A stretch of 64,000 nucleotides of DNA, taken from positions 12,772,001 through 12,836,000 of the forward strand of contig CM022673.1 in NCBI GenBank assembly GCA_012295275.1, given 5' to 3'. A program made the position numbers and the translations under genes. How positions within the stretch are numbered: position 1 is the first letter of the stretch; each line of letters opens with the position of its first letter. The notes beneath the pieces were generated by a model. That model was not told where the DNA came from, did no database searches, and saw only the letters and a program-made list of their open reading frames with translations. Positions 1-64,000 of the stretch are shown here, one piece after another. The stretch is from Chrysomallon squamiferum (lineage: Eukaryota > Animalia > Mollusca).

Positions 1-640
1 GTGATATATTGATTTTATGTCACAGAGGTTGGCAAATAATTGATATTAAAATATTTTTCAAGTTTGTGTTCAATATTTCATCCAGTATTATGTAATTCAA
101 TTTTTGTAACAAATTTTTACTCATATTATTTTTTTATTTATTATTTTTGTTCTTTCTTAATTTTTTTTGTTTTGTTTTGTTTTGATGTTATTGTTGTTTT
201 TATTGTTAGTGGGTGGTGTGTCAGAGCTTAATGGCTTGAGGTATAGTAGGTGACCAGTTCAAATCTCCTTCAAGATTCTATCAGACTGTTATTTATTTCA
301 GTGATCTGTGTTTGCTTTATTAATGACTGTGATGTGTGTTTGTGTTTGACTGTTTGCAGACACAGTGATACTAGCAGTGGTTGTAGCAGTAGTGGTAGAT
401 GTAGCAGCAGTACTACTATTGGCTATGGTATAGAAAAGATAGTACTAGTTGTAATCATAACAGTAGTAATTGATCTATTAGTAATAGTCTCTCTTTCTCT
501 CTCTTTCTCTGTCTCTCTCTTTCTCTCTTTCTCTCTCTGTCTCTCTCTATCTCTCTTTCTCTCTCTGTCTCTCTCTAACTCTCTTTCTCTCTAATTACAG
601 ATGTGGTAGAATAGTTGTGTTGATGACAGACATGATAAAA

Positions 641-891
641 AATAGAAACAGTAAAATAAAGATGTGAAAAATAATAAATTTAATTTAAATAGATGTTTCC
701 TCTCTTTTATTTACTTTTTAATGTTTTCTCTTTCTCTCTTAAATTTTTTTTTCTCTCTGCTTGTTTTTCATCTGTCTTTCTCTCTCCCTTTCATTTTCTT
801 TCTGTTTCTCTTTTCCTTCTTTCTTTCTTTCCTTCTCTCTCATTCTCTTTCTCTTTCTCTCAGCATCCAGATAAAGGTAAGACTAAACAAA
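641..891 (+). repeat. Dispersed direct repeat, copy 1
   Basis: Shares CAGTAAAATAAAGATGTGAA...AGATGTTTCCTCTCTTTTATTTACTTTTTAATGTTTT...CTCAGCATCCA with 12589-12876. Confidence 0.85.
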
Positions 892-899
892 ACATCATC

Positions 900-1604
<705 letters not shown>

Positions 1605-1917
1605 TCATTGAAATATCATTGAACAGTAATTGGTTAAATATATAACTCGCAGTACTCATATTGCTGTTACACAAACATACGTAATGCCAGTGGACTGTAA
1701 CAGTTACTTACATATAACTGAATATACTAACAGAAGTGCGGTACCATTGTGTAACAACTGCTTTATATAATTACAATACGCAGTATAGTAACTTGTAATT
1801 ATATATAACACACGGTAATACTACTATCACGTATTTACGTAACAACGCTTTACAGCGGTTGTTTGCGTAATACAGTTTACAACATCCCGTCTAAAACAGT
1901 GTAAAACAATGTCTTAC

Positions 1918-1937
1918 CCGTAGTTATTATTAGCCAT
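1918..1937 (-). CDS. Putative short alternative first coding exon (MANNNYG, phase 2)
   Basis: ATG GCT AAT AAT AAC TAC GG|GTAAGA. The donor is good, the intron phase (2) matches the 60838 exon, and it sits in a CpG-retaining patch. Confidence 0.45.
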
Positions 1938-2229
1938 TTGAGAGCAAAGCTGTTTACATCACACAGTGACGCAGACACAGGGGCCAGCACCAGTTTTCAT
2001 TCAAAACAAATTTAATGACATTCACACAGGGCTTTTGTGTTGTTGTTTTTTTTGGCGGTTTATTTTTTCTAGGTCAAATCTTGACAGTTTTAAAAATAGA
2101 CTAGTCTTCACTGTAGTCAGTTGAACAATAAAAATTACGAGATTTTTTTAAACGTTGCATATCAGGAAATCTTGCATGTGCAGTTACAAATTTATTTGTT
2201 ACAGTTTGCGTATGCAGAAAGTAATACTG

Positions 2230-2260
<31 letters not shown>

Positions 2261-2787
2261 TTACTGTTGTTGTTGTTGTGACTGTTAACTGTAATTATTC
2301 TTATTATTATTATTAGTGTTGTTGCTGTTGTTGCTGTGGTGGTAGGGGTGGTGATGCTGGTGGTATTACATTAATGTTGTTCTTGTTATATAATTATTTT
2401 AAATTTACTATTCTTACTGTCACAATAGCTGTTGTTGATGGTTTCACTACTATTATTCTACAACTACTGTTACCAATATTACTACTATTACTACCACTAC
2501 TACTCTAACTACTGATACCACCATTACCACTGCATATTAGAATATTAAACTAAACAGCAATAAAGAATATTTCAGATTCTCCTACCCACATACAGGAAAG
2601 GTAATAATGCAATCATTTAACGAGACACTGGCAAGAATGGGAGATAATTCAGTGAGAAGTATATAAAAGAATTTGTGAAATAATAAAAACATTGTCTTCT
2701 TTCCTGTTCCTTTAATTTCTTTTTTCTTCTTCTTTTCTTTTCTTTTTTTTTTTTTTTTTTTTCTTTTTATTATTTATTATTTTTCCT

Positions 2788-2824
<37 letters not shown>

Positions 2825-2994
2825 CTTTTTGTTGTTTTTTCTCAGTTCCTAATGTAATGAAACCCAGCTGAGTTAATTCTGCAATTGTTCATAAATATGT
2901 CAGTTTGTTGATTTATTAGATTTCTTTGATCTTTGTTTGAAACTGACGGCATTCTGTAATCAACTTTCAGCATTAATCTGTACCAAAACAACCT

Positions 2995-3985
2995 ATCAAT
3001 TAAATAAACCAATAAAACAAACCCAGACAGGCTGGCCCTGTGTCTTATGATTCTAAATTGTACACCTTTGAGCAGTGAAGCATAAACATACACAAACATA
3101 ATGAAGTAAAACCAATAATTAATAATCTAACCGTTTTCTGCAGAAACCTAGAGTTTCAGCATGAGCAAGAAGAAGAAGAAGAAGAAGAAGATGTAGACAA
3201 AAAAGAAGATTAATATTTTATTTAAAAAAAGAGAGTACTTGAAATACATTCAGTCTGTGTTTATACAGTATTAAAGTTTGTGTTAAGGACTATGTATATA
3301 TTTAGAAAGTAAACCCACTATTAAATGCAGTTGAATATGTTTACAGTTAGCAGCAAGTGATCTTTTAATTTGCACCTTCCCACTGAAAGGAAAGAATTTA
3401 CTGTGGTCTTTGATAAATCAGTAGTGAAGCTCTGATTCAAGTCAGAACAGTACATTATAACAGACCACCAAGGAATATTGATCTTCATGCTGCAGTCCTG
3501 CACTCTTACAACTGAAATAAAACCCTCACCTGAAGCATAAAGTAGAAAAAAATGTCTTGTTGGAACAATTTTAATTAAATAAACCAATAATTAACAATCA
3601 GACCATCTCTATTTTGTTGTAACAACCTAAAGAATGCCCCCTGGGGCAATGGTGCACAAAAATGGAGACTTAAATAAATAAACTAATTATTAATAATCTG
3701 CGACTATAACTAGTTTAGAAGAACCTAAATAGGGCCCTGTGGTCAATAGTGCACCGAATGGATTTAAATCAAATTAAATAAATAAACCAATAATTATTAA
3801 TCAAATATCATAATTTTACCAACTGAACCCAAGATGTGCCCCTTTGGACCCTCCTGCACAAAACAGACAATTACTGAATTAATTAAATAAACCAATAATT
3901 ATTAATCAAGCTAACAGCATTTTGCTACAAGAATCTGTTGAACCTTATAAGTGCCCCTTTATCCAGTGGCGTGCAAAATGTACAC
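2995..3985 (+). repeat. Degenerate ~100-120-bp repeat family (TAAATAAACCAATAATTATTAATC...TGCCCC...GTGCACAAAA); about 4 copies at 3570-3985 plus remnants at 2995-3150
   Basis: The motif recurs near 3001, 3107, 3577, 3675, 3779 and 3883. Confidence 0.7.
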
Positions 3986-4246
3986 AAATAATGGCTGTGG
4001 CGGTGGAAGAGAAATTTTATTCATGTCTGACTCTAATTCTGTTGTCAGACCAGGAGAAAAGAAATGGACAGTTTTGTTTCTTGACCAGTCTGCTAATCTG
4101 ATTTGGTGACTCAGTTTGTAAGGAAATGAGCTGATGACACTAGCAGAAGACAAAAATAATTATATACATTGTGAAAAAAAAAAAAAAAATAAACGAGAGC
4201 TGGTTCCAGAATGTAGGTTCGCTGGTTGAAATAGTGCTAGAGTGGT

Positions 4247-4755
4247 GACTGCTTGTAGCTCAGTGGTTGACTGGTTGTAACAGTGGTTGACTGGTTGTAA
4301 CAATGTTTGACTGGTTGTAACAATGTTTGACTGGTTGTAACAGTGGTTGACTGGTTGTAACTGGTTGACTGGTTTTAACAATGGTAGACTGGTTGTAACA
4401 GTGGTTGACTGGTTGTAACAATGGTTGACTGGTTGTAACAATGTTTGACTAGTTGTAACAATGTTTGACTAGTTGTAACAATGTTTGACTAGTAACAATG
4501 TTTGACTGGTTGTAACAGTGGTTGACTGGTTGTAACAGTGGTTGACTGGTTGTAACAATGTTTGACTAGTTGTAACAATGGTTGACTAGTTGTAACAATG
4601 TTTGACTAGTAACAATGTTTGACTGGTTGTAACAGTGGTTGACTGGTTGTAACAATGGTTGACTGGTTGAAACATGGAATGGTTGTACAACAATGATTGA
4701 CAGGTTATAGTACATTGGTTGATTGGTAGTGGTAAAATGGCTGACTGGTTGTAAT
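4247..4755 (+). repeat. 20-bp minisatellite (GACTGGTTGTAACAATGGTT)n, about 20 copies
   Basis: Directly visible tandem array; accounts for the LQPVNHCYNQS ORFs. Confidence 0.95.
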
Positions 4756-4814
4756 TCTCCATTCCAACTAGTGTTCCATGATGTCATATCAAAAGTACAT
4801 GCTTTCACTGCATT

Positions 4815-5000
4815 TGGGATGCAGCTAAGTGGAAGAGTCTTTGCCTGAGATGTGATCAGTCATTGTCAGTGCCACTATACTTCATATATCAAAGGTCATT
4901 ATGTCTTACCTGTTTATGGGATGGAACATATAAAAGATCCTTTACTGCTAAAAGATTATAGCAGCCAACAAAATGATTGCAGATGGCTTCCATTCTCATC
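4815..5000 (+). mobile_element. Degenerate tRNA-derived SINE-like element
   Basis: A-box-like head GGGATGCAGCTAAGTGG, then body AAAGGTCATTATGTCTTACCTGTTTATGGGATGGAACATATAAAAGATCCTTTACTGCTAA. Reverse-complement relatives occur at 45905, 48530 and 56760. Confidence 0.55.
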
Positions 5001-6737
5001 AAAATTTTACCAAAACAAATGTTTAAAATATATGAAAACCTTATATTTAACATAACAAATAATATATCTAACAAAAAATATATATATATATATCTAACAT
5101 AAAAGTCTTTTTACATAAAAACATATCTAACATATAAAAACATTTCTAAAACACAAAAGCATACATCTGTCACAAAAGGCCATACATCTAACACATTAAA
5201 AACATTAATAAACTATACACAGTGATATACACACATGAATACAGTACTTGGCTACATAGATCTGCCACATCACAAACACACATTAATCTTTCTTTCTGCG
5301 AGAAGTCCTAATTTAGAACTACCCCGAGGTTAAAGCGGTATTTTATCTACATTAATAAACTCTGTCTGTCTGTCTGTTTGTCTGTTCATCTGTCATCTCT
5401 TTCTGTGAGTTAAGATCAAAGCAGTGACAATGAGACTCACTGATATAGATATGTGACTGTTGTTACTGATAGCTATTACAGCGTGCCAGTATAAACAAAT
5501 AATAATAATAATAATAATAAAACAAAATTTTTATAAATAATTTTTAATTTGATGATTAGTAAATAAATTGTTCAATATTTGAAATTAGTTTCATTGGTCA
5601 AATTTGTTAATATAAATGCAAATTTATTTTTTTTGTAGTGTTTTTATTTAATTTAAATTTGATAATTTTTTCTATTTTATTTTTTTATTTATTTTTTTTT
5701 TTTTTTTTTTTATTTTTTGTCATTTTCTTTCTATCTTTCTTTTCTATTTTTTTTTTTTTTTTTTTTTACTTTTTATTATTATTTTATTATTTTTTTTTTT
5801 TTTTTTCTGAATTTAATTTCCGGGTCTCAGTTTCATGAACATAAGATTATTTTTTGCTTTTGCAAATTAAGTTTTTCAAATTAATTTCATATTTAATTTC
5901 AACTGTTGTTTGATAATTTATGTAAAGGACTTAATGACAAAAAGGAAGGGAAAAAAAAAGAAGCCAGCTGTAGTTATTGATCATATTTGGTGACAAACTG
6001 TCATTTGTAAATTAAAAGTGTTTTTTTTTTATAATATACATATTTTAAAAACAGTATCTGATGTAATTTTTAAAGTGATTGGCATTAAAAGTAAAATTAA
6101 TGGTCTAATAAAAATCTTTATATTATCAAATTATTTTTTTATTATTTTTGGGCAAACTGCTTAAGCCATAACAAAGTGCAATTATTAAATAATATCATTA
6201 TCTAACATTAAAAAGTTGCCATTTTACCCTTCACAACTGGAATCATGATGACGTCATTTTCCTCTTTGCAGTGAAGTCATTACTGATGTGGTTCACTGAT
6301 TGATGTATTTTTTCTGTCAACATTAGAAAAAACTTCAGAGCAAACTGGTCCTCTCTGAACATGATGACATCTCAAATACAAAAAAACTGTTGAATTCTCA
6401 TATTTTTAAATTATGCTCTTTTGTTGTTATACTTTGTTATTAGTAAAGATTGGATGCCAAAAATATTGAAAATTTCACAAATTAGAAGAATTCAGGATAT
6501 GTTTAGACTCATTCTAATGGTACATTCCAACAGTTATTAGGATTTTGTTTGATGATTAAAAGAGAGAAGAAACTCACTGTTATGAATTATTAGCAGACTA
6601 TGGGTGGATAAAATATAGCTTGTTTCAACAAGGAACTGCTGAGTCTAAAACTCAACCACAGAGGTATTCCAGGGAGGTAATTATTACTGATTAGACAACA
6701 AGAACATGAACGTACACGTTAATAAAGCAGATATGAA

Positions 6738-6932
6738 CCACTGAGTGGAATGGGAAATAATTCAATGACTGAAATGGGAAATAGTTCAATGATTGGATGG
6801 GAATAGTTCAATGAATGGAATGGGAAGTAGCTCAGTGAGTGGAATAGGAAATAGTTCAATGGGTGGAATGGGAAATAGCTCAGTGATTTGAATGTGAAAT
6901 ACCTCAGTTCATGGAGTGAGAAATAACTCAAA
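6738..6932 (+). repeat. ~24-bp tandem repeat (TGGAATGGGAAATAGYTCAATGA)n, about 8 copies
   Basis: Visible array whose unit equals the SINE-like core. Confidence 0.85.
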
Positions 6933-7254
6933 GAGAACGAGTGATCATGTGATCTATTAAGACTCCAGTAAACATTCCAGTTATGAGTCTGAGTTCAAAC
7001 CATGGCCATTACCCGAGTAAAACATGTTTTTTTTCACAGCATATAACTTACAAGTAGATTGAAATGGCTTTGCACTAGCAATTAGAATGAGGCAGGTAAT
7101 CAAACACAAGTGTCTCTCACCTCTATGTGTCAGTAAATCATGTAAATGAGGTTTTCTAGTCTGCTGAATGGTTTGACAGTTTCCTTTGCAGTTTAACCCC
7201 TAAATCATCACTGGGCAGACACTTCAGAATAAACCAAAATCATCTCCTAAAGTA

Positions 7255-7715
7255 TATGTATATTAGACCCTGTAGATATACCTGGCAATATATCAGACTC
7301 CACAGATATATATCTCAGACTCCACAGATATATCCAGTAATACATCAGATCCTCTAGGTACATCTGGAAATATGTCATACCCTGGAGATATCCAGAAATA
7401 TCTCAGATCATCTAGATTTGTCTGGAAATATCTCAGATACCTGGAGATATATCCAGCAATATATTAGAATCTTCTGACATATCATGCAACATATCAGACC
7501 CTGTAGATATATCCAGCAATGTATCAAACTATGGAGATATATCTGGAAATATATCAGACCCTGTACAAATATTTGGAAATATATGAGACCCTGTAGATAT
7601 ATCTGAAAATATATCGGACCTGTAGATATATCTGGGAATATATCATATCCTTAAGATATATCTGGTAATATGTTAGACCTTGGAGACATATCCAGTAATA
7701 TATCAGACCCAGAAG
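7255..7715 (+). repeat. 30-bp minisatellite (ATATCAGACCCTGTAGATATATCTGGAAAT)n, about 15 degenerate copies
   Basis: Visible 30-bp periodicity. Confidence 0.9.
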
Positions 7716-9236
7716 TTTCATACAGCAGTTTATCTAGATTCTATGTATGAGTTGGAATGGGAAATTTGCATCTAGAAGGATCAACCATGTGACTTATAAT
7801 GCTTCAGGCAACAGATCAAGTATGTAATGGGGTTTGTAAGTTTTGTGCTAAGCTTTGTGTGTAATGGGGTGCTAAAAACCAAGCAAGCCAATCAAAATGC
7901 AGGACACATTTCCAAACAAGATGGCTACATAAACAGTATGTTGAATAGTTGTGAAGATTCCTGCCAATTAGAATTCAGTGCCTACAACTGTGAAATGAGG
8001 TTGGTGGTAAAAGGGTTAAGATGTTAAAAAGCTTGCTAAGCCAGTGATAAAGAAAAAAGAGAAGTGGAATAAATACTATTAATGTCTCTTTAGGCAGAAA
8101 TAAAAAATGATGAATCTTTGTACTGAACCCATTAAAAGAAAAAAGAAGGAAAAAAGATGAATGTTTTAAAAAGTAAGAAAGAGAGAATTGTAGAACAGTG
8201 TGTGTGTGTGTGTGTGTTGATAGAACAAAAAATGACAAAACAGAAATAAAGATTGAAAAAATGAAATAACATGAAAAACAAAAAAAATGGATAAAATTTG
8301 AAAAATGAATGAAATAACATGTAAAATAAAATAAAAGAACCAAAAAATTGTTAAAGGATAAAAAAGAAAATGAAAACAAAGAATCTCCCCCTTCATTAAA
8401 AAATACCTTTTGAACCATTTGTTTAATTATGGAAATTTTACTAGCAAAAAAAAACCCACCATAAACTGTCTTATTAACAATCATCCTAACAGTTTTTTGT
8501 TTTTGTTTAAATCTGGTTTTATGTTTTTTAAAATTTTATTTTATTATTATAATTAACAAATTTTTTATAAACTTTCTGTTGGAGTACATTTATTTTTTAA
8601 ACATTTTTAATTAAAAGGAGACTGGTGGGAATTCAGATAACCTGAAAATGAACTTGGCACGTTTAAATCTATACCTTTGATTACCTCTGTGATCCAAGGG
8701 CTGGTTTTGATTAAAACTCTAATTAGAAAGTAGTATTTCGTTTTTGTGTGATTTCAACTCAAGTAATTGCATTTAGAATCTGTGTCGTTTTTGTTCAAAA
8801 TGTGTCTGTGTCTGCATTTGTGTGTGTGTGTGTGTGTGTGTGTTTGTCTGTGTGTGTATGTGTTCTTCAAATTCTCTTCATGGTCTTATAGTAGATATTA
8901 GATAATAATAAATATCAATGACAAACAGAAGGAATTAATGAAAACAAAAGGTGAAACAGAAAATATGAAAAAATATAGAAAGAATGTAAATGAAAAATGT
9001 GAAGAAAATAAATAACAAATAAAGAATATATATATATATATGTATACACACGCAAGTACATATATACATACATATAAAGAAAGATAAAACAAAAATGAAG
9101 GTATGAAAAGAAAAGATTATTCACATCATTATAATATTTATTATTGTTGTTGTTACTGTTGTTGTTTTTATTATTATTATTATTATTGTTATTATTACTG
9201 TTGTAGTTATTCTTCTTCTTCTTCTTCTTCTTCTTC

Positions 9237-9274
<38 letters not shown>

Positions 9275-9431
9275 ATCCATATAGCTGACACATACTGTTA
9301 AAGGTGGAAAATACTTGCAAAAAGCAGTCAGTTTTGAATGAATCCCAAACAGTGGTTTAAACTGGGCTTTTACTTTTTCTCACCCAAACTTCACACATAA
9401 TTCAAGGGTGTGTGCTATCCTGCATGCAGAA

Positions 9432-9467
<36 letters not shown>

Positions 9468-10936
9468 TGATCTATTTATTGATATATATATATAAGATCA
9501 ATTACAAAGAACAAAGTGTAGCTCACTGTATATCAGAAGCAATTTTTCTAGTTATTTGTGTGGCTTTCAATTATATACACCATAAATAAAATAAATGCTC
9601 TAAAATGCTTCACCAAATAAAACTTGTCTTTTTTTGGTGGATATTTTGTTTTTCCATCTCTGTACCATCTGCTGGATTATTTTGATGAAGATAACACTAA
9701 CAAGAACAAACACATTGACAGACAGACAGATATGGGAACACCTTCAATATTAAAGATTAGGATAAGGATTTTGAGTACTCAAAGCTGTTTAACTCAAAAC
9801 ACATGATTTGCATAATAAATAAATTTCAAACAGGTGATGTTTATTTATTTAAATCCAAGATTGCAAGTTGTTTTTTTCTTTCTTTATTTTATTTAATTTT
9901 ATTATTACTTTTTTGTAAATCTTTTTTGAAATAAGTTAGGTATGGTGCCCTTAAGTATAATGGATATACTGTATTTATTTTCATGCAGTGTGCTTCTTAG
10001 TAATTTGTTATATCATTTTGTCTGTATGTCTGTTTGTGTGTGCATCTGTCTGTTTGTGTCTGTATGAGTGTGTTTATTTCTGTTTGTATGTGTGTACATG
10101 TGTTTGTGGGTTTTTCTATGTATGTGTATATGTATGTTTGACTGTCTGTCTGTAGCCATGTGTATGTTAATGTCCATATATATGTGAGTCTGTGTGTATG
10201 TTTGTGAATCAGCCTACATGTATTTTTGTGTATGTATGTATTTATATTTATTTATTTGCAAATATTTATGAATTTATGATGATAACAGTACAGATAATTT
10301 ATGTAAAGAAAATGTATAAAGTATTTATGTGTGAAAACACTTTCACACTTACATGTGTGCATACACAGATATATTTACATACATAACAATAACTATGAAA
10401 ATTATATATATTTATGACAATGATGTTGATGATGAAGATGATAATAATAAAAAAAGATCTTACTGATGATGACAAAAATGACACAAAACAAGAAGAACAT
10501 TTATTTTAAATCTCAGTAAAACAAGAAAATATTTTCCAGGAAAACATTACCATTTATCCATAATGATACATGTTCAGGTATTTACAAACATTTCTTACAC
10601 TTTTCTTAACTGTTTTCACCTGTTGCCAGGTAGAATATCCAGTAAACACATTAACTAATACAATTTCACCAAGAGATTTTTTTTTTTGTTTATTTTTTTA
10701 ACAGTCAGAAACTTTAACGTGTGCAAAAATATCTCCCAGATAACAGTTATGTACAGTGTTATTATATGATGCTGCAATTTGGAGCAAATAAAAATTATAA
10801 AAAAATAGAAATATCCTCACTTCACAGTTAAAGAGAAAATTTAAAATTAATGAGGGTAATAGAGACAGTCTAAGGAGTGAAATGTAAATATTTTTTTTAT
10901 CATTTTTTAATCTTTGTTTATTTCTTTCTGTCTCAG

Positions 10937-11425
<489 letters not shown>

Positions 11426-12267
11426 CCCATAATCTCTATCTCTCTGCATAACATCTCTCTTCTCTCTATTTCATTTTCACTCTCTTTCTCTCATAATCTC
11501 TAGATTATCTCTTTGTCTCTGTCTCTTGCTCCCTTTCTCCCTTCATCCCCATACCCCTCTTTCATTTTATTCTTTACTCTTTATTTTTCTTTTTTTTGTG
11601 CTTTATTATGTATCAGATCAAGTTAATTTTATAAGTGTACTAACTGTTTTTATCTAATCAACAGTAAATAATAAGTGCAAACTGCACCCAGTCATTACAA
11701 GTTCAGGTCACGGCTAAGTCTGCAGTGTTTATTTGTTCTAATCAATTGTTAATTGTTCAATGGCATCATTGGAAGCTGACAGTATTTTAAAAATAGTCTG
11801 AGCACAAATTCAAACTTGTTTAGAACAAGAAATGGGCTAGCTGTAAAAAGAGAATATGAATGAGAAAAAGATAGGGAGGTGCTGAGAGAGAGAAATGTCT
11901 AGACAGATAAACAAACAAATACATAGATAAATAGATAGATATATGGATAGTTAAAGAGATAGATAGAGAGATATATAGATACACAGATATATAGACAGAT
12001 AGATAGAGAGAGAGAGACATAAAGAGGATTGTAGAGAGAAGTATATAGAAAGAAATGGAGAGAGATATAAAAAGAGGGAGAGATAGAAAATAGGACAGAA
12101 AGACAGAAAATCATTACAATATAATTATACTATTTAATACAGCATATCAAGTTTTTACTTTAGTCCATGATGTTGCTGAAATATACATGTACAAATACAC
12201 ATCAGATGCACACACTCATAATCAAACATACAAACACACATACTGACACACACATACACAAAAACAC

Positions 12268-12355
12268 ACTTACCTCTGGTGAAGAAAAGACAAAATAATT
12301 GTTGTTTTGCAGTACTTACCTGCAAAAAACAAAAAATAATAAAATGTAGTCAGTA
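12268..12355 (-). other. Recursive splice site (ratchet point) 2 with 46-nt cryptic exon 12319-12274
   Basis: Minus strand reads TACTGAC (branch point, 12355-12349) TACATTTTATTATTTTTTGTTTTTTGCAG|GTAAGTACTGC...TCTTCACCAGAG|GTAAGT. Confidence 0.72.
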
Positions 12356-12588
12356 ATAACAATATTAAAAAAAATGCAAAAACAACAACAACAACATAAT
12401 AATAATAATAATAACAAAATAATAATAATAAAATAACAAAAATATAATAACAGTAATACTAGTAATGATATTAAGAAAAATGAAATATGATAAATAAAAC
12501 ACAAATTATAATGACCATAATTATAATATGTTAATAATAACAGAACTAATAATAAAATAAGAATATCAGTAACTACAGTTGTGGTAGT

Positions 12589-12783
12589 AATAGAAGCAGT
12601 AAAATAAAGATGTGAATATTTTAAAAATAACAAATTTAATTTAAAAAGATGTTTCCTCTCTTTTATTTACTTTTTAATGTTTTAATGTTTTCTCTTTCTC
12701 TCTTAAATTTTTTATTCTCTCTTTTGATTTTTCAGCTGTTTTCTCTCTCTCTCTCTCTCTCTTCTTTTTTTATTCTCTGTTGA

Positions 12784-12846
<63 letters not shown>

Positions 12847-12876
12847 AGCATCCACATAAATACAAGACGGAACAAA
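12589..12876 (+). repeat. Dispersed direct repeat, copy 2 (with expanded CT microsatellite)
   Basis: Collinear match to 641-891. Confidence 0.85.
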
Positions 12877-13381
12877 TCACTCAAACATGTTCCAGAATTA
12901 AATACATTTTTGGATAACAAAAGTTAAAACTGCAGATTATCTGATTTCCAACATGTTTTTATGAGAAATAAACAGCTGAACACAGAATAAAAATAAAAGT
13001 GTTATCTTTTCAAGATAGCTAGAGTGTCTGCAGTTTATCTCTAAATTTGCAAAATGAAGTGAAAAAGTGTCAAATTGGTTTAAAAAAAGATTTATTAGAT
13101 GCTCATAAAGTTGTTTAATTTGCTTCTCTAAGTCGCTGAATGCCACAAATCTGAAACTGGGAGGAAAAAAAATAATGTAAGATGTATACTCATCAATCAA
13201 AGTTATGGAATATTGATATTTCTGTTGTTGTTATTTTTAAACTTTTTATTATTATTAATAGTTATTGTTACAATAGTTTTTATTATTGATATCATTTTTG
13301 CATGTTTATTTGCTAGTTATTCTAGTTTTTTGTTGTTGTTGTTGTTTTTTTGTTATTATTATTATTTTGTACCATTGTAAA

Positions 13382-13448
<67 letters not shown>

Positions 13449-13995
13449 TTTCTCTATTTTATAATCTAAATGAAAACAGTTTAGGAATCCAAATATAAGT
13501 CAAAATATCTGCATTTATCTTCCATAATAACTGTTTTCCTGTCTATGGGAAGGTAAATTTGAAACATTTTTTCTGCTAATTTAGAAAAACTAAAAGCAAC
13601 CACAGAATAGCATTAGCAAATTTTTATCACCAAATTCAGTGTCTGACATGTAATAACCATTAATATTAAAAATATTTTGACAGGTTATTGAACAGATATT
13701 CATTTATTCATGGGGTGGTGGTAGAGGAGCCCAGTGTCTGGTTTTCTCACAGACTCAGTGACTCTGCTGTCAAAACACTGGCAGACTGCAACAGCCAGGA
13801 TGAAATTTACTGGTTAAAGTTATAAATATTTCCAACATGAAACTCACTGGTCTGATTAGTGATGTCTCAACCAACTTTGTTTTTTTCCACTTGTTTTTTT
13901 AGGTTGTTTTTTTGTTGTTGTTTCTTTATTTTCGATATTGTATAAAATAATACCACAAAAGATTTTAATAATATTTATTATTTAATTAATTAATT

Positions 13996-14125
13996 TATTT
14001 ATTTATTGTTGTTTTTGATGTCCTTCTCCTTCTGTTTCTTCTTCTTCTTCTTTTTTATTTATTTATTTATTTATTTATTGTTGTTTTTGATGTCTTCTCC
14101 TTCTGTTTCTTCTTCTTCTTTTTAT
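13996..14125 (+). repeat. Local ~70-bp tandem duplication
   Basis: TTTATTGTTGTTTTTGATGTC(C)TTCTCCTTCTGTTTCTTCTTC occurs twice. Confidence 0.85.
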
Positions 14126-14294
14126 TATTATTATTGTTAATAGTAGTAGTTGTAGTAGTTATAAATATATAAATAACATAATGCTGTTATTATATACATA
14201 TTTATTTATTTATTATTAACATTATCTATTTAGTTGTTTTGTTATTGTAATGGTAGTATTTTCCACTTTGATATAGATGTCTCTTTTAAACACA

Positions 14295-14392
14295 CTCTCA
14301 GGAATGGGAAAAAATTGAGTAGATTCACCACTGAAATCAGATTCCAAAACTCATATCATGTCAGCTAAACATTCTTCTTACTGGGCTGTGCT
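14295..14392 (-). mobile_element. SINE-like head fragment
   Basis: GGAATGGGAAAAAATTGAGTAGATTCACC...ACTGGGCTGTGC. The same GGAATGGGAAA core recurs at 6745, 7753, 37540, 48660 and 56855. Confidence 0.45.
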
Positions 14393-15194
14393 TCTTCAAG
14401 ATCAGAATGATAGAGAAAATGTCATTTCAAATTAAAGCACATGATTGTAAATTGATTATTTATTTAAAAAAATACCAATCTTCGTTGTTATTTTTATTAA
14501 AAGTTTATTTGTTTTGACAAGCAAATTAAAACTGAAATTTTATATATATTATTTAACAATTATTTTTAAATTGTTTTTGGAAATTTGAGGACACACTGTA
14601 TTTATATTTTAAAATACTGGTCAATAATAACAATAAAAATTTTAATATAATTTTCGAAGCCAAAACTGACATGTCTCTTTTAGAAAGGTTTAGTAATTTT
14701 GAAAAAAAACACCTAAAATTTCTTCTCCTTCTAAGAAAAACAGGTGAGTTAAATGAGGCTTACAGGTGTGAACAATTTAGTTAAATTAAAACACTGCAGT
14801 TGATGTGTAGTCAAGTTAATTGTGTTTTCTTTAGCACACCTGTAAAAATATTAAATCTCACCTGACAGAAACTGGAGATGAGTGGGTGGAAGATTGATCT
14901 AAGATTTAAGAAAGGTGGATGCCATTAATTTGGTGGATATAAAAAGAAAAAAGAAAAAAAGAAACAACTGTCGATGAAGAATGCAGTTAAGGATTTATTT
15001 AAAAGCTTAAAATTTTTCTTTCTCTTTTTATTAGTTATCCAAGAAGAAGAAGAAACATTTTTTGGTTATCATTGAGAGATATAGTTTGACTAAGAAAGAT
15101 GCTGAAAGTTGAAGCGATTTTAAGAATACATATTTTTATTTTTATTTGACTTAGCATATCAAATCACAAAGGTAATTATTGTTTTTTTTCATTA

Positions 15195-15585
15195 GAAAGG
15201 TGGCCTTTCTAAACAGGATAAGACTGAGGATTAGGGTTTTCATTACATAGGTGGTCTGTTCAGAGAAGACAGATACAAAGGTTTTCACAAAGAAATAGAA
15301 TTCTCCATAAACAATTGCTCTGTTTGTTCAGTCTGGATACACAGAAAAATTAGAAGCATCCACTGAACAGGTGGATGATGTGTTCAGTGCAGACTCTTAA
15401 GTTATCATCCACAAAAGAATTAGAGTTGTACATTACACAGGTGGTCCTTGTGTGCAGAGTGGATTATTGTGTTATCACAAACAAAAGACTGTGCATTAGA
15501 CAGGTGGTCTCTCAGTACAATGTGGACTCTTTAAGATATGGCACACAACAGAATTAAGGTTGAAGATTAGACAGATGGTTTCTGC
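15195..15585 (+). repeat. Degenerate ~50-60-bp tandem repeat with CAGGTGGTC core
   Basis: AGGTGG recurs near 15198, 15249, 15369, 15439 and 15502. Confidence 0.6.
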
Positions 15586-18434
15586 ACACAAAATATTCAG
15601 TAATGCATTAACTGATTTCCAAGAACATTTTGCTAAGCTCTTGACAGTTTCTGCAGCTAGACTTCCTCACTGCAGACAGAAAGGTGTCAACAAGGATGTC
15701 TGTACCACAAGCAAGGAAGTGTTCATTTTAAATGGAAATTGATTCGGAAACTCGGTAACGCAATTTGCATTTTAAACCCACCATTGCCACATAAGAGAAC
15801 TTGGCGGAGAAACTTAATATAAACTGTCACACAGTTTGTGAAGTTCATCCACAAATGAGAAGAAGTGAAACGAAGTGAAATTGAGCCACTTCAAATAAAT
15901 AACCTGATCGCAGTGTTTATTTACTCAGTTTTTGTTATAATTTTGGTAAAACAGAAAGGTAAAAAAAAAAAAATAAAAAAAAAAAAAAAATGTATTATTT
16001 GAAGGACATTAAAATAAATTTGCATCTTTTTTTCAAAAAGATTTCTTGCATAAAATATGTAATTACAGTAATACTGTGTTCTGGCAAATTTTATCCACTT
16101 CAGTCTTTCAGTCAGTTAAACATAATCTCCTTTCATGACATGTAGAAGACTATAATCCAGTGTTTAGAAATATTACACCATGTTTACATGAGATATGATA
16201 GCCTGCAGGATCAATTCTTCTCAGTTCCAGATATTAAATATATCCCATTTCAGAGAACTAGATTTTTTTTTGGTTTATGTGTTAGACTTTTTTACCCATT
16301 CAAGCAAGCACATTTTAATATTTTTTTAATACATGCTGAAACTAGATAATGTGTTTTATTAGTGGAAGTTTTGTATAAAAAATTAATTTGCTGATTCCTG
16401 AAAGGTATGATTTATTAAGTGGTTATATCTGGTTTCTACTCTCATGATTTTGTTATGCAAGAAAACTTCATAACACCTCTATTCTTAAACCTTAATATAA
16501 CTTAAAACAAATAACTTAAAGACACATTCATTAACTGATATTTAAGTAATTAATTAATTTATTTATTCATTTATTCTTATATTCATTCACTCCAATATAT
16601 TTTGGCAACTTCATGATTTTAGTTATTTTCTGAAATGCATAAACTTTCATATAAATGTACATGAGAAAATAGTCATGGTTCAGTATAATCAAATGTTTAT
16701 CTGGAGTTATCTTTCTTACTGAGTCCTATTCCAGAAATATTGTAAAGAGTTACCTCCCATATTTATATTATGGCCTGAAATTATTATAAAAGGCTTTTAA
16801 TGTATGATTCTTAAAATAATTTTCTAAATAATAAAATATTTATAAATATTTGGTCTTGTTGTTTCTTAATTATCTTTTCTATTTTAATACTCAAATATTT
16901 GTTGTTTTCTTTAAAAATGTTCTTTTTATTACCAACAATCTTTATTTTTTCAAGGTCTGGAAAAAATCCATAATATAATTTTAAGTCATGTTGTTTGAAA
17001 TTTATGTTGACTATGAATTATGTGGCATAATATTTTCTTTTCATTTTTTTTGTTATTATTCATTATTTTTTTTAAATATTATTTTACTTGTTTATGTTTG
17101 TTTTGCTTCATCAGTTAAAAATAAAAACAATGTTAATAGATTACTGAAATTGTATTTGCTTAAACAATTAAGAGAAACTTAGTTAAAAAATGCAAGTAAA
17201 TTATGCCTTTCTTAACACACAACTGTAAGAAAAACTGCTTCTGTTGAAAGAGTGAATATCTATAAATTACATCCATGGCATGAAAAGACAACTTTGCATG
17301 GAGGGGGGATTACTCAGTCTTTCGGGTTTTTTTATATTCCCAGTTAAATAAATAAATGTGGCTTTCCATCTGTTATTACATATTATGTGTTTTATTATAT
17401 TTTTATCAAAACTGTTCTTCAGAAGGAAAATAAAAATAATGAAAATAATGATAGTTATTTAGTAATAATGGAGTTTACTAAATGATGGTGGGCACTACAA
17501 AAATATGAAATAAAATGAAATAAAACAAAATATAATTTACAAGTATATAAATAAAATAAAATACAATAAATAAATAAATAAAATTAAAAATATATAAATA
17601 AAAATAAAACAAAATAATAAAATAATAAATAAAATAAAAATATAAATAAAAAAAAATAATAAAATAATAAATAAATAAAAATAACATAACATAACATAAA
17701 ATAAAATAAAATATAAATAAATAAATAAATAAATTATAACTAAATATGTGTGACATATATTTTATTATACAACATAAACAACAAGGACAGACAAAAACAA
17801 CTGAACGAAATGAGAAGGTAGATTCATTTCCAATTTTACTTCAAAACACAAATTATTTTTTATTTTTAGTTTGTTTTGTTTTTATATTGCTATTCCATTT
17901 TATTTTTTTCTATTTTAATTACTTTTATTTCCTCAGTCTGTTCCTGGAATTTAACAACTAATATAAATCAAAATTACAATTTAACATCTTCTCTGCTTAA
18001 TACAAAAAGAAACAAAATTCAAATTTTACAAATTATTTTTTTCGGTGTTGTATTAATCACTAATTAAAATCCAGCAATAATTTCTTCTTTTTTTTTCATG
18101 CTAGGTGGACATAAAATATGCAGATTTTTAAAATCAAGATTTTCCTAATGGCAGATCAAACAATTAAGTGGACACAGAAACTTCAACAATTGAAAATAAT
18201 TGATTTTTCTTATGTGTGTCAAACGACAAGTAGCTCAATAAATACTGTAAATCAGATTATGGCAAATTTAACAGCAATGAAAGCCATTTTGCTGCCCACT
18301 GATTCAATAAATAAAGGAAATAAAAGTTGTTATGGAAATAGGCCCTTGATTACTGGACATTCAGGACAGTTTGGATATTGGCCAGTGAAAGACACAGTTT
18401 TGTATTAATGATTTTCTACATTGAATGAACTATA

Positions 18435-18469
<35 letters not shown>

Positions 18470-18620
18470 TTTAGTGCAAATGTATATATATATATATATA
18501 TGTAGTCAGGTATATATGTATGTGTGTGTGCTTATCTTCATATGTGTGTATGTATAACTCTACAATGGTTATCATACATCAGATATGTTTCTTTTTACAA
18601 GCCTGAGAAAAAAACTGCAG

Positions 18621-18655
<35 letters not shown>

Positions 18656-18879
18656 TAATTAATTAATTTTTAAAAAATCTATAACAAAAAAAAGCATCAA
18701 GGCTGTTCTGTTTCACTGTCAAAATATTTATCATTATGTTACACAGTTTATATTAACAAATTTAATAAGTTATTTTTATTTCTCTATTATTATTCTGCTA
18801 TTATTGTTGTTGTTGTTGTTGTTATTGTTGTTATTATTATTTTAGTAGTAGTTGTAGTAGTAGTAGTAGTACTGTAATC

Positions 18880-20950
18880 TTCATTTTATTTTATATTTTT
18901 TATTTTATTTTGTTTTAATATTTTAGTATGTTATTCATTAATTATATATACTTTTATATCTTTCTACCTATTGATCTAACTATTTATTATTTCCCATCAT
19001 TTCATTTATGTTTGTATTTTGGTTTTTTATTACTTTTTTTTGGTTGTTGTTAATTTTAATATTTAATTTCATTGTCATATTTTATTCTTACTTCAATTTA
19101 TGCTAATAATTTATTTATTATTTTTTTTATTTTTTTTTTTATTTGTTGTATTTCAGTAATTTATTTTGTTTTATCATATTATATTTTATTTTATTCATTT
19201 TTGTCATATTTATTATTTTATTTTATTTTTTTATTTCTTTTATTTAATATTTGATTTATTTATTTTATTTTATTTAAATTTTCATTTATTTTATTTTACC
19301 ATTATATTTTTGTATTTCATTTTTTTTTATTTTCATAAATTATTATTTTTATTTTAGTTTTTTTTTCATTTTGTTATTTTATTTTATTTTTTTTTTTTAT
19401 TTTCTTATCTCTATTTTTATTTCTTAATTTAGAGATAAAAACAGAGATATGAAAAAAAAAAAAAAATAAAGAATAATAATTTTTTTTTTTTTTCTTTATA
19501 TTAATTATATTTTACCATTTTATTTTCTTATTTCTTTTTATTTTGTATTTCATTTGTTGTGTTTTAGTTTTTATAAATTATAACTTTTGTTTTAGTTTGT
19601 TTTGTTTTTATTTTGTTATTTCATTTTATTTTATTTTATTTTATTTTAATTAGTTTTATTTTGAATTCTTTTCTTTTCTTTTAGTTATTTAAAAAAACTT
19701 TTTTGTACATAGATATATATATATATTTATTTATTTTATTTAATTTTACTTTATTTTATTTTATAACACTTCATTCTTTGTTATGTTTATTATTTTATTT
19801 TATTTCTTTATTTAATATTTTAGTTTATATAATATTTTACTTTAAATATTTAAATTTTTATTTTATTTTATTTCTTTATATTAATTATTATATTTTACCA
19901 TTTTATTTTGTATTTCATTTGTTGTGTTTTTTAGTTTGTATAAATTTTTATTTTTATTTTTAATTTTTTTTTTTTTATTTTTTTATTTCATTTTATTTTA
20001 TTTTAAATTTTTATTTTTTATTTTTTTATTTATTTTTATTTACTTTTTTTTTTCTTTTAGGTTCTTATTTTTTTTTTTTTTTACTTTTTTTTTATTTATT
20101 TATATATATTTATTTTTATTTAATTTAATTTTATTTTGTTATTTTATTTTATTTTATTTCATTATAATTCTTTTTATTTTGTTTATTATTTTATTTTTAT
20201 TTCTTTTGTTTTTTTTTTTTTTTTTTTTTTTAATTTATTTTAATAAATTTTATTTAATTTAAAAAAAATTAAAATAAATATTCTATTTCACTTTAGTTTA
20301 AAATAAAATAAAAAAAAAATAAAAAAAAAAAAAAAAGAAAATAAAAAATTTAAAAACTAAAAAAACAACAAAACGTAAAAAAAAAATAAAAAAAAAAAAA
20401 AAAATTAAAATTAAATATTTTGTTCTATTTTATTTCATTTTATTTTAGTTTATTTTTTTTTATATTAAATTACATTTGATTCATTTTTTATATATTTCAT
20501 TTTATTTTGAATTTCATTTGTTGCAAAAATTATTTTATTCCTATTTTATAAAGATAATTATTTCATTTCTTTATTTTATTTTAAATATTATATTTTATGA
20601 TTTCTTTTTATTTTTATTCTGTTTTGTTTCATTATTTCATTTCTTTTTTTTATTATTTGTTATATTTTATTTTAATAATTTTTTTTTTTTTTGCTGAATT
20701 CCATTGTTTTAAACCATTTAAAATTTTATTATTTTTTTCTGTTTTATTTTGTTTATTATATTTTATTATAATAATTTATTATTTATTTCATATTATTATT
20801 TTTGTATTTTGTTTTTTTATACTATTATTTTACTTTATAATTATTTTATTTTATTATTATATTTTAGTCTAATTATTTATTTTATTTATTTATTTACTTA
20901 CTTACTTTATTTACTTATTTACTTTTTATTTATTTATTTATTTATTTATT
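18880..20950. repeat. ~2-kb extremely T-rich low-complexity tract (TTTTA-type) with internal duplications and inversions
   Basis: Almost no G or C. 19490-19600 is repeated at about 19870-19960, and A-rich inverted segments lie at 19435-19480 and 20290-20410. Confidence 0.9.
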
Positions 20951-22602
20951 AAAAATATATATATCATTAATTTATATTTTGACATATAACACAAGAGTAC
21001 TATTTGGAATGGTAAATAACAGCTTGAGCTATTTGCAAGAATTGATCCAGGATCAGCTTCATATCAGATTTATAAACCTTTCTTTATTTTTATTTTTTTT
21101 TAAATGATATACTTTTACAATCTAGAAACTGCTAAACAAAACTGTCTTAAACAATGAAGCATCAAATTTCACACTGCAAATTACAAGTAATTTGAAACTA
21201 CAGACTAAAACCAGATTTAAAAAATAAAAAATATACTTCCTCATCTTCTACTGTTCTTTTTACCAAAGGGTTATTCCAGTTCTGCTGTATCAAAAATAAC
21301 ACAGAGTGTAAGAAAGAATTAATATTAGCAGAGATTAATAACCTTTGAAAGATTTGGGTTTTATTTCAACAAAAAAGGAATTAAAAGATCAAGACAAAGA
21401 AAAATATTAAATGTGAAGAATCAAGAAGGGGAAAGCAGGAGGAAGAAAAGGTAACCTGAAGTAAAAACTGAAGATGTAGAAAAACTGGAGGTGAAGAAAA
21501 AGTCAAGGTGATAGAAAAAGACAAGATAAAGAAAAGTCAAAATTGAGAAAAGTCAAGATAAAGAAAAAGATAATATGAAGAAAAAGGAAATCATAACTAA
21601 AAGTCTGAATTGAAGAAAAAGACAACTTGAAGAAAAACTTAAAATGAAGAATAAGACAAGATGACAACAAACATGATATATAAAAAAAGACTAGAAGAAG
21701 AAAATACTTAAAACTGTAGTCTAAGATGATTTTAAGTGTGTAGATAAACAACTGTATCTTCCTTCTTCATTGATTTGAACAGAAACTGTTATATACTTCC
21801 CACAAACACATCACAGCTCAAGTAAGAAAGATACAAAAACATATCTCAGTGACAAATTATTTACAGTTACTGGAAATCACTCACAGAAAATCACAAAAAC
21901 AAACAAAATGAAAAAACAAAAGCAGCAAACAAAGTCAGGTATGTTTTATAACTAAACACACATCTGATTTTGATAATTCTAAGATCATTTCTGCTTCACA
22001 GAATAATTATTGTCTGACCCAGGAGGGTTTTTTTATTCAAAAATATTTTCCTTGTCAACAGAAAAGCTTTTAGGTGTGTGTGTTTTGAGACAAAAATCAA
22101 AATGGCTGAATTTGCTTAAACTGAAAATCCTGTGTTTACACTGTTACAGTAATGTGTGTATCATTATGCTGAGGTATTTCTTAAATAAATCAATCTCTCA
22201 CATTCTTTTTTATAAATTGTGATACAATCTTGAAAATATTGAATGTTTTCTTGTGGCTTTTTTCCTTCTCCTTCTTACTAGTACTACTAATACTAAAATA
22301 TCTATGACATCTACTACTACTACTACTACTACTACTACAAGTACTATTCCTACTACTACTACTATTACTTTTATTATTATTATTATTATTATTATTCCTG
22401 TTGATATTATTTTATTATTGTTGTTGACATTGTTATTTTTTGGATTTTCACATATCCTTATTGACAAAAATGAAACATATCCAAACACATGATACAGAGC
22501 TAAATAATTCACACTTAACTATAAACAATACACACATATATACATATATGTATGAGACACAAACACACACACACACATACATATGTACATACACACACAT
22601 AC

Positions 22603-22639
<37 letters not shown>

Positions 22640-23601
22640 TACCTTTATGTATACATACAAACACATATACATATATATACACAGACACAAAAAACACAAA
22701 ACACACACACACACAAATATACATATATATTTACACATACACACAATTCACTCACCTATATTTGACTTGAGTACACACTTACACATATACTTTCACCTAC
22801 ATCCTCTATTTAATATTACAAATCAGTTTGCTGTTGTAATTTAGATCCCTAACATTTTGAGAAATCATTTTCTTTATTTCATTATTTTACCATTTTCTGC
22901 CTGGCTCCACTTGGTCTGAATATGGAACCATTAATTCCAATAAAACATGAAAACAAATCAAATAAAATATGAAAAAAGCATTTTGTAAAATACAATTCTG
23001 AAAGAAACGTTATAATTACTTAATGATTTTTGTTTAATTTGTTATTTTAGTTGTTTATCGATAAAGAATTCTTAGATGTGTTTTATAGCTGGGATTAATA
23101 ACAGGTTTTGATAATCTGTGATATAGGAGTTGTGGTTGGAGTTATAGTTGTGTGGTTGGAGTTAAAATAATGGAGTGGGTAATTAATTTTTTTTTACATA
23201 AATTATAAAAAAATTCAAAACACATTACTTAAATAAATAAGTATATTATTAAGTACTAAAGAAAATAAAGAAATATTTATTATTTCTACTAACAAAAAGT
23301 TTAACATTCTTTTGTAGTTTTTAATAAAATTCTTCTGCCATTAAAACAAATGTTTCAATCATTTAAAATTGTTCTGCCTTTAATAAACCAAATAATTCAT
23401 AGTTATCTCTGCATACTTTATAGATAATAATTCATAATTGTATCCTTACATTTTACAAATGAAAATTCAAAGTTATTTTTCCATGTTATAACTGAACCTC
23501 CATGATTATCTCCCCTGTCATATACTATTTCATAGTTATCCCTCCATATATTCTAACTCAGATTTGACAGTTAAATCCTCATCAATAAAATCCAAGAGTC
23601 T

Positions 23602-23712
23602 TCTCCTCATTAAATGAGGTTTCAGAGTTATCTCCTCATTAAATGAAATTTCAGAGTTATCTTCTCATTAAGTGAGGTTTCAGGGTGATCTCCTCATTAA
23701 ATGAAGTTTCAG
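23602..23712 (+). repeat. 29-bp tandem repeat x4 (TCTCCTCATTAAATGAGGTTTCAGAGTTA)
   Basis: Copies start at 23602, 23631, 23660 and 23689, preceded by degenerate AGTTATCTC units from about 23395. Confidence 0.9.
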
Positions 23713-24978
23713 CATTACCTGCCCATCATGTTCTGTAAAATCTGGTCACTAATTGATAAACAGGATTGTTTTCATAGTACTAAGTGGGAATGTATATAGC
23801 CAGAAGATTAATAATGGATTACTCTTTTTATTGTTATTATTTGTTGTTGCCCAGACTTCAGTTATTGCCTTTTATTCTAAAGTAATCAGTGACTGCCCTG
23901 TGGCTCAGCCTGGAGTGATAATAAACTGAATACGGGGAGAAACAAAAAAGCTACAGTCTGGATGTGCTGTTTTTCATTACAGTGTTATTGCTGGAAGAGT
24001 TTTTTTTTCAGTGTTAGTTAAAGTAATGCAGTGGATGATGGATTAGTTCTGTCAGAGAATCATACTGCACAAGGTGATGTAGTTTACAGATGGATGAAGT
24101 CTAAAATGATTAAGATAAAAAATGAAATCCATTAGATTATTAGACACAAGGTGAATGTCAAGGAATATGAGAAGATCTCCTTTCCAGTGAAGAATGTTTA
24201 GGAAGTGGACCATCTTAGATGAATCCTTATGCCTTCAAAATTATTTTCAAACCATAGTCTTACATCTTATACTTCCAAAATGAGACAAATATTTAGCATT
24301 TTGTTCAAACTTATGAACATATGTTTTTAAAATCTCTGAGCAATGATAAGTCAAGTCAAATGATGTCACTGGTGACTATGTAATTATAACTGATGAATAT
24401 CACCATCTTCAGACCAACAAAACAACCAGACAGAAACCAGCAACAATGGACATCTTGAAATGTCATCAGTTAATTTACACGCAAACGTAATTTTCAAACT
24501 GATTATCTTAAACAAGTTGTACAGATAAAACACACAAACATAATTAGCTTTGTTACCAGTCAATGTAATTCAGTTTGAACAATGCTGTGCAAAATGTCAT
24601 GTTATTTTCGTAACAGTAATTTGAGAGTTTGTCTAGAAAAACTAAATAGGATGAAATGACTTAAACCTAGAAAATGGATGCTTGGCTCTTTACAATCAAC
24701 ATCGAATCTAGTCGTCTGGGAAGATGCTTAAAATGTATTTACCCTTTTTCTTGCTAACAGCCTAAACAGTGTGGTGACATTTACATGCCACAGTTTTATG
24801 AATGTATTGTTCAATAAGTGCAATATAATAGCAGTTTTAAACAATGGAGAACTTGAAGATGCACACTAAGTCCTTTAAGAACATTGGTCTGTCAAATACA
24901 AATGATTTTTATTCATCTTTTTGTTCTTAGTTTAATTAAATAAAGAGCTACCATTATTATTATTACTATTACTCTTAC

Positions 24979-25044
<66 letters not shown>

Positions 25045-25299
25045 TATAATTTTTACAATTGTTACTGTTTTTGTTATTGTTGTTATTATTATTTTATTAT
25101 TATTATTATTATTAAATATTAGTTTTTTTATTGTTCTGATTTCTCTTTTCTTTTTTTTGATGAGTTTTAGGGTCCCTTATTCTAACAGTAAAGTTTGTCA
25201 ACAAAATGCCATAAGAGATTCCCTTTATTCATTCATAAAATAAAAACTTTAAAAAAAAAAAAAAAAAAAAGAAGAAAAAATGTTATGAATTAATCAGTA

Positions 25300-25490
25300 T
25301 TGATAATGTAATGATTTGATGAACAATAAAGTAATGATTTACTCACTAATGATTTACAATGATAAAGTAATCATTTAATCAATGATGATAAGGTAATCAA
25401 TCATTCACTCAGTGATGATAAAGTTATGATTTACTCACTGATGATAAAGTAATGATTATTTACCAATCGATAATAAAATAATGATTTACT
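25300..25490 (+). repeat. ~25-bp tandem repeat (TGATGATAAAGTAATGATTTACTCA)n, about 7 copies
   Basis: Visible periodicity. Confidence 0.85.
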
Positions 25491-28400
25491 AAAGGACAGA
25501 ATAAAAATTCACTGAAAGAAGATGAAGTCAAGCAAAAGAAATTTGAAACCTGCCATTTGAAAAAACATTGGGTGACATTTCCAAAATAGAATTCCATTTA
25601 AAAAAATTATTCAGTATTAATGTGAACATCAGGGAAACGAGAGATCAATAATAAATATCAAAGATTAGAGAAAAAAAGAAATTGTTTATCTTCCACATAG
25701 AAGATCTCAAACATACCAGAAACTGGAAAATTTTGGTGTCCGCTATAGCAAATGATGTTAAGAAAAATATGGAGAAGGAGAAGAAGAAAATTAATAATAA
25801 TAATTATAATTAAATAAAGAGAGATTATTGATAATATTAATTATAATTAAATAAAAAAAATAAAAAATTAACAATTATAATAACAATAACAATAACAACA
25901 TGGATAAATAATAGTAATTGATCATAATAACAAAAAAAATAAGAAGAAGAAAAAAAAGATGACGAAGAAGTAATATTTAATAATAAATACCAATTAAAAT
26001 AATTAACAACAACAGTAGTAGTAATAATAATAATAATAATAATAATAAGAAGAAGAAGAAGAAGAAGAAGAAGAACAACAACAACAACAACAACAATAAG
26101 AACAGCAATAATAACAGTAATAATAGTAATAAATTTTAAAAACAAAATAATAATAATATTGACAATAATAATTAAAATAATTAATAAAAACAACAACAAC
26201 AATGATAACAATAACAACATTAACAACACACAAAAAACAATGCATTCAAACTTTGATAAAGTCATCAACCACAAGTCAGAGAATTTTTTCTATGTTTTCG
26301 TATCTAATCAAACTGCAATAAACCCACATCTAATATATTTACTTAGTTTCTTATTAACATCTTCTTCAACACAATGAAATCAATTTAGCTGGTGTAAATA
26401 TCCATGTCCTTGGGTGAAACAGATGTAAATGTGATTTAGCTGTGTAAATTTGGAAATACCATTGGTAAATTAAATGTAAATGTAACATAGCTACATATCT
26501 GTGTAACCAAATCTAAAGTTCTGAAATGTGATGAAGATCATTTTATTGGTAAATAGTTAAAAAAATAAATAATAGGCTGATTTTAAAAAAAAAAATTTTG
26601 ACTATTTTGTTTTTCTGATTTCGGTGTAATAGTTTTAGATAATTTTGTTTTTATTTGGAGTTTATCAGTTACATTCTCATTCTTTATCCATGTATATATT
26701 TTTTTTATTATTATTATTATTTTTTTTTTTTTTTTTCTTCATTTTTCTTTATTACCTTATTTTGAATTATTCTATCTCTTACAATACGGTTTAAATTTTC
26801 ACTTATTTTCTATCTCTCAGTATATGAAACTGATAATAAAACTGTAAATATTTTATACCCATTCATCATTTTGACTGTAAAAAAAAACCCACAAAAAAAT
26901 GTGTATTTATAAAACTAATTAAAATACCTTAATATAGCCAGATCTGAACTCCCCAGAGAGTAAAACTTGTTTAAACTAAAATGAAGCACTTGAATTAATA
27001 ATCATGATTGCTTGTTTTCTCTCTCTGCTGAGGATATAATAACACTTTCCAGTGTTTAAATATTCATCTGTTAGGATATTTTACACATGAAGGCTCCTGT
27101 TAACAATAACCATGTTACATTTCTCCATCCGTGAACAAACTATACAATTATGTTTTGTATTCCACCTTTTTTTTCTTTTTTTTTTACATCTTCGACTTTG
27201 AAGAAAATTTTCAATAAAAGCAGTGTCTGGCTCAGTGAATATTTTGTCGGTAGGAAATTACTGTCACTCTCTAGGGAACCCAAATGTTTGGAAAGTGCAG
27301 TTAGAAATAATTCTATTTACTCCATCCTGGCTTTTATGGCATGAAACAATATATCTAACTCATGCTGGTTGCTAATATTTCACTAATGAACAAAAAAGTA
27401 CACCCAGATACACAGACAGACAGACATATAGACAGACCCCTGCATGTGGGTCTGAACATTAAAACTGTTAATAGAGTTTGCCTGTGTGGTCTTCTATTTG
27501 TAAATATTTCTAATCTGCAAGAACGCAATATATATATATGTATGTATGTATGGATATATATGTATATATATTTATAGACACACACACACCTACACACACA
27601 CACACACATTCCTACAGAAAAAAAAAAATGAAGAGAATATTATTGTAATTTTGGTAGGTCAATCACAGAGCACTGGATGGAATGTGAAATTCAGTGATAG
27701 TCTCACCAAAGAAGAAATGAACTTCTGACAATCACTCCATGAGAAAATATTTTACAAATCAGAAACTACACTCAAATCTTTCAATCAATTTAAAAAAGAG
27801 AAATCTCCAAAATAATGCTGAGTTAAAAAAAAAAAAAAAAAAAATGAAATGTTATAAAAAGCAAGGTTTTTATTTTTAATTTTTAAAACTTTTTTTGAGA
27901 AGATGTAAAAGGAAGGATCATTGTTAATGACCTGAAACAGTCTCAGAATCAGCAATGCCTGCTATTATTCTACAATCATCCATTACCCAAGATATTTTTT
28001 TTTTTTTTTTTTTTTGATAATCTCATTCTTTTGAAATTCTTCATCTGTGAAGACTTTGTGTGCTTGCCAATGCATTATTATGTTTTTTACTTTATCTTTG
28101 ACAACAAAAGAAAAAGGCTTTTTTGTCTAAAAGTCAGAAATATCTTTCTTAGACATCTTTGTGGTGGACCAAATCCCTGCTTTAAACAGATCAAGACAGG
28201 ACAATTTGTAAGAAATCCATCTGAAATGGAAGCATTTATTGCATCAGTGTAATATGACACAGCTTAAGTGAAGAAAGTTGTAGGTGGTAGGTTGTGGGAT
28301 CAATTCCAGATAGTGGAATTGAAAATTTTTATTATTATTTTTATTTAATTTTTTTATTTATTTTATTTGATTTACTCTTTTTATTTTTATTTTTTTAATT

Positions 28401-28555
28401 TTAAGTATATTTTATTTTTATTCAATTATTTACTTCTGAGTATTATTATTCTATATAATTTTGCATGTACCAGAATTATGATTATTTTGTCTTTGTATAA
28501 ATGTATGTGTTTATGTGCATGTATGTATGTATCTGTATATGTATGTGTTTGTGTA

Positions 28556-28592
<37 letters not shown>

Positions 28593-28959
28593 ATGAGTAT
28601 GCATATCAACATTATAGGGTTGGAACAAAAGTTCAAAGCATTTTTTTCAATGGTAACATTTGATCACATCATTTTTGTTTCTTTGAATTTCAGTTCACAC
28701 TGCCATCACCTTTTATCCCAAACCAAAATAATTGTTAAAGTAATATATTCAATATTTAAAAAAAAAAAAAGATTATAAGAAAAGTGAGGTCTGTTTTGTT
28801 TTAATGACAACCCAGAAACTCATTGATTTGTGATCATTTGTCAGTTGTCAGTATTTTCACTTTAGCTATCTTCAGTGTACACTCACCACAGTTCCCCATT
28901 ATCACAAAATGGATTTTTTTACCTTGCACAGGAAACAACACAAAAGTGATCTTTCAAAA

Positions 28960-29600
28960 AACCCAGTCACAGGCCACTGACTGAAACAGGAAACAGACCA
29001 TAAGCTGGACAAACAAAAAACTGTTGGAAGAGAACAAGAAAAAAGAGCATCATATAATGGCATTAACATGATTTTGTAAATAAGACACTGGTTAGAACTG
29101 GAAATCATCTGATAGACTGGGCATACAAGATGTGGTAGGACTAGAAAAATAAGTATTATATACAGTATCTGTACTATGTTTGTGAAAAATGAGACATTGG
29201 CTGGAACTGGAAACAGAATGTAGGCCAGAAATAGACTGCACATACAAAATGTGGTTGGAATAGGACAAAAGTGTACAGCAGCTGTTTGTGACATTGGTTG
29301 GATTTGGAAATAAACACAAACCAGATAACACATCCATATCATTTGATATACAAACTGTGTAAAATTGGTAGGAAGGAGAAAAAGCATGGATAGAACATTG
29401 TCTTTGATATGGAATGAGAAAGACAGAGCTGGGGACAATTCAGTGAGTATAACAAACACCCACAGAATTTGATATTAAATCAAACATTGTTTGGAATGGG
29501 AAAGATATGCACCAAGTTCGTTGGATTGGGAAATTACTGAACACCACACTATCTTGGATATTTACAGGTTACAGTGTATTGGGTTGGAACAGAAATTAAC
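28960..29600 (+). repeat. Highly degenerate tandem array with (A)CAYTGGTTGGAA cores
   Basis: Recurring ACACTGGTTAGAA, ACATTGGCTGGAA, ACATTGGTTGGAT and ACATTGTTTGGAA. Confidence 0.55.
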
Positions 29601-29980
29601 TGAGTGACTTTAGATTGATTTTGTGTATGAGAAATATGAATCACCATTTCTACAATAACAGAAACCTTTCAGTCCTCGTATTATGGAGAAGTAAAGTCAT
29701 AGCACTGATTTGGTGAAAACATAAAATGAAATGAATTTGTCTCTCAGTGACACTTGCCTGTGATTCTCTGTGACGATTGGAGATTATTTACAACAACAAA
29801 AAACATTTTTCATCTTACAAATGATTCCAGTAAAACATTTCCTGTTTGCAACACAAAATGTTTCATGTTACCAGCAGATCAGGTATATCAGATGATGTTA
29901 TTCTGTGCAAAAAACCCAGTTTTAGCTGTTAATAAATAATTTAATAAATAATCACATATATACACATTCATAAACATATA

Positions 29981-30043
<63 letters not shown>

Positions 30044-30597
30044 GAATGTATATTCACATACAAACACATATACACAGAAACATCCATGTACAAACACACA
30101 CCTACATACAAACATAAACACACATGTGCACACTGACACATTTAAGTAAGCAAACAAAGACACATCATTTTTAATACATTCACATACTCAAGTAGATACA
30201 TAAATTAATTAAAGAATATCCACAAGTGCACACATATATCATAAAACATACATAAAGACCATGCATATACTTAATACTAATAGTAATAATAATAATTTAT
30301 TATGATGGCGACTATTATGATAATAATAACAGTAACAATAATGAAAACAATATCATGATAATGTTAATATAATGATAACCATGATGAAGACAATTAAAAT
30401 GAACAACAACAATAAATAATAACAGTTAGGAATTTCAAAAATAAAATAAATAGAAGGCAAACTGCTAATAGATTATTACTACAAAGTCACTTCCTCAGAA
30501 AGAATTTTTAAAAACTGATAAAACAAAATTATTTAAAATAATAATAAAATGTTTTTGTTTTTGATATATATACTACATGTATATTTATTTGTTTTTA

Positions 30598-30653
<56 letters not shown>

Positions 30654-31665
30654 ATATTTATATTTATAAACACATACACTTACACACACAAACACGCAGA
30701 AATCTACACACATATGTGAATAATATAAAAGTTTAAAAACTAAAATATCCTAAAAACCATTTAGTGAAATAACCACAGAATAATAGCTGAATGAAAATCT
30801 GTTTTCTTGATTGTAAGAAAACACACATCAGCTTGACATTTCAAAAAGAAAAATGGAGAGAAAGAGAGTAAGAAATAATGGAATTAACAAAAGAAAAGAA
30901 AATCCATTTAAAATGTAAAAATAATCTTTTGGAAAAATAGAAAATTCAAAAAGATCTTTTAAATGTTTTTTCTTATAAATAAATTATAAAATTAGCTTTA
31001 AAAAATCATTTAAAATCTATTTATAAATAAATAAAATTTAATTTTAAAAAAGAAAACTATTCAAATATGAGCTAATCTATTTATAAAATTGGAGTAAATT
31101 AATTTTAAAAAATAAAAATGAAAATATATTTTAAAAAAGAAAAGAAAATGGATATAAAAATAAAATAAAAATGTTACAAACATGATGATAATAAATTAAT
31201 CTAAAAAAGTTCATATAAAACATAAAGTGAGAATTTATTTATTTTTTTGGATCAGTTTTTAAAGATAGTTTTTCTTTTTATATTTACATAATCAAATATA
31301 GTAACATTTTAAAACAAATTATAAATATTTACAAACAAAAATTAAAAAACATAAATCTAAGAATAAAAATAAATAAATTGAAATGACAAAAAATGTAAAT
31401 AATGCAACCTATATGAAAAACAAATAAAGACCCAATTTGGATTTAATGTCAGTAAATGTTTATCAAAGAAAAAAAAAATGTATGATGCTCAAAGCAAATA
31501 TTGATGAGAAGAATTTCTACAGAAAACAACACTGACTGATATTTATTTTTCAAGCTGATAATAAACATTTAAAAAAACAACAACCAAAAACCCACTGATA
31601 TGATGGCATATTATTATTATTATTATTATTATGATTGTTAATGTTGCTTTGTTATTATTGTTATC

Positions 31666-31699
<34 letters not shown>

Positions 31700-32730
31700 C
31701 TAATATTTTTCTATTTTATCATTGTTATTGTTATTATCATTATGATTACAGTTTATTATTAGTATCGTTTTTGTTATTGTTATTAGTGTTATTATTGCTA
31801 TCATTATCACTGTTATTATTATTATTATTTATACTTTGACAAATTGAAATTACAACATTTTGAGACAACATTTTCAGAAATCACCAGGTCATTATTTAGA
31901 GTAGAACTAGTAGGAGTAGAACATTTGGTAAGAGTAGGTCTATTCTGAAAGCAGAATATAATTGTAAACAGTAGAAGAACTGGTAGGAGTAGAACATATG
32001 GTTGAAGTAAAACATGTAAAAGAATGGAAGAGAATTGTAACATCCTAGAAACAAGCTCTTCTCCTTTATTTTATCATAATAACCAGAAATAATATACATT
32101 AAATGACTATTCATTATTACATACATCTGTTAATTTAAGATGCATAGAACAAAAATACATCTTTCAAGAAACCAAAATCGAAACATGAATGTTGCTGGCA
32201 TTTTTTATTTAACATAATTATAAGCACCAGACTGTCGATTCAGTAAGTGTGGACTAGAGGTTTCTCATTTTCCAGTTTTCTTGTTTAATAGACTCAGAAG
32301 ATAGAAGAAGCAATGAAAAGTAAACAGTGAAACGTATTAAACAGATACAAATTAAAAACTCTTCTAAACCAGGGTTTTCTGGAAGCCTGATAAGTGGTCT
32401 GGTATTTGAACTACTAGCACCAGCAAAAGAAAAGAAAAGGAAAATAAAAACAACCAAAACAATTTGAGAAAAGAAGAAGAAAATGTTTGAAAATTTGAAA
32501 AAAGAAAGAAGTTAAAATAAAAATAAAAATAATGAACTCAGACAAGTGTCTTTAACACAAGAAAAACAAATCTTCTAAAATCTTCTCTGTTTAAATTAAT
32601 CGTGTGACCTTTGATATACAGGAAGTGAAGAAAGAGTTACAGGAAGGGGAAATAATTTAATGATTCCACAGAGTCAGAGATCAGTCAGCAAGTCTCTTGT
32701 GTCTCCTCTGTCAGTTCATACAAGCAGGCT

Positions 32731-32872
32731 TAGAAACTTCTCAATGCATAATTAAACACCACCGTACACTGTCTGCAAACTTCTCTATGAACAATTAAAA
32801 AACCCACAGTAGACTGTCTATAAACTTCTCTATAAATAATTGAAACACTATAGTACACTGTCTAGAAACATC
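32731..32872 (+). repeat. ~44-bp tandem repeat x3
   Basis: AAACTTCTCTAT...AATTAAA...CAGTACACTGTCT is repeated. Confidence 0.8.
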
Positions 32873-35159
32873 TATAGTTAGTATAATTAAAGTACATATG
32901 TATGCAATATAAGACTTAATTTGTGGTATTAAGTAAAATTAGGAATTAGTAGTATTTTTTTTTTTTCTTTTTTTTTTTCGTATCATCATCTGATAGATTT
33001 AGTATCAGAACCTGTATGAATAATTCACTGTAATGTGTCTGATGTAAGGTTTATTTTATGAGTTTAATGTGTCACATGACATGAAGTTGTGAATTTAAAT
33101 GTTTCATTTTACTACTACACATAGAAACAACTGCCAGTGCTCTAATACTAATAAAAATGATGTAGTATATGTGTGTGGAGTAATTGTTACAGTTCAGTGG
33201 AGTGAATGGAATCAAATTAAACTCGAAGTAAGAAACTCGAAGTAAGAAAACATCAGAAATGTGATGAGGAAGGAAATTTAAAATAGTTTGCTTTGTGTCC
33301 AGAGGCCATTTTGTACAATAAGTGATGAAAGGAAATGAAGAACTGAAAAGTTTTTATTCGTCCAAACCAAAACCTGATACCACAACAGGGATAAATCAGC
33401 TGAAGAAAGACATTACATTTATTCAGACTTTTATTTACACAACTGTCAAATTGCCTATTTGGACTTTCACTTACTCTCGTGTTAAACCTAATTACAAATG
33501 AATTCAGGAACCACACTCACATAAACACTTTCAAAATCAAATTAACAGCATGTTACTGAAAAAGATACTATTAAACAAAACTAAAAGAAAGAAATTTCTG
33601 TTTTCATTAACAGTTACATCCATTTCTGTCTCAAATTCTGAATAAAGAAACCAATGAGGTTGAGTTATTTTTCAGGCACTAATTTAAGAAAATTGAAACA
33701 AGCTCAATGAAGCTGCTGTTTGCAAGAGTAATTTGACCTTGACATTTAGTATCTGGACTCCCTGGCTTTATTGTTATTCCACAACCATTAGAAGTCATTT
33801 AAAGTGTTGTGAACATAATCTGTCATCTCAGAGGTCCAGTATCAACTAAGATTCAGAGAAAAAAACAAAGATTATTACAGACAGACAGGTTAGGATAAAG
33901 AAAAAGAATCTATATAAAGTAAATAAAGTTCTTTGTGTGATGACATGTACACTGCCAAAAAATATAAGCACATAGCCGTACAGACATACATACAACAATG
34001 TACTCACATATATGTCTATAATTACAGACATATGTACATATAAATAGTCATATATAAACATATGAATAGTCATATATAAAAATATGAAGAATTTGGTTCC
34101 AAATCGCTATAAATCCATTTTCTTTGTTTTGAGACTAACAACTATTTCTGCTGTGGAGTTGATAATGTTATGTAATGAAGGTCTATAAAAAACTGTGTAG
34201 ATCAGTCATGGATATAGAACTTTGGGGAAAATGATTATTGATTGTTGAACAGCCATCAAATGCTGAACTTTCTGATTTTAATTTTGGCATTTATATCATT
34301 TTGGAATTAAAGTCTTCCATATGTTATTGTATAATATATATCCACATAAGCATACAAATGCATACACATACAGACAAATGTAAACACATACACATGTAAT
34401 ATATCTGTATACATCACAATACATTTACACATTTTGTTTGTTTGTTTAATGACACCCCAGCACAAAACAACTGACTACTGAGTGTCTTTCAAAGCAAATA
34501 CTGAAATTACACATGTTCATACACTAAGAATTATATATATGTATAAAATTACACACTCAAAACTGTAGTCTGTTTTCTCACCTAGACTTTACAAAATCTT
34601 CTTGTACATTTGTCACATAAGTTAAAAACTGAGACACAGGCCACCATTCTGAACATTTGTTTCTCAACATGTTAAGATTAATCCAATATTTAACCTAGCA
34701 GCCATTAACACAAAATGTAGCAGTATCTCATCATTTATATATTTATCGGTTAACTAAAAACTTTTACCAACAGACATGCAGTCGTATCAGTTCACATAAA
34801 CTTTTATTGTTATTTTTTTTTTATTATCATTATATATTTGTTTATTAACAGTACAGTCAGCTTTTTATTACCCTGAATGAACTGACCAGTGTCCATGGCT
34901 CTGTGGTCATTTATTTATTTATCTGTTTTATTGGTCTCTTTTGTCTTTTCTCAGTTCCATGACTTGTAAACTAGAAACTACATTTGTTATTAACTCTTAG
35001 CTGTCATAGTTTTGTTATTGTGTGTCACAATACAAAAACAGTCAAGGACGTGAACCCATTAAACTTAATATATTATTACTTTTATTGTAGTTTTAACAAC
35101 AACATCATTATCATTATAATATCAATAACATCATTATAATCACTGTTCTTACAACTATT

Positions 35160-35216
35160 TTTGTTGTTGTTGTTGTTGTTGTTCTTGTTCTTCTTCTTCT
35201 TCTTCTTCTTCTTCTT

Positions 35217-35313
<97 letters not shown>
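35160..35313. repeat. Compound trinucleotide microsatellite (TTG)n(TTC)n(TTA)n
   Basis: Directly visible. Confidence 0.95.
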
Positions 35314-35314
<1 letters not shown>

Positions 35315-35659
35315 TTTATTATCATTGCCATCATCATCAATACATCATTGTTGTTGTTGCTGCTGTTATCATCATTACTAGTGTTATTCTTTTTATTATA
35401 ATTATAAATGTTATGATCAATAATTATTATTATTACCATTATTGTTATTGTTATAATTATTAATATGCTATTGTTATTGTGTTTAGTATTAGTAGTAGTA
35501 TAGCTGTTATTATAATCATCATCATTATTAATATTTTTATTATTACTGTTGTGTCATTATTATCTTTAATGTTTTGTTCTTATTATCATCATCATCATCA
35601 TCATATCAATTGATTTTATCTCTATTTTTCCTAAATCTTTGATAGAACAAAAACAACAC

Positions 35660-35975
35660 TGTGATCCAAACCATCACAGTACATCATGGTACATCAAGAT
35701 ACTTCATGGTACATCAAGATACTTCAAGATACATCACGATACATCAGTCTTATGATCCACCAAACAATGACACTGAAATCCACCAAAATCCACCAATATT
35801 ACAATCCACCAAGTCATCCACATCATGACCCACCATACCACATAGATATATATAAATCATCCGGATGTATCATGGTACATCAAGATACTTGAATATACAT
35901 CAGTTTCAGTATCCACCAAACTTCAACACTGTTATAGAGGATTGAGCCACCCACCTCATGACCCCCCCATACCAC
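35660..35975 (+). repeat. CATGGTACATCAAGATACTT repeats inside a ~185-bp local duplication
   Basis: The unit occurs at 35685, 35705 and 35871, and the downstream ATCCACCAAAC...CATGACCC..CCATACCAC is also duplicated. Confidence 0.75.
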
Positions 35976-36794
35976 ACCAATCACAAGCTCTATCAAAACA
36001 GGCTAATTCATCATAGGATTTGATTGAAGCAGAGAAAAACAACAATAAAAAAAACACTAGTGCAAAATCCTTGATAACTGAAAGCTTCAAAACAGACTCA
36101 CATAACATGACTGTGTGCGGTAAAAAAAAATAACTGAGTTAATTTAGTTCATGTTTCATTTCATTTGATTACTGAACTCTGTTTAATCCTTGCCTTTCTG
36201 TACTGGAAAATTAATTTTCACTGCCGCTCAGTGTTACACATGCAATCAGCAAGATGTTTCTTATTTTATTTATTTATTTATTTATTAATTTGTTTATCAA
36301 TTTTTTTTTTTTTTTTTTTTTTTATTAAATAAAAAATAATAATAAACAAACCTAACTAACTAAATAAATAATTTTATTTTTTTTTTATTTATTTATTTAT
36401 TTTATTTTTTTTTTTTTCAAGATTCATATGTATCAAGTATGAAATATGTATATGTACATAGACAGTTATAAGCACTTAAAGACACAGAAAATTAGAGAGA
36501 AAGATACACAGAGATATGTTACTTCAGGTAGGGTAGTGGTTAGATTAGTTGATTTTATTATCATCATCATCATCATCATCATCATCACAATTATTATCAC
36601 CATTATCACAGATATTATTTAATTATCAAATTCATCATCATTATCATTATTGTTATTGTAACTTAATATTATATTTATTATTATTACTATAATTGATGTT
36701 GTTATTATTATTATTATTATTATTGTAATTACAATATGTTACGTGTTACTATTGCTGTTGCTGTCATCATCATCATCATCATCATCTTTATTAC

Positions 36795-36870
<76 letters not shown>

Positions 36871-37529
36871 GAATTTACCACACATTTCCAAAAATATATA
36901 TATATATTCTATAATGTTTGGCAAACTGGTTAGGTTAACATTTGTAAAAAAAAACACAGCAAAAAAACCATCAGTAAATATGGCTGCCAGTAACATTAAT
37001 CAAGTCACTGCAGTCAGTCATTGTCACCATAGTTGTTGTTGTTGTCACCAGATACAGCCAGCTTTCTCTTTCTCATTATACATCACATCCATCTGTCTTT
37101 GTTCTGTCACCTGAGCTGCACGGCTGGATTGTTCCTGGTTAATTCAGTTTTAATGCACACTGGAGACTGGTTTGCAGCTCAAAGACTTGTTAATGTTTGT
37201 ACCAAACAGAACAACTTGTACTGTCAGCAGTTTCAAATTTGAATTAATTATTAGCTGAATCAAGGAATGAAAGAAAGAATGTCTATAGATTAACAAAGAA
37301 TGAATGTGTTCATTTAGTGTATGAAATTGCTGTAATCAAATCAAAAAGATGTTTAACATCAAGGTTTATTAAATGTCGAATACGTGAATTTATGATAATA
37401 TAAGAAATAAAATCTATTTCAATTTTTTTCATGGTATTTTTATCAATTAGTTATGGTATTGTAATACTTAAATGGTCTTTTCAAAATAGACAAGAAAGCA
37501 CATACAATATCTTTCTGATAAGCAAAACA

Positions 37530-37782
37530 TGAGTCACTGGCTGGATTGGGAAAAAACCTGATGGGTTCATTAAAAAGAACTGATCTTAGGATCCATCATA
37601 TTTGAAGCAAGCATTCTAACCACTGTGTCTGAGCCTGCACCTTTAAAATCACAGCCAAGGCATCACATACCATGATAATCAGAAATGAGTCTTTGGTGGA
37701 TTGGGAATTAACATCTGAAAGGATATCAACATGAACTGATCTTCTGACCTATTATTTTTCAAGCAAGCACTCTAACCACTGA
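37530..37782 (-). mobile_element. Two tandem SINE-like head fragments
   Basis: Both read GGATTGGGAA...GAACTGATCTT...AAGCAAGCA(T/C)TCTAACCACTG. Confidence 0.5.
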
Positions 37783-38640
37783 CTTCCATCTGTTACCTGA
37801 GTGTCTTTAATGAAAATAGGTCATGCAGGTCGCCAAACTGACCTTAATTATATTGTCTTTAATAATTTAAAAGGCAGCTGTGAATTTAATTACAAAATCT
37901 TACACTAGAACCTTTTAATATGTCAAACTGCTGACCTGAAAATATTCTCACAAAATGTTAACCCAGTTAATTTACACACAGCCCTCTAGCTATGAATTAT
38001 GTCTTAGAACGGATAATTTTACTTACTGACCAGCCCAGCAAATCTATTAGCCCATTTAATTACACTGAAATAGCCCTGCGGCTGTTATATTTCATTTATA
38101 TTATAATGGAATTGTGCTAGAATATATATGTGTGTATATATATATATATATATAGTGCATGTATAATATACGCTTAATTTTAAATATATGAATTTTTTTT
38201 CTTTTCTTATATTGATGTTTAGTATTGTGTTATAGCAAGTAGCAGAAGAAAAAATATGTTAACATTATTATCATGTAACCAAAGTGATAAAATCTGAAGG
38301 AATTTTTTTTTTTTTTTGAGACCAATCTTTACTAAAAATAAAGTATGACTGCACTATAATAAATCTATAATTCAGTTACCTTTTTTGTTTGTTTTGGGGT
38401 GTAACTAAAATTTAATTAGTAAATCATTTGAACTGGTGGAATTAATCATTATAAAGATAAAATTTAGTTTTGACACTGGAGTATATTGAATAAAACATAC
38501 ATACTTTGTATTATAGGACGTGTATACAAGATGTCAGACGTACAGCTTACAGAAAAAATGTGTTGAAAGGAAGGGGGATACCATACACTTTTGTAAATCA
38601 GTTCAGCTGGAGAGAAAAAGAAATGGAGACAGAAAGAGAG

Positions 38641-38755
<115 letters not shown>

Positions 38756-39447
38756 CTGGAATGAGAAATAGACTAAAACTCTGAGTAACACTGATCACAG
38801 ATCAATCAATAAATGGAAGAAAAAGATCATTACAAACAGATTATCACCAGCAGTAACTCATCCAGCACGAACTCCAATCTTCTATAACTGTGTTAGCAGC
38901 TTATCATCAACTTCTGGCAAATTTCAGCATCAAATTAATGAAAATCCCCAAACACAACAGAGTTTGCATGTCGCAGTAATTGACTTCAGCTAACTGAACA
39001 AACAGCAAATCAAAATCTAAATCCATGCAGTAACTCTGATAGGTCACAACTGTTACAGGTTGATTAATGATGTTATCAAACTGCCCCCACCCTGGTGTAT
39101 GGAGCAGAGATCTGTCCAGTTAACTAAACAGTCCCTAAAAAAGCTGTTTTGTTCCCGTTCTAACCTATCTCTGTATAATGTGGTCTGTAGATGAATGGGT
39201 CCACTCTGTGGTAGATTAAACTTGGCGACGTACATTAATGTTATCATATTGTAATTGTCTGAAACATCCTCAAGGGCATTTAGAAGAGTATTTCAATAAT
39301 ATTAATGCTTCATTCAAGATGGCTGTGTTGTTTAATGGAATCATTTTGTAAAGATTATATCAGCTGTTGGCTTGGGATTTTGTTTTCAGATGATGCTTTG
39401 ATTTATAAATTAATTTTAAAATTAAAGTACAAAATAAATGAGTTTTC

Positions 39448-39516
<69 letters not shown>

Positions 39517-40119
39517 AAGAAAAAGACAGAGACCAAGAAAGAGAGAGAAAGACTGAGAGACACAAAAGAGAGAGAGACAGAAAGAGAAAGTAAGAAAGAC
39601 AGAGAAAGAGAGATAAAGACAGAGAGATACACATAAAAAGAGTGTTCTGTATTTGGGTAAACATATGAAAGAGTAAAAGACTGCAAATCAGTGAATGAAC
39701 ATAAATTTTCTGACAATGTTAGATCTAAATTACTAATTTTTATATTTACTGGTCGGTAACAGTAAGTAAAACTGAACTACAAGTGCATATCAAAATTCTT
39801 TGGTTGTCTAATTATGTAATTAATTAAGGTAAATACTGTAAATTACAAATAAATAACTTTCACGTGTGTCTACCATATTACCTTTTTATTGATGTAATTT
39901 TTAATGTAAAAATAGAAATCAATTTGAGATTAGAATGTTAACTAGATTAGAAAAGTAACTGAAGTATTCAGTCTGAATATAAACTAATTACACAGAATGA
40001 GTGTGATAGAAAGAGGAATAGAGATACAGAGAAAGTGAGAATGACGGGATGACAGTCCAAAACATAATGAGATAGAGAGATGAAAATTTTAAGTCTACAA
40101 GTTATTGATTTATTCTGCC

Positions 40120-40310
40120 AGTAAGTCAATTCAGTAAATCACTGACTTCACAAGTAGGTCAATTAATTTAGTCACTGATTTCATTACAAAAAAGTCAAAT
40201 TTATTTAGTCACTGTCTTAATGAGTTAGTCAATTTGTTTAGTCACAATTTGAGTTAGTCAATTTATTTAGTCATTTATTAAATTAGCGAGAAAGTCAATT
40301 ACTCATTCAC
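40120..40310 (+). repeat. Degenerate ~30-bp tandem repeat (AGTCAATTTATTTAGTCACT)
   Basis: About 6 visible copies. Confidence 0.75.
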
Positions 40311-40750
40311 TGAGTGAATCGAGGATCTGATACACTAACAGAACAAAACTGACAGTTAACCCTTTGACTCTCCTGTGTCATCAGTGTGTTGCATTACTGA
40401 CAGACATTATCATAATGTATGCACCGGTCCTGGCTGCGAAAGGGTTAAAACTGAAACCAGATCACAAATGCCTCTGAGAAGTTTCATTCTGCCTGGATGA
40501 TCCAGTCTACGTGAAACGAGGCAGAATGCTACGAGTGTCGTCTGTCGGACACATAACTCATGGAAGGATGGACAGACTATTAGTCTTACGACGTGGGCTG
40601 ATTTGTGAAGAACTAATTACAGTTTGACACTGTGTTTCTGATTTATCCTGAAAGGGCAAAGTGCTCGGATCAACACGTGAGAGTGGAAAGAACATTCTTA
40701 CAGACAAAGTGTGCAAGTTTCAAAAGCATGGATAAACAGGCGAATGAATC
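40280..40750. promoter_or_regulatory. CpG-retaining unique-sequence patch (candidate enhancer or promoter)
   Basis: Dense CG cluster (CTACGTGAAACGAGG, CTACGAGTGTCGTCTGTCGGAC, CTTACGACGTGG) and higher GC than the flanks. Confidence 0.4.
40356..40448. mobile_element. Possible TTAA-type (piggyBac-like) miniature element
   Basis: TTAA-CCCTTT ... AAAGGG-TTAA, with 85 bp between the two TTAAs. Confidence 0.35.
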
Positions 40751-40817
40751 TGTTAATGGATGAATCAGTTTGAGAAGAAAGCATGAATGAATAAATGATA
40801 AGACCAGACTTTTATTT

Positions 40818-40859
<42 letters not shown>

Positions 40860-41219
40860 AAATAATTCCTAACATTAATAAATATATAAATAATAATTAC
40901 CAAAATTAATAAATATATAAATAATAATTACCAAAAAATGAATCTTCTATAACTACATTCACGTGGTCAGGAACATACTAATCACAGATTTCAGTTTAAT
41001 GTACTCTTTATTGATCAGATGTGGTTCAAACAGGAAATATTAAAGTAACACAAAATAGTGCAACAGTTTTGAAAAATAACTCCTATAATTAAGAACAAAG
41101 AAAAAATAACAGAACAATACAATTAAAACTTAAAATGCAATATAATTTTCAGTCCATGTTTAATAACAACCATTTATTTTCTTCTTTTTTTTTAATTATA
41201 TTGTTTATAAAATTTAAAG

Positions 41220-41254
<35 letters not shown>

Positions 41255-41474
41255 GTTGTTTTGTTCATTTAATTGATAAAACAAACCAGGAAATGAAAAA
41301 ACCCCAGAGAGATTTATAATGTGGAATGTAGGATGTGCTTAAATTTAAATATAATCCACCTGTGACTGAAACAGCCCATCCAAATAAAACAAACAGGAAA
41401 CTAGTTCTTAGCTTTTTTTCTGTTTTCTTTCTCTCTTTCTCTTTATTTTCCCTCTTTCTCTATTTCACTCTTTC

Positions 41475-41590
<116 letters not shown>

Positions 41591-41673
41591 AATTCATCCA
41601 CTTCTTTTTCCATTGTCTTTATGAGCCCTCCATTAAGTGATAACTGGAGAAGTTTATAGTTGAAACTAAATGA

Positions 41674-41760
41674 ACTTACCTCTGTTCACTCAAAAATTAA
41701 TAATGTAACAGCAGTACTTACCTGAAAAATAAAAAGATAATTGTGAATAAATAATTAAGA
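41674..41760 (-). other. Recursive splice site (ratchet point) 1 with 42-nt cryptic exon 41721-41680
   Basis: Minus strand reads TTATCTTTTTATTTTTCAG|GTAAGTACTGCTGTTACATTATTAATTTTTGAGTGAACAGAG|GTAAGT. The acceptor is fused directly to a consensus donor, a second consensus donor follows 42 nt later, and a CTTAAT branch-point candidate lies near 41755. Confidence 0.7.
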
Positions 41761-42179
41761 TTTTGGTGAAAGACAATTTACAGTTACAAGTAACAGGAGA
41801 TATAAATGTTGTTTTTGATGGATACATGATGAATATGTGAAGACAGCTCAGTGTATTTTAGTGTTAAAGGATTTAGGTGTCAGACATATTTGAATGTAAT
41901 GGTGAGAAGACGTCTGCTTCTATCACTCTGCTGAGACTTCACTTCTCACTGGAATTAAATCATATATGTATGTGTTTATGTGTTAGTATATGTGTGTCTG
42001 TATGTGCATGTATATGTGTCTGTCTGTGTGTGTGTGTGAATAAATCTTTCATTCTGATCTCCCTGCAGACTCACTTTCTCTATCTCTATATATTCGTCCA
42101 TCAATTTATCTCTCTATCTATTTATATATTTGTCTGTCTCTCTCTATATATATCTCTATATATATATATGAAACATTAG

Positions 42180-42660
42180 TATTTCTAACAGACACCAATA
42201 TGTATGTCAAACACCAGTTTCTCTATCAAAAACCAACATCTCTACCAAACACCAGTGAATCTATTAAATACTAGTGTCTCTATCAAAAAACCCAATATGT
42301 ATGTCAAATACCAGTGTATCTATGAAATACCAGTGTCTTTAGCAAATATCAGAGTCTATTAAACACCAATGTCTCTATCAAACACCAGTGAATCTATTAA
42401 ATACTACTGTCTCTATCAAAAAACCCAATATGTATGTCAAACGCCAGTGTATCTATGAAATACCAGTGTCTTTAGCAAATACCAGTCTATTAAACACCAG
42501 TGTCTCTATCAAACACCAGATCTGTATCAAACACCAATCTTTCTGTTAAACACCAGTGTCTCTATTACAAAAGCAAAATCTCTAACAAAACACCAGTGTC
42601 TCTAACAAACACCATTATCTCTAACAGACACCATTATCTCTAAAAGACACCAGTATCTCT
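42180..42660 (+). repeat. 19-20-bp minisatellite (AAACACCAGTGTCTCTATC)n with a higher-order ~133-bp duplication
   Basis: 42247-42370 is nearly identical to 42380-42500. Confidence 0.9.
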
Positions 42661-43444
42661 TACTGAAGCAAACAGGACATGATTTCCCATTCTCTAAAAG
42701 ACGTCATCAATTATTTGGTATGTCTGGTGTACTAATCAGTTGGTGAACAGACGACAGTGTCGTGTAAAAGCAATAAAGCTCTCATTGCAGCATGGGATAT
42801 TTATGTCTTACACACCACACATTAACATGATTGATGTGCAGGGAAGGAAAATCTGAAGCATCCAATTATAACTGGCTGAAAAATGAATGGTCACTAATAA
42901 AACTTGTATTAATCTCTGCCATGGTTGCTGAAATGAAATACTTCTTTTACTAATCTAAAGCGTTTGGGATGTTTTGCTTTTTGATTTGGGAAGGTTGTAA
43001 TGAACTGTTTATTTGGAAGAACATTGTTTTACCATTTTCGTGGGACCAAATTTATTCTGTTTGAGACTTAATGAGTTCAGGATACTTTATGTTTGATTAT
43101 GGGATTGACAGAGTGTTGATGAATGTTTTATTGAGAGAAACACTTTGATATTTTTGTGGAAGTGATGGTGTTCATTTGCTAATTTAATAAGTTCAAGAAG
43201 CCAATTTTGCTATTTGGATTAGGAAACTTTTAATGAATACTAAATGAGTTCATCAAGTATCTAAACTTTTTAATTTGACCTCAGTTTGGAAGGGTTTAAA
43301 TTTACTAATCAGGGAAACAGGATGAGATGCATGTATGTTTAATGATGCACAATCTAGATTCCTTTTGATTGGTCAATTATTTGAATGTTATTTGAACTAC
43401 TGATGGTTCAAAGATATCTTGCCAAAAAGCTTTAAACTTTTGTT

Positions 43445-43720
43445 TTAAAGTTATTATGAGTTATCTTTCTGAAAATAGCTATGAGTTATCTCCCCATATA
43501 TTTCTGAGTTATCTCCCTTACTAGCTCTGGATTGCCTAAACAGTATACCTATGAATTATCTCGTAAAATAGGCTTGCGTTATCTACCCATTCAGCTTTGA
43601 GTTGTCTCCTCTTGTAGCTGTGAGTGGACTATTTATTGTTTCCTAAATAGCTTGGAACTATCTCCAAAAATTCGGTTCATTTGTCATTCCTTACAGTTTT
43701 GAATTATCTTCCCCTAAAAA
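43445..43720 (+). repeat. Degenerate GAGTTATCTCCC-core tandem array
   Basis: The core recurs about every 23-27 bp. The same core appears at 16705-16760 and 23400-23560. Confidence 0.65.
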
Positions 43721-44544
43721 GGTTTTCACAGGAAATGACATCAGGATTCTGTCTCAGTGAGAAGAATGAATACTGATATTTGATGAATACTAATTAAAAC
43801 AGAATAACGTATGTTTGTTAATCAACTGTTGTAACAGTTTTTTTAACAAGAGTTAAGTGAATCATTAAGGTTATGTAGATAACTGATTATTGTTGCTTTT
43901 CTCTGCTACAGATAAATTATGTTTATTCTGCAATCCCTATAAATTGTGGCAAGATATCATGACTAGATAAATTTCTGGCTGCAGACATATATACATAGTG
44001 TTCAAAGTGAACTTATAAATGTTTAATTGATGGATCAGGTCTTAAAAGACCACTCTGAGATAGTTTGAATGTCAGATTGAATGTCGAAAGCAGATTGGCT
44101 TCAAACTTAATGATGGCTTTTTAATGGTTGCATTTGAATCTATTTTCACTTCACCAAAAATTTTTAAATGTCATTGTCAATTAATGTCTTATTTAGAAAA
44201 AAAACTCTAAAAGCAATGATAATTTCTAAATTTACCACTTAACTCATTATTCATCTTCTTTTTTTATTTTTTTTTGCTCTTTTATGCTTTTATTTCATTT
44301 TTATTATTTTTTTATTTCACACTGATTTATACATACATGTCACTGCAGACATTAATTTCTCAATCATCCCATCCTGTGTCTGCCACTTGATGAAAATTAA
44401 TGTTTACAGTGAAACTGGAAAACTCATTAACGTCTGGACTATTGTTTTTAACTGCAGAGAATATAAAACTCATTAACTGTCAGCAAACAGAACATAAAAT
44501 AGATACTTTTTTCAATACCATCTGCTAACAAAAATGTTTGTTAC

Positions 44545-44620
44545 AAACCCTGATGTTGCACCCATTGAGATATTTTCCCATTCCAGAAACTGTCTCATGG
44601 TTGAGGTATATGCTGCCTTG
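44545..44620 (+). mobile_element. SINE-like fragment
   Basis: CCCATTGAGATATTTTCCCATTCCAG...GGTATATGCTGCCTTG is the reverse complement of the recurring core. Confidence 0.4.
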
Positions 44621-44935
44621 TATTAAAATAAAATGTATTATGTGATTATAATTTGTTGCTGATAAGAAACAAATGTAGGTTGTTTCTTCTCAAAAAATAA
44701 TTAAATTAATTTTTCATTGTATGAAATTAATTACTAATGATACTAAAATTTGAAGTTTTGGGTAGAAAGTTGAAATTTTGTTACTAGAGATAATAAAACA
44801 TTTAGGAATAAATAATGTATGTATGGTATATAGATTATAAAATGGTGTACATGTGTCAGAATATTTAAAAGATTTTTTTTTTTATCAGAATATGAAAAAA
44901 TGATTATATATCAGCACTTAATGTCTGTGGATGTA

Positions 44936-44990
<55 letters not shown>

Positions 44991-45052
44991 GTATATATTA
45001 AAATAAGTATAATGACAAACATCTATTAGTTTTAATGTGTTTATGTGATGCA

Positions 45053-45097
<45 letters not shown>

Positions 45098-45319
45098 TGT
45101 GTGTGTGTTAGTATATGACATACAGTATGTTTTAATGTGTTGGATATTATATACAGTATGTAAATGTTTATGTATGCTGGTAGTACAAGGTTATGTGATG
45201 ATCAGTGTGTATGTTGATGATTGTATATGTAATATTTACTTTGTTATGTTCAATGCAGAGTCTGAGGATACTGATATAAGTATACATCTACTGCATGTGC
45301 ATTATATTTAATATGTATG

Positions 45320-45351
<32 letters not shown>

Positions 45352-45904
45352 TTGGGTTGTTTTTCACTATATGTGTGTGTGTATGTATTGATATGTGCAC
45401 TAAAAACATGCATAACATGGGCTTGTGCATTTACTGATATCTGTGTGTACATATACAACACTTGTTTTATATTTAGTATACATTACATAGATTTGATCAG
45501 CACTGTATTTTATCATGTATATGTGTTTTCAAATCAGTTCTGAAAACAGCACATAACATGCAGTGTGTTTGTGTGGGTGTACGTCAGCAAATCTGCATAT
45601 TTGATCTTGATCCAAACATTTGAGTGAAATGAGATCTGAACTGATGTCAAAACAGATTTCAGTTTTCATCATTCACCGAGTCACTTTCATTTGTACGTCA
45701 ACATTTCACAAAACAAGTTGTAGGAATTACATTAACACTTGCACTGAGAGATCAAACAAATAAATATTTAACAAAACTAGGACGCAGAAACTGCAGATTT
45801 CAACCTTTTACAGTCCTCAGCTATCAAACCGTTATCAAAGACTTTTTGTACAGTACTGTTTGTAATATAAAATAAGACAGAAAAATCAGGTTTACTCACT
45901 TTGG

Positions 45905-46100
45905 GAGAATTAGCATGTAAGAGGTCTTTATATGAATTTTACTACAAAGCAGGACAGCACGTCCCGTGGAGTTTTATAAATAAGTCATGTAGCATTGGCT
46001 TGAATTAGAAGATGTCCACTGAAGATAAAACTGAAACTGATTTTGTGAATGAATGAATCTAGGAACAGTCACTCTATCCAAAGGACTACAGCCCAGTCTG
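45905..46100 (-). mobile_element. Degenerate SINE-like element
   Basis: ATTAGCATGTAAGAGGTCTTTATATG...CAGGACAGCAC...AGCATTGGCTTGAA is an antisense match to the 4815 copy. Confidence 0.45.
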
Positions 46101-46412
46101 TACAGACTATTCCTCTACCATGTTAAGTAAATATAATTTAGTTTTAACAGAGGCAGCCTTACAGATGCAGAAACATGTATTACTAATTATCAAGATGTTA
46201 CATCTAGTTTTAATCACTTATAGAGATAGAATCAAGTATTACTAACTCTGCATGTTAAGTAAATAGAAATTACTAGTTTTTATAGAGACTTATAGAGATA
46301 GAATCAAGTATTTCTAATTCTCTATATCATGATAAGTAAACAGAAATTACAGCTCAGCTATTTTTAATTACAGTTCTATATATATTAATACATATATGTA
46401 TGTGTATTAACA

Positions 46413-46462
<50 letters not shown>

Positions 46463-46565
46463 TACATTTAATATTTCTTTAAAAAAAAAAAAAAAACATT
46501 AAACAAGTAGATACTGGTAAGGTTACAAACTTTGATATTCAAACAAAATGTACATCACACAATAG

Positions 46566-46975
46566 TCATACCTTTTCAACTCTGTATCAAAACAGAATCA
46601 TACGAGTGGCATTTAAAGAGATATCGCACAGGCAAAACACCTCAAAGAACTAATTAATTAATACTAACTTATTACACTCTCATTTGTTTCCTTTGAAGCA
46701 GGCACTGACTGAAATCGCCATTCAGACACACTTATAATTTCACATCGGCTAATACCTTTTATGTCCGGCTAATACTTTTGTGTCAGGCTAAAACGTATTA
46801 AGGCAACTTGGGACTCAAAATGGCTCCCATTCTTCATGGAGGCTGTCTACAGGAAATTGTCAGTGTGTGTGTTTCTCACTGTCTAATGAACATTCACACT
46901 GACAGGTGGGGGAAAAGAATCTCGAACTACTCTGGGCTGCTTCCGTTAGTTCTTGCTTGGGCGGTGAAATGGGTT
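46566..46975 (-). promoter_or_regulatory. CpG-retaining patch with a donor at its downstream edge; candidate promoter and non-coding first exon
   Basis: CG cluster at 46600-46970, minus-strand donor AAAG|GTATGA (GT at 46571-46570), and stops in all three frames just before the donor. Confidence 0.35.
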
Positions 46976-47196
46976 TTTGGAACAAATATGAAATTAATGT
47001 TGTGTGTGTGACACAGGGTGGGTGGATGTGTATTGTGTGTAATAAAAAAATCTTATTCAATGTGCTTTAATTGGAGACAGAGATTTTTTTATTTTTTATT
47101 ATTTTTCTTTCTGTTAAGAACTTTAGTGGCCATTTTGCACTTTGCATGTTGTGATTAGTGCTGTTGTTGATTGAACTGTGGTAGTAGCAGTGAAGC

Positions 47197-47229
<33 letters not shown>

Positions 47230-48529
47230 GGATAATAATAAAGCAGTAAAGTGGTCATAACATAATTATTATTATGATGTCTTTTTGTATTTTTTTTTAA
47301 TATCAGATATAATTACTATAAAATAAAAATAAGTAATTATAGAACAAAAAAGGCATTGATAAACAACATACAGAACCATAAACAAACACATACACAAACA
47401 TACAAACACACAAACACATACATACACACATAATATATATATTTATATATACCTACAATGATATAAAATTTTGTTTATTAGAGAATAAATGTCTGTTACA
47501 ATAACCTGCATATAATAACATACACACATACACATATATACAAACATACACACACACACACACATACATACATTCAAAAATACACACACACGCACACATA
47601 CATATAAAAATACACACATACTCATATACATATACACATACATACACACATACACAATGCACATATACACACATACACATACAAACATACTGATACACAG
47701 ATATGCAGACATGCACAGACACATTCAGAGACAGTCACACTGTCAAACATACACACGCACACAAACACATGCACAGACAGACAGAAACAGACATACACAA
47801 TGACACACACAAATACACATATATACAATCACAGACACACACAAACAGACACTATATTCATTCATATTTGTATACAGTGAAATACAAGTTTTCTTTGTGG
47901 GTACTGAAGCATATACTTATATGTAATTCTAGCACAACACAGCTGATGTTGAATATACAAGTTAACGAATACAGATCTGTAAAAAAATCGTAATTATGTT
48001 CCTAACAAGAAATTCCACTAAAATAATTATTCCACATCATTCACCATCTAACAAAAATACATTAATTAGGTAGTATAATATTTCAGCTGATGTTTTACGA
48101 TATTAATGCAACATTTATTTCTTTTGTTTTTCTCTTCTAAACAACTGAAATTTAATTCTGTTAATTTACAAATATTCTCAAAACGCAGATATTTCAAAAA
48201 CGTAAATGAAAATAACTCAAAGCATTGACTCAGAGTATTGATTTTTGTTTTTTCTTTACAAGTTGTCAAGTGCAGAAATGTGGGGGGAAAATGGAATGAA
48301 AGAAAATAATCTAAAATTTATAACATTATAAAAAACATTATGATTTTTGCTGGTGCAGATTTGTAGAGTTTTAAATAGACAGAACAGATTTTTTTTTTAT
48401 ATATTTCAAAAAGGAAACAACTTATTAATGAAGTCAGCTATTTGTAAAAAAAAAAAATTAAAAAGTTTATGTGTATGACAAATGATTTTTCTGTAACACT
48501 GTGAGAGTAGAACCTCTTCATTACAACAG

Positions 48530-48730
48530 CATGGGTTACTCTTACCAATTAGCAATAAAGGATACTTTTACATTCACCTTCCTATAAACAGAAAAAAATC
48601 AGATATCTTCTCAAAGCCAGAAAAGTGTTTACTTTGAAAAACAAGTTATGAGATTCTGTCTGGAATGGAAAAAAGCTAACATGAAAATGAAGAAGAAATG
48701 AACCAATCACTTACCACAAGAGGGAGCAAT
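48530..48730 (-). mobile_element. Degenerate SINE-like element
   Basis: GGGTTACTCTTACCAATTAGCAATAAAGGATACTTTTACAT...CCTATAAACAG...TGGAATGGAAAAAAGCT. Confidence 0.45.
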
Positions 48731-49280
48731 TATTGTTAGTTTTTTTTTTCCTAAACAAAAACCAACAACAAAAAAACCCAACAAAATAAACAAAAAACAA
48801 AGACAGGAGCATTTCTGGAATGGGCTATATAGCTCAAAGAGTACATTCAAGAAAATGATACCAGTATTTTTGACCCATTGCATATCAGATCTGTAAGCTA
48901 AATATTAAACTACAAAGAAATTACGAAAGGAAGTAAAACATTTGATAAAACACATGGTGATAACTGGTTGGACTGAGAAATATCTTAATAGGGGCAGCAG
49001 TGAAGTTTCAGGAAAAAATTTTTAGCACTGAGTTACAGCCTTCCTCAAAGGAATTACTGTAGACATAATGAAAAATGACACATCTGAAGTACAAACCAAA
49101 GAGACCCTTTAAGAAATTCTGCATGTCTGTAATCAATAAATACATTTAGTGTTTTCTCAAGTTTTTTGCTGTTATGAAGTTAAGTATCAGATGTGGCTAG
49201 AAATAAATTAATGATGGAATGATTATTTGTTTAAATCAGCATCTCAACACAGAAGTTAATATTTACCTAATTTGATTTTA

Positions 49281-49361
<81 letters not shown>

Positions 49362-49519
49362 AAATAATGATCATCCAGAAGAAAGTGTCCACCATTGCAA
49401 TCATTTTTCTACATCCTTCAACATTAACAGATATTTATGAGTTTACTAATATGAGTATTATTATATATATATATATAGGTATTAATAAAACAACATCTAA
49501 GCAATGGTTTATACAACTA

Positions 49520-49521
49520 TA

Positions 49522-49570
<49 letters not shown>

Positions 49571-49647
49571 GTAATAATAGTTATAATAAAACAATGATAA
49601 TAATAGTAGTAATTGAAGTTGTAGTAGTAGTAATAATAATAATGATG

Positions 49648-49713
<66 letters not shown>

Positions 49714-50636
49714 GCTAATAGCCATAATAACAGCAGCAACAACAACAACATTAACAATACTTATAACAATAATAATACCAATAATAAAACAAAAATAATA
49801 AAAATATTAATAACAGCAGTATTATTAACAAAATGAAATGAAATTCTTTACGCCAACATAAACACATCTGTTACAGGAAATAATATAATAATAATAACAA
49901 TATAAATATTGAACAGGAAGACTGCAAATATAGAAATAATCATTTTAGTTCTGTGATGTGTATACCAGTTTTAAATAACAATTCTGTGTGACATTATCTC
50001 AGTTTTCATCAAAACAGTTATTTATAAAAGGAGAGATAAAATAATCATAAAAATTCTGCGGTGTTTTGTTACATGTTGAATAAGAAAATATTATGTATGA
50101 TTTAAATTACACCTTTCATGATAATAGTTTAACACATAATTCAGGAAAGGTTAAAAAAATAAATTATAAGATCCAACAGTACATATTAAGCACACACACC
50201 CCAACCAAAAAAACAAAATTATTTTGTTATGTTATATTTTACATTTGAATTTTGTTGTAGTAATTAAATATAAAAACAGAAATGATAAAATATTAGTACT
50301 AGTAATAATAAAAATTGCAGTAAGAATAATAGTAATAATAATAGCAATAATAATAATATATTAATAGTAATAATAGTAGTAATAATAATAATAATAATAA
50401 TAATAATATTTATAATAATAATAAAAACAATAATAATAATAATAATAATAATAACAGTGATAATAATAATAAACAATAATAACAGTAATAATAATAGTGA
50501 TAATATAATAAGCAATAATAATAGTTATAATAGCAGTTGTAGTAATAATAATAATAATAACAACATCAATAAGTGTAATAATAATAATAGTAATAATAAC
50601 AATATTATTAATAATAATAATAATAATAACAGTAAC
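49520..50636. repeat. (AAT)n-rich tracts (49520-49810 and 50300-50636)
   Basis: Directly visible. Confidence 0.9.
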
Positions 50637-50919
50637 AACAAGAACAACAACAGTAATGCTAAATATCTATTAAAGATATTCAACACATTTCTGTGAACGA
50701 TTATGAGACGTTGAGACATCAGACACACGGGCACTCTAACCACTCACACATCAACTTACATACAAACACCCACCCACACCATGGATTTACATCAAATAAA
50801 CTTCATTGTGAAGATTTCTTTTATAATCACCTTCAGCACGAGGAAGTGAAGAAAGTTTTACTAAATTAAAAATTCACAAACAGTTAATTTGATAGCAAGG
50901 CACTCTCCTCTCCATCTCT
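50637..50919 (+). repeat. Left arm of a ~280-bp inverted duplication
   Basis: Reverse complement of 55402-55681, with 5 substitutions and 2 small indels counted by eye. Confidence 0.95.
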
Positions 50920-51638
50920 AACAATAACAATAACAACAGACATGTAAAATAATTCTACAGGTGTTAGTGACAAGACAATTAAAAAAAAAATGTTAAATTA
51001 CACTTTACATCATCATCAAAATTTTGTCATGGGCAAATAAGAAATAAAAACAGAAATGACCAAAACAAAAAGGTCAAAATATTTATGTACAGTTATCACT
51101 AAATAACAAGACGTTACATAAGACTCTATTACAGGTGCTGTGAGGTTTTCCATTTTGCCGCTGTAATTGTCTCTGTTACATCACAAGTCAACACTGGTTT
51201 GCTTTATGTCTAGTTAATTGTTTGTTCTTCTTTTCAAAATTCATCACACTCTGTTTGTTAGGCTGCTAAATGTAATGATTATCAACAAATGCCCCATTAG
51301 ATAAGCTGTCAGTCTCGTTAAGGTTCAAACTGCACCTTGCTGATTCTGTTATAGTGTCATCACTTTCGCATTCTTTAATAACGTGACTTAAAGGAGACGA
51401 CAGATCACAAAAACAAATGAGGTGATTTTAAAAATGTACAACACCAACCACTAACTCCTCAGTCTAACCTTGTAACATACTAACTGAACGCTTGAATCTC
51501 AGCTCAAAAGATTCTATAACTATTTTGTTGTTTAAAATAATTTGTTATTGTTATTATTATTATTGCTATTGTTGTTGTGGTTGCTGTTGTTGTAAGTATA
51601 CATATATTCACATTATGGTATAGACAGGGTTATTTTGA

Positions 51639-51670
<32 letters not shown>

Positions 51671-53094
51671 TCAATAATTAAAAATATTTAAAATTGATTT
51701 TGCTTTTATGTTATTAATTTTGAAAAATGTCAACTGAATTAGTAAATAACAAACACATAAAATTTAAATAATAAAAAGAAGGAAAGAAAACAAAACATCA
51801 AAAAATAATAATAAAACAAAAAACCGAAAACAACAAAAGACAATAACCATAAAGCCATGGATTTAAGAAATAAATATAAATAATTTAAAAAAAAAAAAAA
51901 AAAAAGTTAAATTAAGCTTAGTTTTGCAATGATAAATTTTATTACAAATACATTTTATTTCAATGAGATCTGAAGACTGAAAAATTCTATGATGTTTACT
52001 TTTATACAGTTCCACATCTTCTCATCAAACATTTATTAAATACACTCATCTATCATCAAGAAAATGAAGAAAGTTTTGTGTGTGTGTGTGTGTGTATGTC
52101 TGTGTGTGTGTGTGTCCAACTGAAATAAAAAAGTAGTTTTAATTTTTGATTAAGTAACTGATTTAATTTTCTATTATGAAGATCACAATTTTCTTTTCTT
52201 CTTTTTTTTTTTATACCACAAATAACAATTATTATGAGTAAATTATGATTTTTTTTTTAAAATAATGAAATTTGCATGACACCAGCAAGAAATCTTTTAC
52301 AAGAATCTTGTGACAGACTGGGTAACACACCCCACAGAGTTTATAAATTTACTGCAGATACTAAACAGGATTCAAAATGGCTTAATGAGATGGGAGAATT
52401 AAAAAAAAAATTATGGTCGTTTCAATATTAATATTAATGACCTTTTATCATGATGATGTATTATTAAGATAATGACACTAGTAGAAACCAGTATTAGTTG
52501 CAACATGAGAAGAGTGGTTATTGTTATTTTTATTATTTTGTATTTCTATTCAAGATAAGCTTATTATTTATTTGTTATTATTATTAAGATGATGATTGAT
52601 TATGGTGATATTATTATTCACTAGTAGTGGTATTAGTTGCAATAGTGCATTATTTTTATTAACATCATTATTGTTTATTATTATTTTATTGTTTTAATTG
52701 TTGTTGTTCATTAACATCAACATCATTGTTGTTGTTGTTGTTGTTGTTGTTATTATTATTATTATTATTATCATTATTGATAAAGATATTTTTTTAATAT
52801 TTACTTTTCCATCAAACAGGTAAGCACATACCACAATCTTTCAGAGAACAAACACTGTGGACTTATATATAAATCTAACACACTATTAACTAATTGAACG
52901 CCCACACAACAGTGTTTCAAAGAACAGACAGTACAAATGGCCGCACACGAATCTGGTACATTTTAACTTCACTTCTGTCCAGTCCATTTCTCCAACAACA
53001 TTCTCAGGAGAGGTAGAGGAAGAAAATAATCAGATTTGTGAATTCTGAGCTCTCATTCTTCTTTCTCAGACAACACTTGTCCCTTCTTGAGAGT

Positions 53095-53450
53095 CTCTTT
53101 ATCAACCCTCTGAAATCTGCTTATGGTCAGTGGACATTCAAGCACATCTATGCCTGGCAAGCTGGATCATCTGCATATAACATTGTTAGTTTGTTAGATT
53201 ATTAATTATGATAGAATAGAGTGTCTAGTGGTCCTTTTTATTATAAGCACTTTATCAGACAGTCAGTTATCTAAAATATGCTTGCATCCAGCCAGTGAAG
53301 ATTCAAGTATATCTCTGCTAGGCAAACAATCTGAAAGCTTGGATTATCTGTATATAATGTTGTTAGTATTAGTGTGACAGTTAGAAAATTTTTGTAGTAA
53401 TTTTATATGACATGCACTTAATCATTCAATTTTCTGAAATATAATTACAC
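53095..53450 (+). repeat. Degenerate ~170-190-bp tandem duplication (2-2.5 copies)
   Basis: TCTGAAATCTGCTT...CAGTGGACATTCAAG...GGATCATCTGCATATAACATTGTTAGT matches TCTAAAATATGCTT...CAGTGAAGATTCAAG...GGATTATCTGTATATAATGTTGTTAGT. Confidence 0.7.
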
Positions 53451-55401
53451 ATCCATTTTCAGTACAGTCTAAAATCCTGTATGATCTTATGATAAGATGT
53501 ATATTAGTTAGACCCAAGGATATTTGACCTAAGTTCCTGCCAGTTATCAAGTTAATGTCTTAACCAATGTATTACTGAAACAATTCAAAACTGGTGATGT
53601 GGTAATGAAGTGTAATGAATGGTAGTACAAAACAATAATAATAACAAATAAATAAAAAATAAAAAAAAAATAAACTGTAGCTTAAGAAATAGTTGTATAA
53701 AAAAAATATTAGTTTAAAACATTATTGAATAAAAAAATGTGTGTATGTGTGTGTGTGTGTATATTTATATTATGTCTTCATATATGTGTGTACTAATGGT
53801 TTTTTGGTTGTTACATCTCATATTTAAAAAGTAATTAGTTTTTACTGACATTACTACATCATTTAACATGACAGTGAATTTTACAGTTGAAATTATCCAG
53901 ATCTCAACAATAATCTAACTTTTTGTCAGACCTGATAGTTTTGATACAAACCACAAACACAATTATCATACAAACATACAAACAATGAGTTTGTCAAACA
54001 ACATTTCATGTCTGTGTATGTGTGTGTGTGTGTGTGTATGTTTATGTGTGTGTGTATGTGTGTGTATGTGAGTGAATGCATATGTGCCTTGTATGTTATA
54101 GATTTTGTATTGATTCTTCTTACATATACTCTAGTGGTGTTAATGTATATCTTGAATACACACACTCAAACACAAACACATGCATGCACACACACATACA
54201 CACATATACATATACATTTATTACTTATTTGTTTCATATTCAAGTCTCTGTCTGTTAGTTTAACATGTGATTTTCACATTTGTTTCAGTGATCCAGTCTT
54301 TCCTAATAATAATATAGTTTATCATATGAGATCTTACAGGGAAAAGTAAAGAAAATAGAAAGAAAGAAAGAAGAAAAGAAAAAGGATTAACAGATAGATG
54401 AGTCGTTATTTTATTATTATTAACATTATTACTTTTATATTTATTATTATAATTGTTGTTATTTTATTAGTAGTAGTAGTACATTATCATCATTATCATT
54501 ACCATCGTTATCATCAGCTCATTATTATATTACCATTAAAAATATAATTTTTCTTTTTAATTACCATCATAATTACCATGATTATTATGATAATTATTTT
54601 TATTATTCATAAAAAAAAAAGAATTATATTTTCTTCTGTTGTTATCTCAGTTATGACATCTTTATTTTTTTTTCTACACCTCATTACTTTGTCTTCTCAT
54701 GTTTTCTGTTCATTATATATATTTTTCTTCTTTTTCTTTTCTTTTTTCACAAACAGCACAAGACTTCAAAGCATGTCTGTTTTTCTTATTTATGACAAGA
54801 ATGACAATTTATTTTAATTAGAAATTTTTTCATGATAATTAGTACAAATAAGCTCAGTTTATGCTAGCATGATTTTCAGACAGACAGAAAGAGAGGTAAT
54901 GAGTGAGAGAGAGATAAAGTATGTGAGACAGAAAAGGAGAGAAAGAAAGAAAGTGTCAGAGAGATTAAGAACGAGAGAAAAGTGAGAGATAAAAAGACGG
55001 ATATAATGGAGAGGATGTATCATACATGAAGTAAATATACAGAGGTTGATATAAAAAGGAAAAGAGAGAAAAGACGGTAAAGAAAGAGAGAGGAATAAAA
55101 ATTCAGAAACAGAGATAAGGTGACAGCAGCAGTAGAAAGCAGAAGACAGAACAACTGAGAATGAAAAAATGAATAAGGAAGAAAAAAAAAGGGGAGAAAA
55201 ACACGTAAATGACAGAAAACATTTATCATTTCATCAAAAGAGCAAAACTATGTCAGCACTTTATTGCTAACGAAGCCTCAAAAATCATCTCAAACCAAAT
55301 CACTGGGTATTAAAACAGAGACTGAACTCTCTTGATGAATTACATGTGACAAACATCGTGGTTGTGAGATGGGTTTAACCACCTTGTTTGATTAAAGGAA
55401 G

Positions 55402-55681
55402 AGAGATGGAGAGGAGAGTGCCTTGCCATCAAATTAACTGTTTGTGAATTTTTAATTTAGTAAAACTTTCTTCACTTCCTCGTGCTGAAGGTGATTATAA
55501 AAGAAATCTTCATAATGAAGTTTATTTGATGTAAATCCATGGTGTGGGTGTTTGTATGTAAGTTGATGTGTGAGTGGTTAGAGTGCCCGTGTGTCTGAAT
55601 GTCTCAATGTCTCATAATCGTTCACAGCAATGTGTTGAATATATTTAATAGATATTTAGCATTACTGTTGTTGTTCTTGTT
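55402..55681 (-). repeat. Right arm of a ~280-bp inverted duplication
   Basis: AGAGATGGAGAGGAGAGTGCCTTG...CATTACTGTTGTTGTTCTTGTT is the reverse complement of 50637-50919. Confidence 0.95.
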
Positions 55682-56759
55682 TTTATATCTTATTGTTATT
55701 ATTATTATTAGTAGTAGTAGTAATAGCAGTAATAGTAGTGGGACAAGTAATACAGTTATTATTATTATTATTAATAGATATTATTGTTATTTGTGTTATT
55801 ATTATTATTATTATGATTAGTTATTATTGTTATTTGTGTTATTATTAGTGTTGTTGTTGTTGTTGTTGTTGATGATGTAAATTTCTGTACAAAATAGTTT
55901 TTTTCATTCTTATCAAAAATGATAAATAAATTAAAAAAAACAACAAAAAACACAACAGTTATTTGTGGCATATCACAAAACACAAACATTTTGCCAAAGA
56001 ATATCATTTCTTCAAAAATATTATCAGTGACAGAAAAGAAACGAAACCTAAAAATAGCTGTAAGGAACAATATTCTTTTCATATAAATGAGTCTTCATAA
56101 AAAACATCATTTTCAATTAAAAAAAAATCCATCTGGATTAAAAGGGATCATGAAAGGCATGAAGAACAAATTTCAATGAAGAAATATTTAAAAACATGAG
56201 AACAACCAGAGGATATGAATATAAATAACTTTTTTTTTGGCTTGGTAACAAAACTTTTCAAAAAGTAATTCCACTTTTCTGCTTTCCCTTCAAGCGTAAA
56301 AGATGTTTCCTCATAAAAATGAATCTTCAGTTTAAAAAGGAAAAAAAAAAGTATTTTTAAAAATTTCAAAATTGGAATTTGAAAAAGTGTTGAAAAGGAG
56401 TTTTAAAATACAAAGAAGACTTTTTGGTAGAAAGTGTAAATATCAAAAATGAAACAAAGTGACACAGAAAAATGTATAAAAAAGTTAGCAGTAATTTAGC
56501 AAAAACCTCAACAGCAACATCAACAACAGTACATGTAGTAACAATTGATAGTATCAGTGACAGTAGATGTTATAGACATAATTGTAGTGGTAGTGGTAGT
56601 AAAATTAGTAGTAATAATATAATAATAATATAATAATAACCATCATCATCATTAATACTGATGTCATTTCTACCCAGTACAAGACATGTATATTTTTTAC
56701 TCAGCATATTTTAATATTAACAGTTATTATTAAATTTATCACATAGTTAAATATTAGAG

Positions 56760-57025
56760 CAGAAACCTGTTGCTGCCACACTAGCTTTAATAAAAGCAGC
56801 AAGGATTATTTTCTAAGGACCTTGACATAAATCAAGTACGTTGTGGGAACGTGGTTGGAATGGAAAATAACTTATCTAGCAGATGCAACTGAATTGATCT
56901 GATATCTTCTAAGACGTTCACACAGGGTGTTGTCTGGAATTGGAGTAGTCTTTCAAGGACACCAAAGGGGTGGGGGTGTTTGAACCTGTGCCCTTTTGCT
57001 GATCTGTAAACCATTCCTTCTATCC
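56760..57025 (-). mobile_element. SINE-like element plus an adjacent B-box-bearing SINE fragment
   Basis: GAAACCTGTTGCTGCCAC...AGCAGCAAGGATTATTTT...GGTTGGAATGGAAAATAACT, followed by TCAAGGACAC...GTTTGAACC (B-box-like GGTTCAAAC on the minus strand). Confidence 0.45.
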
Positions 57026-57537
57026 TGCAAATACTGTTATGTTTTCAATCTTGGCAACAGCACAAATTTATGATTTGTAGATCAAGATGAAACATAGAAT
57101 AAATTTTACACCACATCTGGTTTATAACAGTAAATGAGACATGATAAAAAAAAAAAAAAAAGGAAGAAATACTTAATTTTCTCTAATTTCATTACATGTT
57201 TAATTACCATGCGGAGAGTTCTGAAAGATGAAAATTACTTAGTATGGTAAACACCTGTCTTCAGGACTGATAAGGGTAGCCATGTTTTTTAAGACTTGCT
57301 AATGTAATGATGATTTACATCCTCATATCTCAACTGATAACCATGGCACACTTTTCCTATCAAGTTTTTGATTCTTTATCATTGGTAAAGATTGAATGTA
57401 TATATTCCATCTTTCTGTTATAGATTTACATTAGTAAATATGGTAAATTTATATTAGAATGTAACAGTAAATATTCAACTTATAATTATTATTCGTGTGC
57501 GTATGTGTCTGTGTGTGTCATTGTATTTAAACAATTA

Positions 57538-57573
<36 letters not shown>

Positions 57574-58707
57574 ACGTATATGTATGCTTGCATAAATGCA
57601 CATATTTTCATCAGAAAGTATCAAAATAAATTTCCATATATAAACACCGACTATAAAATCATGCAAGAGCACTGTGTGGAACTGGATATAACCCTCTAAC
57701 GAATACCCCATCCAGTGAGTTCTCTAAGCAGGCTAAATGTTTAAGATTATAAGCATTATGATGAGACACAGGAATTATCTGGTTTTATCAAGCACTTTAC
57801 ACCTCCCAATGACTAGCAGACGTCAATTACCAGGCCCAGCCTCACACTGACATTGTGTGGCCTGTGGTGAATAGGAAAGTGCTAGTGTCTGCAGCCTCAA
57901 TTTGGATCACATCAGACAATTAGCTCTGAGCTAAAAAAATTGTTATTAGTGATGTCTGTTACTCTTTGGAAATCATTTTAAAATATATGAAGAAAAAAGG
58001 AGATGAAGATAAATGATAATGAAGAAAATGGAGATAAGGAAAATGATAATGAAGAAAATGAAGAAAAAAATAAAGAAGATGAAGATGAAGAAATTGAAGA
58101 TAAAGAAGATAAAGAAAATGGAGAAGATGAAGAAAAAGAAGACAAAAAGAGGAAGAAATGAAGATAAAGAATAAAAAATAATACGATGAAGATTATTTTT
58201 GTGTAGGATGTTATGAATGTTTTTAAAAATGTACTGAATGTGTTGTTCATTTTTACTTTTCCTTCTACGACCCAAAATGTTTTCAATTAACAATCAATAA
58301 AAAGAAAGCTGTTCAGTGAACTCTCACACAGGTTAATACTAGTGGTTATGAAGATCATGTGTTTGGAGATAATAAAAATTACAGAGCTCTGGTTGGAATG
58401 GGATTGATAACTAATAAATGATAATCACTGAAGACATCAAATTATAGATGTTATTCCACAGATGACTTATATCTGTTTCTCTGATGAAAGTTTTCTCAAG
58501 GGAAGATAAAATATGTGTAGTAGAAAATGACAGCTAACTGATGTGTTTAATTATTACATGTCAAAGTTAATAAAGAAACATTAAACAGTTTCCATTTTCT
58601 GTGTACCTTCATTTTATTTTTATTTTCTATTTACTCCCTCTCTGTCTCTCTCTCTCTCTCGTTCTTCCTCTGTCTCTTTTTATCACTCTGTCTCTCTCTT
58701 GTTCTTT

Positions 58708-58767
<60 letters not shown>

Positions 58768-59560
58768 CACTGTCTCAAAAATAGGCAGGATAATCTATTG
58801 CCATCTTTATTTTTTCTTCTATCTGCTATTCTGTCTATTTATATATCATATGTCATATCTAATCTATTTGTTTATCTTTTAGTACCCCTTAGTATTTCTG
58901 TCTTCCACTTGTCTCTCTCTCTCTTTGTATCTATATCTATACACATCTATATCTCTATCTATCTATCTGTCTGTCTGTACATATATATATATGTATGTAT
59001 ATGTGTGTGTGTGTGTGTCTGTGTGTGTGTGTGTATGTGAGTTTGTACATATATCTATTGTTTAGTCTGTATGTCACTATTTACATCAGCATGTTTTCAA
59101 AACAAAGCTTTCTGTTTATCTCTGACAGAGGAATAGTCACTGTCAAACTTTACTATTATTAAATGATTAACCCTGCAGACATTCCAGCAGCTCATTAATA
59201 CAGAATAGATTTCTAACAGCAACGCTAGCTAATCTTACATGCATCCGGAACGGGAAATCAAAAGAGATTGCATTTTTCTGAGTTTGGTGAATAACTGGGA
59301 CAGAAATTTAGAAAATAATATAATTTGAAAAATATTTTTGAAAAATATTTCTGAAAATAAAGTGGAAATTAAAAACAATTTAAAAAAAGAAAAAAAAGAA
59401 AGACTTTTAAGCAAACACAGTGTGATAAAAATATATTATTTCAAAATCTAGTAATAATTTTAATGGATTGAAGAGTTTGGAGAATAGGTTATTTATTATG
59501 AATTATTTTATACTGATGAAAAAGTAATAATTACTAATGGAAAGAGAGGACATGTATATC

Positions 59561-59606
<46 letters not shown>

Positions 59607-60329
59607 CATTTACTCATACACATAGTACATATATATGGAATTGTTAATAGTGTATCATTGATTTTCAAGAATAGTGTAACTGATTTTACAACAGAGATAA
59701 AGTCAGAAAGAAAATATCTGATATTTTATTTATAAAAATATTCACTGGAGATAACAAGAAATAAAATAAATATTTAACAGGGGATAAGAATGAGTTAAAG
59801 CCATTGCTATTTGTCAACTGATAATTTAAAAAAAAAAAAGAAGATGAATATTTTTTTATCTAAAAATTACTTCCCGGTGCACAAAGATTTTGCATGTGTA
59901 TAATTATATGATAATTATATTATGAGCGAACAGAAACACAAAAACATGTTCAGACCACACACATGTACATTCAAATACAAAAAAACATTCACACAAGTAC
60001 AGATGCATTCATAACAGACATATGCAGAGATAGACAAATATACATGTCAGTATATATATATATTCACTCATTTGCTTCAAAACATATGATTGCACACAAG
60101 TATTTGCCTAAAATAAGTAAGATAAAACATAAAGTAAATAGTAAGTCAATAAATAAGTATGTATATATGTATTTAGCAGTTAAACACATTTGTAAATACA
60201 AGAGTGGAAATGTTCACTGACTGATGAACTAACTAACTTACTAACCACAAACAAAAGCAGTTTCCCAACCTATCCAGTTAACTATCTCTTTAATTAACCA
60301 AACGAAAAGAATTTAGCTGATAGAAAAGT

Positions 60330-60790
60330 AATGTAACTTGTCAAATTTACTAACACCATAATGTGCCGAACTCATTAACATACTAACAGATTAATTGGCC
60401 GAACTCACTAACATACTAACATGCTTATTAACAAACTCACTAATATATTAACAGGGTTAGGATATTATTCAATTAAATGCCCAGTGAAAAAACATATTAA
60501 AAGGCTAATTTACAAAACTAACTAACATACTAACTTGCCAAACTCAAAAACATACTAACTTTTCAAACTTACTAACATGCTAACTTGTCACACTCATACA
60601 TATACTAACTTGCCAAACTCTCCAACACACCAATCTGTAAAATTATAACTGCAAAACACACTTACTATGAGACTAACTTGTCAAACTCACTAACATACTA
60701 ACTGATTAATTGCCAAAGACATGTACTAAAAGACTGACTTCTCAGACACACTAACATACTAACAGAACTCACTAGCCACACCAACATATT
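60330..60790 (+). repeat. ~25-bp minisatellite (AAACTCACTAACATACTAACTTGCC)n just inside the first intron
   Basis: Repeated ACTAACATACTAAC units. Confidence 0.85.
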
Positions 60791-60837
60791 ATCTGCTGGA
60801 CTAGAATAGAAAAGAAAACTAAGTAGGAAAGCCTTAC

Positions 60838-61322
60838 TTTTCTAACTTGTGAAGATGAGGAATCCGTCGAGGCTGGACTGGACTGACTCCTGAACAGATG
60901 GCATCTTCATCTAAATTCATCCATGGTATGTGTGTAGGGGTCAAAGGACGCCTTTCCTGGGCTGGAGCATCCATCCTCTTCTTCTCATCAGTAATTCCAG
61001 GTAAAACAATTTCCGACTTTGATTTCACTGTATCCACATTGTCACTGCCTGCCTTTAGTTTGGCAGCATCAACACTGTCCTTCTGTTTTGCACCAGCAGT
61101 GTCAACAGTATCCTTCTGCTTTGTTACAACAGTGTCAGTGTTGTCATTTTGCTTTGCTACAGCATCAACATCATCTTTTTGTTTCACGGTATCGTCAGCT
61201 GCTGCACTGGCCTTTTTCATATCGGCAACATTTTGGGGATTATCTTCATCTTTTCTGGTTTCATTTTGTAAAAGAGTTGTTATTTTTTCAATGTTTTCCT
61301 CCATGATGGTGCTCTGTGCCAT
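60838..61322 (-). CDS. First coding exon of an unidentified large multi-exon gene; disordered acidic/Lys-rich N-terminus with KQKDxVD repeats, then RRPLTPTHIPWMNLDEDAICSGVSPVQPRRIPHLHKLE
   Basis: The only ORF with complex, protein-like composition and raised GC. Start context is AACATGG (A at -3, G at +4) with an in-frame TGA 20 codons upstream. The apparent stop codon lies inside a splice donor (GAA AA|GTAAGG, GT at 60837-60836), so this is an exon with a phase-2 intron rather than a complete gene. Confidence 0.8.
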
Positions 61323-61700
61323 GTTATGGAAATGTTTAAACTTCAGATGAACTGCACAACAGGTAAGATATCCAGGTACTCAGAATCGTTAATGAAATAA
61401 CACAGGTGTTCCGATTTGGCAGTATTACAGGTGTTTTCAAATGATATTCAGAAAGATTATTAGGGGTGGTTGCTGGGGGGGGAGTGTTTTGTAGGGTGTT
61501 CTGTTTATGATCAAGAAATTTACAAAAAAAGTTTATGTCTAGTCAAAATGCTTCAGAGGTAAATTATATCCCAAAACAACATTTTATTTATTTTGATGAA
61601 TATTTTTTGTTCTGTTAATTACTTAAAGTCTTCAGTATTATATATTTTTTAATTATTTGACTGACTGTAAAATAACAGAATCCAGAAAAAAATATTTGTA
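61323..61700 (-). other. Probable 5' UTR part of the first coding exon and its upstream 3' splice site
   Basis: Minus strand reads ATTTTTTTCTGGATTCTGTTATTTTACAG|TCAG with AG at 61666-61665, giving an exon of 61664-60838. A weaker alternative acceptor lies near 61352. Confidence 0.4.
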
Positions 61701-62299
61701 GTATTCTTGTAAAACTGGCAGCCAATTATATTTTTTGTAATAAATAGTAAAATTCAAAATATTACTGCATGAAAAAATACTAACAAAACATTATAAAATA
61801 AATCAACACTTAAATATTATCCTTAGTTTAAAACTAAAATATCTAATTTCTTTTTTAATTCTTAAAATCAATTACTGTTTAATTTATAAAAATCTGTTTT
61901 AAAGCATTTACTCTAACTAAATTTTTTGTACTTTTTTAATGGTTTTTTTTGTTATATAAAAAGAAAAACATCAGAGATCTTATTTTCACAAAACAAAAGC
62001 AAGCAGAATATTAAATATTAAATAAACAAATAAATTTAATAATCCATACAATCTTTAAAAACATCTAAATGTGATAAAAAAAACCATTTACTTTTCACTT
62101 TCAACAGCTATTGTAATTTAAAAATCCAGATTTGATAACAGAATCACAGAAGTATGGACATCCGACACAACTATATTTCTATTAAACAAATATGAAAGAA
62201 ATTTTCTAAAACATCCACAACTGATAAAGAATTAAATGCAGAATGTCACATTTGTTTAAAAAAAACTCATCTGTGACAGAATCATGAAACTGTGGACAC

Positions 62300-62600
62300 C
62301 AACAACTACAGGGTCACAAGTCACCTGTTTTCAATAACATCAACAACAGCAGCACTGAACAGTTACAGCATATACGTTATCAGCTCAACTGAAATGAAAA
62401 TCCCCATGCAGTGACGGAAACACAAAAACACTGACAGCAGCAACTACACTATCCCGCTCTCCTGTTACAGAATGTTCTACCACATCCACTGCGATGGCAC
62501 CAACTCAGAATGAATGCCAGAGCAGGCAGCAGCTACCTGTTTTAAAACCACAGTCACTTAAATACGGATCAATAGCCGGTCATCTGCTACCTCTAGCTCA
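62300..62600. promoter_or_regulatory. GC/CpG-richer patch upstream of the first coding exon; candidate promoter or non-coding exon
   Basis: Several CGs (GACGG, CCCGC, GCGATG, TACGG, GCCGG) about 1 kb 5' of the ATG on the minus strand. Confidence 0.35.
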
Positions 62601-63764
62601 GTGAACAATCCTGTACAGAATTCACAGTTAGATGTAACATACTGACTTTTAGCTATCATCTCAATGCAGGTAATTAAAACAGGATAACCTGAGTTTTACA
62701 TGGGTGAGAAATAACCACAGGAAAACATATGAATTCATAAACAAGAGTTGTTGTTGTTGTTGCTGTTTATAAATAAATAGCATAAATATATAAATAAGTA
62801 TTGTAAGTTAATAAATAATAGAAAAATAAGTAAATAAATATGAAAAAAATTAATAAATAAATAACAAATAAGTAAGTAAGTAAATAAACTGATGTATAAC
62901 TAAATATGTAAGTAAATAACTAAACAAATAAATAATAAAATATTATCTAAATAAAAAAATAAAAAAATATATAAATAAATAAACAGAAATAGAATCATAT
63001 TCTAATCTTTTTGAGTGTTATGAACAAAAATTATATAACTAAATATTGGGAAAAGTATAAAAAAGAGAATGTATAGATGTGTGTATATTTATGAGTTACT
63101 GTTTATGTATTTGTGTTTGCATGTATGTATATATCAATATATATATATTTGTAAGAATGTAGATATACATATGCATATCTGTGTGCTTGTATGTAAATGT
63201 TTGTGTGTGCATGTATATATGTGTATATGTATGTATGTATGTATCTACATATGTATGTGTGTTTGTATATATCTATAAATGTATTTATATAAGCATATAT
63301 ATTTATCTGTATATTATACTTATCTATACATATATGTATTTCTATCAATTTATTTGTATACGTAAATATATCTGTTTTTCTTCATATCTGTGCACACAAA
63401 CACACACACACATACATATATATTATATGTATGTATGTATATTTATCTTTGTATATATATAATCTGTTTATCTACTAGGTATATATATATATAAATATGT
63501 ATATCTCTGTATTGTAAATAGTGATAATCACATATTTGTAACTGTTAAAGAAGACGTGACAAACAAAGTGTTACATCTTCAGGTTAATTAACTGTTTTAT
63601 TTATAAACATTTACCTGAAATGTCTCCCCAGGTAAAACTAGATGTTAATTAGTACATGATCATAAACACAGGCTCAGTCTATAAAAAGAAACCATCAAAA
63701 TAAGTGAGGACTGTAAAGAGCAAAACTGAATCTTTGAAATGTTTTTATTTGAATCTTTTATAAA

Positions 63765-63870
63765 TTTATTTTATTTATTTTATTTTATTTTATTTTATTT
63801 TATTTTATTTTATTTTATTTTATTTTATTTTATTTTATTTGTTTTATTTTATTTTATTTTATTTTATTTT
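63765..63870. repeat. (TTTTA)n pentanucleotide repeat
   Basis: Directly visible. Confidence 0.95.
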
Positions 63871-64000
63871 GATTGGTTATTTAACCTTTTTTTTTTTATT
63901 TGGTATTAATTTTATATATAAAAATAACTAAATAATATATAATAAAACAAATGAATGAAAATAAATAAATATGTGTGTGTGTTAATTTTTTTATTATATT

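What the first reader, a model, noticed from the sequence alone, without database searches (positions are those of the whole stretch)
12268..12355. Ratchet cassette 2: consensus branch point and a nested second acceptor/donor
TACTGAC (TACTRAC-type branch point) lies about 30 nt upstream of a U-rich tract and CAG|GTAAGTA. The 46-nt cryptic exon itself ends in a pyrimidine tract plus CAG-AG|GTAAGT (TTTTGTCTTTTCTTCACCAGAG|GT). The second donor therefore also resembles a ratchet point or 2-nt micro-exon, possibly a tandem or back-up site.
Basis: partly seen in the sequence, partly recalled or inferred. Interest (0 to 1): 0.7.

Follow-up and report, generated by a model that had tools for sequence, protein, structure and literature searches.

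The report
Likely recursive splice site with hairpin
On the minus strand of an unidentified animal genome sits a fused "end-of-intron/start-of-intron" signal followed by a 46-base hidden exon, one of two such cassettes that likely let a very long intron be cut out in steps as in fruit flies; the extra nested splice site is probably incidental, and no RNA evidence of use was obtained.

Summary
The sequence is as described, on the minus strand: branch-point heptamer (A at 12350), U-tract, CAG|GTAAGTA at 12320/12319, a 46-nt segment, second donor at 12273. A sibling cassette (42 nt) lies at 41721. Both keep this layout across five thresholds; at most 1 of 2400 simulated strands reached two. About 19 kb upstream of the sibling is a conserved 161-codon exon-like ORF ending at a phase-2 donor. 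Best reading: a Drosophila-type ratchet point with a cryptic RS-exon in a very long intron (0.6). No spliced read was obtained.

The nested acceptor is present but weakly supported. Its tract has a 0.5–2% chance rate, but the AG at the donor is GAG, the CAG sits 2 nt off, it has no consensus branch point or downstream donor of its own, and the sibling lacks the tract. New here: a predicted 13-bp hairpin covers the first acceptor and loops out its donor. Against skipping: joined to the candidate exon, the regenerated donor scores below the second donor, so a poison exon remains possible. The scan has noted such cassettes on other DNA (38 notes, at least 4 genomes). New member of a known kind.

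The parts
12349..12355 (-). Branch-point-like heptamer TACTGAC; predicted branch A at 12350
   Evidence: 30 nt from the AG end; 0.4% of sampled positions carry TACTRAC in that span; lies in a 137-nt AG-free zone
12320..12344 (-). U-rich tract and acceptor CAG (first half of the ratchet point)
   Evidence: acceptor rank 2 of 3308 minus-strand AGs
12313..12319 (-). Donor 1, GTAAGTA (second half of the ratchet point)
   Evidence: rank 1 of 3505 minus-strand GTs in genomic context
12274..12319 (-). 46-nt candidate cryptic RS-exon; not a multiple of 3; immediate stop if entered in phase 2; open in the other two frames
12299..12332 (-). Predicted RNA hairpin: 13 bp with one bulge; 5' arm 12332-12320 (tract and CAG), loop 12319-12313 (donor 1), 3' arm 12312-12299
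   Evidence: -12.4 kcal/mol, z -3.6 on a 61-nt stretch chosen after the fact (z -0.9 on 111 nt); chance 0.3% to 6.5% depending on what is held fixed; absent in the sibling
12274..12295 (-). Nested acceptor look-alike: pyrimidine tract, CAG (12278-12276), AG (12275-12274); function doubtful
12268..12273 (-). Donor 2, GTAAGT (RS-exon donor)
   Evidence: rank 4 of 3505
41674..41745 (-). Sibling cassette: tract, CAG|GTAAGTA at 41722/41721, 42-nt segment closed in all three frames, donor 2 at 41679
   Evidence: donors rank 2 and 5, acceptor rank 9; 123-nt AG-free zone
3524..3550 (-). Third ratchet-like site, CAG|GTGAGG at 3530/3529, without a strong downstream donor; weaker candidate
60832..61322 (-). 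Candidate upstream (probably first) coding exon: ATG 61322, 161 codons plus 2 nt, donor AA|GTAAGG at 60838/60837; gene unidentified; link to the cassettes inferred
   Evidence: two unnamed relatives (46% identity, near-identical last 40 residues) end at the same residue; RNA-library contigs of 2 of 3 RNA runs lie on it at depth 2-4

Best explanation
This is likely a ratchet point (recursive splice site) with a 46-nt cryptic exon, inside what is probably a very long intron of a minus-strand gene, and the nested acceptor at its far end is probably incidental. Shown in the sequence: branch-point heptamer, U-tract and CAG fused to a GTAAGT donor, a second donor 46 nt on, and a sibling cassette 29.4 kb upstream on the same strand. 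Inferred by analogy with Drosophila: (1) donor 2 lets the 46-nt unit be defined as an exon; (2) the upstream exon, likely after a first step at 41721, is spliced to the CAG at 12320 using the A at 12350; (3) this regenerates a donor at 12319, which is used for the next step, so the 46 nt leave with the intron and nothing remains in mRNA; (4) occasional use of donor 2 would include the 46 nt and, with the candidate phase-2 exon, put a stop at once. The predicted hairpin would slow step 2 at most and is predicted to vanish after it, because its 5' arm leaves with the lariat.
For: Four of the five best minus-strand donors belong to the two cassettes, the fifth is a third ratchet-like site. Cassette layout: 2 on minus, 0 on plus, null 0.002 per strand at the middle threshold, 0 of 2400 strands with two (one search likewise). 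The exact pattern matched 10 stretches in 596 Gb of prokaryote genomes and 41 in the metagenome collection, against 2 in this 64-kb window; the pattern was drawn from these sites and base composition differs, so this is a rough control. Segment lengths of 46 and 42 nt match the fly RS-exon (~50 nt, poorly conserved, generally out of frame; PMC8605326). AG-free zones of 137 and 123 nt precede the acceptors. No Pfam family in 111 fragments (E<=0.01) or above cut-off in 6 ORFs. A generic exon scan found only 2 minus-strand candidates, one a microsatellite and one with weak sites. An exon-like ORF upstream on the same strand has relatives ending at the same residue, consistent with a kept phase-2 donor. 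Spacings of 19.1, 29.4 and 8.8 kb are of the order of, but partly longer than, fly segments (9-15 kb, enriched in first introns; PMC6110457). Hairpin lost in the step-1 product (-0.2 kcal/mol).
Against: No spliced read, lariat or sawtooth was obtained, and no orthologous DNA for conservation. If the upstream exon is the one ending at 60838, the regenerated donor AAA|GTAAGTA scores 3.8 against 8.6 for donor 2 (rough matrix); in flies the weaker ratchet donor loses and the exon is included (PMC8605326). The hairpin is predicted to pair the acceptor CAG almost fully (unpaired probability 0.00; tract 0.2), unlike yeast canonical sites, which are depleted of stems (PMC12350175). The downstream exon and the host gene were not found, so the intron is inferred. 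A plus-strand ratchet-like site exists at 52820 (scores 5.4 and 8.7), so single sites can arise on the other strand. Matrices are generic and recalled.
Confidence: 0.6

Rival explanations
1. The 46-nt unit is an expressed or regulated RS-type poison exon: spliced in at 12320 and out at donor 2, putting a premature stop (or a frameshift) into the message and sending it to decay; the donor at its 5' end is the skip route.
For: Donor 2 (8.6) outscores the regenerated donor (3.8) if the candidate exon is joined. Phase-2 entry gives a stop at once in both cassettes. Flies have a minority of expressed RS-exons (<50 against >500 intronic ratchet points; PMC8605326).
Against: The intronic part of donor 1 is a full GTAAGTA and better than the exon's own donor GTAAGG (3.8 against 3.2), so it is at least as usable as the native site. 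Two poison exons with the same 5' donor in one intron are more simply read as stepping stones. The true upstream exon is not known.
Confidence: 0.18
2. Structure-gated tandem site: the hairpin hides the first acceptor and shortens the path from A12350 to the nested CAG/GAG from 74 to about 40 nt, so one branch point serves either acceptor; the distal choice gives a 2-nt AG micro-exon (frameshift) or a zero-nucleotide back-up ratchet at 12273.
For: Nested CAG acceptor ranks 8 of 3308, chance 0.5-1.8%. Hairpin -12.4 kcal/mol spanning 34 nt, chance 0.3% when only the first 7 exon bases are fixed. Precedent: yeast stems between branch point and acceptor shorten the distance and occlude cryptic AGs (PMC12350175 passages); human distal exonic recursive sites exist (10 lariat-supported, PMC10156609 passages); a 4-nt micro-exon can be constitutive (PMC9929638 abstract).
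Against: Both features were picked after the fact and in one of two cassettes. Hairpin chance rises to 6.5% once the CTGC shared with the hairpin-less sibling is fixed, and z is -0.9 on 111 nt. The in-register AG is GAG. No third donor follows to define an exon. No covariation data. A+U-rich flanks make such stems common.
Confidence: 0.07
3. A non-functional look-alike: chance motifs in A+T-rich, microsatellite-rich DNA, a decayed former exon, or a relic of a repeat.
For: No RNA or conservation evidence. Relaxed look-alikes occur in repeats in this window (14741-14866 fold-back; 50830 in a dispersed repeat). The two cassettes share 5 bases beyond GTAAGT (about 0.2% by chance) and a CAG before donor 2 (about 3%), which could hint at common origin.
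Against: Nulls almost never give two cassettes. The cassettes share no homology outside the tract and motif, and neither overlaps any of the 4 complex repeat pairs of the self-comparison. All three best sites are co-oriented with the conserved ORF.
Confidence: 0.12
4. The 44- or 46-nt GT...AG stretch is itself a mini-intron that re-creates a donor at 12273.
For: It begins with GTAAGT and ends with a tract and CAG or GAG.
Against: The only usable branch-like A is 24 nt from donor 1; at least 42 nt are needed between donor and branch point for compatibility with spliceosome structures (PMC12350175 methods passage, yeast).
Confidence: 0.03

Closest known systems
Drosophila intronic ratchet points with cryptic RS-exons (Ubx, kuz RP1/RP2, Bx; PMC8605326 parts 1-2 of 6 and passages; PMC6110457 passages and S1 table search)
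   Same: Fused acceptor/donor AG|GT with strong tract; downstream donor about 50 nt on; exon out of frame or closed; two sites in one long stretch like kuz; likely a first intron.
   Different: Unidentified non-model animal; use not shown. One spacing (29 kb) exceeds the typical 9-15 kb. Both cassettes continue GTAAGT with ACTGC, whereas in the fly table 37 of 560 AGGT occurrences read AGGTAAGT, 1 continues with A and none with AC. Predicted hairpin over the acceptor. Regenerated donor may be weaker than the RS-exon donor.
Vertebrate RS-exons (Sibley 2015 and Blazquez 2018, as summarised in PMC8605326; originals not read)
   Same: Exon definition by a downstream donor, then competition between two donors.
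   Different: Mostly expressed exons kept in by the exon junction complex; here the exon would break the frame.
Distal exonic recursive sites and dual-specificity sites in human cassette exons (PMC10156609 passages)
   Same: An acceptor-like tract and AG at the far end of an exon, next to its donor.
   Different: Those were selected as ending in YAG with a mapped branch point inside the exon; here the exon ends in GAG, the YAG is 2 nt off and no consensus branch point lies in the exon.
Yeast 'downstream stems' that occlude cryptic acceptors and shorten the branch-point distance (PMC12350175 passages)
   Same: A stem between a branch point and a distal AG that covers a proximal AG.
   Different: Here the covered AG is the stronger site and part of a ratchet point; the stem is predicted only.

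Membership tests
Intronic ratchet point with cryptic RS-exon (Drosophila type) | Juxtaposed strong acceptor and donor around AG|GT | tested here: met
   acceptor rank 2 of 3308, donor rank 1 of 3505 (generic matrices)
Intronic ratchet point with cryptic RS-exon (Drosophila type) | Downstream donor about 50 nt on, defining a short cryptic exon | tested here: met
   46 nt; donor rank 4 of 3505
Intronic ratchet point with cryptic RS-exon (Drosophila type) | Cryptic exon out of frame or stop-containing | tested here: met
   46 nt is not a multiple of 3; immediate stop in phase 2; two frames open
Intronic ratchet point with cryptic RS-exon (Drosophila type) | Lies on the sense strand of a long intron | tested here: inconclusive
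   Co-oriented conserved exon-like ORF 48.5 kb upstream and no convincing exon between; downstream exon and gene not found
Intronic ratchet point with cryptic RS-exon (Drosophila type) | Ratchet donor outcompetes the RS-exon donor | tested here: inconclusive
   9.6 against 8.6 in genomic context, but 3.8 against 8.6 when joined to the candidate exon; matrix rough, partner exon unproven
Intronic ratchet point with cryptic RS-exon (Drosophila type) | Splicing intermediates (junction reads, lariats, sawtooth) at the site | not testable with these tools
   Only contigs were on offer, none covering the cassette
Intronic ratchet point with cryptic RS-exon (Drosophila type) | Conservation of the AG|GT motif across species | not testable with these tools
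   No genome held; no orthologous locus among 41 pattern hits
Distal exonic recursive site (nested acceptor) | Exon ends in YAG directly before its donor | tested here: not met
   Ends in GAG; the CAG is 2 nt upstream
Distal exonic recursive site (nested acceptor) | Pyrimidine tract before the distal AG | tested here: met
   14 of 15 pyrimidines at 12295-12281; chance 0.5-1.8%
Distal exonic recursive site (nested acceptor) | Branch point inside the exon, shown by lariat | tested here: inconclusive
   Only a non-consensus ATTAT with A 20 nt from the CAG end; no lariat data

The most novel reading that the evidence does not exclude
A hairpin-gated double ratchet: in the pre-mRNA a 13-bp stem hides the first acceptor while displaying its donor in the loop, and brings the consensus branch point within reach of a second acceptor 44-46 nt on. 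RNA folding (or a protein or temperature that shifts it) would choose between silent stepwise removal and a 2-nt frameshifting micro-exon, making a ratchet point an on/off switch for the gene. The ACTGC and CAGAG shared by both cassettes would mark a lineage-specific ratchet code not seen in the fly table.
Probability: 0.07. Interest if true: 0.75.

Novelty: new member of a known kind. Interest (0 to 1): 0.3.

Why it matters
If used, it adds one more animal outside insects and vertebrates to those that remove long introns through cryptic-exon ratchet points. Motif enrichment in invertebrate long introns was already reported for insects and sea urchin (PMC2773006 passages), and this scan has noted similar cassettes in other genomes, so the gain is incremental. 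The site-specific extras (hairpin over the acceptor, nested tract) matter only if shown to work: then a ratchet point would double as a structure-controlled switch. My searches did not list such a case (5 papers, seen as listings only, none evidently on this).

Tried and rejected
No whole genome is held. No RNA holder listed for 11500-13500; this is no evidence on expression. Laying four runs on 12090-12640 gave no listed contig across the cassette, only repeat-like pieces and, for X1, flanks (959 pieces not shown). Laying them on 60760-62760 gave no joint and no RNA contig over the donor at 60838. The gene could not be named: longer-protein searches found nothing (proteins over 2000 aa not searched), the near-length search gave only 2 unnamed relatives, Atlas hits were 0.76 at best (leads only, rejected), PDB hits E>=0.45; P0002 and P0003 match only the repetitive middle of the query. 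Rfam and ARAGORN: 0 hits. The metagenome pattern scan returned 41 stretches; none is microsatellite-rich like this window, none continues with ACTG, many lie among long ORFs or in tandem repeats; a few possibly eukaryotic ones (L003/L010, L007, L016, L022, L035) were not followed up. The repeat search was swamped by microsatellites; a filtered self-comparison showed no repeat over either cassette. The mini-intron reading was rejected on donor-to-branch distance. A putative acceptor just upstream of the ATG (about 61343-61351) was set aside: an RNA-library contig runs across it (depth 2.6, weak). Joseph 2018 (PMC6709686) and Duff 2015 (PMC4529404) are not held; they are cited only through PMC8605326. 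Literature searches for recursive splicing with mollusc (0 papers), annelid (1 unrelated) and cephalopod/crustacean terms (none of 25 listed held the term) found no report; the library lacks most subscription papers.

Full report
Setting. The window is A+T-rich animal-like DNA (GC 17-33% per 2 kb), 28% tandem repeat, with no Rfam or tRNA hit and no Pfam family in 111 ORF fragments. No genome is held and the species was not identified.

Observation. Read on the minus strand, the finding is exact: TACTGAC at 12355-12349 (A at 12350, 30 nt from the end of the AG), a U-tract at 12344-12324, CAG|GTAAGTA at 12320/12319, 46 nt, then tract-CAG-AG|GTAAGT with the second donor at 12273. A motif scan found AG|GTAAGT four times in 128 kb of both strands: these two and a sibling pair at 41721 and 41679, 42 nt apart, also on minus.

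Is it chance? I scored all sites with rough generic matrices (recalled, not species-trained). The five best of 3505 minus-strand donors are 12319, 41721, 3529, 12273 and 41679; acceptors 12319, 12275 and 41721 rank 2, 8 and 9 of 3308. The layout acceptor+donor+second donor occurs twice on minus and never on plus at four thresholds, once on minus at the strictest, and 5 against 2 at the loosest; block-wise Markov nulls give 0-0.024 per strand at the five stricter settings, and at most 1 of 2400 strands reached the observed count (one search agrees under three other nulls). The exact pattern matched 10 stretches in 596 Gb of prokaryote genomes and 41 in metagenomes, none of them orthologous. Thresholds and pattern were set after seeing the sites, so these figures overstate significance, but the margin is wide. 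Single ratchet-like sites are less special: one lies on plus at 52820.

Host transcript. The only ORF in the window for which relatives were found is a minus-strand one, ATG 61322 to a donor AA|GTAAGG at 60838/60837. A search of 1.84 billion representatives found one true relative (E 7e-24); a second came from the profile search. Both are unnamed, 46% identical, nearly identical over the last 40 residues, and end at the same residue plus K. That is what read-through into a kept phase-2 donor would give (inference). Contigs of run X1 differ at 4 of 485 ORF bases with no gap, against 29 of 1286 with 15 gaps upstream (Fisher p 0.049). Contigs from 2 of 3 RNA libraries lie on the ORF and upstream at depth 2-4; none covers the donor, and DNA in the library is not excluded. 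So a minus-strand gene with a probable first exon here is likely; that the cassettes lie in its intron (segments of 19.1, 29.4 and 8.8 kb) is inferred, since no downstream exon is in the window and the gene has no name.

Mechanism. The anatomy matches the fly model: a fused acceptor and donor, a cryptic exon of about 50 nt defined by a downstream donor, poorly conserved and out of frame, skipped because the regenerated donor wins (PMC8605326, parts 1-2 of 6 read; PMC6110457 passages). The 46-nt unit shifts the frame, the 42-nt unit is closed in all frames, and phase-2 entry gives a stop at once in both. One result goes against clean skipping: joined to the candidate exon, the regenerated donor scores 3.8 against 8.6 for donor 2, and in flies a weaker ratchet donor leads to inclusion. 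It still beats the exon's native donor (3.2), the matrix is rough, and another upstream exon may be the partner. I therefore give the ratchet 0.6 and a poison RS-exon 0.18.

The nested acceptor. The tract is real and moderately unusual (1.8% of window tracts, 1.1% without microsatellites, 0.5% of exon shuffles), but it was picked after the fact in one of two cassettes. The AG at the donor is GAG (rank 81); the good CAG is 2 nt off and would insert AG. No consensus branch point lies in the exon; the one candidate A is 24 nt from donor 1, too close for a mini-intron (42 nt needed in yeast-based structures; PMC12350175 passage). No donor of 3 bits or more follows 12273. The sibling ends in the same CAGAG|GTAAGT without a tract. 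In human, 56% of exons end in AG, 10.2% of cassette exons reach the 5th percentile of acceptor strength at their far end and 1.62% the median; 10 such sites had lariat support (PMC10156609 passages). So the arrangement has precedent but is usually idle.

The hairpin. Folding predicts a 13-bp stem with one bulge (12332-12320 with 12312-12299) that pairs the tract and CAG and loops out GUAAGUA (-12.4 kcal/mol; z -3.6 on 61 nt, -0.9 on 111 nt). It persists in 196- and 346-nt contexts (CAG unpaired probability 0.00). Chance is 0.3% with the first 7 exon bases fixed, 1.3% with CTG and 6.5% with CTGC fixed; the sibling shares CTGC and has no such stem. It is lost once the upstream exon is joined. 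Closed, it would cut the branch-to-distal-CAG path from 74 to about 40 nt, as yeast stems do. This is the most novel reading (0.07); there is no covariation or RNA support.

Shared letters. The cassettes share ACTGC after GTAAGT (about 0.2% by chance) and CAG before the AG of donor 2 (about 3%), with no other homology. In the fly S1 table, 37 of 560 AGGT occurrences read AGGTAAGT, one continues with A and none with AC. This may be a lineage-specific consensus or coincidence; it is unexplained.

Comparison and verdict. It works like, and by every sequence feature that could be settled is, a Drosophila-type ratchet point with a cryptic RS-exon; use, conservation and donor competition remain open. 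Enrichment of such motifs in invertebrate long introns is in print (PMC2773006 passages). I found no paper on recursive splicing with mollusc, annelid, cephalopod or crustacean terms, but the taxon here is unknown and the library incomplete; Joseph 2018 and Duff 2015 and their supplements could not be read and may bear on tandem sites. The scan holds 38 earlier notes of this kind in at least 4 other genomes (unchecked AI notes, not counted as support) and none on this DNA. New member of a known kind; interest 0.3.

Noticed in passing
window 60838-61322, minus strand: Exon-like ORF of 161 codons with a low-complexity D/K/T/A-rich middle and a 40-residue end nearly identical in two unnamed relatives; no Pfam, PDB or named homolog. 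Probably the first coding exon of an unidentified conserved gene.
   Followed up: partly
window 14741-14866: Imperfect fold-back of about 126 bp with two CAGGTG boxes 22 nt apart on each arm, facing inward; looks like a small inverted-repeat element or a clustered E-box site and produces false donor hits on both strands.
   Followed up: partly
window 61360-61433, plus strand: Four CAGGT(A/G) motifs within 70 nt just upstream of the ATG at 61322; possibly regulatory boxes in the 5' UTR.
   Followed up: no
window 50435-50919 and 55402-55870: Dispersed repeat of about 490 bp, 85% identical, in inverted orientation 4.5 kb apart; the core 162 nt are 96% complementary.
   Followed up: no
window 62250-62670: GC-richer stretch (39-51%) with a Thr/Ser-rich 68-codon frame on plus (62398-62601) and a plus-strand CAG|GTAAT at 62670; an RNA-library contig with no mismatch covers 62389-62575. 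Could be 5' UTR of the minus gene or a separate exon.
   Followed up: partly
window 52817-52826, plus strand: Ratchet-like CAG|GTAAGC on the opposite strand; did not pass the stricter cassette thresholds.
   Followed up: no
window 60230-60770: Degenerate tandem array rich in TACTAAC on the plus strand (10 copies listed), just downstream of the candidate exon's donor on the opposite strand.
   Followed up: no
L014/L015/L039/L040, L021/L025/L036, L004, L013, L031, L038: Metagenome tandem arrays whose units contain CAG|GTAAGT-like splice motifs repeated every 16-64 nt; origin not examined.
   Followed up: no

Follow-up and report, generated by a model that had tools for sequence, protein, structure and literature searches.

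The window, by which we mean the whole 64-kb stretch of DNA that was analysed, is AT-rich (GC 0.17 to 0.33 per 2 kb), rich in microsatellites and animal-like. Its minus strand carries the coding part of one exon and, far downstream of it, two short units, each of which begins where an acceptor directly abuts a donor and is closed by a second donor. The two units are referred to together with their splice signals as cassette 1 and cassette 2.

The upstream exon and the sequence downstream of it

The coding part of the upstream exon (60838..61322, minus strand) starts with an ATG at 61322-61320 and comprises 161 codons followed by AA, that is, it ends in phase 2. It is located approximately 19.1 kb upstream of cassette 1 on the same strand. 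The native donor GTAAGG (60832..60837, minus strand) follows after ...GAAAA; it was recognised from the sequence, and the fit of one RNA contig, X2, ends at 60837.

Three runs of a single study contain RNA contigs that match parts of the exon (X1 from 61204 to beyond 61500, X2 from 60837 to 61088 and X3 from 60974 to 61236), which establishes that the exon is real. From 61204 to past 61500, the X1 contigs follow the genome colinearly and run across an acceptor-like ttgtgcag near 61352 without any joint being listed. As they are colinear upstream of the ATG, the exon continues as a contiguous 5' UTR at least to 61500, and the transcription start is located beyond this position.

The fit of the X2 contig (depth 2.6) stops 1 base past the predicted exon end. 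Seven of its 259 letters are unplaced, and the table does not give the end of the contig that carries them. If they belong to the 60837 end, they are not the start of a recursive-splicing (RS) exon, because TAAG would match the intron for 4 letters further. If they belong to the other end, the contig breaks off right at the donor, which is how assembly graphs behave at diverging paths. This one contig is a weak hint that the donor at 60838 is used. From 60600 to 60836 no RNA contig of X1 to X3 gives cover, but with no more than one or two short contigs per run in this area, the gap in cover is no evidence. Run X5, which comes from another study, is colinear across the exon and the start of the intron at a depth of 40. 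It has 6 deviating letters and 2 gaps and probably represents DNA from a different individual. At 60832 X5 has T instead of C, which turns the +6 position of the gene-strand donor from G into A (GTAAGG to GTAAGA).

Reading on from the exon into its donor yields AAG TAA, and P0001 denotes the predicted 162-residue product that ends there. No Pfam family matched P0001, a word-indexed search of longer proteins with P0001 returned none at E <= 0.01, and an Atlas feature search with residues 105-162 gave a best score of 0.76, which is under the lead threshold. A HMMER search of 1.84 billion representative proteins revealed two matches, P0002 and P0003. P0003 matches a low-complexity repeat only and was dismissed. 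P0002 is a 158-aa ORF on a 956-kb ENA contig and is the ortholog of the upstream exon. Both sequences are 47% identical overall (73/156), and 33 of 36 residues are identical at the C-terminal end. P0002 begins with MAQ and ends with HLHKLEK, after which a stop follows. Due to this shared start and end, the exon, its start and its phase-2 end before a GT[AG][AG]-type sequence are considered to be conserved in a related species.

We also looked for protein families in the rest of the window. The 301 ORFs include 80 of at least 55 aa and an entropy of at least 3.75, of which 62 were scanned against Pfam; the other 18 have microsatellite- or minisatellite-like translations or are the upstream exon itself. 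In these 62 ORFs no credible family and no further coding exon were recognised, neither across the window nor between 60838 and cassette 1. One match to 7TM_GPCR_Srsx (E 0.0079, 16.1 bits compared to a cut-off of 24.1) is below the threshold and was taken as noise. Rfam and tRNA scans of the window gave no matches either. That no protein family was found in the 62 ORFs fits intronic DNA, and the 60 kb downstream of the exon look like one long intron which runs off the window. The downstream (3') exon was not found within the 64 kb, so that the intron is a presumed one. Some regions contain stop-free frames of tandem peptide-like units (4160-4860, 7276-7650, 35646-36013 and 42189-42546; for example QPVNHCYNQS..., IYFQIYLQGL... 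and MVHQDTSRYI...). They belong to no Pfam family and look like minisatellites or repeat elements.

Two fused splice sites on the minus strand

In cassette 1 the minus strand can directly be read as a pyrimidine tract closed by an acceptor AG at 41723-41722 and a donor that abuts it (CAG|GTAAGT), so that the first GTAAGT (41721-41716) follows immediately after the acceptor AG. The acceptor of this putative ratchet point 1 (41722..41848) comprises a 125-nt AG-free zone, a T-rich tract with 28 pyrimidines in 40 nt, TT at -5/-6 and the CAG up to 41722. The candidate cryptic RS-exon 1 of 42 nt (41680..41721) starts with GTAAGTACTGC, the donor to be regenerated, and ends with CAGAG. It is closed by the donor GTAAGT (41674..41679, with GT at 41679-41678), which would define RS-exon 1. 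The complete minus-strand reading is ...ttatctttttatttttCAG|GTAAGTACTGCTGTTACATTATTAATTTTTGAGTGAACAGAG|GTAAGTtcat. A (UG)n tract followed by (GA)n on the sense strand (41572..41590, minus strand) begins 89 nt downstream of this donor. The initial annotation had described the same layout, namely an acceptor at 41722, a 42-nt unit and a CAGAG|GTAAGT donor, and we found these elements at identical coordinates. Its reading, a ratchet point followed by a short RS-exon whose downstream donor competes, also agrees with the anatomy.

Cassette 2 is located 29.4 kb downstream of cassette 1 and reads ttttttGCAG|GTAAGTACTGC...CACCAGAG|GTAAGTgtgt on the minus strand. The acceptor of the putative ratchet point 2 (12320..12460) has a 139-nt AG-free zone, a T-rich tract with 29 of 40 pyrimidines, TT at -5/-6, GCAG up to 12320 and in addition a branch-point-like motif, TACTGAC. 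The candidate cryptic RS-exon 2 of 46 nt (12274..12319) starts with GTAAGTACTGC as in cassette 1 and also ends with CAGAG. Its downstream donor GTAAGT (12268..12273) runs directly into UG-rich sequence. Both cassettes exhibit sequence features of a ratchet point, namely a fused acceptor and donor, TT at -5/-6 together with a pyrimidine tract, and another donor within the next 100 nt downstream.

When 320-330 nt around each cassette are aligned, the identity between them proves to be confined to CAGGTAAGTACTGC (14 nt) and CAGAGGTAAGT (11 nt), and the fused sites have the eleven letters of GTAAGTACTGC in common. An origin from a repeat was ruled out: nothing but the two splice-signal blocks matches, and since neither the flanks nor the bodies of the units can be aligned, the cassettes are not copies of a mobile repeat. 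A common RNA structure was not found either, the fold z-scores of -0.07 (cassette 1) and -0.91 (cassette 2) being not significant. A search of metagenome_contigs with a gapped pattern of the two shared blocks gave no matches, and in a protein-guided metagenome scan none of the 212 matched pattern stretches was confirmed.

The arrangement was compared with chance expectation. The motif AGGTAAGT occurs four times on both strands of the 64 kb, whereas 1.84 occurrences are expected. All four are located on the minus strand, which is the strand of the gene, and form two pairs, 41723/41681 (42 nt) and 12321/12275 (46 nt). Two pairs within 20-120 nt were seen in none of 2000 dinucleotide-preserving shuffles and one pair in 10 of 2000. 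The AG-free zones of the two acceptors (125 and 139 nt) rank among roughly the longest 1% of AG gaps on the minus strand, and the pyrimidine content of their last 40 nt (28 and 29) is in the top 4% and 3%. The two-cassette layout exceeds chance.

Two further observations were made on the minus strand. In cassette 2 (12312-12338, minus strand) TTTTGCAG and CTGCAAAA form an 8-bp inverted repeat around GTAAGTA, for which the counterpart in cassette 1 consists of CAG/CTG only. A weaker fused site, tctccagtttctgtcAG|GTGAGA at 14862 (14840-14880, minus strand), has 15 pyrimidines in 20 nt and no strong donor behind it; it is probably due to chance and was not counted as a cassette.

The instant stop codon and the competing donors

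The letters AA joined to GTAAGT give AAG TAA, and inclusion of the 42-nt unit would lead to an in-frame premature stop after 162 residues. For the cassette this arithmetic requires the exon that ends at 60838 to be the one directly upstream, as is assumed here; a short unseen exon anywhere from 60838 to 41722 would alter the phase. Cassette 2 yields the same AAG TAA after the phase-2 exon, and the predicted protein ends at residue 162 no matter whether the native intron is retained, unit 1 is included or unit 2 is included. The stop is automatic, because GTRAGT after a phase-2 exon always reads NNG TAA or NNG TGA.

The arithmetic of the initial annotation (phase 2, AAG TAA, 162 aa) can be read from the sequence and is correct. 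Its view of the stop as a built-in feature did not survive, as the stop results automatically from phase 2 and GTAAGT and the native donor gives it as well. The instant stop is a fail-safe by-product and not a demonstrated regulatory switch. Any mis-spliced mRNA which keeps the 42-nt unit would be a premature-stop transcript. Cryptic RS-exons are described as dangerous if included (PMC8605326, PMC5126111), and a broken ratchet-point donor leads to loss-of-function alleles (PMC8605326). Vertebrate RS-exons, which mostly contain premature stops, are described as part of a "binary switch" (PMC5126111), and the interpretation given in the initial annotation is this vertebrate model carried over. 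The poison-exon property is expected and already described for cryptic RS-exons, and it is no discovery by itself.

Duplex energies with U1 were predicted as a crude measure of donor strength, using the motif at the 5' end of U1. For the regenerated donor AAA|GTAAGTAC, which lacks the G at -1 because the upstream exon ends in AAA, the energy is -7.0 kcal/mol. The donor of RS-exon 1, GAG|GTAAGTTC, reaches -10.7 kcal/mol and that of RS-exon 2 -12.6 kcal/mol, while the donor in place at the fused site, CAG|GTAAGTAC, pairs almost perfectly with U1 (-13.5 kcal/mol). Since U1 pairing is weaker for the regenerated donor than for both downstream donors, some inclusion of the units is plausible. The suggestion of the initial annotation that the downstream donor might outcompete the regenerated one gains some basis from this difference in pairing (-10.7 versus -7.0). 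In cryptic RS-exons which are skipped, the regenerated donor usually is at least as strong as the RS-exon donor; this relation, which is not strictly defining, is not seen here.

From the donor-competition rule alone inclusion would be predicted, against the reading as skipped RS-exons. In flies full inclusion was reported when the donor of a ratchet point was made weaker than the RS-exon donor (PMC8605326). Either other determinants favour the rebuilt donor at this locus, or a share of the transcripts is lost.

Probable recursive splicing and its alternatives

According to the published model, a ratchet point starts a short and poorly conserved cryptic RS-exon of approximately 50 nt with a downstream donor at its end. 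This unit is first defined as an exon, spliced to the upstream exon and then removed via the rebuilt donor (PMC8605326; PMC6224609). Judged from the sequence, the 42-nt unit at 41721-41680 is probably a cryptic RS-exon of this kind, consisting of a ratchet point and a helper donor, and one of two that would serve the stepwise removal of the intron. The most probable reading is accordingly constitutive recursive splicing through both candidate RS-exons.

The individual steps, all of which we infer, would be as follows. On the minus strand, an intron no shorter than 60 kb would be taken out in pieces of approximately 19 kb (19.1), approximately 29 kb (29.4) and more than 12 kb (>12.3). The pyrimidine tract, the AG at 41722 and the strong donor at 41679 would first cause the spliceosome to define a short exon. 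The exon ending at 60838 would then be joined to 41721, whereby the donor AAA|GTAAGTAC would be rebuilt at the junction. Use of this rebuilt donor would let the 42 nt leave together with the next piece of the intron, and the same sequence of events would take place at 12320. In the Drosophila survey of Duff et al. (10.1101/006163) recursive segments range from 2.6 to 63.6 kb with a mean of 18 kb, and introns with several ratchet points are described. The segments of 19.1 and 29.4 kb fall into this range, which supports the recursive reading. The same survey gives TT at -5/-6 for 196 of 197 fly ratchet points.

A regulated poison exon is the alternative that survives best, although we regard it as unlikely. 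It would require that the donors at 41679 and 12273 win in some tissues or after some first exons, and AAG TAA would then lead to decay or to the 162-aa product. The stronger U1 pairing of both downstream donors and the full inclusion observed with the weakened fly ratchet donor (PMC8605326) point in this direction. A "binary switch" model exists for vertebrates (PMC5126111), and the cassettes share identical letters beyond the splice consensus. However, the stop is automatic for any phase-2 exon, and the bodies of the two exons are unrelated, as expected of cryptic exons that are skipped. A switch that depends on the first exon, as had been proposed in the initial annotation, finds no support either: the X1 contigs, thin as the data are, run colinear upstream and no alternative first exon was seen in them.

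It seems a little less likely still that AAG TAA at 60839-60834 is the true stop of a 162-aa protein, or that an unseen exon intervenes or the cassettes belong to another minus-strand transcript. The ortholog P0002 with its 158 aa ends at the same residue and is followed by a stop, the 64 kb revealed no downstream exon, and no family was matched by P0001 or by the other scanned ORFs, which all would be in accordance with such a reading. An intron-blind gene caller, however, would end the ortholog ORF at a GTAA donor anyway. It also speaks against this reading that GTAAGG directly follows AA and that the fit of X2 ends at 60837 with no RNA contig between 60600 and 60836, the latter being a weak argument from one contig at depth 2.6. 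If the stop is the true one or another exon intervenes, the cassette falls outside the phase argument, and this would be so for real recursive sites as well.

Several TGTG motifs follow the helper donors. Within 130 nt, 8 were counted in cassette 1 and 10 in cassette 2 (region 12140-12267), compared to 2 after the native donor. These counts correspond to the top 2.6% and 2.1% of the sense-strand positions, for which the median is 0, but the UG enrichment was noticed by eye and post hoc, so that the joint rarity is overstated. Proteins which bind UG repeats repress cryptic exons. Poisoning might accordingly be the default outcome of the cassettes: their own donors pair better with U1 than the regenerated donor does, productive mRNA would need an active repressor of these donors, and the UG tracts would be landing pads for a TDP-43/TBPH-like factor. 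We consider this a very improbable reading. If it were true, the output of the gene would have to pass two successive factor-dependent checkpoints along one intron.

Paired donors could also recruit U1 snRNP and thereby suppress premature polyadenylation. That the cassettes merely bind U1 in a long AT-rich intron without recursive splicing, or that their layout arose by chance, is the least likely of the alternatives: CAG|GTAAGTAC in place indeed pairs with U1 at -13.5 kcal/mol and 15 further GTAAGT on the sense strand indicate that donors are not rare, but U1 binding does not account for the acceptor features that adjoin both fused donors (TT at -5/-6, pyrimidine tract, AG-free zones), and chance gave the layout in about 0 of 2000 shuffles.

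Comparison to known systems

By sequence criteria the locus fits the known class of a ratchet point with a cryptic RS-exon, and we regard it as a candidate for this class and not as a new kind. As described for the Drosophila ratchet points with cryptic RS-exons (Ubx, kuz, Bx and luna; 10.1101/006163, PMC8605326), the fused sites have the form (Y)nCAG|GTAAGT with TT at -5/-6, the units are short (42-46 nt here) and closed by a downstream donor, and a long intron contains more than one ratchet point, the segments being 19 and 29 kb long here. Likewise, the exon body is not conserved between the cassettes and would be disruptive if kept. In contrast, the donors of the fly ratchet points are usually stronger according to PMC8605326, whereas AAA|GTAAGTAC looks weaker than the RS-exon donors. 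A further difference is that the locus is known from its sequence alone and that eleven identical letters, GTAAGTACTGC, are common to its two sites.

The vertebrate RS-exon model (PMC5126111, PMC6224609) resembles the locus in that definition of the RS-exon comes first, competition between its own donor and the reconstituted 5' splice site follows, and inclusion brings a premature stop. In vertebrates the exon junction complex is described as repressing the recursive donor. In the vertebrate model inclusion depends on the use of another upstream exon or promoter, by which a poor donor is rebuilt; an alternative upstream exon was not seen here, where the RNA contigs are thin. With the NMD-coupled poison cassette exons, which are mentioned in PMC8605326, the cassettes share that inclusion would lead to an in-frame stop well upstream of the normal end. 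Those exons differ in that they are observed in mRNA and in that their bodies and their regulation are conserved, whereas here inclusion is a prediction and the stop a by-product of donor and phase.

A review from 2026 gives flies, mice and humans as the organisms in which the recursive mechanism is documented (PMC13149111). If RNA confirms the reading as two candidate cryptic RS-exons, an intron removed recursively through two ratchet points would be added from the AT-rich genome of a non-model animal. Besides, nature has set up a clean test of the donor-competition rule at this locus, as the rebuilt donor without a G at -1 looks weaker than the helper donors, and the conserved coding exon must be expressed in spite of it.
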